Assembly: GCA_964016885.1 (NCBI GenBank)
Contig: OZ024743.1
Span: forward strand, 48,422,001-48,486,000
Source of the DNA: Eledone cirrhosa
Lineage: Eukaryota
Direction of reading: 5' to 3'
Length of the DNA: 64,000 nucleotides
How positions within the stretch are numbered: position 1 is the first letter of the stretch; each line of letters starts with the position of its first letter. Below, piece after piece: positions 1-64,000 of the stretch. The position numbers and the translations under genes are program-made. The notes under the pieces were generated by a model that was not told the origin of the DNA, searched no databases, and saw nothing but the letters and a program-made list of their open reading frames with translations.

Positions 1-343
1 CTAAAGTGGTTGGCAATAGGAAGGCACTCAGGTGTAGAAACCATGCCAAACTGGAATGTAGGAGCAAGGTGTCATCATCTGATCAGTCCAGTCCCAATAT
101 GTAACAATCTGTCCAACCCATGCCAAACTGGAATACAGATGTATTTCTTTCATCATCATAATTACCATTTTACAAGATATTTCTTTAAAATAGAAAATAA
201 TAGAGATTAGATAATAGGAAAATTATGTTAAGAATTCAAGAATGGCAGTCCATTATTTCTTGAGTGTTAAAAAAATTGATGATAAATCATCTATTTGCTA
301 TAGAATTAAAAGGGGGCTTCATATAGAAAAAATGTATTGGTTG

Positions 344-388
<45 letters not shown>

Positions 389-1075
389 AACAGTTGAGAA
401 ATAGTCAGTTGTAATTACCTTGATTTCTATTTACTTTTAAAAGTGTAATGGAAAAAGTTTTAATTACTTTTCTGTGTTAATTAGCTGTCAGTAAGGCACC
501 TTTTAAAAAATAACATAGAATTAAATAACATTTAAAAATAAAAGATCATTTAGCATTCATAGTTCAGAATAGACATGGTTAATTGGTAAAAATTGAGAAT
601 ATTTTATAGTACATGAACATTTGTTACACTGGGAGGAGAAGAAAAATTTGAATTTACAATGTAATATAATTCTTAGGTACATAAAAACATCCTTTATAAA
701 AAGATGAGAAGTGATATATAGGGAAAATGATGATAATGACTTGAAGATGCACCTAATGTTTTGATATGAACATGTAAATTTACAGTACACAATGGAATGA
801 AATTAGTTCACACAAAATAAATTGTAGGACGTAAGCAGCAGCATACACCTGCACAAATGTAACCTTGGAAATGAACCTTAGAGATGAACTCATAGCTGAA
901 ACCAGTCAGTACAAAAAAAAAAAAAAAATCAAACTAACCATTTTTCTTTCTGTGGAAAAAACTATAATTTATTTTTGTATGAACTAATTTCTTTTGATTG
1001 TGCAACGTAAATTTGCATGTGTGTATAGAAAAAACGTAAGGTGCACCTTCAACTCATTATTGATCTTTTTCCATA

Positions 1076-1294
1076 GGGTGGTGGATTGGCAGTATCGGTA
1101 GAGGGTCGGACGCCATGCTTTGCAGCATAGAGTTACGGCCCTTTATGATCTGAGTTCAAATCTCACCGACGTTAACTTTGCCTTTCATCCTTACGGGGTC
1201 GATAAAATAAAGTACCAGTCACGAACTGGGGTCGATTTAATCGACTTTTCCCTCCCCAAAATTGCTGGCCTTGTGCCTATATAAGAAACCATTA
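1076..1294 (+). mobile_element. tRNA-derived SINE, family with ctttcatccttncggggtcgataaaataaagtaccag body (Meta-domain-like)
   Basis: A-box-like (tggcagtatcgg) and B-box-like (gagttcaaatc) head. Body recurs in decayed form at ~18420-18510, ~30050-30200 (-), ~37600-37660 and ~52200-52310. Confidence 0.75.
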
Positions 1295-1807
1295 TTTATC
1301 TTTTCCTATATAACATGATTTCTACAGAATTCTTTAACTTTCCAACTTTAAAAATATTTCACTATATATTATATATTGGTAATCAATCATAAATAGATTA
1401 TCTAACCACCACCACTACCCTGACCTATATAAAGCTATTTCAGACATTCAAGGCCACCATAGGATGTAGCTGAATCTTTGATGTCATTTTGTCCTATCTT
1501 CATATATACATATTTCTGTGACAGCTCATTGGTGTGTAGTAAATATTATTTTATTTGTAAATAGTTGGAAGACCAATCATCTTGTCTTGTGCCCATTTCT
1601 TACTGTCCTATGTGCACTGGAGTTGGTGATATAAACCCTAATGCACAGAAATCCCAAGGGCCTCCAGTGGTCAGGTGATGAGACGGGGCTGGTTGCAATC
1701 ATCCGTTTTTCCGTTGTCTTCACCCACCTTTTTTTTTTAGATTAATTTTATAAGATTGTAATTGCACAGGTCATTCTTTCAAATCAAATTATATATATAT
1801 ATATAGG

Positions 1808-2603
1808 GAGTGTAACGTGCAGTTACTGTAGGTTCTCCCAGGTGAGCACTCGATGCATAGTTTCCCACCTGTAAAGAGGTGTAGAACTAAGCGGAGTATA
1901 AAGATAATAATAAAAGGATGATTTGTTATGTCTTCATTACGTTTATTGAGTAGTGACGTGCTCGTTTCCCTATTGATCAGCTCCTGGTTCGATCTGTATT
2001 GATTTGGCCTGACTCTGGAATCAAAAGCTCATCAGACCTCTGCTGTGGTAATGACAGAATGAACATATAGAGCCTAGAGATGTCCGTAACAATTCACATT
2101 CATTTATGGTGGTCAGTTCCTGTTGTTTTGATTGGTGGTTTTGCTATAAGGAATGTTTTGGTATGTGATAGGTGGGGGCGGAGTATACCAGATCAAATGG
2201 TCCATAAGGACACACGTGGCCCAACATTCCACTGGAGGAAGCCACTGCAGGTTTTACCTGGCAGAATGGGCAGAGATCATTAAATTAAAATTGGCTATTA
2301 ATTTGAGATTGGAAATCATCATAACTGCAGGCACACCAGAAAGCATTCATTCTCTTCCATGGTATTCGGGCAGGAACCACGGACAGACCAAAACGTAACC
2401 ACTTGAACTCCGACAAATTGTTACAGACATCTCTAAGCTCTATATGTTCATTCTGTCATTACCACAGCAGAGGTCTGACGAGCTTTTGATTCCAGAGTTG
2501 GGCCAGATTGATACAGATCGAACTTTGAGCTGATCAATAGTGAAACGCACATAACTACTCAATAAACGTAATGAAGACATAACAAATCGTACTTTTATTA
2601 TAT
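1808..2603. mobile_element. Truncated Penelope-like element with inverted pseudo-LTR arms
   Basis: ~1910-2095 is the reverse complement of ~2416-2600. The spacer reads YQIKWSIRTH...CRFYLAEWAEII..LRLEII/NCRHTRKH on +, resembling the C-terminus of the Penelope GIY-YIG domain. Confidence 0.75.
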
Positions 2604-3269
2604 ATAATGTGGCAACCAATTTGTACTAGCTTTGGGAAATGTTAATTTGATATCTTCCTCCCTCTCTCCGTAGACATGACCATTGTTAAAGTAGCAGCTA
2701 CCTACTTATACATATCACGGAGCAATAAAATCATCTATATGTCTGTCTTTCTTGTCTGTCTGCCTATCTATCAATCTACATATTTATCTACCTACATATA
2801 AGCCTATCTACTTACCTCTCTGTTTACCTACCTACCTGTTTGTCTGTCGAACCTATTTTTTGGAACAACAACAACAACAACAACAAAAAAGTGCAAATCC
2901 CAATACCCAATATCAGTCTGCCGATAGACAGATAGAACAGTCATTGCAATTTAAAGAAAATATAGAAGAAAATTATTGTAATTGATTTAAATGAATATAA
3001 AATGAGATTCAGTGATGGCCAGAGTGACAAGATGGAGGTCAAGGAAAACTGCAGGCTTTTTATTGTCAAGATACAGGAAGTGGGCTGAGGACTGAACACC
3101 TGTCTGTATATTGAATTCCTTACTAAACTCATTCCAAACATCGTTACAGAGGATGTCGTAATCAAGGAATTATTAAAACTAATATTTTTTTAAAACTCTG
3201 CCACTTTTAACAGGTATTAAGCTAGGATTACATATATTTGTGTGTCATATTACACACATCTCACGGCCA

Positions 3270-4620
3270 TCATTTTATATCTGTTTTTCCATGCTTATAT
3301 GGGTTGGACAGGTTTTTTGTTGCAATCCCATGTCATCTCCTCTGTGAAGTCCAGCGCTTTAAGGTCTGCTCTTGTGACTTCTGCAGCTCCCTTCCACTAG
3401 AAACTTCTGGCACTTCTTCACCCAAAGAGCATCATCCATACACAGCTCATGTCCACACCAGAACAGTCTTCTCTCTTGCACACCACATTTAATTCATTTT
3501 ATAACCAGTTTCTCTCTCAGCTCATCCATGCCTCACCACTCACACATCCATCAGAGCACACTTACTCCACGTTTCATTCCCATGCAACATTGCATTTCAC
3601 ATGCAGGCTTTTCATTCTAAACAGACAGGAAGTGGGCTGAGGACTGAACACCTGTCTGCATATAGAATTCTTCACTAAACTCATTATTTACTCTCACTTT
3701 ACTGACAGGGCAAGTACATGACTTGCCCTGCTCTTATAAACCACTTATCTACACCAAGTTTCTTCAAGGATTACCAGATTGCAGATTAACAGAGAACTCT
3801 GTCAAAGGACTTCTCCAAGTCAACAAAAGTTAGATATAGTGGCTTACATTTAGTTAGGAACTTCTCATTAAATTTGATTATTTTCATAATTATTACTCAA
3901 ATCCCTTTTGTCACAGTTAATGATTATACTGCTGTGCCAGTCATTGGGGATGACACCATCATGTATTACTTGGTAGACTATGTGGGTGACTCGCTTGCCC
4001 CCTACTTCCTCAGATTATTCCGGCATTTCTGTGACTATCTTTGATGGTCCAGCAACTCTTCCATTTTGCTGTGATTGCATCTTTGATCCTGTAACTGTCA
4101 ACTTTGATAGCTTGTCCCTCTGTTGAGTTTACTGGATGTAGTCCTTCCTTCTCTTCATTCTACACATTCACCAACCTCTCATAACATTTCCAAGCTTCTT
4201 CTGAGTATGTGCAATGATGTCATTACAAACTCACTTTTCCCCAGCAACATCCTGATTTAGACTGACACACTGTTTTGCATTGTGGAACACCTTGTAAAAT
4301 GTTGGCAAGCCTCTTGCTTTCAGCCTCATCACATACTATGTAAACTTGTCATCTAACTTCTGTTTTAGCTACTCGATATTGCCCTCATTTTCCAGTCTTG
4401 CCATACCTGTCTCACAACTTTAACACTTCTGTCTACAATACTGTTCTTTATGTGACTGCTACCTGACTCCAACTACCTTGTCAGTGGCCTGCAGTAGCTT
4501 ATACACAAACTTCCAATTGTCCTCTGTCAAACATATCTGTCTCTTCCTTCCTTTCATCGTACATGTCACTTAGAGCCTTTTCATTTCAAAAGAGTGGTCC
4601 TTCAACTTCCATACCCTTCT
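3270..4620 (-). mobile_element. Highly decayed RTE LINE fragments
   Basis: Remnants matching the younger RTE copies: gtccacacca (WxGH region), acttctccaagtcaacaaaag (AFVDLEK), ccagtcattggg (PNDW). Confidence 0.6.
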
Positions 4621-5039
4621 TTTCTAGATTGTCCTGCATTTTTGATTCTGTGGTGGTGGTGGTGGTGGTGCGTGTGTGTCCTCTCATTAGTATTCTCCCT
4701 ATTCGGTATAAGATTTAGAACACAAAGTAGTGTTGATGTGTATATCCTACCGAAGCAAAGTGGAACCTGCTTTTGCTAAATGATGATATCTTCATACATG
4801 TCTACAGACTTTGATATATGATATCTGAAATAATAAGACAAGGTGAAGATGTTAATTAATCCATTGTTTTATGATCGTTTCAGAGAGAAAAATTATGAAT
4901 GTTTATGAGGATAGACAGCATAGTGGATGTGGCATGGGATAACTGCCATTCACTGATCTGCACATAAACAATTTAGTTCTCGAATCATCTGTAAAACAAT
5001 GAAAGATAAGACCATGTAGTGAATTAATCCATTGTTCAA

Positions 5040-8800
<3,761 letters not shown>

Positions 8801-8804
<4 letters not shown>

Positions 8805-9462
8805 GAACTAAGGAAAAAATTAGAGATAAGAGGGATCAGATGTTGTTTACTCGAGAGAAGGCTACGTTGGTATGGACACGTGATGCGCATGAAAGTCGAT
8901 AGCTGTATAACAAAGTGCAGGGCAATAAAGATAGACGGTAGTCACGGAATAGGCAGACCTAGAAAAACCTGGGACGAGCTGATAAACTCCGACATCACAC
9001 ACTTACACCTCTCCAAGACAATGTCACTGGACCGAGACCTTTGGCAGTACTCAGTAACAGAGAAGACCCGCCTTAACTAAATATATAGTAAATCTACTCC
9101 AGCCAGTAGGCATCTCTAACAAAATACATCCCGTCCTACCACCCCCACCCCATCCACACCACCCCATTCTACGTAAAGTTATGTTGGTGCCGCGCCATCC
9201 AGGCCGAAACAAATGAGATCGTGTAGGTGTCACGACATAAAACACACAGTCCACGCTGTAATATGGCCGTGTAGGCAACACGGTAAAAACCTCCCTGACC
9301 CACACTATAAATGTGCTTGGTGTTAGGAAGGGCATCCAACTGTAGAAAACCTGCCAGACAGTCCTATGCGAGCAAGACAATCACTCTTGCCTCAAGTGGG
9401 ACTACCCCCGTCCAAACCCATGCAAGCGTGGAACACGGACGTTAAACGTTGATGATGATGAT
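8801..9462 (+). mobile_element. 5'-truncated RTE LINE, family A (3' end)
   Basis: [30 protein letters not shown]...GRPRKTW, 3' UTR and (GAT)n tail. Near-identical to 20684-21335 and 61696-62375. Flanked by (TA)n on both sides. Confidence 0.92.
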
Positions 9463-9537
<75 letters not shown>

Positions 9538-9562
9538 ATATATATATGTATATATATATATG

Positions 9563-9631
<69 letters not shown>

Positions 9632-9648
9632 GTGTGTATATATATACG

Positions 9649-10193
9649 GGTCGTTGGCGACTAAACTGACAACCCCACCAAGGTTTCTTGGTGAGGAGGG
9701 TGACTTTGGACATTCTGCAGGACTAAAAACAAAACCTGTCAAAGGGCAAAGGAGCTGTTAAGAGTCAATGGCCATCCAAAATCACCGGGAGAGATGACCC
9801 CTTAGCCTTTGTCAAGGCAGAATTCTAGGAGAAGGAAAACTCTATCACACCTGCAACCCTGATGATATCCAATGATGTTGACTTGTTCTTCTTTTTGGTA
9901 AATATCATCTTGGTTAAGAGAGTGGGACTGGCTTTGTGCAGTGCCTTTGCTCACTATAAAAACTTCACGGCACAGGCATTGCTTTATATCTGGAGATCTC
10001 TCTGCACTTGTCGTCACATGGTACCATGGGCCCAGCACTATGTGTCAATAATTGTCACATGTGTAGTGTTTGTACCAAAATTTTCAAGTCGCTGGCCGGA
10101 CTGAAAAGTCACACTCGTTCAGCGCATCGGTAGGGGTCCTCCTACATGGATATAAAGTAGTGGCCGTACTCGAAAACGAGTTGGCAGCCACCA
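9649..10193 (+). mobile_element. Short bipartite RTE-type element (5'-leader-like part plus C2H2-encoding 3' end)
   Basis: 5' part contains gaaggaaaactct (RTE-leader-like) and is repeated at 14155-14431. The 3' part encodes [22 protein letters not shown], a C2H2 finger typical of RTE C-termini. Sits between TA arrays. Confidence 0.6.
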
Positions 10194-10337
10194 TATATAT
10201 ATATATATATATCATCATCATCATCATCATCATTTCATTTTACGTCCGCTTTTTCCCTGCTTGCAAGGGAACTCAATGTGATCAGAATGACTTGTATTTT
10301 AATTTCACTGTCCTAACTTCTTATATTATGGAAAAAA

Positions 10338-10896
<559 letters not shown>

Positions 10897-11019
10897 ACAA
10901 AACGAAAGTTATAGAGAAAATTGAGGTTGGTAATGGCACATGGAATATATAAGAGACAGAATACTTTTTTGTGAAAAAACATATAATTTTATAAGGTAAG
11001 GAAATAATAAAGGGTATAA

Positions 11020-11067
11020 AAAATGACCGGTTTCGATGGGTCTGCAAAAGCCATCTTTTCAAATGTT
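11020..11067 (-). ncRNA. Minimal hammerhead-ribozyme-like motif (U3-A8 core variant)
   Basis: Minus strand: aacat-TTGAAAA-GATGG[cttttgcagac]CCATC-GAAA-CCGG-TC-atttt. Perfect 5-bp stem II, palindromic stem III (ACCGGT), GUC site. Confidence 0.6.
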
Positions 11068-11410
11068 GATTAATATTAAGAAAAATTAATAATACGAAGA
11101 GTTAAAATTTGAGATTTGAAAATTCAAGTATAAAATTCATTGTGGGATTTCATAGTAGTTTTCATCTTGGTAGCAACAAGTTGACTGCTGTGTGCCTTTC
11201 TGGTAGTGAATGAGAAGTTATTTGGGGGTGTGGGTTATTTTATAAAGGTCAGATTTAGCAACGGCCAGCTGGCCAGTGAGGGGGTGGAAGCAATATACAT
11301 ACATATATCTTCCTGTGGTTGGTAGGAGAGGGGAGCGTGATAGAAAGGGATTTAGTGCACTTACACCTATATATACACACATACCTTCATCCACACATAC
11401 ATACATACAC

Positions 11411-11453
<43 letters not shown>

Positions 11454-11660
11454 TATACACACATACATACACACACACATACATATACATACACACACAC
11501 ATATATACACACATACACACACATATATATATACACACACACATATATATATACATACACATACATCCAGATACACACATACATACACACACACATATAT
11601 ATATATATATACACACACACCCACACCCACACACATATACACATACATACACCCACACAC

Positions 11661-12263
11661 AGAAATGGCCTCCAAACATATATATACATATATATATATA
11701 TACATACATACACATATATTTTTTCCATAATATAAGAAGTTAGGACAGTGAAATTAAAATACAAGTCATTCTGATCACATTGAGTTCTTCATGTAGATTG
11801 GGCCCCGCAACCGACAGTGGTGAATTCTGTGTGCGCATATATATATAGATATATGTGTGTGCACGTGCAGGGTTTAACATGGATGTGTTGGTCACACAAA
11901 GGCATGGTCTGTCAACGAATAAACCTGATTCTACAGAATTGGTCTCTACTATTAAATTGGTCACTACTATTAAAGACCAGAGACCAATTCTGTAGAATCA
12001 GGTTTATTCGTTGACAGACCATGCCTTTGTGTGACCAACACATCCATGTTAAACCCTGCACGTGCACACACATATATCTATATATATATGCGCACACAGA
12101 ATTCACCACTGTCGGTTGCGGGGCCCAATCTACATGAAGAACTCAATGTGATCAGAATGACTTGTATTTTAATTTCACTGTCCTAACTTCTTATATTATG
12201 GAAAAAATATATGTGTATGTATGTATATATATATATATATATATATGTTTGGAGGCCATTTCT
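11661..12263. repeat. ~285-bp-arm near-perfect palindrome
   Basis: 11661-11947 is the reverse complement of 11979-12263, with a 31-bp spacer. Confidence 0.95.
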
Positions 12264-12289
12264 CTGTGTGTGTGCATGTGGATGTATGT

Positions 12290-12334
<45 letters not shown>

Positions 12335-12357
12335 GTGGGTGTGTGTGTATATATATA

Positions 12358-12617
12358 TCATCATCATCATCATTTCATTTTACGTCCGCTTTTTCCCTGC
12401 TTGCAAGGGTGAGACGGTAACTGATTCTGGCTTGGTTTCTACAGCTGGATGCCCTTCCTAACACCAACCTCATTTACAGTGAGTGCTGGATGCTTTTTTG
12501 CCGTGGCACCTCCACGACCACTTTACAGTGGAATGATAGGGACCTCAGTCCCTATCATCTCATTTCTACAGTTGAGTAAACTGGAGCAATGTGAAATAAA
12601 GTGTCTTGCTCAAGGAC
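12358..12617 (-). mobile_element. 5'-truncated RTE-tailed SINE
   Basis: Matches the 24813-25145 body and (CAT)n tail. Breaks at caaggacac. Confidence 0.85.
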
Positions 12618-12829
12618 ACTATATTCCATGTGCCATTACCAACCTCAATTTTCTCTCTCTCTCTATATATATATATATACGTGTGTGTATATATATATAT
12701 ATACGTGTGTGTGTATATATATATGTGTGTATATGTATGTATATATATGTTCTGGTTTTATAGTTTCACAAATTTTTGCCAATAGAGAGTTGGTTTCTAA
12801 CATAGTTACAAGACTCTCTCATTGGAATT

Positions 12830-14038
12830 TACACATCAACTAGGTAGATATGTATGGATGTTATTGTATGTGTGGATATGGGTGTTATTGTATGTGTGGA
12901 TATGGGTGTTACTGTATGTGTGGATGTGGATGTTTTGAGTTGTATGTGTATATGCTTTGTATCTGTACATGTGTATATGCAGTTATTAGATGCAGAATTT
13001 TTGGAATGTTTTATATATATTTTTTTTATTGTTCCATTAATGGATTGCACTTGTAATTTCCTAACTAGTTGTGTTCTTTCTGTTTCTGTGAAGCCTAGCT
13101 TCTCAAGATTTGTATTGAGGCAGTTACTAATATACCCCAGCGCCCCAATAACCACAGGCATAAATCTGAAGGTGTAATCAGGGTGGAGTATCTGCAGATT
13201 TCTCATTAGTTCTGCATAAATATTCTCCTTTTCGCTAATCTTTGATATTATATTGGCATCTGCTGGACAGATAACATCCACTACTGTGCATGCCTTCTTT
13301 TCCCTGTCCCATATCATTATATCTCGTCTGTTATGCCTGCATTTTATTGGGGTTTTTACTGGAACATTCCACCAGTACTCTGTCATATTATTTATATGTA
13401 TGTCTTCCACATTGCTGTAGCTTTTAATGTGTTTATTATCGGGGCTATCTTTTCTACGGATTGCATTGTACACTGTTTTGGCCACTAGATCATGCCTCAT
13501 AGGTAGACAGTACCATGGTGACATCTTTGGACAGCTGCTTATGACAAATGTATCCTTCAAATGGTGACATCTTTGGACAGCTGCTTATGACATATGTATC
13601 CTTCAAAATGGGAGCCAATATAGCGGTTGTTGGTCCAAGATAGACTACTTTCTTTATTCATATTACTCTCACTCTGGAGCTTCCTGGCAACATATCCATG
13701 CATGATTTTTTGCTGATAAGCATGCAGTTTTTCATCCATGGATTCACTGCGGTACAGCTGGGCAACTTCCCTGGGTGTGAGTTTTTGATTATCATGCAGA
13801 CAATATCTTTGAAGGAGTTCCTTCCCAACTCTCATGATCTTATGTCTCATGCAAATAGACTTGCTTGATAGATGGTATCCTACACTTCGAGGTTCGTAAA
13901 TGTTGTCGGAGGGATATGATGCGACATTCAAATGCTGTCTGGACTGATGTTAGACCTCTGCCTCACTGTTTACGTTTCAAGGCCTATGTCACTGTTGATG
14001 TGGAAGTTTCCAGTGTTGTTTAGTATTTTTCGAGTCGT
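12830..14038 (-). mobile_element. R4/Dong-clade non-LTR retrotransposon fragment (restriction-like endonuclease)
   Basis: ISSCPKM...MRHDLVAK...WWNVPVKT...HNRRDIMIWDREKK..VVDVICP..K..Y..L...PVVIGALG: RHD plus degenerate PD..D RLE motifs. Frameshifted and deleted. Confidence 0.85.
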
Positions 14039-14097
14039 GTGTGGGTGTGGGTGTGGGTGTGGGTGTGGGTGTGTGTGTGTGTGTGGGTGTGTGTATG

Positions 14098-14431
14098 TCA
14101 GGTCACCAGTTGGTGCTACTGGTAACGTATCCCAGTACAACCTGTCACATGGTCGGGTCGTTGGCGACTAAACTGGCAATCCTACCAACGTTTCTTGGTG
14201 AGGAGGGTGACTTTGGACATCCTGCAGGACTAAAAACAAAACCTGTCAAAGGGCAAAGGAGCTCTTAAGAGTCAATGGCCATCCAAAATCACCGGGAGAG
14301 ATGCCCCCTTAGCCTTTGTCAAGGCAGAATTCTAGAAGGAAAACTCTGATATAACACCTGCAACCCTGATGTTATCCAATGATGTTGACTTGTTCTTCTT
14401 TTGGTAAATATCATCTTGGTTAAGAGAGTGG
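14098..14431 (+). mobile_element. Second, 5'-extended copy of the RTE-leader-like sequence
   Basis: Highly similar, with scattered substitutions, to 9649-9925. Confidence 0.6.
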
Positions 14432-14600
14432 TTTTTTGGTCTCTTGTCTTGAAAGTCCTCAAGATCCAGCCAGCAAGTCTGCACATTGTTGTTATTTTCA
14501 TGACGTGTGAATGAAACGAATCAGCATCGCTCATGTTTACACCTGATCTCATATTGATTTCAACACAGGAATATTGATCCCTCCTGGTCCGGTGTAGCTT
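14432..14600 (-). mobile_element. CR1-like LINE fragment
   Basis: GVNMSDADSFHSHV...CRLAGWILRTFKTRD, a post-RT motif of CR1/L2-group elements. Confidence 0.7.
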
Positions 14601-15779
14601 TGTTGTACTGTCCTTGTGTTTACAGGTTGATGTGTGTGTGTGTTTGTGTGCGCGCGTGCATACATACATGTGTATGTGTGTACTAGTAGAGGTACCTGGC
14701 CATGCCTGGGTACTTCATGAAAGTAACTATAATTTTGCACACATTACAAAATATTTCACATGTGTAATAGAACCCCTGTGCATTTTATCCTGAAATTGGA
14801 TACACTGAGTTACTGTATAAGTGTACTGAAGCAGGCTTTTGCAATGAACTGTTTATGGAAATAAATGCCTCATTCATATTGCTTTAGCTATATGCACAGA
14901 TATCAGTGTATGTATATTGAATAATGGATATATGGGTACACAACATATTTGGTACAAATTTTAAATAAAGTGGGTTTTTTTTTCACATTTTATCCATTCT
15001 ACTTCTATTTCTTAGCCTCTATCTCTTTCTCTCTCTCTCTTTTTGTCATTATTTCATTTTCTCTCCTCTATTCTATTATCATTTCTCTCTCTCCTTACTT
15101 TTTTCTCAGTCTCATTCAAACCCCCACCTCATCCTGCCACTCTTTTTCATTCTTTCATGCTGTTTGGCAAATTGGGGTTGATATAATAAGTAATAGATTG
15201 AAATAGATTGCCCCAGTATGATTTCAGACCAGTCAAGTGGCTGAAACCAGGAAAAGGTTAGGTTTATTGTTTTTGTTCCAAAATTAAATTTGCCAATGGA
15301 AAGTGACTGAAAAATATGCAAAATGTATGCCATTTAATGTGTGTAAGTCTGAGTGAAAATGTTTGATATTGCATCACACCCACACACACATTCTCTCACA
15401 CACACACGGACACATGCGCGCGCACACACACGGACACATGCGCGCGCGCACGCACACACACACAGGCACAATTCTCAGATAGATTAAGGAAGCTAAATAT
15501 ATAAAAGAAAATACACCTAACCTCAATAGGAAGCATGAAAGGAATAACAACCCCACAAACTAAGGACACAGAAGAAATCTAAAAGGATACACAAGCAGAC
15601 AAACCCCCTGTCCCCCAAAGAATAGAGAAATTGAAGGAAAAAAATTGACCCACACACCCACACAAAATCTTGGAGGTGAGAAGATACAAGATGTAACGAC
15701 ACATACATACTTAAACATGCCTAACACAGAAGCTTGCAAATGTAATGGAAAACATGCACACACATGCACACGCCACAAA

Positions 15780-16022
15780 CACCATAAAACGAGAAGATAG
15801 AGTAAAGAGAAACAAAACAAAGAGGAGACACAAGAACAAGAATTGTCATTGGGAATATCACAGGATGTGTGACGAAAGAGTTTTGACAGTTGATAATAAA
15901 TATGACAATTAAAACAACCAATAAATTCAATAAATTGATTAGTTACCTAACAAGTAATAAACTGAAAGTGAAACTCCTGGTGCATATATTTTTATTGAGA
16001 GCATGACCATCCCAAAGTATAA
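15780..16022. repeat. Unclassified interspersed repeat, second copy at ~17700-17945
   Basis: Shared blocks tgtgtgacgaaaga..ttgaca and gtgaaa...tggtgc...catgacc.tcccaaag.ataac. Both copies end at (TA)n. Confidence 0.6.
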
Positions 16023-16057
16023 CATATATATACTTATATATACATATATATATATAT

Positions 16058-16400
16058 GGAGGCACATGGCTTAGTGGTTAGAGCATTGGCCTTGCAATCG
16101 AAAGGTTGTGAGTTTAATTCTCAGACCGGGTGATGTGTTGTTTCCTTGAGCAAGACATTTTATTTCACATTGCTCCAGTTTACTCAGCTGTAGAAAATGA
16201 GGTGATAGCGACTGGGGTCCCTATCATTCCACTGTAAAGTGGTCGTGGGGATGCCACGGCAAAAAAAAAGCACCCAGCACTCACTGTAAATGAGGTTGGT
16301 GTTAGGAAGGGCATCCAGCTGTAGAAATCAAGCCAGAATCAGTTGCCGTCCCACCCTTGCAAGCAGGGAAAAGCGGACGTAAAATGATGGTGATGATGAT
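16058..16400 (+). mobile_element. tRNA/CORE-type SINE with RTE family-C tail
   Basis: Head ggcttagtggttagagc...gtttaattc; CORE-like ccttgagcaagac; tail cccaccttgcaagcagggaaaagcggacgtaaaatgatg. Confidence 0.9.
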
Positions 16401-16961
16401 ATAGATATATATATATATAATCATCATAATCATCTAACGTCTATTTTCCCACACTAGCATGTATTAGACGAGTTGTTGCATTGTGAGAGGTCATATCAGG
16501 TGACCATGTCTTACCCCTTACCCATGCAGAACTGATTCTGGTTTGGTTTCTACAGCTGGATGGCCTTCCTAATGCCAGCCACATTTACAGTGTGTACTGG
16601 GTGCTTTTTGTCATAACACCTACATGACCACTTTACAGTGTGGTTTGGGTGGTGTGGTGCATGTGGATTGGGGAGGTAAACCTAGGGACGTGGGTGAGGG
16701 GTGGGGTGTTAGGACATAGGAGTTGAAGGTGCATACTAGATGTATACTTCAACTCAAGCATGGGGGAAAGCGGGAACCACCAATAATTGAAGAATCCTCC
16801 ATACTCTTCAGGGGAGTTTAATTCTTCAAAAGCTAAGAGAAATTGACCAAGGAATCATAGATACTGTTTCATTTCCCAAGGCAGCATGTTGGAATAAAAA
16901 CATGCGTAGTTTTATGTGATCAAAAATCTCCTAGCATATATGCATACATAAACACATATAT

Positions 16962-17157
16962 CAGGGTGTTTGGGTTAAATTTGAATTTTTTATTTTTTTT
17001 TTTATTTCATGAGAAAATTCAGTCAACAAAGCCACCCTTAGCATCCACTGTGCCCTCAATCCGTCTCCAAAATCTGGCACATGCAGCCCTCACAGTGTCC
17101 CTAGGGAGAGTCACAAACGCCTCCTTAATCCTGTGAATCAGCTGGGTCCATAACATC

Positions 17158-17160
<3 letters not shown>
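16962..17160 (-). mobile_element. Tc1/mariner-superfamily transposase C-terminal remnant with TIR end
   Basis: Minus strand reads LIHRIKEAFVTLPRDTVRAACARFWRRIEGTVDAKGGFVD*. The CAGGGTG terminus is preceded by TA-rich sequence. Confidence 0.65.
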
Positions 17161-17227
<67 letters not shown>

Positions 17228-17303
17228 GTGTGGGATGCTTAAAGCATCCGTATGCAGTAGGCCATTTGTGCACTCGATGCTCTTACAGAGCAGAGTATAA
17301 TAT

Positions 17304-17414
17304 ATAAGAAATGGAGAATCAGTGGTGCGAAGAATTAAAATTTATTAGACATAAACGATTGTAATATGTCTAATAAATTTTAATTTGTCGCACCACTGAT
17401 TCTCCATTTCTTAT
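17304..17414. repeat. 50-bp-arm hairpin (inverted repeat)
   Basis: 17304-17353 pairs with 17365-17414 (one mismatch, one G-U), with an 11-nt loop. Confidence 0.9.
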
Positions 17415-19032
17415 GTGATAGTATGTATGTATGTATGTATGTATGTATGTATGTATGTATGTATGTATGCATGCATGCATGCATGCATGCATGCATGCAC
17501 GCACGCACACACTATCAAATTTCTCCCAAACATTCTGTATCTATAATCTGTGATATGTTCAAGCAAAAGAGAGAAAATTATGTTTTTATAACAAAAATAT
17601 ATTTTTTTCTCTGATAGCTAGGATATCAGATATTTATTACATATAGCATATACTTACATATACACTCCCATTTCATTTAATGTTATTTTAGTTTATATAT
17701 GTATAACAAAAACAAGATGGTGTAGGACAGAACAAAGAAGAGGCACAAAAAGAAAGAAAAGAATCCCCAGTCACTGAAGAGGTCACAATGTGTGACGAAA
17801 GAACTTTGACAATATATGAACAAGCGTCTGGTTATGGAACCAACCAACCAACCGGAAATTTATAAATTTAATTTATAATAAATTGGAGTGAAAGCAACTG
17901 GTGCGTGTGTTTCTTATTGGCAACATGACCCTCCCAAAGCATAACTATATATATATATATATATATATATCATCATCATCATCATCATCATCATTTTACG
18001 TCCACTTTTCCCTGCTTGCAAGGGTGGGACGGGAACTGATTCTGGCTTGATTTCTACAGCTGGATGCCCTTCCTAACACCAACCTCATTTACAGTGAGTG
18101 CTGGGTGCTTTTTTTCCGTGGCACCTCCACAGCCACTTTGCAGTATATATATCCATGTGTTATTGATGGACGGGAGAAAAGTATTCAATACCAAAGTAGA
18201 GTTTAAATATCCATTAATTTTTACTAAACTGTGAGCCTTATTACATTGGAGTTTGACCTGTGTCCCCGCAGGATCATCATAGAATGCAGGTGAATCTTCA
18301 GAGTAACAAGGGTCACTGCTTAGCCATAATAAATGTGTGTGCACGTATTTACATGTATATATAAACAGTCGTTGAGACATCGGATAGAATACATTACAGT
18401 ATTCGTCCCACCTCATTGCGCACTCTGAGTTCAAATCCTACCGTAGTCAACTTTGCCATTCATCCTTTTGGGGTCAATAAAAAAAAGTACCAGTCCAGTC
18501 CCAGGGTCGATTCTTCCTCTATAGAAAAAATTGGCTGTGTTCAGACCTGAAGAGGGCTGGGTTCCGCTAGGTTTAAAAGTGCCCTAGACACACCGTATGA
18601 TGGTACCACTATGACTCCACAAGGAGTTATGGGATCTTTATCCTTTTATATATAAATATGAACACGCACTCATACTCACATGTTGCGAATCTTAGTATGC
18701 TGGTCTGTTTTTCTCTTTTTATGCTATACTAATCTCCTTTACCATTTCTTGGTATATCATTGTGTGTAGATTTGTGTGTATCTAATATGTAAATGTCTAG
18801 TGTCCCTGTGTTTGTTTGCATACCTTTTCATTTGTCATTTCTTTCTTTTTTTTCTAATGCAAGACAAAATAGCCAAATTTTTCAATATAAATATGGAACC
18901 AATCAAATTTCAATGTATCAGTCAACATCACGTTACCATTACCTGACCAATCACCTGGCAAATAAAATCCATATAGTTTAGTGTGTATTTGTTTTTTTAT
19001 TTCTGACCACAAGCCAGATACCCACATAACCC

Positions 19033-19100
<68 letters not shown>

Positions 19101-19199
19101 CCCCCCCTCTCATATTGGATATGAATTGAAGTTGTAACTGCCATATAGCAGGTACTAATCAAGTTGTTTGAAGCAATCACAAAGCGCTCAATGGATCAA

Positions 19200-19760
19200 G
19201 AGGCTACGTCCACTTTTCCATGTCTGCTTGAGTTGGGTGGGTCTTTTTCAGTACAACATCTCTGCATTCTTCATGATCATTTGTCGTCCCTTTGAGATCA
19301 TTCTCACCAGGTCCACCCAGTCTTCTTTGGTCTTCCCCTACTCTAGCACAATTACTTTCTGTCACTTTTATAACTGGGTCCATTAATTTTATGCCCTTGC
19401 AGTTGCTCCTTTCTAGTGCATCACCTTTTCCTTTGTAGCAATTAATGAGTATACTACTGGGCCAGTCATTGGGTATCCCCCCCCCCTCCTCTATTACCTG
19501 AGTGACTAGGAGGGTGACTGGTTCAATTCCTACTTCTCCACATATTCTCAGCATCTCAAGGACTATATCTGACAGTCTAGCGACTTTACCAGTCTACATC
19601 TCCTTAATTGTGTCTTTGACCCTATAACAGTCAATGTTGATATCTGGTTCCTCTGTCAGGTCAGTTGGAGGTAGACTCTCTTCCTCCCATTCATTCTTCA
19701 CATTCAGCATTTTGCAGTAGCATTTCCAGGCATCTTTTGAGCATCAGTGATGCTAAGTGC
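19200..19760 (-). mobile_element. Decayed RTE LINE fragment
   Basis: GIPNDWPSSILINCYKGKGDALERSNCKGIKLMDPVIKVTE. Confidence 0.8.
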
Positions 19761-20030
19761 ATTAGGGATACATGTGTGTATATATAAATATATACACACA
19801 TATATGTACACACAGATGTGTAGTGAATCTTAGAATGCAGCTCACTTTTTCAGTGTTTTCTGTTCTCATCACCAACTTTCCTATCATTGTATTAAACTCT
19901 GTCTAGGGTCTCTGTATCTCTTTGTATCCATATCTGTACTTTTTTTATAGATTATATTGTAAGAGAAAATAACCCAAATTTGTTCAATATGAATATATTA
20001 ACAATCAAATTTTAAGATATATATATATAT

Positions 20031-20635
20031 GAGGTATCAAATGCTGTGTGCAGGAGGGGCGGTTGCGCTGGTATGGACATGTGATGCGTATGAAGGATGA
20101 CAGCTGCATAAAAAGGTGCAGAGCACTAGAAGTTGATGGAAACCGCGGAGTGGGGAGACCCAAGATGACCTGGGATGAGGTGATAAAAGCCGACCTTACC
20201 CAATTACACCTCTCAAAGGATAGGACACACGACCGTGACTTCTGGCGTCACGCAGTAATACAGAGTACCCGACCTCCCATGGGTTCAAGCTGAAGCATAT
20301 AGACAATATACCCCCACACCTCCCACCGCAAGGTGGCCGTGGAGGTGCCACGGCAAAAAAAGCACCCAGCCCACACTGTAAAGTGGACGTGTAGGTGCCA
20401 CGGCAAAAAAACACCTAGCCCACACTGTAAAGTGGACGTGTAGGCGCCACGAAAAAGCACCCAGCACTCACTGTAAATGAGGTTGGTGTTAGGAAGGGCA
20501 TCCAGCTGTAGAAATCAAGCCAAATCAGTTCCTGTATGAGCAACGCATGGTGAGCCGACCAGACACTGCCCACAACAGGACAACCCGTCTAACCCATGCT
20601 AGCGTGGAAGAACGGACGTAAAACGGTGATGATGA

Positions 20636-20638
<3 letters not shown>
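20031..20638 (+). mobile_element. 5'-truncated RTE LINE, family B
   Basis: [38 protein letters not shown], then 3' UTR and (GAT)n. Near-identical to 39487-40040. Confidence 0.92.
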
Positions 20639-20683
<45 letters not shown>

Positions 20684-20685
<2 letters not shown>

Positions 20686-23600
20686 TCATCATCATCATCA
20701 ACGTTTAACGTCCGTGTTCTACGCTTGCATGGGTTTGGACGGGGGTAGTCCCACTTGAGGCAAGAGTGATTGTCTTGCTCGCATAGGACTGTCTGGCAGG
20801 TTTTCTACAGTTGGATGCTCTTCCTAACACCAACCACATTTACAGTGTGGGTCTGGGAGGTTTTTACCGTGTTGCCTACACGGCCACATTACAGCGTGGA
20901 CTGTGTGTTTTTTTGTCGTGACACCTACACGATCTCATTTGTTTCGGCCTGGATGGCGCGGCACCAACATAACTTTACATAGAACGGGGGGTGGGGGTGG
21001 GGGGGTGTATTTTGTTAGAGATGACTACTGGCTGTAGTAGGTTTTACTATGTATTTAGGTAAGGCGCGTCTTCTCTGTTACTGAGTACTGCCAAAGGTCT
21101 CGGTCCAGTGACATTGTCTTGGAGAGGTGTAAGTGTGTGAGGTCGGAGTTTATCAGCTCGTCCCAGGTTTTTCTAGGTCTGCCTATTCCGTGGCTACCGT
21201 CTATCTTTATTGCCCTGTACTTTGTTATACAGCTATCGACTTTCATGCGCATCACGTGTCCATACCAACGTAGCCTTCTCTCGAGTAAACAACATCTGAT
21301 CCCTCTTATTTCTAATTTTTTCCTTAGTTCGTTTATGCTTTACCGTTCATGTATATTACTGTTACACATCCAGCGGAGCATGCAAGCTTCGTTCCTCTCT
21401 AGTCTGCGTATATCCTCTGCACACAATGCCCAGGTCTCACTGCCATGCAACATTGCTGTTCGTATGCAGGCATCGTACAACCTGCCTTTCATTTTTAGGG
21501 AGAACCCTTTAGCAGCTAATAGTGGTATAAGCTCTCTGAACTTTTTCCAACCAGTTCTGACTCTAGCTACTGTACTTTCAGAGCACCCTCCCCCACTGCT
21601 GATTTTATCGCCCAGGTAACGGAAGCTGTCCACTATTTCTATAGAACCTTCTGCGCAATTGAAAGAGCTAGTATTTTGTGGGTACTTGCTGCTACTTATT
21701 GCACCAGAGCACCGGCCACATGTAAAATCTATATTCTTAGTTAGCTTACCTGTGATCCCACTACATCTTTTATGCACCCATACTTTGCATTTGGGACATA
21801 AAATGGAGTTTCTACCTACGCCTTTCCTACACACCGAGCACGACCATTTCCCAGAAGGGACCGCCGCCTTGTTTTCTTTCCTACAAACTAGAACTTTAGT
21901 CTTAGCCAGGTTAATTTTAAGTCCTTTTGATTCTAGGCCGTGCTTCCATGTTTGGAATTTCTTCTCTAGCTCGGCCATTGATTCCGCTATGAGTGTCAGG
22001 TCGTCTGCGTATAGGAGTTCCCATGGGCAGCCGGTCTTGAACTCCTCTGTTATAGCCTGAAGGGCAATAATAAATAGTAGGGGGCTAAGAACAGAGCCCT
22101 GATGGACGCCAACTTTTACGCTAAACTCTTCACTATATTCGTTGTTAATTCTAACCTTGCTGACTGTTTCTTTATACATGGCTTGTATAGCCCTCACAAG
22201 CCATTCGTCAACACCTAGTTTTCTAAGAGCCCACCAGATAATGGAGCGGGGGACTCTGTCGAAGGCTTTCTCCAAGTCGACAAAAGCTAAGTAGAGGGGT
22301 TTACCTTTAGCTAGGTACTTCTCCTGTAGTTGTCGTACAATGAAAAGAGCGTCTGTGGTACTTTTGCCTGACACAAACCCGATCTGCATTTCATCTAGGT
22401 CAATTCTCTCTCTGATTAGTTGCGCTATTACTTTTTCCGTGACCTTCATGACCTGGTCGATTAATTTAATGCCTCTATAGTTACTCCTATCTAGGGCGTC
22501 TCCTTTACCCTTATAACAGTTAACGATGCTGCTGCTATGCCAGTCCTTCGGAACAACCCCATTCTGTACAACTTGGTTAACTATGCGGGTGACCATGGTG
22601 TGTCCCACCGTGCCAGATGCCTTCAGCATCTCAGCAACTATTTCCGAAGGCCCAGCCGCCTTACCCGTCTTTATATCCTTGATTGCCTTACTTATTATAC
22701 TCCCCTCGACTAACACTGCTGGTCCCTCTATTGGGTCGATATGGGGGAGACTGTCTTTCTCCCATTTATTCTCCTCATTTAGTAGCCTTTCATAGTGACA
22801 CTTCCAAGCTACCTTATCAGCGTCGGTGATGGCAAGTGTGCCATCATCGTTAAGTACACACTTCTCCCCGACAATATCACGGTTTTCCTTGACGCATTGC
22901 CTAGCAATCCTGAACACCTCACGTTTTTGGTCCTCGCGTTGTAGAACATGCTTGAACTTTCTTTCCTTTGCTTCCCTTCTTGCTAAGTACACTTGTCTCC
23001 TAGCTTCCCTCCTGGCCACTTGATAGTCTTCTCTACTTCCCCCATCCCGCCATACTTTCCAAGCCTGCTTTTTGGCCTTAATTGACCCCTCCACCTTACT
23101 GTTCCACCACCATGTTACTCTCCTGCTGCCTACAGGCCTGCTCCAGCCACAGACTTCGTCTGTCGCCATCAGCAGGTTTGCTTTCAGAAATTCCCACTGT
23201 CCCTCTATATTGTCCGACTCTAAATGTTCTTCCTTACTGTCGAAAGCATCAAGTAATATGCTTTGAAATTTATTTCTGGCTGTGGGGTCCTTTAGCTTCC
23301 ATATTTTTCTCCTGAGGATAGTCCTCTTCTGCTGTCGAGTACGTCTCGTCCTGACTATGAGGTCGCTAATTATCAGTCTATGTTGGGAGGTGCATTCTTC
23401 ATGGGGAGGGATTTAGTGTTTACAACAGACACTCTGTCACGTCTTCTGGTAAGGATATAATCTACCTGGCTTGTGTGTTCCCCGGATCTATAGGTGATCA
23501 GGTGATTGTCACATTTTTTGAAGTTAGTGTTACAGATAGTTAGGTTATTTGCATCGCAGAATTCCAGGATTCTGGAGTCTTCCTCATTTCTAGTACCAAA

Positions 23601-24450
23601 CCCATAGCCTCCATGGATTTCGTCGTAGCCGTCACAATGTTGTCCAACGTGACCATTTAGGTCGCCTGCAATAATTATATAGTCACTGTCAGATATTTGG
23701 GAGGTAGTTAGCATCAGTGTCTCATAGAATCTGTCTTTTATAGTGCCGGGCAGTCCGGATTGGGGTGCGTACGCAGATATTACTGTCACCGTAGTTCTAT
23801 TGAGGACAAGTCGTATTTTAATTATTCTGTAGTTCACTCTATTTACGTCTATTATCTTATCTGCCCACTTTTCTGCTACCATGATTCCTACTCCACCCAG
23901 CCCATCGTCGTTTCCCACCCAGAAAAGCTTATAACATCGTTTTTTACCCTCAATGAACCTAGCAGACCCACCCCTCCACCTGGTCTCTTGAATACAACAA
24001 ACATCGACCTCCTTACGTTCAAGCATTTCTACAACCTCGTTAGCGCGACCCTTTAGGGTGCCTACATTTATGGTACCAACTCTGAAGTTTTGGATTGCGT
24101 TTGGAGGGTGGGGGCGGGGGGAGATGGGGTTATGTTAGCCATCCGCGGACGAAACAAAGAGGAGTGCTCGCATTCTCGTCCACGAGGTGAATTTGTCTTC
24201 AACTTTGGCATTTTCGCTGAGCGTCCAGATTTTTCTCTCCCTTCCACTCTCCAGGATTCCGCAGTCCATCCATCCATCATATATCGAAAGGCAACCGGGC
24301 AAGCGATAGTATAGGCCTCTGGCTTATGATTGGTCCGCGTAATAATGGTGATGCGTGGGGGGGGGGTGCTCTGGCTTATGATTGGTCCACATATTAACAA
24401 TGGTGGTGTGTGGGGGCAGGTGGGAGGGGGGGGGGTAGCTAGCTGGAAGG
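20684..24450 (-). mobile_element. Near full-length RTE LINE, family A (APE + RT), frameshifted
   Basis: APE motifs (CIQETRW, SAYAPQ, GDLNGHVG, QVDYIL) at 23373-24100. RT motifs (AFVDLEKAFDRV, GVHQGSVLSPLLF, LYADD) at 21340-23169. C-terminus at 21055-21255, (CAT)n tail. The 5' boundary is approximate. Confidence 0.95.
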
Positions 24451-24772
24451 TTAGGATTGTTTAACAAGCGATTAACAAAAAACAAAAATGCAAGATTTGT
24501 TCTGTTCAATACGACAAAAACTCCCGTATTTAACATAAATAACAAAAAATACAGATTTCGGATTTTGCAAGATTGGATGTTTGGACTAGGTACGAAATTG
24601 AAGCGTGGAGTAGATAGAAAAATGTGTATGTTACGATTACATGAGATACACCGTAGTAGGAACAGCAATGAATTGGCGAAAGTGATTAAACATGAAGGGG
24701 AGTTTTTATCTTATATATATATATATGTAGCTAAGAGAGAGAGAGGGGGAGGGGGAGTGAGAGATATATATA

Positions 24773-24812
<40 letters not shown>

Positions 24813-24813
<1 letters not shown>

Positions 24814-25145
24814 GAGGCACATGGCTTAGTGGTTAGAGCATTGGCCTTGCAATCGAAAGGTTGTGAGTTCAATTCTCAGACCGGGTGATGTGTTGTTTCC
24901 TTGAGCAAGACACTTTATTTCACATTGCTCCAGTTTACTCAGCTGTAGAAATGAGATGATAGGGACTGGGCTCCCTATCATTCCACTGCAAAGTGGTCGT
25001 GGAGGTGCCACGGCAAAAAAGCACCCAGCACTCACTGTAAATGAGGTTGGTGTTAGGAAGGGCATCCAGCTGTAGAAATCAAGCCAGAATCAGTTCCCGT
25101 CCCACCCTTGCAAGCAGGGAAAAGTGGACGTAAAATGAAATGATG
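24813..25145 (+). mobile_element. tRNA/CORE-type SINE with RTE family-C tail
   Basis: Full copy with intact B-box (gagttcaattc). Same family as 16058, 41490 and 58108. Confidence 0.92.
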
Positions 25146-25488
25146 AATGATGAATGATGAAAAGAATGCAAAATGCAAACAGAAATAACAAAACAAACGA
25201 CACAGTACAATGAAGAAATATATTAGTTTTACACTTGATATAGTAGGAAAAGAGCGCATGCACACACATATATATGTGTACATGTAAGCACATACATACA
25301 TGTCCATCAATTACAATTTTTGCTCAATGAATGAATTAACTAAATCATTAATCAATTAGTCAGAGCATTATAAAATTAATAATGGGTAAAATAATTAAAA
25401 CAAAAACAATTTTACTTCAAAATACTACTTGATTCCGACTGCAGAAGTATTTTGAGGTAAAATTTCTTTTGTCTTAATTGCTTTGCGC

Positions 25489-25535
<47 letters not shown>

Positions 25536-25974
25536 ACATGCTCGTGTGGGTGTGTGCGTGTACATTAACAACCTTATATAAAATAACTGTTATCATTACC
25601 AATATGATCTGGCTGTTCGATGACCTGATAAAATAAAATTCATTCCATTTCTTGAGTGTTTTCTAGTTCTCGAGTACAAGCCTGTCACACAGACAACTTC
25701 CACATGCACATATGTATAGGTTACTCATGTGCATGCTCAAAGCATACAAACACATTTCAAGGTAGATTGTGTCTATATGCCATTGAACCTGTTAGGAGTA
25801 ACAGCTAAATAAATCACTGATTACTTTCTTCAAATTGTTAATATTTTGATAATTTATGTAAATGAAATCGTTTGTAAACAGAATTATACAATGATGAAAG
25901 TATTAAAATATTAAAGACAATTTTAATCACACAAAATTGTTCACTTGGAGAAATTTCTGTCTATTTTTATGTAA

Positions 25975-26570
25975 TGTTCTATCTGTCTACACCTAGCTTC
26001 CTAAGCACCCATCAGGTTACAGAGTTTGGAACTCTGTCAAAGGTCTTCTTTAGATCAACAAATGTTAATGGTTTACTCTTTGCTAAGTACTTCTGTTGTG
26101 GTTTCACCAAAAATAGGGTATCAGTAGTATCCCTGACAAGCATAAAGCTAAATTGCATCACATCTAGCTTGATTTTGTCTCTAACCTGGTTCATCAATGT
26201 GATGCATCTGAAATTACCTATCTTTACTCCTTTCCTTTACCCTTGTAGCAGTTTACAATTGTACTATTACACCAGTCATTGATATAAAATCACCCTGTGC
26301 TACTCAAATTATATGTCTGACTACCATGCTGGATGTTTTTACCATCTCAGTAACTATACCTGATGGTCCAGCTTCCTTCCCTATCGTTAAATCCTTAATT
26401 TCTTTATCTATCACACTGCTGGTCCTTCAGTTAGATCTACACAGGGTAGGCCTTCACACTATCATTCTCTTTATTCATCAGTCTCTCAGAGTAAGATTTC
26501 CATGCTTCTTTCTTTTCATCACCAGTCAGAACAAGTGTTCTACTATCACTTCAGACACACTTTTCCTCTA
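25975..26570 (-). mobile_element. Decayed RTE LINE (RT region)
   Basis: QQKYLAKSKPLTFVDLKKTFDRVP. Confidence 0.8.
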
Positions 26571-26574
26571 ACTC

Positions 26575-26900
26575 GATAAAGTGTGTAGCTCGGAGATCAG
26601 AGATTCACTCCAGGTAGAGCTGTTACTTCTCTAAATTGAGAGATAACAACTCCAATACTATGGGCATGTGGTTAGGATGTCTCGGGAAAGAATTGCTGGA
26701 CAGATTTTATGGGCAAAACCAACCAGCATGAGACCGAGGAGTAGACCCTAAGCAAGATGGTAGGATAACGTCCATGAACTTGGCTGGTCTTGCTTGGGGA
26801 TCCAGACGGATCAGTTGGAGATAGTTGCTTCTGACAAGACCCGCTGGAAGGAGTGTTTGAGGACTCTGCCACCATGACCCTCTCAGGAATAAGTGTAAGA
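26575..26900 (+). mobile_element. Decayed RTE/Expander-type LINE 3' end
   Basis: YYGHVVRMSRERIAGQILWAKPTSMRPRSRP..W (thumb and GRP-type motifs, with stops). Confidence 0.6.
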
Positions 26901-28259
26901 AGAAGACTTAAATGGTTGTGTTGTTTCATATATCTTGTCCTCTATGAAGTATATAATTGATAGCAATCTTTTAATAAGACAGTTTCTTCAATAACCAATC
27001 TTTTGTGCATCATTGCCCTATGATACAACTATTTCTGAAGAATTGTTTTAAAAAATATTGGTTGCACTTAACCTTAGCAAGATTAAAGTTGTGGTAGAAC
27101 ACAAAGGACTTTTTGATGAGTTAACTTAAAGAATTTCTTCAACTGTTTCAAATTAGAGCATTTCCTATCTAATATTCTATTGTGGAATCCATTAACCCAG
27201 TTCTTTTTAAATGTCATGTCGTTAACGGAGAATTCATCAAAGACCAACAAATACTTTCCTTGACATTTCCAGTGAAGTTATTTCTTTGTTCTCTTTTCTC
27301 TACTGAAGGTATTAACCAAACACTAACTTGTAATGTCCTGTACTGTGTGAAACCACATAGGCAAGACAGTCTTGAAAAGCACAAATCAGTTGAACCATGA
27401 GCAGTTTTAGGTGGGTTGATATCAAAAGGGTTAAGAAGTGAAATTGCTTTGTGAATGTAGTGTTAGACTACTAATCCATAATAAGTCTAGCATTCAAACC
27501 TAGTTTTATTGTGCAATTTGGACTGTGTTCCACCCCTCTCCTCTCTATATATTTGAAACCTTATAAGTGATAGACTAATATTCTGTTGGGGAGCTTTATC
27601 TTTCATTTGCTAAATGTCTTGAAACAATCTAAATATTGGCCATTAAGATTTTGTTTGAGGCATTTATATTTTCTAATTGGGAGGACTATTCTTCCATTTG
27701 TTATTATGGTTGACAGCTGACTGAATTATCACTTCCTCATTACAGTTAAAATGATTAACATTTTCAGAATCTCTACTACATGAGGCTTTGTTTTAGACCT
27801 CAGTTTGCTACATTTAGTTATGTTTGGGTAGTTGGATTAGATTGGGAAAAGAGGAACAAAATAAAAAGAGATATTAGGAGACAAAATGGCTAATTATGCT
27901 GCTGAGTTTATATCCAACTATAGATGTTTACCTGTGGACAGGGTTGTGTATTCCTACTCATTTCAGTTGACCTATCTGAGAAAGTATTTGCAATAAATTA
28001 GTTTTCTATCTAAAGACTTCACTAGTGAAGATGTAATGCTTAGTGGTCAGGGTGTTGGACTGGTCACGGGTTTAATATCTGGATTGGGTGGTCTATTTTG
28101 TTCTTGAGCACAACATTTGATTTCATGTTGGTTTCATGATAGGAATGGCAGCCCCTATGTTTAAAACACTTGAGAAACTATGTGATGCAACCTCATAGGA
28201 GACCAGCTAAACATACACATGTAGGAGCTGTAACAATAGCAAAATGTTAACTGGCTTCA

Positions 28260-29050
28260 TATCATCATCATCATCATCATCATTTTGTACCTGCAGTTCC
28301 ACACTTGCATGTGTTGGGTGGATCTTTTTCAGCACAGCATCTCCACCTGCCACGCTCCTTTGTCATTCTCTTCTGTGAGCCTCAGCGATTTGAGATCAGC
28401 ATTCACCACCTCTACCCAGGCCTTCCTTTACAGCTGCGTCCCTTCACTTGGATTTTTTGGCACTTCTTCACCCAGCAATCATCATCCATGCACATCACAT
28501 GTCCATACAATCCCAGTCTTCTCTCAGTTCATCCATGCTTTGTCATTCTCACACAGTAACATTGCGTATCCAGTAAAGCATGCTTGCCTATTTTCTCAGC
28601 AGCCTTCCATATCTTCTACAGAGCTCTGAATTTATTGCCCATGTCTCACACTTTGCTCACATGCATCATACATCTGACCTTTCATTCATAAGGAGGAACC
28701 TTTTGTTGGCAACAACTTCTTAAACTTCTTCCCTCCTGTCCTTATTCTAGCTAATTATATCACCTGAGTAGTAGAAACCACCAACCATTTCTATGTGTCC
28801 TTTCTGATATTGGAAAAGGTTTATATCAGTGACACTTTTACAGTTAATTGATGCTGAACATTGACTACAAAGTTTTCCTCTCCTGTTTGCCTGTTATCTC
28901 ACTACACTTCTTGTGTTCCCAAGATTTGCATAGTTTATATTATATAGAATTTATGCCTACTCCTTTTCTACATATCAAACAAAACCACTTAGTAACACTT
29001 TGGTTTTAGTTAAGTTTATTCTCAGCCCTTTTGATTCTAAGTTCTGCTGC
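28260..29050 (-). mobile_element. Decayed RTE LINE 3' half
   Basis: (CAT)n tail, catcacatgtccatac (WYGHVM) and remnants of the Cys-rich insert. Confidence 0.75.
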
Positions 29051-30510
29051 TAGACAAATAGAGTTCAGTAAATTGTCCTTGATATGATTGTCCTGAGTAT
29101 GATTTTCAATAAATTTTTTAAATAATCAATAATTTGGAGGGATTTGATAATGTTACTTTTTCATTTTCATGCTGGCTTTTGGAGCATAACTTACAGATTC
29201 TTACATAAAATTTCGCTGGAAAGTTTTTTTTTTATAAACACAGTCAGTTTTGTATCATATAACTAGGTGTGGTTTCAGGTGTTTTGATATCCAAAGAGTT
29301 AACCCAAGTAAATTAAAACGTCTTAATGCAATATGCTTTAATTTTTCTTTGCTTGAATTTAACAACCAGGAGGTGTATACTTTCCCTGGCAGAACAAATC
29401 ATTGGAGAGAGTTTCAAAAACATATAATTAAAACCTTCATATTCTTTAGAAAATAATATTCAAAGAATTTTATTTTTAATTTTACTAGCAGGCATTTAGT
29501 TTAAATAAAAACATCAACATACTACTAAGCCTCTTCTTCATTTAGTACATTTGAGATATTTGAAATAGTTGTAACAAACTGAGTTATGGTAGGTAAAAAA
29601 TTGCTTTATGCTGTTTTCTATAAATATTTCAAGTACTTTCCTTATGTAGTGGGGGTAAATCTGTTAATGATATCAACGTGCAGAACCGCATGATTAAGAA
29701 GTTGGCTTTGCAATAATGTGGTTTTGGCTTCAATCTCACTTTGTAGTATACGGAGCATGATTGTTACATATCTAAGAATATGTAACATTTGACAAAATCT
29801 TTGTGTCAGTTTCCCAGGTAAGTTCATACAAATGTTTATCTTGTCAACCAATCCTTTATATTCAAGCTAATGAAGAAGCCTCTACATAATTATTCAACCT
29901 GCTAGAAATAGCAGCTGCATCACCCTCAAACCACATCCTACAATCCTAAAAAGGAAAAACATGATTATTGCAGTCTAATATCTAAAAAATGAAAAAGCAC
30001 CTTTAATTCCTCGTGGAGTTGTAGGGGCATTTTAAATCTGACAAAGTCGATCACTCACCAACTCAAGACTGCTACTTTATTTATCAACATTGGAAAGATG
30101 AAAGTTGACCTGGCTGGATTTGAACTAAGAGCACAGTGAGCCACAACAAATACTGAAGCATTTTCATTCCAACAGCCTAACAACTCTGCCAAATTGCCAC
30201 CTAAGTCTTCTATCTCTCTGAGTAGAAGATACAATGGGGGTCTGATCAGAATCAACCAACAATAAGTTTTTACATATACAGCTTCTAACACTCTCATACA
30301 CCTCTCTCCCTCTTTCCACTCTTTGTACTTATAGAATTCTGTATTGACATCAGTTGCAGCCCCTCAAATCATACACAGCTGTCAACAACTCTAGTTGTCC
30401 ATGCAAATACTAGAATCCTGTCTCCACAAGACTAGATCAATAACTGCATAAATAACCTCCCATTCCACCATTGCGCTACACACAAACAATGCTATAGAAT
30501 ACCACTTTAT

Positions 30511-30549
<39 letters not shown>

Positions 30550-32008
30550 ATATATATATATAACTTAGTAAAACCATATTTGTACATACAAGATACTAAT
30601 TTTAGACATTATACATCACATTGTGTAACCAATGCACAAAGACAATTCTGCACACTACATGTGTAACATCAACATATGATATACCCATTATGTTTTACTG
30701 ATGATAAATCTTCATAAGCACCTAAACATTCACTACTGCATTAACTGCAAACTACACTAGAAAATACGCCTGTTCCCTAATTCCTCATCCATCTCTCTCA
30801 AGCTCTTCCCTATCTCCCCTTTCTCTCTCACACATATCATTACAGTGTATATAACTAAATGAAGCAATCCAGGAACTTTGTTTGTTTGTTTGTTTGTGTA
30901 AAAAATGATCATGATATGACTATTTTACAAACAATACTTAAGATCATCATACTAGCTTTCTCTGGGTACTACAAATTCCTGTTGAAACCCCAAAACAAAT
31001 TACACACCATCCAAAACAGTGCCCTCTACATTATAAAAGCCGTGTACATGCAGCCCCCCCCCCCCCCCCCCTATCTCCCCTCTCATTGACTATGCAATGA
31101 ACACTGTCCATGGCTGTAATCAAATCTAAACTATATAACCCCTGAAACTATATGTTCAACCATTTGCAAGCACTTAGATACATATGATAGGGTTGGTAGT
31201 GGGGCTTATTATTATGACATCAGAGGAAGCTGGCTAAAGCTATGACAAGCATGAACTCAAACAATAACATCAAGTTAGTAAATTTTGAACATTGTTAAAA
31301 GACTATTGATGAGCTCTTTGATGTGCTTGCCACTCCTGTCTGATATATAAACACAGAACATGCACATAAAAGAAAAAAAGTTTCAATGTTATTTTGTCTC
31401 ACTCCACTTGCTGAACATTTTGTTGAACTCTCAGCTACATATAATAAATCTTTAGAAATTGAAGATGGAAAGTTTGGAAATGGGACTGGTTTGGTGGATG
31501 AGTGAAGCATCACCCAGGTGTGTGTGTGTGACAGAAAGAGGACTCATAACTCCTGATGGAGTTGTAGGGGCGTCTTTGTCATTTTAAATCTGGCAGAGCC
31601 CATTCCCACACTATGTCTGAACACAGACAGTTTCTTCCAGAGGAAAGAGAGTGTAATAGAAAGGCAGTGAGGAAGAACCAACCCAGTATTGATCTGGTAC
31701 CTTTATTTATTGACAGCGAAGTTGACAAATAGAAGATAAATAATGACTTGCAGAAGATGATGGGAAATAAGCCAGAAGTGAATGTTGTGGGGAAAAAAAT
31801 GGGATAAGATGGTTGGTTTGTGTTTTGAGGAAGGATGAAAATGACTAGATTAGAGGATTGATGAAAATGAATGTTGAAAGACAAAAGATTATGAAGGAAG
31901 AAATGAAAGCCAAGAAGTTTGATGAGAAATGATACAAGTGGTAGGGGTAATAAGGCAAAATGGAGAAGCTTGTCATGCAGACCACAATGTTGTAACAGGA
32001 GAAATAGT

Positions 32009-32237
32009 TTAACCCTTTAGCATTTACATTACTCTATATTTACTATTGTATTTTTGTAGTAAAGGCTTTATCTTACATAATTATCCCACATAACATCGAA
32101 TCAACAGGATTTTAATATTATCTATTTTGAGAACAATACCTTAACATCAGTACAAGTGGCTAGTTACGGCTGGTTTGAACTAAAAGAGGTGAGAGAATTC
32201 TGGCCGGATACAGCCGGTTTAAATGCTAAAGGGTTAA
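32009..32237. mobile_element. TTAA-flanked MITE family 1 (piggyBac-type)
   Basis: TTAA-CCCTTTAGCATTTA ... TAAATGCTAAAGGG-TTAA terminal inverted repeats. Confidence 0.85.
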
Positions 32238-32558
32238 AACACTTTATTGTTGTTAAATCAAGACTGTCGTAAACTAAGTGCAACTTAATTAATTTTTACT
32301 GTACATAGTATCTCAACTTCCAAAACAGTTGGATAACAAACAATGTGACATTTATTGCTACACTGCACACATTGCTAAACATTGTTTGATGTATACCCTC
32401 GACTAGGCTGAAGCAAAGCATATCTATTTTTTCATCTAACTCTAAGCTATTTGCCTGTTTGTGCAAACATTGCTGTGGCTACTCAATAACAAGTGAATAT
32501 ACTTACCTTATTAAAATTTCAAAATTCAAATAACTTTATTTTTTTTCTTTTCTTTTGC

Positions 32559-32813
32559 TTAACCCTATCATTAACATATTTCCAATAAAAAAAACACTGC
32601 CTATGATTTTCAAATAATTTTGAAAATAATTAAGAATTTGGAGGGATTTAGTAATATAACTTTCACATCATTAAACTAGTTTTTTGGACATAACTTAACA
32701 AAAGTTCTCAAAAATTATGATGGGAAATCTTTAGGTAAATATAAACACTTTAAAGCAAACAGTTTTGCTTTGTAGAACCTGGACGGTTTCTGGTTTTGTA
32801 TCAAAAGGGTTAC
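32559..32813. mobile_element. TTAA-flanked MITE family 2 (piggyBac-type, ~250 bp)
   Basis: ttaaccct...atcaaaagggtta. Related copies at ~27192-27434, ~29100-29302, ~34030-34240, ~38100-38340 (-), ~39160-39320, ~44720-44984, ~46570-46802 (-), ~47119-47245 and 52715-52964. Confidence 0.75.
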
Positions 32814-35404
32814 ATATATCGAGACACAATCAGTACACAATTGTATTTCCTTTCATTTCTGAATCTGTGACCTTGTGCTTGTATAGGAAATCAATATTGA
32901 TTTCTAATTTATTTTCATCTCAATTGATTTAAAGTGCCAATATTTCATTCTTTATTCTTTCTGTATATTCTCATGCATACATTGCAAATAAATAAGCACA
33001 ATTTCAATTGTATCAAAAGACAAGTCACTTTATCTCAGCTCTTTCACTTATTATTTAATGTAATACTGATAAATTCATGAATTCAAATATTTATTTTTGA
33101 GATTTTATTAATATTTTCATCTATTTCCCATTAAACTTATCAATAAATTATTGAGTAAATAGTTTATGCTTCAGTTGCTAAAAACAACAACCTTTTTATT
33201 GGATATCTGCATGAAAGTGAGAAAGGATAATTATGTTGCAGAGAGAGAGAGATTTTGTATTTCCCATGTGGTTTAGCTTCTGATAGCTCTGAGTCTATAC
33301 AGGTTCTATGTACACACATTCCTTTTATCAGTTTCCAAATGTATGTAAATAAGATGTGATTCGTTAGCTTATCTGCAAGGTCAGTAGCTCCGTTGAAGTA
33401 ATTACGACCCATCCAGTACATGCCAGTATGGAAGAATAGTTAATGAGCAGTTACCTGTATTCTGCTTCTCATCAAAACATTAGAATTTGGAGACCATGCA
33501 AAATAAATAAAAAATGGTTGAGAATGGTTCACTGGGTATATCTGTCAGAAGGGAAGACACACAACATAATTTATAACAGGTCACTGAGAAGAATACTCAA
33601 ACATTGCTACCCCAATAATACAGGAAAACTCTCTGGGTTGCAGACCTCCAGCTGCATGATGCCTCATGATCCCAGTGGACATGGTGAAGGAGATATGTTG
33701 AAATAGTCATTCCTACTCATGGAGCTCACTCCTACAGGTAGCCCCAGCCCAAAGCAGTGAGTAAAGAGGTGGTCCAGGGACAAAGAACCATAATTAGAAT
33801 GCAGTTATTCTTCCAAGTATATTAAATCTTTGGTAAAGATTGTGGCATTGTTTCTGCGATATTCAGTTCTGTAACTTAAGATTCTGAATTCAAATTTTTC
33901 CTGGCTCAACTTTTTTTTTTTTTTTTTACTATTCTTTCCTGGTTACAAAATCAATGCTAGTAAGAGTCAGTTAACTGTAACTCCCTTCAAATTTAATTTA
34001 AATATTTTGACAGTTCATTAGAAATCTGGTAACACGAGGCTTAAATAAAATGAAATAATTCATTAATATTATTGAAAACTTTAGTAATCCTTTTTTTTTT
34101 TAAAGCTCATGTTTGAAATATAACAACATTTTCTGACTTAAAATTATAATAGAAAGTCTAAATTAAAATAAACGTTAAAATAAATAGCTTTGTATATAGA
34201 CTTAGAAACAGGGTGGTTTTAGGAGAGTTAGTATCGAGTTAAGACTGCAAAGAAATGTTCAAATTTGCATATTTATCTAATCCATCCCAATATGCAAAAA
34301 TGGGTATAAAAAATTGTATAATTGTCACAATCATCATCATCACCATCATATGCCTGTTTTTCTATTCTTGTAATAAGTAGGATAGGTCTTTTCCAGTGCA
34401 TCCAGCTGTAATACATTAATTTTAAAATGTTGTCATAGAGTTACGTAAAATAATTTTAACTAATTATTATCTATTATATTAAGGTGCTAATAATAGATTA
34501 CATACATATGGTAGGGATGGTAAAAGTGAACATAGAATAGTGGTAGAGGTGGCAGCAACCACCAATAAAAAAAAAAATAAAAAAAATTAATTTCTTTTTA
34601 TAGAAAATGGAATGGTAAGTGTGTGCGTATGTGTGCACACAAGAGACAGAGATAGCAAATTAAAATATGAGTTACTGTTTAAAACTTTGGTCATGCTGTG
34701 GAAAGATTGTGTGTGGGGGGGGGGGGGGGGGGGGAGTAGCAGCAGCTGCAGCAAATAGTGGTAATACTGAAAAATGTTTTAATACCTACACTACATAAAT
34801 TATACCATATAAAAAAGAGTTAACTTTTTGTAGTTTCTAGTCATTTGTTAAATTCATCCATTATTGTATATATTTTGTGTGTATATATAATGTATAAATA
34901 AAACACTTAAAATGTCATATTGATCTTTAATACTTAGTGGTTGTTGCTAATTAAACCATGGAATTTCTATGGTGTCAGCTAGTATTTGTGTGTTATTAAT
35001 TTTTATGATGACATTGTGTATAACTCCTGCAAACTTGTTCACTCAGACTTAGAGGCTATTGTACAGATTGGACTATGCTTTTAGAATTATTTTTGTTATC
35101 TCCTGATTAGTTTTTTGGATCTGAACAAACTATTTAGACTGTTCAGACATAGACATAGCTAACTAAAAGATTAGGACAATTTACAGTTATGACCTAGTTT
35201 TTGATAATTAATTTTAGTATACACTGACACTTATTGATTTTAGAAATACCAAAAGGCTAAAGTAACCATGACAATGCTGAATTACATAATCTTATACAAT
35301 TCTAGTTAATCCTTTGTTAGTCTTTAGTCACATGTGTGCTGGAACTGTTGCCCTAAGGTTAAGGGCTGATGTCACAGTATAACAACAGACAAGTACAGAG
35401 AAAC

Positions 35405-35460
<56 letters not shown>

Positions 35461-38400
35461 ACGCACAAACGTTTATATTTTATATTGATCATTTTTTAAC
35501 ATTTATGAATTTGGACCAACATTTTATAAAACCTGTGTTAAAAGAAATTGTAGGGAGGAAAAGGCTAACAACAATTTCTAACTTTATTGAAATCAACAGC
35601 AATTAAACTATTGATATGTCGAGATTTTTGAAAACAGTCTTGTTACATATTATTGTATGTACTTGTATATAAGCCAAGAAATAAGTGACAACAAAAATTG
35701 ATGGTAAAATGGGGGTTGGCTTATACTCAATTTTGCCAATTTTCACCAACTCCAAAATTCTGCATAAAATATTTTCTCTTTGGAGGGGAATGTTACACTG
35801 GTTTCACTTTTGATGTGAAATTCATATTTCCTTTTGTTTTTGATATTAGTAAAAAATCATTGTGTAATGGAGTTGTTATATGTATATTATATAGTTGTAA
35901 TGTATATTATAAATAGCTGTTGATTTTTTTTGATGGATTATAAAATATTTGTACGACTGGTTAACTCTTTTGATGCCAAACTCTCCCTAGTTCTACAATC
36001 CAAAGCTGTATATTTTAATTTAATATATTGTGTTCATGTATTGTCTTTTGCATGATTTTGAATTGGGGGATGAGGTATATATATATTTGATATTTTTTTA
36101 GATTTTGAAATCTTTATAGTTAGATGTTACAATCTGGATTGTTTCCACAGGTAAAAAATATCCACCATCATCATGTCCATTTTCTCTGCTGGCATGAGTT
36201 GGATGGGATTTTTTAGACTATATTTTACAGCTGTATACACTTCCAGATGCCTGCTCTTTTGGTTGCTTCTTATGGCACACATATAGTGCGCCTATTCTAA
36301 AAAAAACAAGATGCAGATTTTAGTTTAGGTTACAGGTGAACCAAACTATTCCACTGGTTATAATATGAAATATAATTTCAAATATCCAGTAGTTGATATA
36401 TTTAATCATTTTCCAACTTATGGCCATAGTTTTCATTTTGTTTTTATTCCTACTAGAATGTCTTTTTTTAGAATCCAATTAATTCAGACAGAAGCAGTTC
36501 AAGCTATACTAGTGAGGAATAAACATGTGTTGATATGAATATCATATACAAAGTATAACTTTAACCAGGATAAAATGTTCTATCCTCATGGTTAAACTTC
36601 TTTATTTTTTATATAGTTGTGAACTAAATTGGTTTGCATAATAGAAAATGCTTATATTAAAGTAAATTAGTATCTCTCTCATTTGACTAATTTCAATTAC
36701 TCTTTTCGTTAACATATATTTCTAGAAATATATATTTCTAATCTGTCTAGAAACATATATTTCTAATCTGTCTACAGATTGACACCTCTGAAAGTAGTCA
36801 GGTATATCAGCATCCAAAATCCAAATGTTGACTTAATGTTAAAAAAAAGAATAAAAATAGACAAAGTATCAATAAAAGCCACCAGTGCATTGAATGTGGT
36901 TCTTTTTATTTAATTATAGCCATATAATTCACTGTGGGAAGGAGGATTTCTTTCAAATCTATTATGACTTTCTATTCTTGCAACACTTTATGGATGTCAT
37001 TGAATACAGTCTTAAATCAACAATACATCAGGGATATTAACGTTTTTGTATTTCTTCTTATTTTTAGAGACAGTAGTGGTAGTGATGGTAACATTTTATC
37101 ATCACCATCATCATCATTTCTCATACAGTTGTTTTATATTAACTGAAATTGTATTCTTTCTTCCCATATGACATTGTGTATTGAATTTTATCAATAGTAT
37201 CCATAATTAGATACAGGATATTCTTTTGTTTAGTTTTGTTTGTTTTAAATTATGAATATTTTCAAGTGATGAAGATATTTCTCAGGTGAAACATTTTCTC
37301 AAATTTATTTTTGCTTTTCGATTTTTATTTTGGCACAAGGTCCCAAAATTGAAGGGACAGGGCACATTTAATTGGATTGTCCCTGAGTATGTGGCTAATA
37401 TTTATTTTATTGACCACTGGAAAGATAACATCCAAAATCATCTCTGCGAAGACTGGAACTCTTGACATAAGAATAAAAGCTAACCTTCAGTTATACTAAA
37501 AAAAAAGTAGTAATGATAATAAATAATGGTTTCTAGTTTAGGCACAAGACCACAAATTTTGTGGGGAGGCTATCTGTCCTCAGATTTCAAAACTTAATGA
37601 AGTCTGCTTTGCCTTTCAAACTTTAGTGGTTGATAAAACAATTACCAGTCTAGTACTAGGTTTGCCCCCCCCCCCCACCTATCTCTCTAAAATTGACTGG
37701 ATTCAAACCTGGAGATGGAATGGGCTCCACCAGGTTTATGATGCCCTGTATGTTACTATGGTGCTCTTATGACTCCACCAGAAGTTACATGTCTATAATG
37801 TAGTATGGTGGTAGAATGATAGAACACAGGAGTCTTTTACAGTATTAAATTTTATATTCAGAGATCTAATCTTGCCAATGCCTAGTTTGCACTTCATCAC
37901 CATAGTCAATAAAATATACCAGTAATATAACAAGTCAAATCAATTGACTATATATTCCTCCATAAATTTGAAAACCGTCTCAAAGTCGGATATTATTGTC
38001 ATAAGGTTGGAAATTTGATAAAATCATTTTTACATCTGAATGTCCAGAATTCAAATTATATTCTCAAAAGGTAAGAAAAAAAATATGCGAGATGATAAAC
38101 TGAGGTCAATTTGATACCAAAGTGTCTGAATCTGCCTCTGGTTTTATAGTATAAATCTTTAAAGTGTGTTTATATTTATTTAAAAAACCTTCCATCATCG
38201 TCTTATGTAAGAACCAAACACTAGATAAATAGTGAGAAAGTTATATAACTAAATCTTTCCAAATTCTTGATTATTTTTTAAATTATTTGAAAACGATAGG
38301 CAGTGTATTTCATTAGAAATATGGTAATGAAAGGATTAATGACAGAGGCAATGTATATCATTAGAAATATGGTAATGAAACAGTTAATCAACTATTTCTC

Positions 38401-39319
38401 TACACCCTACAAATTTGCCAATATGAGAAATTATCATCATATGTACCACTTTGGGCAAATGTCTTCTACTATAATCTTAGGCTAACCAATGGTAATTTGG
38501 TAGGTGGAAACTATGTGAAAGCCTGCTACGCATTCACATGTTCACACCTACATTTATATTTACTGTTTATGCTCCATAACAGTCGTTTAACAAAGAAAGA
38601 TATTGATAACATTAGTACCAAAACATAAAGAAGTCTGTATTTGGGTTGATATGACTAGATCCCTTCAAGGTGGTGACCCATCATAATTAAAACCAGTAAA
38701 AGAATATCAACATTATAATACATGTGCAGTCCTAGGGGACCAATAACGAAACCATTTAAATACTTCTATGTGTACTTAAAGAATTGAAAATATATTATTA
38801 GTGAAGATGAAAGTGGTTTCCTCTTAATCCTCCCCAGTTTAGTACCAGTCTAATTAGACCATATTGGCTGTTAAAAATTAATTACTTGTAGTTTTATTAA
38901 AACTAGATTAGTGAAAATAATTAGCATACTTTTAAATCAGAATACTGTTCAAAATTCTTATATTGCATTCATTCGGTAATAAGAAAAATTAGCTATTTTA
39001 GTTGTCTGGCTAATTACTTATTCTATGTAGAGGATAAACTCAGATAATTGCCTAAGAACTTTTACATAATTCTCTTTTTATAGATGGAGTAATAAAAATA
39101 ATACTGTGTGTGGGTGTTTATGAATGTACACACACACATAAAAAAAGGGAAAGACCTTTCCATACCATATTCCTATTGAAAGACTACCTACATTTTGGTG
39201 TTTGGAGTATAACTTAAATAAAATTATAGTGATGATTTTTAGATAAATATAAGCACTTTAAAACAGAGCAATGTATCATAGAACCAGGAGGGGTTTCAGG
39301 TGGTTTGGTTTCAAAAGGT

Positions 39320-41261
39320 TTAACCCTTTAGCATTCAAACCGGCTGTATCCAGCCAGAATTCTCTCACCTCTTTCTGTTCAAACCGGCTGTAACTGGCTG
39401 CTCATATTTATGTTAAGGTATTGTTATCAAAATCTCAGATTCGATATTATGTGAGATAAAGCCTTTACCACAAAAATATAAATATAATCATCATCACCGT
39501 TTTACGTCCGTTCTTCCACGCTAGCATGGGTTAGACGGGTTGTCCTGTTGTGGGCAGTGTCTGGTCGGCTGACCATGCCTTGCTCATACAGGAACTGATC
39601 TGGCTTGATTTCTACAGCTGGATGCCCTTCCTAACACCAACCTCATTTACAGTGAGTGCTGGGTGCTTTTTCGTGGCGCCTACACGTCCACTTTACAGTG
39701 TGGGCTGGGTGCTTTTTTGCCGTGGCACCTCCACGACCACCTTGCGGTGGGGGGGGGGGCATATTGTTTATATGCTTCAGCATGTACCCATGGGAGGTCG
39801 GGTACCCTGTATTACTGCGTGACGCCAGAAGTCACGGTCGTGTGTCATTGACTTTGAGAGGTGTAGTTGGGTAAGGTCGGCTCTTATCACCTCATCCCAA
39901 GTCATCTTGGGTCTCCCCACTCCGCGGTTTCCATCAACTTCTAGTGCTCTGCACCTTTTTATGCAGCTGTCATCCTTCATACGCATCACATGTCCATACC
40001 AGCGTAACCGCCTCTCCTGCACGCAGCATTTGATTCCTCTTATGCTCAGTCTCTCTCTCAATTCATTTATGCTTTGTCGTTCACGTATATTACTGTTACA
40101 CATCCATCGGAGCATGCAGGCTTCGTTTCTCTCTAATCTACGTAAGTCTTCCACCTTCAGCGCCCAGGTCTCACTACCATGCAACATCGCTGTTCGGATA
40201 CACGCATCATACAGTCTGCCTTTCATTCTGAGGGAGAAGCCTTTTGCAGCTAGCAGTGGTAGTAGTTCCCTAAACTTCTTCCATCCCGTTCTTACCCTAG
40301 TTATTGTACTTTCTGAGCACCCACCTCCGTTGCTAATTCGGTCACCTAGGTAGCAGAAGCTGTCTACTGTTTCTACAGGGCCCTCCCAGAGATTGGTGGT
40401 ACTTGTTTCCTGTGGCTGTTTGCTTGCTGTTTCAGCACAGCTGCTGCATGTGAATCCTACATTCTTAATTAAGCTTCCTGAGATCCCGCTACATCTCTTG
40501 TGTACCCATTGTTTGCATTTGGGGCAAAGAATGGAGTTCCTACCTACACCTTTCCTACATACTGAGCAAGGCCATTTCCCTGAGGGGATCTGGGTTCTGT
40601 TTTCTCGTCTACTTATAAGGACCTTAGTCTTTGTCATGTTGACTTTGAGGCCCTTTCTCTCTAGTCCCTGCTTCCAGGTTTGGAATTTATTCTCTAGTTC
40701 TACCATAGATTCAGCTATGAGTGCGAGGTCATCAGCATACAGGAGTTCCCATGGGCATCCGGTCTTAAACTCCTCCGTTATTGCCTGCAGGACTATGATG
40801 AACAGGAGAGGGCTAAGAACAGAGCCCTGGTGGACCCCAACCTGTACGCTAAATTCCTCGCTATACTCATTGCCAATCCTAACTTTGCTGACTGCTCCCC
40901 TATACATGGCTTGTACCGCTTTCACAAGCCATTCATCTACTCCTAGTTTTCTAAGAGCCCACCAGATTACTGCACGTGGAACTCTGTCAAAGGCTTTCTC
41001 AAGGTCGACAAATGCCAAGTAGAGTGGCTTACTTTTAGCTAGGTACTTTTCCTGTAATTGCCTCACAAGGAAGAGCGCATCAGTGGTGCCTTTCCCTGGA
41101 ACAAACCCAAATTGCATCTCGTCTATATTCACCCGGTCCCTAATCAGCTGTGCTATAACTCTTTCTGTTACTTTCATGACCTGGTCCATCAACTTTATAC
41201 CTCTATAGTTTCCTCTATCTAGTGCATCGCCTAGTGCATAATGTAAATGTTAAAGGGTTAA
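39320..41261. mobile_element. MITE family 1 copy interrupted by an RTE insertion
   Basis: TTAACCCTTTAGCATT at 39320 and AAATGTTAAAGGGTTAA at the far end. The body is the reverse complement of 32009-32237. Confidence 0.8.
39487..41231 (-). mobile_element. 5'-truncated RTE LINE, family B, open RT frame (471 aa)
   Basis: AFVDLEKAFDRV, GVHQGSVLSPLLF, YADD, PHD-like insert and RLRWYGHV, followed by a (CAT)n tail. Confidence 0.95.
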
Positions 41262-41489
41262 ACAGTGGCTTCATGATTTATACTATTAAATTCCTTTAGC
41301 CAGTAACAATGATAACATAAGCTGACATCATTTGGATGTAAACAGTCATTTTCAAACTCAATACCAGCAATCTGTAACACTTCTTACCTTAGCATCCATT
41401 TGACCACATACAAAATTGTTACACTGATTATTATTGTTATGGACTGTCTAACCATTGCAACATGTCCTTTCCACAAAATGTTGAAGAGT

Positions 41490-41867
41490 AGTGGCTTAGT
41501 GGTTAGAGCATTGGCCTTGCAATCGAAAGGTTGTGAGTTCAATTCTCAAACCGCGTGATGTGTTGTTTCCTTGAGCAAGACACTTTATTTCACATTACTC
41601 CAGTTTACTCAGCTGTAGAAATGAGATGATAGGACTGGGGTCCCTATCATTCCAGAGTGGTCGTGGAGGTGCCACAGCAAAAAAAGCACCCAGCCCACAC
41701 TGTAAAGTGGACGTGTATGCCCCACGGAAAAAAAGCACCCAGCACTCACTGTAAATGAGGTTGGTGTTAGGAAGGGCATCCAGCTGTAGAAATCAAGCCT
41801 GAATCAGTTCCCGTCCCACCCTTGCAAGCAGGGAAAAGCGGGCGTAAAATGATGATGATGATGATGA
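41490..41867 (+). mobile_element. tRNA/CORE-type SINE with RTE family-C tail
   Basis: Same family as 24813, with an extra cccacactgtaaagtggacgtgta unit. Confidence 0.9.
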
Positions 41868-42029
41868 TTAAAAAGAAGGTGAAAAGCAGAAATAGTAAAG
41901 TATCAGGAAAAGAATATTTTGCAGTATTTACTTATATCTTCTTTCAAATCTTGTCAAAGATTGTCTTTAACCTTTCCTGTTGTAGATAAAGCAATACCAG
42001 TTAAGTATTGGAGTTGGTTAAATTACCTA

Positions 42030-42970
42030 TGTACCAGAAGACCACCTACTCTTCAACATTTTGTGGAAAGGACATGTTCCAATGGTTAGACTGTCCATTT
42101 GCTGTCAATATCTACTGCTTGGAGAACTGAGCATGCCATGGCTGATGATGTGCAAATATGGTGACCAGGTGTTGTCTCTGCTCGCTAAACACTTGTTTCC
42201 TCAACCTGTCTGCTTGATGGAGCTGCAAACCTGGGTCAATCAAAGACCGAGAGGGAGTGCTTGGAAACAGGAATGTCTTCAAGTGCTCAAAACCCTCAGC
42301 CAGTCAGGCACTGTGATTGGTGAAAAATCCACTTTGGCATTTTATAGAGGGAAAAGGTGACATTCTTGGGGAGACTCTGGGTGTCAAAGATGATTAACTA
42401 GCTGTTCTCTTCCAGAGAACTTTCAATTTAGGGCTGATACATAACTTTCAGAAATCCCTGGCCTGGCATGCTACCAGGGAGCTTTGCCAGTTCAAGAGAA
42501 ACTCTACATTCATGGAAGTTGCATCAGCTGAACATGTTGATGTTCACTAGGCACTCATTCAGTGCCCGAGCATTGCTGACCTGTGCGTTTGTCAATCATG
42601 ATGACCATCAAGAGCAGGAAGTTTTTATATGCCCTGTGGCCATGGCAAAAGAGGTTGTTTGGTGGATGCAATTGAAGAGGCTGAAGACAAACACTTTCCT
42701 CTTTGGTGAATCCCTCATTAACTTCAAGTTTCACTAGAAGAGGGAAATCGGAGTGGAGAGGGAAGTATTGCCTTCCAGCCATTTTGATGAAAGGTGGACG
42801 AGAGAGGCAAGCATGATCTGAGTGAACAGGCTTGCTCTGAGTCAGCACTTGTAAATTGGAGTTGAAGAACTGAGAGAGAGAGGGTACTTGCTCTAGTGGT
42901 TAGAGTAACCATGGTTTTATGGAGAGGGGGTTCCACAAACAATTCTTGGACGTCTCTTCCCTATTGAGGA
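42030..42970 (+). mobile_element. Decayed L1/Tx1-clade LINE 3' region (inverted related fragment at ~43380-43600)
   Basis: LWKGHVPMVRLSICCQ..LGELSMPW (GGLGxP-like), YQGALPVQEKLYIHG (zf-RVT-like) and AKEVVWW. Confidence 0.6.
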
Positions 42971-43109
42971 ATGCTCATTGATAAATTTGTTTTCATTGTT
43001 ACTGCCTTTTTTTATTATTATTTCTGTTAAACCTGTTTACACACAAAACCACCACACACTCAATGATTTATCCTGGACCATCTTTAATATTTTCTTAACA
43101 TAAACACTT

Positions 43110-43365
43110 TGTGGTTAATAAAGAAATCATTATTTATTATTTTATTTTATTTACATTTTATTTTCATAGTGTGCTATCACTATATTGTCAAACAGAGCCC
43201 TGTGTACCTTGGGTATGTGTACTGTGTTGTTTTTGGCGGCGGTGGCGTTTTTATTATAGTGAAAGTACTCTTCATAATATGTGTGCCGTACCTAATAGTG
43301 TAATTTTCTGTATGCTGTATATATTTGTAAATGATGGGGTTTGGGTTATGTATTTGGTTATAGAA
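43110..43365 (-). mobile_element. R4/Dong-type LINE 3' end
   Basis: Minus strand IQKITLLGTAHIMK, a typical RLE-element C-terminus, followed by an AAT-rich tail. Confidence 0.6.
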
Positions 43366-43930
43366 GGATTTCTTTTATTTGTCAGAGAGGCATCAAATGG
43401 ACACATGCTGAGAGTAGACCCATTCACTTTTGTCAATTTTTACAACTTTCAGCCATCTTTTGATAAGTTTACTAGAGGAGAGCATCTTCCTCTTCATCTC
43501 TGCATTCCTTTTCAAGTGAAATTTGATGAGAAAAGTTCCTGTCTTCAGCCCATTCATCTCGTCCACCATGCACCTTTCTTTTCCAAAGTCACCCAACAGG
43601 AGCAGGCTGAGGGACAAGAACCTTTGTTAAGCTATGTTCGTACATCGACTCAGTAATGAGTTATTTTACTACCCTACCCCCCAGATCCTTGATATTTTAG
43701 AAATTAATTGAAACACAGACAATGAAAGCACATGACCTAGTGATTAAGATGTTGAACTCATCATATGGTTGTAGGTTCAATTCCTGGGCTGCACAGTGTT
43801 GTGTTCTTGAGCAAGATGCTTCATTTCACATTGCTTTTCATGATAGGAATGGGGCCTCTATGATTAAACACTCAAGAAACCTCCTACAAGATCTAACCTG
43901 CATGTGTGAACTGGGCTTTTATTAGAAATA

Positions 43931-44385
43931 CTAGCAAAAAAACGACTCTTTGGGTGGTTTTCTGCTAGCATGTATAGTGTGCATATTGATATTATACGCA
44001 AATATATATGCATGTCGATATGATACATAAAATAAAATCGTAATTGACAATATACACAAATTGAACGAAGTCTGCGTTACACTCTCAGTAATCAGTAAAG
44101 TAATCCATGATATATTTTTGAAAAAGGCGATATTAGGGAAAAAATTAGTGATGGAAATATATGAATGTTTATTTAAGAGATCGCCAACCGGAAGTGTTGA
44201 CATTTAAAAATTTTAAAGAAGTGAATCTTTAAATAAGCAATAAAATATATTTAATCAAGAGTTACGAAATTTAGTAGATAAATTGTAAGATTCATTCATT
44301 ATTTATTCAAAGTAATCCAACTTATTTTACAAACGGGATAAAAAAATATATTCTGGACGCAGTCCTTTCTTTATTATAGTTAAGA
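43931..44385 (-). mobile_element. Non-autonomous Helitron
   Basis: Minus strand A|TCTTAACTATAATAAAG ... GCTAG|T: canonical TC/CTAG termini inserted at an AT dinucleotide. The subterminal hairpin is imperfect. Confidence 0.7.
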
Positions 44386-45046
44386 TGGTTACAAAATGGT
44401 TAAATTGTCCTTATATTCTATTGTAAAACAGTTTGACATTTCACAATAGTCTCCCAAAGTCTAAGAATCAGCACCATGTAAGCTAATCTTTAGCTGTATA
44501 TCTGAAGCCCCACATAGCTGTTATTAGAAAGATTATAATGTATTGTATGCCCTGACTGATAAAAGATGATTTATAAACTTTGATTAACACAAAAGACAAA
44601 CTATGAATGTGAAGTCTGTTTTGGAATTAAAATAATGGATTGAGTTAATTTCACTATTGATAAGAAATACTCTATGGTAAATAGGTTTATGTTTACTGGA
44701 AACAATGTAATGTCATAAACACTTTCATTATTATATTTCTAATAAAAGACTCTGCTTATGATTTTCAAAACATTTTGGAAATATTCAAGAATTTGGAAGG
44801 ACTAAGCAACCTTTTCATGATTAAGTTGGTGTTTGAAGCATAACTTAAAGGTTCTTACATAATATTACAGTGGAAAATCTTTAGATAAACACTTTATAAT
44901 AAATAGTTTTGTATTTGTAATCAGGGGTAGTTTTGTATTTGTAACCAGGGGTAGTTTTAGGTGATTTGGTATTAAAAGGGTTAATTAAATTTTAAATAAG
45001 GACTTGTTTAATTTTTTTTATATTAGTTTATTTGCATAAGTAGATT

Positions 45047-45908
45047 CACATGTACACCAGCAGTGTGTATGTGCACACTACTGGTGTTCTACACCAGCAG
45101 TGTGCATGTACACACTGCTGGTGTAGAACACCAGTAGTGTGCACATACACACTGCTGGTGTAGAACACCAGTAGTGTGTACATACACACTGCTGGTGTAG
45201 AACACCAGTAGTGTGTACATACACACTGCTGGTGTAGAACACCAGTAGTGTGTACATACACACTGCTGGTGTAGAACACCAGTAGTGTGTACATACACAC
45301 TGCTGGTGTAGAACACCAGTAGTGTGCACATACACACTGCTGGTGTAGAACACCAGTAGTGTGTACATACACACTGCTGGTGTAGAACACCAGTAGTGTG
45401 TACATACACACTGCTGGTGTAGAACACCAGTAGTGTGTACATACACACTGCTGGTGTAGAACACCAGTAGTGTGTACATACACACTGCTGGTGTAGGACA
45501 CCAGTAGTGTGTACATACACACTGCTGGTGTAGAACACCAGTTGTGTGCACATGCACACTGCTGGTGTAGAACACCAGTTGTGTGCACATGCACACTGCT
45601 GGTGTAGAACACCAGTAGTGTGCACATGCACACTGCTGGTGTAGAACACCAGTAGTGTGTACATACACACTGCTGGTGTAGAACACCAGTAGTGTGTACA
45701 TACACACTGCTAGTGTAGGACACCAGTAGTGTGTACATACACACTGCTGGTGTAGAACACCAGTTGTGTGCACATGCACACTGCTGGTGTAGAACACCAG
45801 TTGTGTGCACATGCACACTGCTGGTGTAGAACACCAGTAGTGTGCACATGCACACTGCTGGTGTAGAACACCAGTAGTGTGTACATACACACTACTGGTG
45901 TTCTACAT
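45047..45908. repeat. 37-bp palindromic minisatellite (~21 tandem units plus inverted terminal units)
   Basis: Unit CACACTGCTGGTG-TAGAA-CACCAGTAGTGTG-TACATA, with no spacers. Confidence 0.97.
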
Positions 45909-47249
45909 CATTTCACTATACTAGGACAAGAGTTTTTATATAATTATGGAAATGTGTTAAAGCAATTGTTATATGGCCTTCACTACTGCAAACAATGCAA
46001 CTAACAAGTAGGATTACATGAAAAATCTGTTTTTCAGTCAGGCAAATATGAGTAAGTTGTGATGCATCTGTAATAATTATGAAATTGAGGTATGATGCAT
46101 TATTTCTTCTATCATGGCTGAAACCTATAGGAAGAATCAAGATGCTGTCCTGTGTGCTAATTGGGGCACCTGTCAATTTTATTGTCTTTTTACTTCTAGT
46201 GGTGAATATTTCTATCCATATAGTAACTGCTGCAGCAGCAGTAACCTCTGCTCCTCAGTTCTGGTTGATCTCATGCTACCTTCACTCAGGCTGCTCCAAC
46301 TCACTGATTTCTTATCTTGTCACCCATATTGTATTCACATTCCACCTTTCCTAGAATATTGTCCCCTTCCCAGAATTCTCTCAGCTGTCAAGAGAATATT
46401 ATGTACAGTCATAACAAAAAATCTTCTGTTGCTAGTTTTTTTCCCTTTCACCCTAAGACAATTTGCATGAGTTAGAACCCACAGAGAACATTGACTAGAA
46501 CTTAAAAAAATATATATATTTATTAGCATCAAGTAAATTTTCTAGGAAGGTATGAACTGGAATGCTAGTTTAACTCTTGATCCCAAAACACCCCTGGCTC
46601 TATCATACAATGCGTTTATTTTAAAGCATTTATATTTTTTAAAAACCCTCCTTCATAATTTCATGTAAGAACCTTTGTTTCAAACACCAGCTTAATCAAT
46701 ACAAAGTTATTTTACTAAAGCTTTCCTGAATCCTTGATTATTTTCACAATTATATGGAAATTAGAGGCAGTGTATTTCACTAGAAATATTCTAAAGGGAT
46801 AAACAGAATTTTGTGGAAGACAAATGATATGATTTCTCGCTCTCGCTCTCGCTCTCGCTCTCTCTCTCAAATCTGTAATTAATGTTCAGTGAATGAAAGT
46901 GAGTTAATGGTAGCAGTTGAATATAAACAATTTTGAGAGCTGAGTAAATTATTTGTTTGAAGGGCAAAAATGAAGATTACCTAACCAAGTCATTTGATAA
47001 GAATAATGATGCTTTCCCTCAACATTAACTGAAATTCAGAATTGTTTACAAACTGGAAAAATAAAATCATCTAATCTTTGATATTTTCATGATATATATT
47101 TTTCAACTTTGTATTATTTAACCCTTTTCATTACCATATTTCTAATGAAATACACTGTCTATGATTTCCAAATAATTTTGAAATATTAAAGAATTTGAAA
47201 GCATTTGACTTTCTCATTATTCAGCTGGTGTTTAGAGAATAACTTAATT

Positions 47250-47723
47250 GTATCAAGTGATATTGCTGCTACCTTACTTGATGAAAGCAAAACAACACAC
47301 TCAACATTCAAGTTACCATTGAATGTTACAAGAGTAGAGTCTCCTTCATGAAACATCAGAAAGATGCTGAAAGCAAAGCTTTTAGAGAAATGCTCCGTGA
47401 TCATATGTGATGAGGCCACAATGGCACATAAGTTATTTGAGGCCCTGGACCATTCCTTAACAGACATCAGAGGATGTAATGAAATCATGGTAGGAGTAAC
47501 GATGGTGCTTGCTGGTGACTTCAGAAAGATTATCCCTGTCATTCCTAAAGGCACAAGAGCTGATATTGTAAAAGCTTGCCTCAAAGTTTCAAGTATATGG
47601 CAACAAGTCCACCAATTACCCTTGAGGACATACATAAGAGTGCAGTTGTACAATGATACAAAAATTGTTACTTTTGCAAAACAGCTAATTACACTGGGTG
47701 ATCGAAAATCTGCAACAAGATGA
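47250..47723 (+). mobile_element. Helitron PIF1-helicase fragment (pseudogenised)
   Basis: AATLL..TTHSTFKLP, VIICDEATM, VLAGDFRKIIPVIPKGTRADIVKACLK.S.IW, with stops. Confidence 0.85.
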
Positions 47724-48786
47724 AAATGGAGACGTCGGTCTGCCATTTAGAAATGTCTACAGTCTACAGTCTCACCTCATACTGTAAACCAGACAACACA
47801 TGTAATACAGTCATTTTCTCTTGTATCGGTCTTCTCTTAGCATCTGTTTACCCAGGCAAATCCGGGTATCTCAGCTAGTTATATATAAACCAAGAATATA
47901 TCAATTTGTTGGATGTCATTACAAAACAAACTGGCTTCAGTATTTTAAAAAAAAAAACTTCAAATTTTCTAGAAACAGGATATTATATTCTTTTTTTGTA
48001 CATATCCATTTTTTGTTTTTGTAAAGTACTGTAGTTTTTTTAATGCATTTTGTAACTTTCTTTTTCTTGTATGTCATATATGAGCAAGTCTTTCTTTATG
48101 CCTGTCTATCTGAATGTTTTGATACCGTCATCATTTTTATGTCTGTGTTTCCATGGGTTAGATGAGTCTTCTTCAGCATAGGTTTCCTTGACTTGTGTTC
48201 TTTCATCATCTCTTACTCACACTTTCCTTCTTCTTCCTCTTCTGAGGCTTACCTTCTACTTGGAACTTATGGTGGTACTTCACCCAACAATCAACATACA
48301 TATGCATCACATTTCTATACCAGGACAATCTTCCCTCTTGCACACTGCACACAATTCCACTTATATCCTGTTTTTCTTTCAAAACATATTGGCATGTGAC
48401 TTTGAAATACAAAATGCAAAACAACTTAGTAAATTACCAAATCAGATATTATTTGCCTGGAAAAATATTAAACTTCATAAACATCTCCCTCTTCACTCTG
48501 ATTTGTTCACTTTTGGTTTAAATCTTTGGGTATTATCAATGAATTGATATTCTTCCTGCTAAAAGAAGTGGAGGGTCTTGTTATTGAGATAGAAAATTGT
48601 CAATTTCCATAAATGAAATGCCTTTCAAATATAGACTACCTATAGGAATAAGGAAATCGTCAAATTGAGCAATTAACGTGTTAATGGAGAACTGTTATTG
48701 ATTTTGTGTGTGTGTGTTTTGACAAATATTGATTAATTGGATGTGAGTTAAATTGCATTTTTATAATTTATTTTGTACTTTTGATA

Positions 48787-48866
48787 TTTGTTTTAAGCTC
48801 AGAATTGGGAAATTTGTTTTAAGCTCAGAATTGGGAAATTTGTTTTAAGCTCAGAATTGGGAAATT
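48787..48866. repeat. 26-bp tandem repeat x3
   Basis: atttgttttaagctcagaattgggaa, perfect copies. Confidence 0.95.
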
Positions 48867-49740
48867 CTTCAAGTAGCCTTCTGCACAGCCTTTTTAGCCA
48901 TTGCAATGTTAAATATTAACTGTTGCAAATAATTTTTAAATTGTTACTTGATAAAAACGGTTATAACATGTTGGAAATTTTAACCTGAAGAGATTGGTCA
49001 TGTCTGTTTGGTAGAAGAACCTTGTTAAAAAGATATTGAATCTCAGAAAAAGTTTCAGATACAAACTTAATAATAATTGATACTGCAAAGAAAATTTTTT
49101 TTATAATATTAAAAATTTTTTTTTTTAAATTTGATCTTATGCACAAAGTTTTAAGTTTATTGGAAAGGAGAATATGAAGTAGATTTCATACATTTACCAA
49201 GAGCATTGGCAGTGTGATGGAAATGTCTTTTACCAGTCTATTAACAGTGCTAGCTCAGTTTTAATATTAGTCAGATTATATAATTTAACATTGGAATTCA
49301 AGACAGGTGAGGTTTTTGGCAGAATTCAAACATAAGTTGGACAGGATATTGAGTTAATTCTGTGTTGCATGTTGAGCAAGTGTCTCCTACTTAGTCTCAA
49401 GTTGACTACTGTTTTGTGAGTGTTATTGAGTAGATGAAAATTACAGAAGCCTATCGTATAGGTGTGTGTGTTGATGTTTGCATCTGTTCCTGTGTTTATA
49501 TCCCATGATGTAGCTGTTCCACAATGAGAGATTGATAAAATATGTACTAGACTTGAAAAAAACAAAACAATTACTGTGGGTTGATATGGATGGCTAAGGT
49601 GGCCATAATCTAAAGACCGAAACCAATAAAATAATGAAAATAATGTACAATCCATGTCATAGCACCACTGATATATTTGCTGAAAGTCTGATACTAAACA
49701 TATCTGATGAACCAATAAGGGGAATAGTTGCCCAACTTGA

Positions 49741-49955
49741 AATATGATGAAAGACTTAATGTCACTGTCATTAAAAATATTATAATGAAAGGTTTTATGT
49801 CACAGTCATTAGAAATATTATAATGATAGGTTTAATGTCACAGTCATTAGAAATATTATGATGAAAGGTTTTATTTATGTCAGTCATTAGAAATATTATA
49901 ATGAAAGGCTTAATGTTACAATCATTAAAAATATAATCAAAGGTTTAATGTTACT
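49741..49955. repeat. ~39-bp degenerate tandem repeat, ~5 copies
   Basis: aatgtcacagtcattagaaatattataatgaaaggttt-like units. Confidence 0.85.
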
Positions 49956-50072
49956 AGTGAATATCTATAGGAAAGATATAAATAACTCAGCATGCCTTTC
50001 ATACCCTTTTCTTTAAATATTTTTAATTTCCAATATTTTATAGAGTAAATGTAAATTTCCAGAAATATAGGA

Positions 50073-51174
50073 ATGGAGTTTAGTGAGGAATTCCAGATAC
50101 AAGTAGGAGTACATCAGGGTTCGGTCCTCAGCCTGCTCTTGTTAATTATAGTCCTCCAAGCCATAACAGAGGAGTTTAAGACTGGCTGTCCATGGGAACT
50201 TCTCTATGCTGACGATCTGGTTCTTATAGCAGAATCAGTAGAGGAGCTAGAGAAGAAATTTTGGCTATGGAAACAGCAGTTGGAATCAAGAGGACTGTGA
50301 GTGAACAAAAGTGTTGATGAATAGAAAAGAGGACAAAACTCTGATTACATCAGGGAAATGGCCATGTTCGATATGCAGAAAAGGAACTGGCATAAATTCT
50401 ATAGAATGTACACAATGCAGATCTTGGGTGCACAAGAGATGTAGTGGGATAGCAGGCAAACTAACAGGTAGGGAGAAATACATATGCAGTAGATGTTCAG
50501 GGAAATTAGACGGTAGAAGTCGCATTGATAGGCACATTTTTGAAATGCAGGTGGGTGCTATAGAAGTGGTTGATAGCTTCCAGTACCTAGGAGATTAGAT
50601 TAGCATGGGGGGGGGGGGGGTCCGAGGCCAAAGTATCTAGAATAAGGACGGGTTGGAAGAAGTTTAGGGAGCTGCTTCCTCTGCTGATGAAGAAGGGTTT
50701 CTCCCTGCGTACGAAAGGCTGGTTATATGATGCATGGTAGTGAGACATGAGCAGCAACTGCAGAGGATATGCGACGGCTGGAGAGAAATGAGGCAAACAT
50801 GCTCCTTTGGATGTGCAATGTCAATGTGCGTGAACTACCCAGCATGGATGTGTTGAGAGAGAAACTGTCTGAGAGGGATAGATTGTAATGTGTGGGAGAG
50901 GAGACTGCGATGGTATGGACATGTGAGGCACATGGAGGATGACCGATGGGTGAAGAAGTACCAGGAAATGCCAGTTGAAGGAAGACGTGGTAGAGATAGA
51001 CTATGAAAAACATGGGCAGAGGTGGTGAGAGCAAACCTCAGATCGCTGAAGTTCATGGTGGAGATGACGAAGGACTGTGACAAGTGGAGAGATGCTGTGC
51101 TGAATAAGACCTGTCCCACCCTTGCAAGCAGGGAAAAGCGGACGTAAAATGATGATGATGATGATGATGATGAT
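50073..51174 (+). mobile_element. 5'-truncated RTE LINE, family C (decayed)
   Basis: GVHQGSVLS, YADD, PHD-like insert, WYGHV. The tail cccacccttgcaagcagggaaaagcggacgtaaaatgatg is shared with the SINEs. Confidence 0.9.
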
Positions 51175-53136
51175 TTCATGCCAGCATAGCATAACATATG
51201 TGAAATATGATGTAATTTAATTTATTTTTTTAATTCCTTCTACATATGACACAAGATTTCTATGTTATTTCTTGGTAGAAGTTAAAAAGAAATTGGAGCA
51301 CTCTGGTTGACTGGTTAGTTAAGTCTTCTCTCTTTTATCACCAACTGGCAAACTTTCATTCAACTACCTATTCAGTAACTATGGACACTCCTTGCAACCA
51401 GCTAAAATTATAATTGTTACTGAGAACCAAGCTAGAAGGAATGTCTTTCTCTTTGTTATTGAAATGAAGTTTTAAAATACTAAGCACGCACACACACTCA
51501 CTCACAATGTACCTCGGTCATTTATAGGCAACTACGTGAAGGTATGTGGCATAATGGTTAGGATGTTGGACTCACAATTATAAGATTTCTGGGTTTGATT
51601 CCTGGATAGGGAGGTACATTGTATTCTTGAGCTAGATATTTCATTTCACATTGCTTTTCTTGATAGGATTGAGGCTCATATCATTAAAACACTCAAGAAA
51701 CCTTCCATGAGAAGCAACTTTGGAGGAGGTCAGGTCAACTAAGCCTACATAGGTGTGAGCTGTAAATCTTATTTTTTGTCCTCATTTTACACACATAAAC
51801 AAACTCATTCTCATGTTCTTTGCAAAGCATCAGATAGATATTGCTTCATGGTCCCAGTGGTCAGAATGGTGAATATGTTACTCTGGAGGGTGGTGAAAGA
51901 AATATACTAGTAAAGTCACTTCAACAGATCTGAATCATTCTTGCAGATGGTCGTCTCTATCTTTACTGTAATAAGTAGGGAGGCAGTTTGAGGAGTGGTT
52001 TAGACTAGGTAGGAATTAAAATTAGTTTGGGTTTCTTCTCAAGTGCATACTGTTGTGTGTTGGCATTGGACAAAAACAACCTCTAATGCTTTAGTTTCAT
52101 GACTAGTACATTTTTTACTGGTCTTTTCTGGGTCTCAATACTTGTGTAAAAGGACATAAACAATCTGCCATTGTTATTTCTGTCATAGTCCCACGAGGTT
52201 AGCTTTGCCTTTGATTCTTATGAGGGATCTTATAATGAAGTACCAGTAACGCACCACAGTTGACTTGCCTCTTCCCGTCAAATTTCTATCCTTGTGCCAA
52301 AAGTAGAAACAATTTTACTGCCCTTTTTTAATTGAAATATCATATTTTGGTACAAGGCCCCTTGATAAAGAAGGCTTATAATGAACTAAATAATTTGACT
52401 TTTACATTAGTATATTATTAGTATATTATCATCGTTTTACGTCTGTTTTTCCACGCTTGCATGGGCTGGATGGGTCCTTCTCAGCACAGCATCGATTAGC
52501 ATTCATATGTATCACATGTCCATACGAAGATTGGATGTGTGTGTTTTGGGAGGATATGCTTTTAAAATTTGATGACATTTATTTTGTAACCAAAGTTTAA
52601 TTTTTTGCTATTTATTTTGTAAATAATTTTTAAATAACTTTTTTTTACATAATGATCATCAGTTGAATAAATGTGTCTTAACACATGGATATCTATTTTA
52701 CTGTATGGCTATATTTAACCCTTTCATTATCATATTTCTAATGAAAGATGTTGCCTATTATATTTAGGTCACTTTGAAAATAGTCAAGAATTTGGTGGGA
52801 TTTAATATAACTTATTTTCTCAATATCAAGCTGGTGTTTGGAGCATAATAAAGGCTCTTACTTAGAATGAAATGTTTTAGGATGAATATAAGCATTTTAG
52901 AATAAACTAATTTGCATCAGAGAACTAGGTGCAATATTAGGTGATTTGGTATCAAAAGGGTTAAGCAATCTCTAATATTTTTCTTCTTTTTTTTTTTTTT
53001 AAAGTACATTTTTATATATCAGTATTGGTAAAGTTTATTGGATTGTTTTTGGTCATTTAATATAATACCTTTCCCCTTCTCATACTCCTGAAATATTTAA
53101 ATGTCAGTTCTTAACATTAATTTTTATTATTTTCAG

Positions 53137-53238
53137 ATTGCTTGTAATATATTTCGAACACTACCACCTAATGATAATCCTGATTTTGACCCAGAAGAAG
53201 ATGATCCCACACTAGAAGCATCATGGCCCCATTTACAG
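53137..53238 (+). CDS. PPP2R5: Internal coding exon of PP2A regulatory subunit B56/B' (PPP2R5A/E-like, widerborst)
   Basis: Polypyrimidine tract ending tttcAG, then 34 codons [34 protein letters not shown], then GTAATA donor (phase 0/0). Matches the conserved B56 motif NIFRTLPP...[18 protein letters not shown]. Neighbouring exons were not found in the window. Confidence 0.95.
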
Positions 53239-53599
53239 GTAATAATTTCCATTTCACCTAATTAAAATGTTCACTTTTGCATCTATACATGGGCCCTTAA
53301 ATTCTGATGGCATTGTACAGACACTGTCATGGTATTTATATCTGGTAGAGTTCATTATTCTCCAAGCATAGCCGATTTCTTCCAGAGAGAGAAGACAAAG
53401 AAGACTTGACCTTTGTAATGGACTGGTATTTTATTTATTGGGCTCAAAACAATGAAAGGTAAAGTTGACTACAACAGATATACCACAAAGCATTCTTCCT
53501 GATATTCTAAACACTCTGCCTATTCATCATTAAATAGTAACTTTTTATTTAGTTCAGTGGTCCCAAACTGGATTCTACCCAAGCTTGTACAACTATCAT

Positions 53600-54189
53600 C
53601 TATAGTTAGTTATTCAATAAATTCTAAAATATTATTTTTGAAAATTAAAATTTAACATGCTGTATGTATTCCCGCGGGTACAAGCCGAAGCTGAAGCATA
53701 TAGACAATATGCCCCCCACCCTCCACGGAAATTTAAACCATAAGTAAATGACAAGATACGATGCATATTCACAAAATTTCAGCAAATTTCAATAATATTA
53801 AGACACCCTAGTGGGGGTTAAACCCCCTATTAGGCTTCCCCGGAGGCACAAACCCCCGCAGAAAATTTTTTTCCCTTCGATTTATATGAAATTTAAAACA
53901 TAGGTAAATGACAAGATATGATGCCTATCTATTCACAAAGGTTTTGAATTGATATTTTGAAAAAAAATTATTGACAAGAAACAAAATCAGAATAAGATTT
54001 AACTAATGTAATTTTGATTTGATATATTACAAAAAATAATGTTTTCCAATTTTTCATGTTACATTTTACATTGAGTAATATTAAAATGCAGAGTTTTTTT
54101 CCATAAATTATATCACTAATTTAAAATCAATCATCATTTTCTTACAAAAAAAATGTGTGAAACGCAGCAAAGCGCAGGTAATTCAGCTA

Positions 54190-54190
<1 letters not shown>
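53600..54190 (+). mobile_element. Non-autonomous Helitron-like element (3' end clear, 5' end uncertain)
   Basis: Ends cgcagcaaagcgcaggtaattcagCTAG|T. Internal ~37-bp direct repeat at 53728 and 53888. Confidence 0.6.
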
Positions 54191-54239
<49 letters not shown>

Positions 54240-54339
54240 ATAATAATAAATTTGAAGACTAAAATCCAAAGAGGGCTCGATAAGGATAAATATATATCAA
54301 ATATACAAGAACCGTAGAGCAAATATTTATTAAAATAAT

Positions 54340-54411
54340 AGATTAAAGTTTAAGCAAAGAATCGCTGCTTTCACCCTTAACGGGATCTTCTGAAACTAAC
54401 AAAGTCAATCT
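54340..54411 (-). ncRNA. Type I hammerhead-ribozyme-like motif (CAGAAGA core) in the Penelope 3' pLTR
   Basis: Identical, in reverse complement, to the 57506-57577 motif. Confidence 0.65.
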
Positions 54412-57400
54412 GTAAATGCAGAAGTGGATATTTCAAAAAACGTTGCAACCGGAGGAAGACAGGAAGACGATACTTTGGTTCGTGGAAACGTTCGCTGGCA
54501 AAGAACGGAAAAAAACGAATATAATACGTCATTAATAGGAGCGGTGAAAAACAATTACGCGCAAAGACAGAACCACGTTTATGGTATAAAAGAGGTCGTA
54601 GACTAATGTTCTCTTAGGTGGTTCATAGAGATGTTCTCTGGCAATGAACGAAAAAAAAATGAAGATAATACGTCATATGTGGAGCGTGGAGAACAATAGC
54701 ACGCAAGGACAAAACCACGTAAATGGTATAGCAGAAGTCATAGACTAAAATTCTAACTAGGGGACCGAAGGAATCTCCGCTACAGAATTAAGAACAAAGT
54801 AAATAAATACATACACGCAAACAATACGTACATACACAAGCATACGCAAAACACTTACCATAGGTATACAAAACCACGCACATATAAATGTGTGTGTGTG
54901 TGTATGCGTGTATACAAATAAATAAATAATTATATAAACGTATATAAATAAATAAATACGTATATAACAAGCGCACACACATACCTACATGTAAATACAC
55001 GAATGTTCGGAGACGTAAGTCAACCAAAATATGAAGTACACATATACACACACCCTACATACGTACAAACCAGCATACTCACACAGACGCAAAACTCCCG
55101 TATACAGAAAGCCAAACCATATGTACCCGAATATATAAAATTATACGCCATAACATAAACAATCAAATATACGTACGAGAAGGTATACGTATCTTCACAA
55201 AACTTACGGGTAATATATACTTACCTATGCAAATAAGTAAAGGTATAAACAAAACATATACTTAGGCTCCCGCATCAAGACGTAAAATATCCACGTATAG
55301 ATCGTACTATCCGTTAGGGTATAACGTGGGGCTGTAATACAGGAAAGTTTTGTGAAATTTATGTTTACAAGCCGAAATTGCCTCAGATTTTTTGTTTAAG
55401 ATGTGGTCTGTGGTGTAGAGTATTTCCAGGGCCTCAGCGGTGCAGAGGTCATACGGTCTTTTATTTCCGTTATACGATCTAGCCGAGCTAGGATCTCCCA
55501 GTGTAACTTATATTGGGTGTGGTTGTCTTTTAGACTCCAGATATAAGCTGAAAGTGACGTCATATACCTTCTTAGAGGGTAACGAAAAGAATGGGTATGC
55601 ATGTAAAGACGCTGCTTGAATCTATTGGCGGTTAACCCTATGTAGGCCCTACGGGACGTGGGTGTTACAACCTTACATTTGTAGACAATGTTACTAAAGA
55701 GGCATTTCCCGGATAGGGGGCAATCAACCCGATTCCTACAATTACAGTTAGTACTAACTACAGGGTTGCACGTGTTCCTACGGCTAGGTAGTTTAGCTAA
55801 ATTTGAAGCTGTGATGTTATGTGCAAGGTTAGGAGTCGTAGAGTAAGAAATTTTAATAGTATTTCTATTAAAAATTTTACTATATTTATGTGTAGGGGGA
55901 AAATGCTTCGTAATAAGGGAAAGAAAGATCTTAGCTAATGGTGTGGCCACCTCCATATTATATGGTGGGTTATACCAACAAATGCGATGGGATCTATTTC
56001 TTCTAGGTCTATTTTCGTACTCTGTATATGCTACCTTATCGACAAATCCACTTCGAGCAAGAGCTTCATTGTAATAAGTGGAATGGTCGTTGAAAATACG
56101 CTCGTTGGTGGAAAGACGGGAAAGCCTCAACGAAACGTTTCTTACCAGGTTCTTGGTTATGCTGGCAGGATGGTTGGAATGCTTACTTATGTAATTAAGC
56201 GTATCATTCGGCTTTCTATACGGGTAATACAACCCATTCAATAAATTGAGGGTAACGTCGAGGTAATTAACGACCGAGAGATTGGCCTCAACCTGTATAG
56301 AGAGGTTGAAGCCTTTAAAGAAGGCTGTGAGTTCTTTTCTGAACCTGTCGCAAGCACGAGGTCCGCACTTAGTCATGGTCAAAAGACCATCGTCACGGTA
56401 CAAACCCCCGCCCGCGTTGGGGAATTCATCCTTGATAGAGAAAAGAAGGAAACAGCTGATAAGATCAGTAACCTCCGCAGAGTCACTGGCGCCCATACTC
56501 ACATCGAATGGGGTACTATTGGATTTTTTTAATCCTAATAGTCATCAAAATTAATCACCGACTTTTGGGCATTGAGGATGACATCAACTTCGAAATCCTT
56601 AACCACTGTGAGTGTTTTAGTGAAATTGATAGCTCTAAGGAGAAGTGGTAAAGTGATGGAGGAGTAGTAATTGTTGATGTCGAATTGGATAAAACGGCAA
56701 TGTTCCTTGTTACATATGCCGTTGAACCAATCAATCACTGCGAAAGAATTGTTCCACAGTGCAAGAGGGGCCAAACTTCTAATTTCAGGTATAATTCTAT
56801 CAAGAATCGTTTTACTAAGTCTGCCTAAATCGGACTTCGTAGGGTTAATAAGCCGAATAGAGGGGTTGTTCGGAAAATTGGATTTGTGATCCTTCAGGGT
56901 AAAGTGGGGAGAAATAGGGTCCAGAGGTTCGGTCCAGTCCAGGATGTTGAGATCAGATGTGATTTTAAACCCAGCATTGTTGATTTCATTGATGACGCAC
57001 CGATTAGTTTTACGGTAATCCTTAGTTACAGCATTATGTAGCAGTTGATGGTAAGTACTGCGCTCCACTTGATATAGGTTGCCAGTTTTGTCGGAATGGA
57101 CGTGCACGGCATTAGAATCCTTAAACGAATTCTATTCTTCAGGTCCTGCTGGGAGGAATTGCTCCTATTCCGAAATTTGATACTCCGAATGAGTTCCAAG
57201 ACATCATTTTCGAAGGGTAGCAATGCTGGGTTACTCGGAGGGTTATTATAGGTTTTAAATCCAAATTTATCCTGTTTGTTGTCTGCTTTTCGCGGATTAT
57301 CGAAATAAAAGGCACACCAATGCAACCTTTTAATGAACGCGTCTGTTTTCTGTATCAGGAGTTTTAGGTATGTTTTCCTGCTAATGACGTATTATATTCG

Positions 57401-57505
57401 TTTTTTCCCGTTCTTTGCCAGCGAACGTTTCCACAGTACCAAAGTATCGTCTTCCTGTCTTCCTCCGGTTGCAACGTTTTTTGAAATATCCACTTCTGCG
57501 TTTAC

Positions 57506-57577
57506 AGATTGACTTTGTTAGTTTCAGAAGATCCCGTTAAGGGTGAAAGCAGCGATTCTTTGCTTAAACTTTAATCT
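57506..57577 (+). ncRNA. Type I hammerhead-ribozyme-like motif (CAGAAGA core) in the inverted pLTR
   Basis: Stem I AGTTT/AAACT plus distal AGATTGA/TTAATCT; core CAGAAGA; stem II CCC[GTTAA]GGG; GAAA; stem III AGCA/TGCT; site CUU. Confidence 0.65.
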
Positions 57578-57586
57578 ATTATTTTA

Positions 57587-57633
<47 letters not shown>

Positions 57634-57636
<3 letters not shown>

Positions 57637-58074
57637 TCATCATCATCACCGTTTTACGTCCGTTCTTCCACGCTAACATGGGTTAGACGGGTTGTCCTGT
57701 TGTGGGCAGTGTCCAGTCGGCTGACCTTGTCTTGCTAATAAGGGAACTGATTCTGGCTTGATTTCTACAGCTGGATACCCTTCTTAACACCAACCTCATT
57801 CACAGTGAGTGGTGGGTGTTTTTTTTTGTGGCGCCTACACGTCCACTTTACAGTGTGGGCTGGGTGCTTTTTTGCCGTGGCACCTCCACAACCACTTTGC
57901 AGTGGAATGATAGGTACCCCAGTCCTATCTTGTCATTTCTTCAGCTGAATAAACTGGAGCAATGTGAAATAAAGTGTCTTGCTCAAGGAAACAACACATC
58001 ACCCAGTCTGAGAATTGAACTCACAACCTTTCGATTGCAAGCCCAATGCTCTAACCACTAAGCCATGCGCCTTC
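57634..58074 (-). mobile_element. tRNA/CORE-type SINE carrying an RTE family-B tail
   Basis: Same head and body as 24813, but its 3' end matches 39487-39600 (catgggttagacgggttgtcctgttgtgggcagtg). Confidence 0.88.
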
Positions 58075-58107
58075 ACTATGTATATGTATATATACATAGT
58101 GAAGGCG

Positions 58108-58441
58108 CATCATCATTTTACGTCCACTTTTCCCTGCTTGAAAGGGTGGGACAGGAACTGATTCTGGCTTGCTTTCTACAGCTGGATGCCCTTCCTAACA
58201 CCAACCTCATTTACAGTGAGTGCTGGATGCTTTTTTTTGCCGTGGCAACCTCCACGACCACTTTGCAGTGGAATGATAGGGACCCCAGTCCCTATCATCT
58301 CATTTCTACAGCTGAGTAAACTGGAGCAATGTGAAATAAAGTGTCTTGCTCAAGGAAACAACACATCACTCGGTCTGAGAATTGAACTCACAACCTCTCG
58401 ATTGCAAGGCCAATGCTCTAACCACTAAGCCATGTGCCTTC
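58108..58441 (-). mobile_element. tRNA/CORE-type SINE with RTE family-C tail
   Basis: Reverse complement of the 24813-type SINE. Confidence 0.9.
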
Positions 58442-58442
58442 A

Positions 58443-58470
58443 TGTGTATATATATGTGTATATATATACA

Positions 58471-58504
<34 letters not shown>

Positions 58505-58506
58505 TG

Positions 58507-58589
<83 letters not shown>

Positions 58590-58899
58590 GTGTATATATG
58601 TGTGTCTATATATATGTGTATATATATGTGTATATGTATGTATGTATGTATGTATGTATATATATGTATATATATATGTATGTGTATATATATGTGTATA
58701 TGTATATATATATGCGTGTATGTATATATATATATATATGCGTGTATGTATATATATATATATATGCGTGTATGTATATATATATATATATGTGTGTGTA
58801 TATATATATGCGTGTATATATGTGCATATGTATATGTGTGTGTGCGTATATATATATATGTGTGTGTGTGTATATATGTGTATATATATATATATGTAC

Positions 58900-58944
<45 letters not shown>

Positions 58945-58967
58945 CACAGAGAGTGAGAGAGAGAGAG
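58443..58967. repeat. Compound TG/TA/GA microsatellite
   Basis: Direct reading of the sequence. Confidence 0.95.
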
Positions 58968-58973
58968 AATAAA

Positions 58974-59607
58974 TAAATTCTGGCTATGGAAACAGCAGTT
59001 GGAAGCAAGAGGACAGAGAGTGAACCTAGCTAAGACAAAAGTGTTGATGAGTAGAAAAGAGTACAAAACTCTGATTCCGTCAAGGAAATGGCCATGTTCG
59101 ATATGCAGAAATGGAACTGGGATAAATTCTATAAAATGCCCACAATGATGCCTGTGTGAGGAGCGTGATGCTGCATGGTAGTGAGACATGGGCAGAAACT
59201 GCAGAGGATATGCGACGGCTGGAGAGAAATGAGGCAAGCATGCTCCGTTGGATGTGCAATGTCAATGTGCGTGAACGACCCAGCATGAATGTGTTGAGAT
59301 CGAAACTGTGTCTGAGAGGGATAGAATGTAGTGTGCGAAAGAGGAGACTGAGGTGGTATGGATATGTGATGCGCATGGAGGATGACCGATGGGTGAAGAA
59401 GTGCCAGGAAATGCCAGTCGTAGGAAGACATAGTAGAGGTAGACCATGAAAATCATGATCGGAGGTGGTGAGAACAGACCTCAGATCGCTGAAGCTCACG
59501 GTGGAGATGACGAAAGACCATGACAAGTGGAGAGATGCTGTGCTGAATAAGACTCATCCGACCCTTGCAAGCAGGGAAAAGCGGATGTAAAATGATGATG
59601 ATGATGA
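58974..59607 (+). mobile_element. RTE family C fragment with internal deletion
   Basis: Colinear with 50257-51174 but jumps from the first half of the PHD-like insert to DACVRSVMLHGSETW. Confidence 0.88.
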
Positions 59608-61008
59608 TATAGTTTCCAATACTGGCCAAAACCTATCAAAGTTATATGCAAGCAAGGGAAAAGTGGATGTAAAATGATATAAACTTTACAGGTGAAGATG
59701 CTGATGAAACATTTTCTGTGAAAGGGGACAGTTGTATGAAACAATTTTGGAAACTATTAGTTTACTCAATACATAGCTATGACCAGGGTGCTGCTAATAA
59801 AGCAAGGATACTCTACAAGTGTTTTTAGAAATCTCATTTACTCGACAAACAAATGTTTCCACTCTGTAAAAATGACGATAATGAAAGATAGCTCTAGATA
59901 TTTCCTTGTATCATTATACTTAATTATTACTCTTCCTATATGTTTGGCTTTCATTTTCCCCATCCCCTATATGGGGATGAGGACCCCATATTATAGCCAT
60001 GGGAATTCAAATCTTCCCTATTTAATTCTAAACATATCTCTCTGAGCTATCATCTCAGAATATATCTCATAGAAAATTAAATTCTTTGTGCACCATTATG
60101 TATCCATAACTAGTCCATAACCTGTTGTTTTCAGGTGGAAGATTCATTTTCTTCATCAAATTGTGACACAGATAAATTTATAGATATTGTGCGTGTCATC
60201 AATTCTGTTCACTTCCCATTCTTGCATGTCCTATATAGAATAAGGAAATACAAAGTTTAGATGATAAAGTCCTTTATTGATAAGGCTGTCATACATATTT
60301 CGATGATGTCAGTGGCCACGTGATTCGTAGTCTCACTGCCATGCTCTCTTCAGACAGCATCTTACATAATAAGGTTATAATGAAGGAGGTAATCCAAAAT
60401 TGAAGTGACAAGGGAACGGACACACAGCGATGTTTATGAATTGAATGCCCGTTTCCCTGTGAGCTTCAATTCATGCCAACAGGTCTGCGCATGCGTAAAA
60501 GTAGGATATATAGCTGATTACTATTGTAAACCATAGCAAATTATCTTAGAGATGATCAACCTGCCTCCCTCATTTAAGGTAGCAGGGTGCCAATCAGCCA
60601 GCACCAAATCCAGCTGATATTTTGCTGGCCGAAGACCAAAATGCTGTGGTAGAGGGAGATTGTGTTTTTGTGGCTTTTTTATACTACCCACATACTGGCC
60701 TAATTTTGGGTCAAGATATTATGGTTTCCTAATGGAAGTTAAAATTAGTAAATTAAAGAATATAAGGTATAGAATGCTAATAACTTAAACGGAAACTAGT
60801 AAATATCGTCCTCCATCAGATGAATTAACACACATAGTGAGAGATAAAAATATATTGGTAAAGAGCATGGTAAGTATACACACATACACACGTGTATATA
60901 CACACATACACAGCCGAGTATATTAAGATAGAAATAGGGTAGAATTGGTAAATATAGTGGTTAACACTACATTGAGTTCTCGAATTGAATTACATCAATG
61001 TTTTTACA

Positions 61009-61054
<46 letters not shown>

Positions 61055-61059
61055 CTAAG

Positions 61060-61275
61060 GCGAGTAAAATTCCCGAGATCCATGGACGAGTTCTCTCCAG
61101 CGGTCTCTGTCCCTCATTATCGCTGCCATGTCCTGCGTCTCCAACAGACCAGTGTCTGTCCTTAGGGCATCAACATACGTTAACCTTGGTCTTCCACTTC
61201 TAGTGTGTCCATGTAGGGGCTCCCACAGGAGCACTGAGTGCAATGTCAACTCTGGATGTCGGTGAGCATGTCCAG
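61060..61275 (-). mobile_element. RTE-like LINE 3' fragment (distinct family)
   Basis: LLWEPLHGHTRSGRPRLTYVDAL..DTG...RDRDRWR. Confidence 0.75.
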
Positions 61276-61695
61276 GTATAGAAAGTATTGTAGCAAGAAA
61301 CCAACAGTATTCCATAATATATAAGTGACTATAGCATCAAAATGGAAAAATAGTTAACGTAAGATGTGGGAAAAATAATTCAAACTCAATTCAAAAAGAA
61401 TCAGGATATAGATTTATCCAAGAGAATTTAGTGAAATCCAGGGAAAAATCAATAGAGCCTTAACTCATGATAAAATAGTCTAAAATACTCATCCTTCAAT
61501 TTGGGACAACTACAAATGCTCTGTATAGTCTTGAAAAAGACTATTTCACGTAAACTTTCAGTGGAGATGGTCACGGTTGGAATACGATCATCAGCAGAGC
61601 TCAACACGATAGCCAGATTCTCACTGATTAATATGCCAAAAAGGGAATTTAAAAGCAGGCTAGTTTAACATCATGTGTATTATGAAAATAAAACG

Positions 61696-63205
61696 CATCA
61701 TCATCATCATCATCATCAACGTTTAACGTCCGTGTTCCACGCTTGCATGGGTTTGGACGGGGGTAGTCCCACTTGAGGCAAGAGTGATTGTCTTGCTCGC
61801 ATAGGACTGTCTGGCAGGTTTTCTACAGTTGGATGCCCTTCCTAACACCAACCACATTTACAGTGTGGGTCTGGGAGGTTTTTACCGTGTTGCCTACACG
61901 GCCACATTACAGCGTGGACTGTGTGTTTTTTTGTCGTGACACCTACACGATCTCATTTGTTTCGGCCTCGATGGCGCGGCACCAACATAACTTTACATAG
62001 AACGGGGTGGTGTGGATCGGGTGGGGGTGGTGGTGGTGGGACGGGGTGTATTTTGTTAGAGATGCCTACTGGCTGGAGTAGGTTTTACTATATATTTAGG
62101 TAAGGCGGGTCTTCTCTGTTACTGAGTACCGCCAAAGGTCTCGGTCCAGTGACATTGTCTTGGAGAGGTGTAAGTGTGTGATGTCGGAGTTTATCAGCTC
62201 GTCCCAGGTTTTTCTAGGTCTGCCTATTCCGTGACTACCGTCTATCTTTATTACCCTGCACTTTGTTATACAGCTATCGACTTTCATGCGCATCACGTGT
62301 CCATACCAACGTAGCCTTCTCTCGAGTAAACAACATCTGATCCCTCTTATCTCTAATTTTTTCCTTAGTTCGTTTATGCTTTGCCGTTCACGTATATTAC
62401 TGTTACACATCCAGCGGAGCATGCAAGCTTCGTTCCTCTCTAGTCTGCGTATATCCTCTGCACACAATGCCCAGGTCTCGCTGCCATGCAGCATTGCTGT
62501 TCGTATGCAGGCATCGTACAACCTGCCTTTCATTTTTAGTGAGAACCCTTTAGCAGCTAATAGTGGTATAAGCTCTCTGAACTTTTTCCAACCAGTTCTG
62601 ACTCTAGCTACAGTACTTTCAGAGCACCCTCCCCCACTGCTGATTTTATCGCCCAGGTAACGGAAGCTGTCCACTATTTCTATAGAACCCTCTGCGCAAT
62701 TGAAAGAGCTAGTAGTTTGTGGGCACTTGCTGCTACTTATTGCACCAGAGCACCGGCCACATGTAAAATCTATGTTCTTAGTTAGCTTACCTGTGATCCC
62801 ACTACATCTTTTATGCACCCATACTTTGCATTTAGGACATAAAATGGAGTTTCTACCTACGCCTTTCCTACACACCGAGCACGACCATTTCCCAGAAGGG
62901 ACCGCCGCCTTGTTTTCTTTCCTACAAACTAGTACTTTGGTCTTAGCCAGGTTAATTTTAAGTCCTTTTGACTCTAGGCCGTGCTTCCATGTTTGGAATT
63001 TCTTCTCTAGCTCGGCCATTGATTCCGCTATGAGTGTCAGGTCGTCTGCGTATAGGAGTTCCCATGGGCAGCCTGTCTTGAACTCCTCTGTTATAGCCTG
63101 AAGGGCAATAATAAATAGTAGTGGGCTGAGAACAGAGCCCTGATGGATGCCAACTTTTACGCTAAACTCTTCACTATATTCGTTGTTAATTCTAACCTTG
63201 CTGAC

Positions 63206-63207
<2 letters not shown>
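61696..63207 (-). mobile_element. 5'-truncated RTE LINE, family A
   Basis: Near-identical to 20684-22167, with an open C-terminal frame (307-aa ORF). The 5' end abuts (AT)n. Confidence 0.95.
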
Positions 63208-63258
<51 letters not shown>

Positions 63259-63416
63259 TCCATCATCCACTTATCTAAAAAAAAATAGATTATACACAAA
63301 ACGCCAGCATCAACAGTTTTCCAAGAGATGTCAACATGAATATTATTTTTATCTAAAGACATGTTTTCCAATTCCAACCTGCCCAAACCCTTCAATCTAT
63401 CTTATTTCTCATTCTT

Positions 63417-63451
63417 TCTTTTGATGAAGACTAGCGTCAGAAACGTTAAGA
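63417..63451 (+). ncRNA. Minimal hammerhead-like motif in a probable Penelope 3' remnant (~63253-63530)
   Basis: TCTT-TTGATGA-A-GAC[TAGC]GTC-A-GAAACGTT-AAGA: stems I and II pair, stem III is palindromic (AACGTT), C3 is replaced by U. Confidence 0.55.
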
Positions 63452-63553
63452 CCTTCTTCCTGCTATTTCAAGTGTTAACCTAATATATTCCTTCCATATA
63501 CTGTACCAATTGTGTTGTTATTTACCTTTTACATATATATATATATATATATA

Positions 63554-64000
63554 TAACTTTGAATAACTTTGAAATGTTTTGGCCAGTATTGGCCCAGGCC
63601 ATGTCTAACTTAATAGCACCACCTGGCGAAGTCTTTCAATTCAGGATTTGGGCACCATGGCCCATTCGAGAAGAGAATTACTGTTTGCGGAGACATATCC
63701 GGGTGTGGGTGGTTTGTCCGGGATTACTTGGAGGAATTTGTCCAAAGACTTCTTGAATTTTGTGTGGTCAGTTTCTGTTTTGACGTGTCCTGGTGTGATG
63801 TTGAAGAGAGCAGGGCTGATTGAGGTGAAATAATTGTGCCGTATTGTTGTTATGAGTTGCGATTTAGATTTTTGAATGGGACGGATAGCACGGGGCCCAA
63901 GCCTTGGGTGTATCTTGAAGGCGATGCCAACATCATTTGGGCAGTGATGATGGAACATTTTCCACATCATGCAGATAATATAACGCTCACGGCGACGTTG
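63554..64000 (-). mobile_element. CR1-like LINE 3' end (continues beyond the window)
   Basis: QRRRERYIICMMWK...PRLG...PALFN..P...FKKSLDKFLQVIPDKP...NSLLEW, followed by a short tandem-repeat tail. Confidence 0.85.

What the first reader, a model, noticed from the sequence alone, without database searches (positions are those of the whole stretch)
57506..57577. Non-canonical (U4->A) hammerhead in a Penelope pLTR, in host-sense orientation inside the B56 intron
Seen: a full type I hammerhead topology folds by eye (bulged extended stem I, stem II CCC/GGG, stem III AGCA/TGCT, CUU site), but the core is CAGAAGA instead of CUGANGA and 10.1/11.1 is U.U. The same variant is in both pLTR copies (54340-54411 on -). 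Known: Penelope pLTRs carry hammerheads, and U4 is normally highly conserved. Inference: this is either a family-wide core variant or a mutation predating this insertion. The inverted copy would be transcribed within the PPP2R5 pre-mRNA about 4.3 kb after the exon and could cleave it.
Basis: partly seen in the sequence, partly recalled or inferred. Interest (0 to 1): 0.75.

Follow-up and report, generated by a model that had tools for sequence, protein, structure and literature searches.

The report
Penelope hammerhead with fixed U4-to-A core
A young jumping-gene family in this animal genome carries, in over 23,000 copies, the small self-cutting RNA motif typical of its kind with one normally fixed core letter changed (U4 to A), which likely leaves a weak or dead ribozyme that did not stop the element from spreading and is unlikely to matter to the host gene whose intron holds this copy.

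Summary
A type I hammerhead layout with core CAGAAGA lies at 57506-57577 (+), identical at 54340-54411 (-), in a Hydra-clade Penelope-like element inside a ~25.7-kb B56 intron. A4 is family-wide: 23,367 exact A4 cores against 779 T4, and 27 of 30 T4 loci examined are fold-back junctions. None of 77 related elements has A4; 63 have CUGA. The U.U beside stem II is common in this clade, not new. Unexpectedly, about 1,600 copies start exactly at the first base of stem I, 49 of 80 with an extra G, the mark of a copied cap. So the motif likely opens the element's capped RNA, and templates were copied uncut. A canonical-core family in the same genome behaves alike, so this does not test activity. Published mutagenesis and a competing helix that A4 favours point to a weak or dead ribozyme (0.6). 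A slow, protein-assisted variant remains possible (0.3). Cleavage of the host pre-mRNA is unsupported (0.05). No RNA data were available. The scan earlier noted a like case on other DNA (U4C in a shark-like Penelope).

The parts
53137..53238 (+). Host PPP2R5/B56 exon (AG...GT flanked); the element lies in the following ~25.7-kb intron
54193..54236 (.). (TA)n target microsatellite, left side
54237..57382 (-). Hydra-clade Penelope-like element, 5'-truncated at about codon 16-17, about 95% identical to copy L088; 3' end about 115 nt past the predicted cut
54340..54411 (-). Hammerhead-type motif with A4 core in the 3' pLTR (C3=54392, A4=54391)
55396..57391 (-). RT + endonuclease ORF remnant, split over three frames (57391-57026, 57131-56535, 56541-55396); DKT and CxCx5C motifs; sister copies have intact 713-codon frames
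57376..57594 (+). Inverted pLTR piece (about -187 to +28 around the predicted cut), host-sense
57506..57577 (+). The finding: type I hammerhead layout, core CAGAAGA, predicted cut 57565/57566
57518..57524 (+). Initiator-like TTAGTTT; the A at 57520 is the inferred capped start of the family's RNA and the first base of inner stem I
   Evidence: the YYANWYY consensus is recalled
57595..57634 (.). (TA)n target microsatellite, right side

Best explanation
This is the pLTR hammerhead of a young, very abundant Hydra-clade Penelope-like family in which U4 is replaced by A in nearly all copies, and the change likely makes it a weak or dead ribozyme that the element does not need in order to spread. 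Shown: family-wide A4; homologous position; copies whose 5' end falls on the first base of stem I with an extra G; 3' ends past the cut site. Inferred: Pol II starts capped RNA at TTA(+1)GTTT, so the motif is the first 51 nt of the RNA; the element's RT starts downstream of the 3' motif (+28 or +115) and copies uncut RNA up to the cap; A4 breaks the uridine turn and pairs with the U before GAA, forming UUUCA/UGAAA, which hides G12-A14; the change arose in the source element shortly before the burst and rode along. The stretch likely persists because it overlaps the promoter and RT-start region. The host-sense copy is an ordinary inverted 5' piece with no expected effect on PPP2R5 through cleavage.
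For: A4 fixed: 23,367 vs 779 exact cores; 27 of 30 T4 loci are fold-backs on TTC(A/T)GAA; ORF-selected rows A92, G1, gap 1, T0 of 94; no change at or above 1% at C3-A9 in contigs of runs X1/X2. Outlier in its clade: 26 of 26 Hydra rows CUGA and AC..GU stem III; 63 of 77 relatives CUGA, 1 CCGA only, 0 CAGA, 13 no motif found. Expected loss: all CUGA-region single and double mutants low except C3G/G8C (PMC9901934 passage). Competing helix in 73% of sampled folds with A4 vs 6.5% in natural U4 copy L056 (30% vs 1.6% with 20 more nt). Cleavage dispensable in a PLE in vitro (PMC11167929). Uncut templates: 39 of 90 ATG-anchored copies read through the cut and none ends within 5 nt of it; 80 of the first 100 of 2,033 hits are junctions at -46, preceded by G49/A21/C10, p=5e-11 against 26% G (read by eye).
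Against: Only 1 of the 12 conserved core positions differs and all stems pair, although the nearest protein relative is 56% identical, so a long-dead motif should have decayed more. Stem III carries a paired G-C for the clade's C-G, which points to selection on the fold at some time. Recurrent subfamily variants (10% or more) fall at 8 of 81 positions upstream and 0 of 61 in the inner motif (p=0.01), though the tail is as quiet (2 of 94, p=0.52). A natural U4C viroid variant is weak in vitro yet suffices in vivo (PMC3088659). The canonical control family also lacks a pile of junctions at its cut and also rarely samples the hammerhead fold in silico (2%, vs 2.8% A4 and 6.9% U4), so neither result separates dead from active. 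I saw no measured U4A rate.
Confidence: 0.6

Rival explanations
1. A functional, slow or protein-assisted hammerhead variant: A4 is tolerated or selected, the UUUCA/UGAAA helix is an off state, and the element's protein refolds the RNA so that cleavage removes the capped first 46 nt or makes circles.
For: Every other core base and all stems intact; subfamily variants sit in loops or flanks (positions -9, -5, loop II, loop III); the PAc hammerhead cleaves only when its protein is added (PMC11167929); U4C precedent (PMC3088659); 4-bp stem III would allow a monomer.
Against: No A4 in 77 relatives or 26 published Hydra rows; no second A4 hammerhead family among the first 100 of 2,185 CAGANGAT..TGAAAC hits, which were point mutants of canonical families, RT coding sequence and a direct repeat; no rescue by second mutations in PMC9901934.
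Confidence: 0.3
2. The host-sense copy cuts the PPP2R5 pre-mRNA and changes host expression or splicing.
For: Orientation and intronic position are right.
Against: Needs an active core; this copy also lacks the family's G at +13 that extends outer stem I (G in 103 of 107 rows); inverted pieces are a routine PLE insertion form (PMC8557442); 23,367 A4 and 90,832 canonical cores in 3.0 Gb make sense-strand intronic copies commonplace.
Confidence: 0.05
3. The motif is a chance look-alike or assembly error, not a hammerhead by descent.
For: No Rfam hit; fold not better than shuffles.
Against: Same position before the ORF as canonical motifs in relatives; Hydra-type GA-U..U-GAAA layout; A4 seen in contigs of public runs and 23,367 times in the assembly.
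Confidence: 0.03

Closest known systems
Type I hammerheads of Hydra-clade PLEs (Craig et al. 2021, PMC8557442; section 11, passages and Files S1-S2 read)
   Same: pLTR position, short stems I and II, U on both sides of stem II (14 of 26 rows), element with R-W-x, DKT and CxCx5C motifs, (TA)n targets, inverted 5' piece.
   Different: A4 instead of U4 (26 of 26 rows CUGA); G15.2-C16.2 and CUU site instead of C-G and GUH; 9-nt non-palindromic loop III instead of 1-3 nt. Hydra-1_oBim has a different hammerhead, so this is another family.
[quoted passage not shown]
   Same: In both pLTRs; extra base after A9; low expected activity; many dispersed copies.
   Different: The core variant named in the text read is U3-A8; this motif has a full 4-bp stem III and need not dimerise.
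PAc hammerhead of Anolis Poseidon (Frangieh et al. 2024, PMC11167929; parts 1-2 of 4 read)
   Same: RT starts at two sites downstream of the motif; uncut RNA is the template; no reads end at the cut.
   Different: PAc has a canonical core with shown protein-assisted cleavage; other clade; there the motif overlaps the start codon.
Natural U4C viroid hammerhead (as described in Perreault et al. 2011, PMC3088659; passages read; the original paper was not held)
   Same: Natural change at position 4.
   Different: Pyrimidine swap in a viroid, weakly active; here a purine, fixed in a retroelement family.
Cap-derived untemplated G at 5' ends of L1/SVA insertions (PMC4859970, passages read)
   Same: Extra G at a fixed 5' junction, read as reverse transcription of the cap.
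   Different: Here in a PLE, and the start coincides with the first base of hammerhead stem I; in D. virilis Penelope a 75-bp intron starting 46 bp after the start site lies before the hammerhead (PMC2377424 passages; PMC4209133).

Membership tests
Type I hammerhead ribozyme | Three helices around the core, open at stem I | tested here: met
   5/3/4 bp stems; not the minimum-energy fold
Type I hammerhead ribozyme | Core C3 U4 G5 A6 N7 G8 A9 | tested here: not met
   A4 in window and family
Type I hammerhead ribozyme | G12 A13 A14, A15.1-U16.1, H17 | tested here: met
   GAA, A-U, U17
Type I hammerhead ribozyme | Match to an Rfam hammerhead model | tested here: not met
   none at E<=10; not calibrated on a canonical Hydra motif
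Type I hammerhead ribozyme | Stem covariation among homologues | tested here: inconclusive
   none within the young family; present across relatives, but those have U4
Type I hammerhead ribozyme | Site-specific self-cleavage after H17 | not testable with these tools
   needs an assay; the genomic junction test is uninformative
Hydra-clade Penelope-like element | RWK-type motif, DKT motif, CxCx5C linker | tested here: met
   RWR, DKT, CNCRNRSDC in L077; criteria
Hydra-clade Penelope-like element | Single ORF, RT then C-terminal GIY-YIG endonuclease | tested here: inconclusive
   single 713-codon frame with YRDD and a C-terminal YIG; no Pfam match
Hydra-clade Penelope-like element | (TA)n insertion, pLTR, inverted 5' piece, tail | tested here: met
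Hydra-clade Penelope-like element | Canonical hammerhead in the pLTR | tested here: not met
   motif present at the homologous place but with A4
Hydra-clade Penelope-like element | Phylogenetic placement with named Hydra RTs | not tested
   no tree built; named Hydra proteins were not available as stored sequences

The most novel reading that the evidence does not exclude
A4 is a working natural core variant: the hammerhead forms the first 51 nt of the capped Penelope RNA, A4 pairs with the U before GAA to hold it off, and the element's own protein switches it on to decap or circularise the RNA. This would be a purine at a position held invariant, used as a switch, in one of the most prolific families of this genome.
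Probability: 0.2. Interest if true: 0.75.

Novelty: new variant of a known kind. Interest (0 to 1): 0.45.

Why it matters
Whether Penelope hammerheads serve the element or merely ride on it is open (stated so in PMC8557442; cleavage was dispensable in vitro in PMC11167929). This family is a natural test: if A4 is dead, a family reached over 23,000 motif copies without cleavage, beside canonical families in the same genome; if it cuts, the hammerhead core consensus and search descriptors miss a class. The cap-type G gives a genome-only way to place a PLE start site, and puts it on the first base of the hammerhead in two families. Natural U4 copies such as L056 supply a ready comparator.

Tried and rejected
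Rfam at E<=10: no hammerhead. Whole-window repeat search was swamped by microsatellites. RNA runs: no RNA holder listed. Contigs of organisms B and C (X4 58 contigs, X5 2) carry near-identical pieces with no change listed at A4; too few and too alike to count as sister species. The 779 T4 hits as a U4 subfamily: rejected, 27 of 30 are fold-backs and 3 are single changes. A sister family via P0001: all 71 scored hits were 53-57% identical, and those checked by place or 713-codon frame are this family. A second A4 hammerhead family: not seen in the first 100 of 2,185 hits, 30 loci inspected; only the TGAAAC form was searched. Junctions at the cut as a sign of activity: about 3 of 100 rows for A4 and about 3-5 of 100 (plus 5 rows of one repeated composite) for the canonical control, so uninformative. 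A4 creating a splice acceptor (TTTCAG): no spliced copy seen among the 100 rows; not testable without RNA. Initiator before stem I across relatives: weak, YYANWYY 13 of 59 vs 5-10 in control windows (p=0.04); YYAGWY 13 of 59 vs 1-2 but chosen after looking, rows not independent, some false cores. The +60 class of 3' ends is likely an indel artefact of an ungapped script. Pfam does not recognise the ORF. Papers not held: Lunse 2017, PMC2271363, PMC147498. PMC3376415 and PMC11014351 passages gave nothing on U4A.

Full report
Observation. The 72 nt at 57506-57577 can be drawn as a type I hammerhead with core CAGAAGA, U on both sides of stem II, GAA, a 4-bp stem III and a CUU site; the copy at 54340-54411 (-) is identical. 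Rfam does not see it and the fold is no better than shuffles, so the case rests on context. A descriptor scan allowing any base at position 4 found 3 hits in the window plus 15.4 kb more intron: these two and one canonical minimal motif at 17774.

The element. It runs on the minus strand from about 57382 to 54237 between (TA)n tracts, is cut at about codon 16-17, has its ORF in three pieces, and carries an inverted pLTR piece at 57376-57594. Intact 713-codon copies show RWR, DKT and CxCx5C motifs, the marks of the Hydra clade in PMC8557442 (section 11). No tree was built and Pfam gives no match. The family is young and large: 30,291 candidates for a 121-aa RT piece, the 150 scored being 96-99% identical. 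Its closest database protein is 56% identical, the other 119 listed 38-50%. The host exon matches B56 and the next B56 match lies ~25.7 kb on.

A4 is the family state. Exact 24-nt cores: 23,367 with A4, 779 with T4. Of 30 T4 loci, 27 are fold-back junctions centred on TTC(A/T)GAA and 3 are point changes, which puts true U4 near 0.3%. Among rows from loci chosen by the ORF, position 4 is A92, G1, gap 1, T0 of 94 (a few loci overlap). Contigs of public runs list no change at or above 1% at C3-A9; the best holder may be the assembly's own sample.

A4 is an outlier. All 26 Hydra rows in File S2 of PMC8557442 have CUGA and AC..GU in stem III, and 14 have U on both sides of stem II, so U.U is not new; PMC3088659 also reports U10.1-U11.1. 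Of 77 related elements from metagenomes, 62 passed my scan: 61 CUGA (one of them tied with a TTGA hit on the other strand), 1 CCGA only; 2 more have a CUGA core without a full stem I; 13 show no motif, many for lack of flank; none has CAGA. Their C3 lies about 170-220 nt before the ORF, ours 199. This genome holds 90,832 canonical cores of the Hydra form (control 352) against 2,185 A4 hits of that form (control 423), and those inspected are not a second A4 hammerhead family.

Where copies begin and end. Positions are relative to the predicted cut. Of 90 ATG-anchored copies none starts within 5 nt of the cut, 39 read through it, and 40 start at +99 to +144. In a search built to show junctions inside the motif, about 39 of the first 100 rows start at -48 to -39 and 3 at the cut (read by eye; fold-backs count twice; script on 30 loci). 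A canonical-core family behaves the same: 26 of 38 rows at -45 to -37, few at the cut. So the missing cut footprint says nothing on activity. A search for non-T before AGTTT gave 2,033 hits; of the first 100, 20 are intact copies and 80 are junctions at exactly -46, preceded by G49, A21, C10, against 26% G expected (p=5e-11; read by eye, paired arms not merged). Fold-back arms copy the G, so it was in the cDNA. Loose ends also pile at the matching base 54397 in run X1 (58 contigs). An untemplated G is read as the copied cap in L1 and SVA (PMC4859970 passages). I infer a capped start at TTA(+1)GTTT, which fits the recalled initiator consensus; arms in the control family point to the same arrangement. 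3' ends lie at about +28 and +115, like the two RT starts of PAc (PMC11167929).

Activity. Not measured. Against: all CUGA-region mutants but one pair swap were low in PMC9901934 (passage; no U-to-A value seen; supplement listed, not read), and A4 favours a UUUCA/UGAAA helix (73% vs 6.5% of sampled folds in natural U4 copy L056; 30% vs 1.6% with 20 more nt). For: all other core bases and stems are intact, stem III shows a paired G-C for C-G, recurrent variants avoid the inner motif (0 of 61 vs 8 of 81 upstream, p=0.01; tail 2 of 94, p=0.52), PAc needs protein to cut, and a U4C viroid variant is weak yet sufficient in vivo. The hammerhead fold is rare in silico for A4, U4 and the canonical control alike (2.8, 6.9, 2.0%).

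Verdict. Best reading: a hammerhead by descent, likely weak or dead, at the very start of the element's capped RNA, carried along by a burst that used uncut templates (0.6). Rival: slow or protein-switched variant (0.3). Host cleavage: unsupported (0.05). It fails strict membership as a canonical hammerhead (U4 not met, cleavage untested) but is built like one.

Novelty. Searches listed no paper on a natural U4A hammerhead or on this family; most were seen as listings only, 'U4A' had 0 occurrences in the main texts of PMC3088659 and PMC11014351, and Lunse 2017 and Figs S6-S7 of PMC3088659 could not be seen and may bear on this. The review PMC6765202 was read in passages. Rating: new variant of a known kind, interest 0.45.

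Noticed in passing
G000 genome-wide; L211-L240: About 90,800 canonical Hydra-type hammerhead cores in several families with differing stem II pairs; this genome is very rich in them.
   Followed up: partly
L266, L267 (G000:C1:53355600-53370100): Tandem array of ~425-bp units, each with a canonical hammerhead (some units with A4 point changes); looks like a retrozyme-type satellite. 310-bp arrays also appear at C1:5388711-5392665.
   Followed up: no
window 17774-17820 (+): Canonical minimal hammerhead (CTGAAGA, 6-bp stem II, tiny stem III) on the + strand, from another repeat family.
   Followed up: no
L031-L060; L220, L221, L245: Fold-back inversions centred on the hammerhead core are a hot spot in both the A4 family (about 700 estimated) and a canonical family; they create false CUGA cores in motif counts.
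   Followed up: partly
L091-L180, +99 to +144 from the predicted cut: 40 of 90 ATG-bearing copies begin just upstream of the start codon, near the tail end; a second start site or a template-switch hot spot.
   Followed up: no
G000:C4:48333973-48334185 (-): A match to the first part of the B56 domain lies 140 kb upstream on the opposite strand from the other exons; inversion, misassembly or a separate copy. A compact paralogue lies on C28.
   Followed up: no
L380:2168 (+), L419 (-): CCGA (U4C) hammerhead cores beside related elements in metagenome contigs.
   Followed up: no
window 57376-57594 (+): The inverted piece puts the element's inferred start site on the host-sense strand inside the intron; it might act as an internal promoter rather than a cutter.
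   Followed up: no
window 57640-58440 and 59080-59450, 62096-63262: Two tRNA-headed SINE-like copies (Rfam tRNA 33 bits at 58004-58067) and RTE-type LINE fragments share the intron.
   Followed up: no
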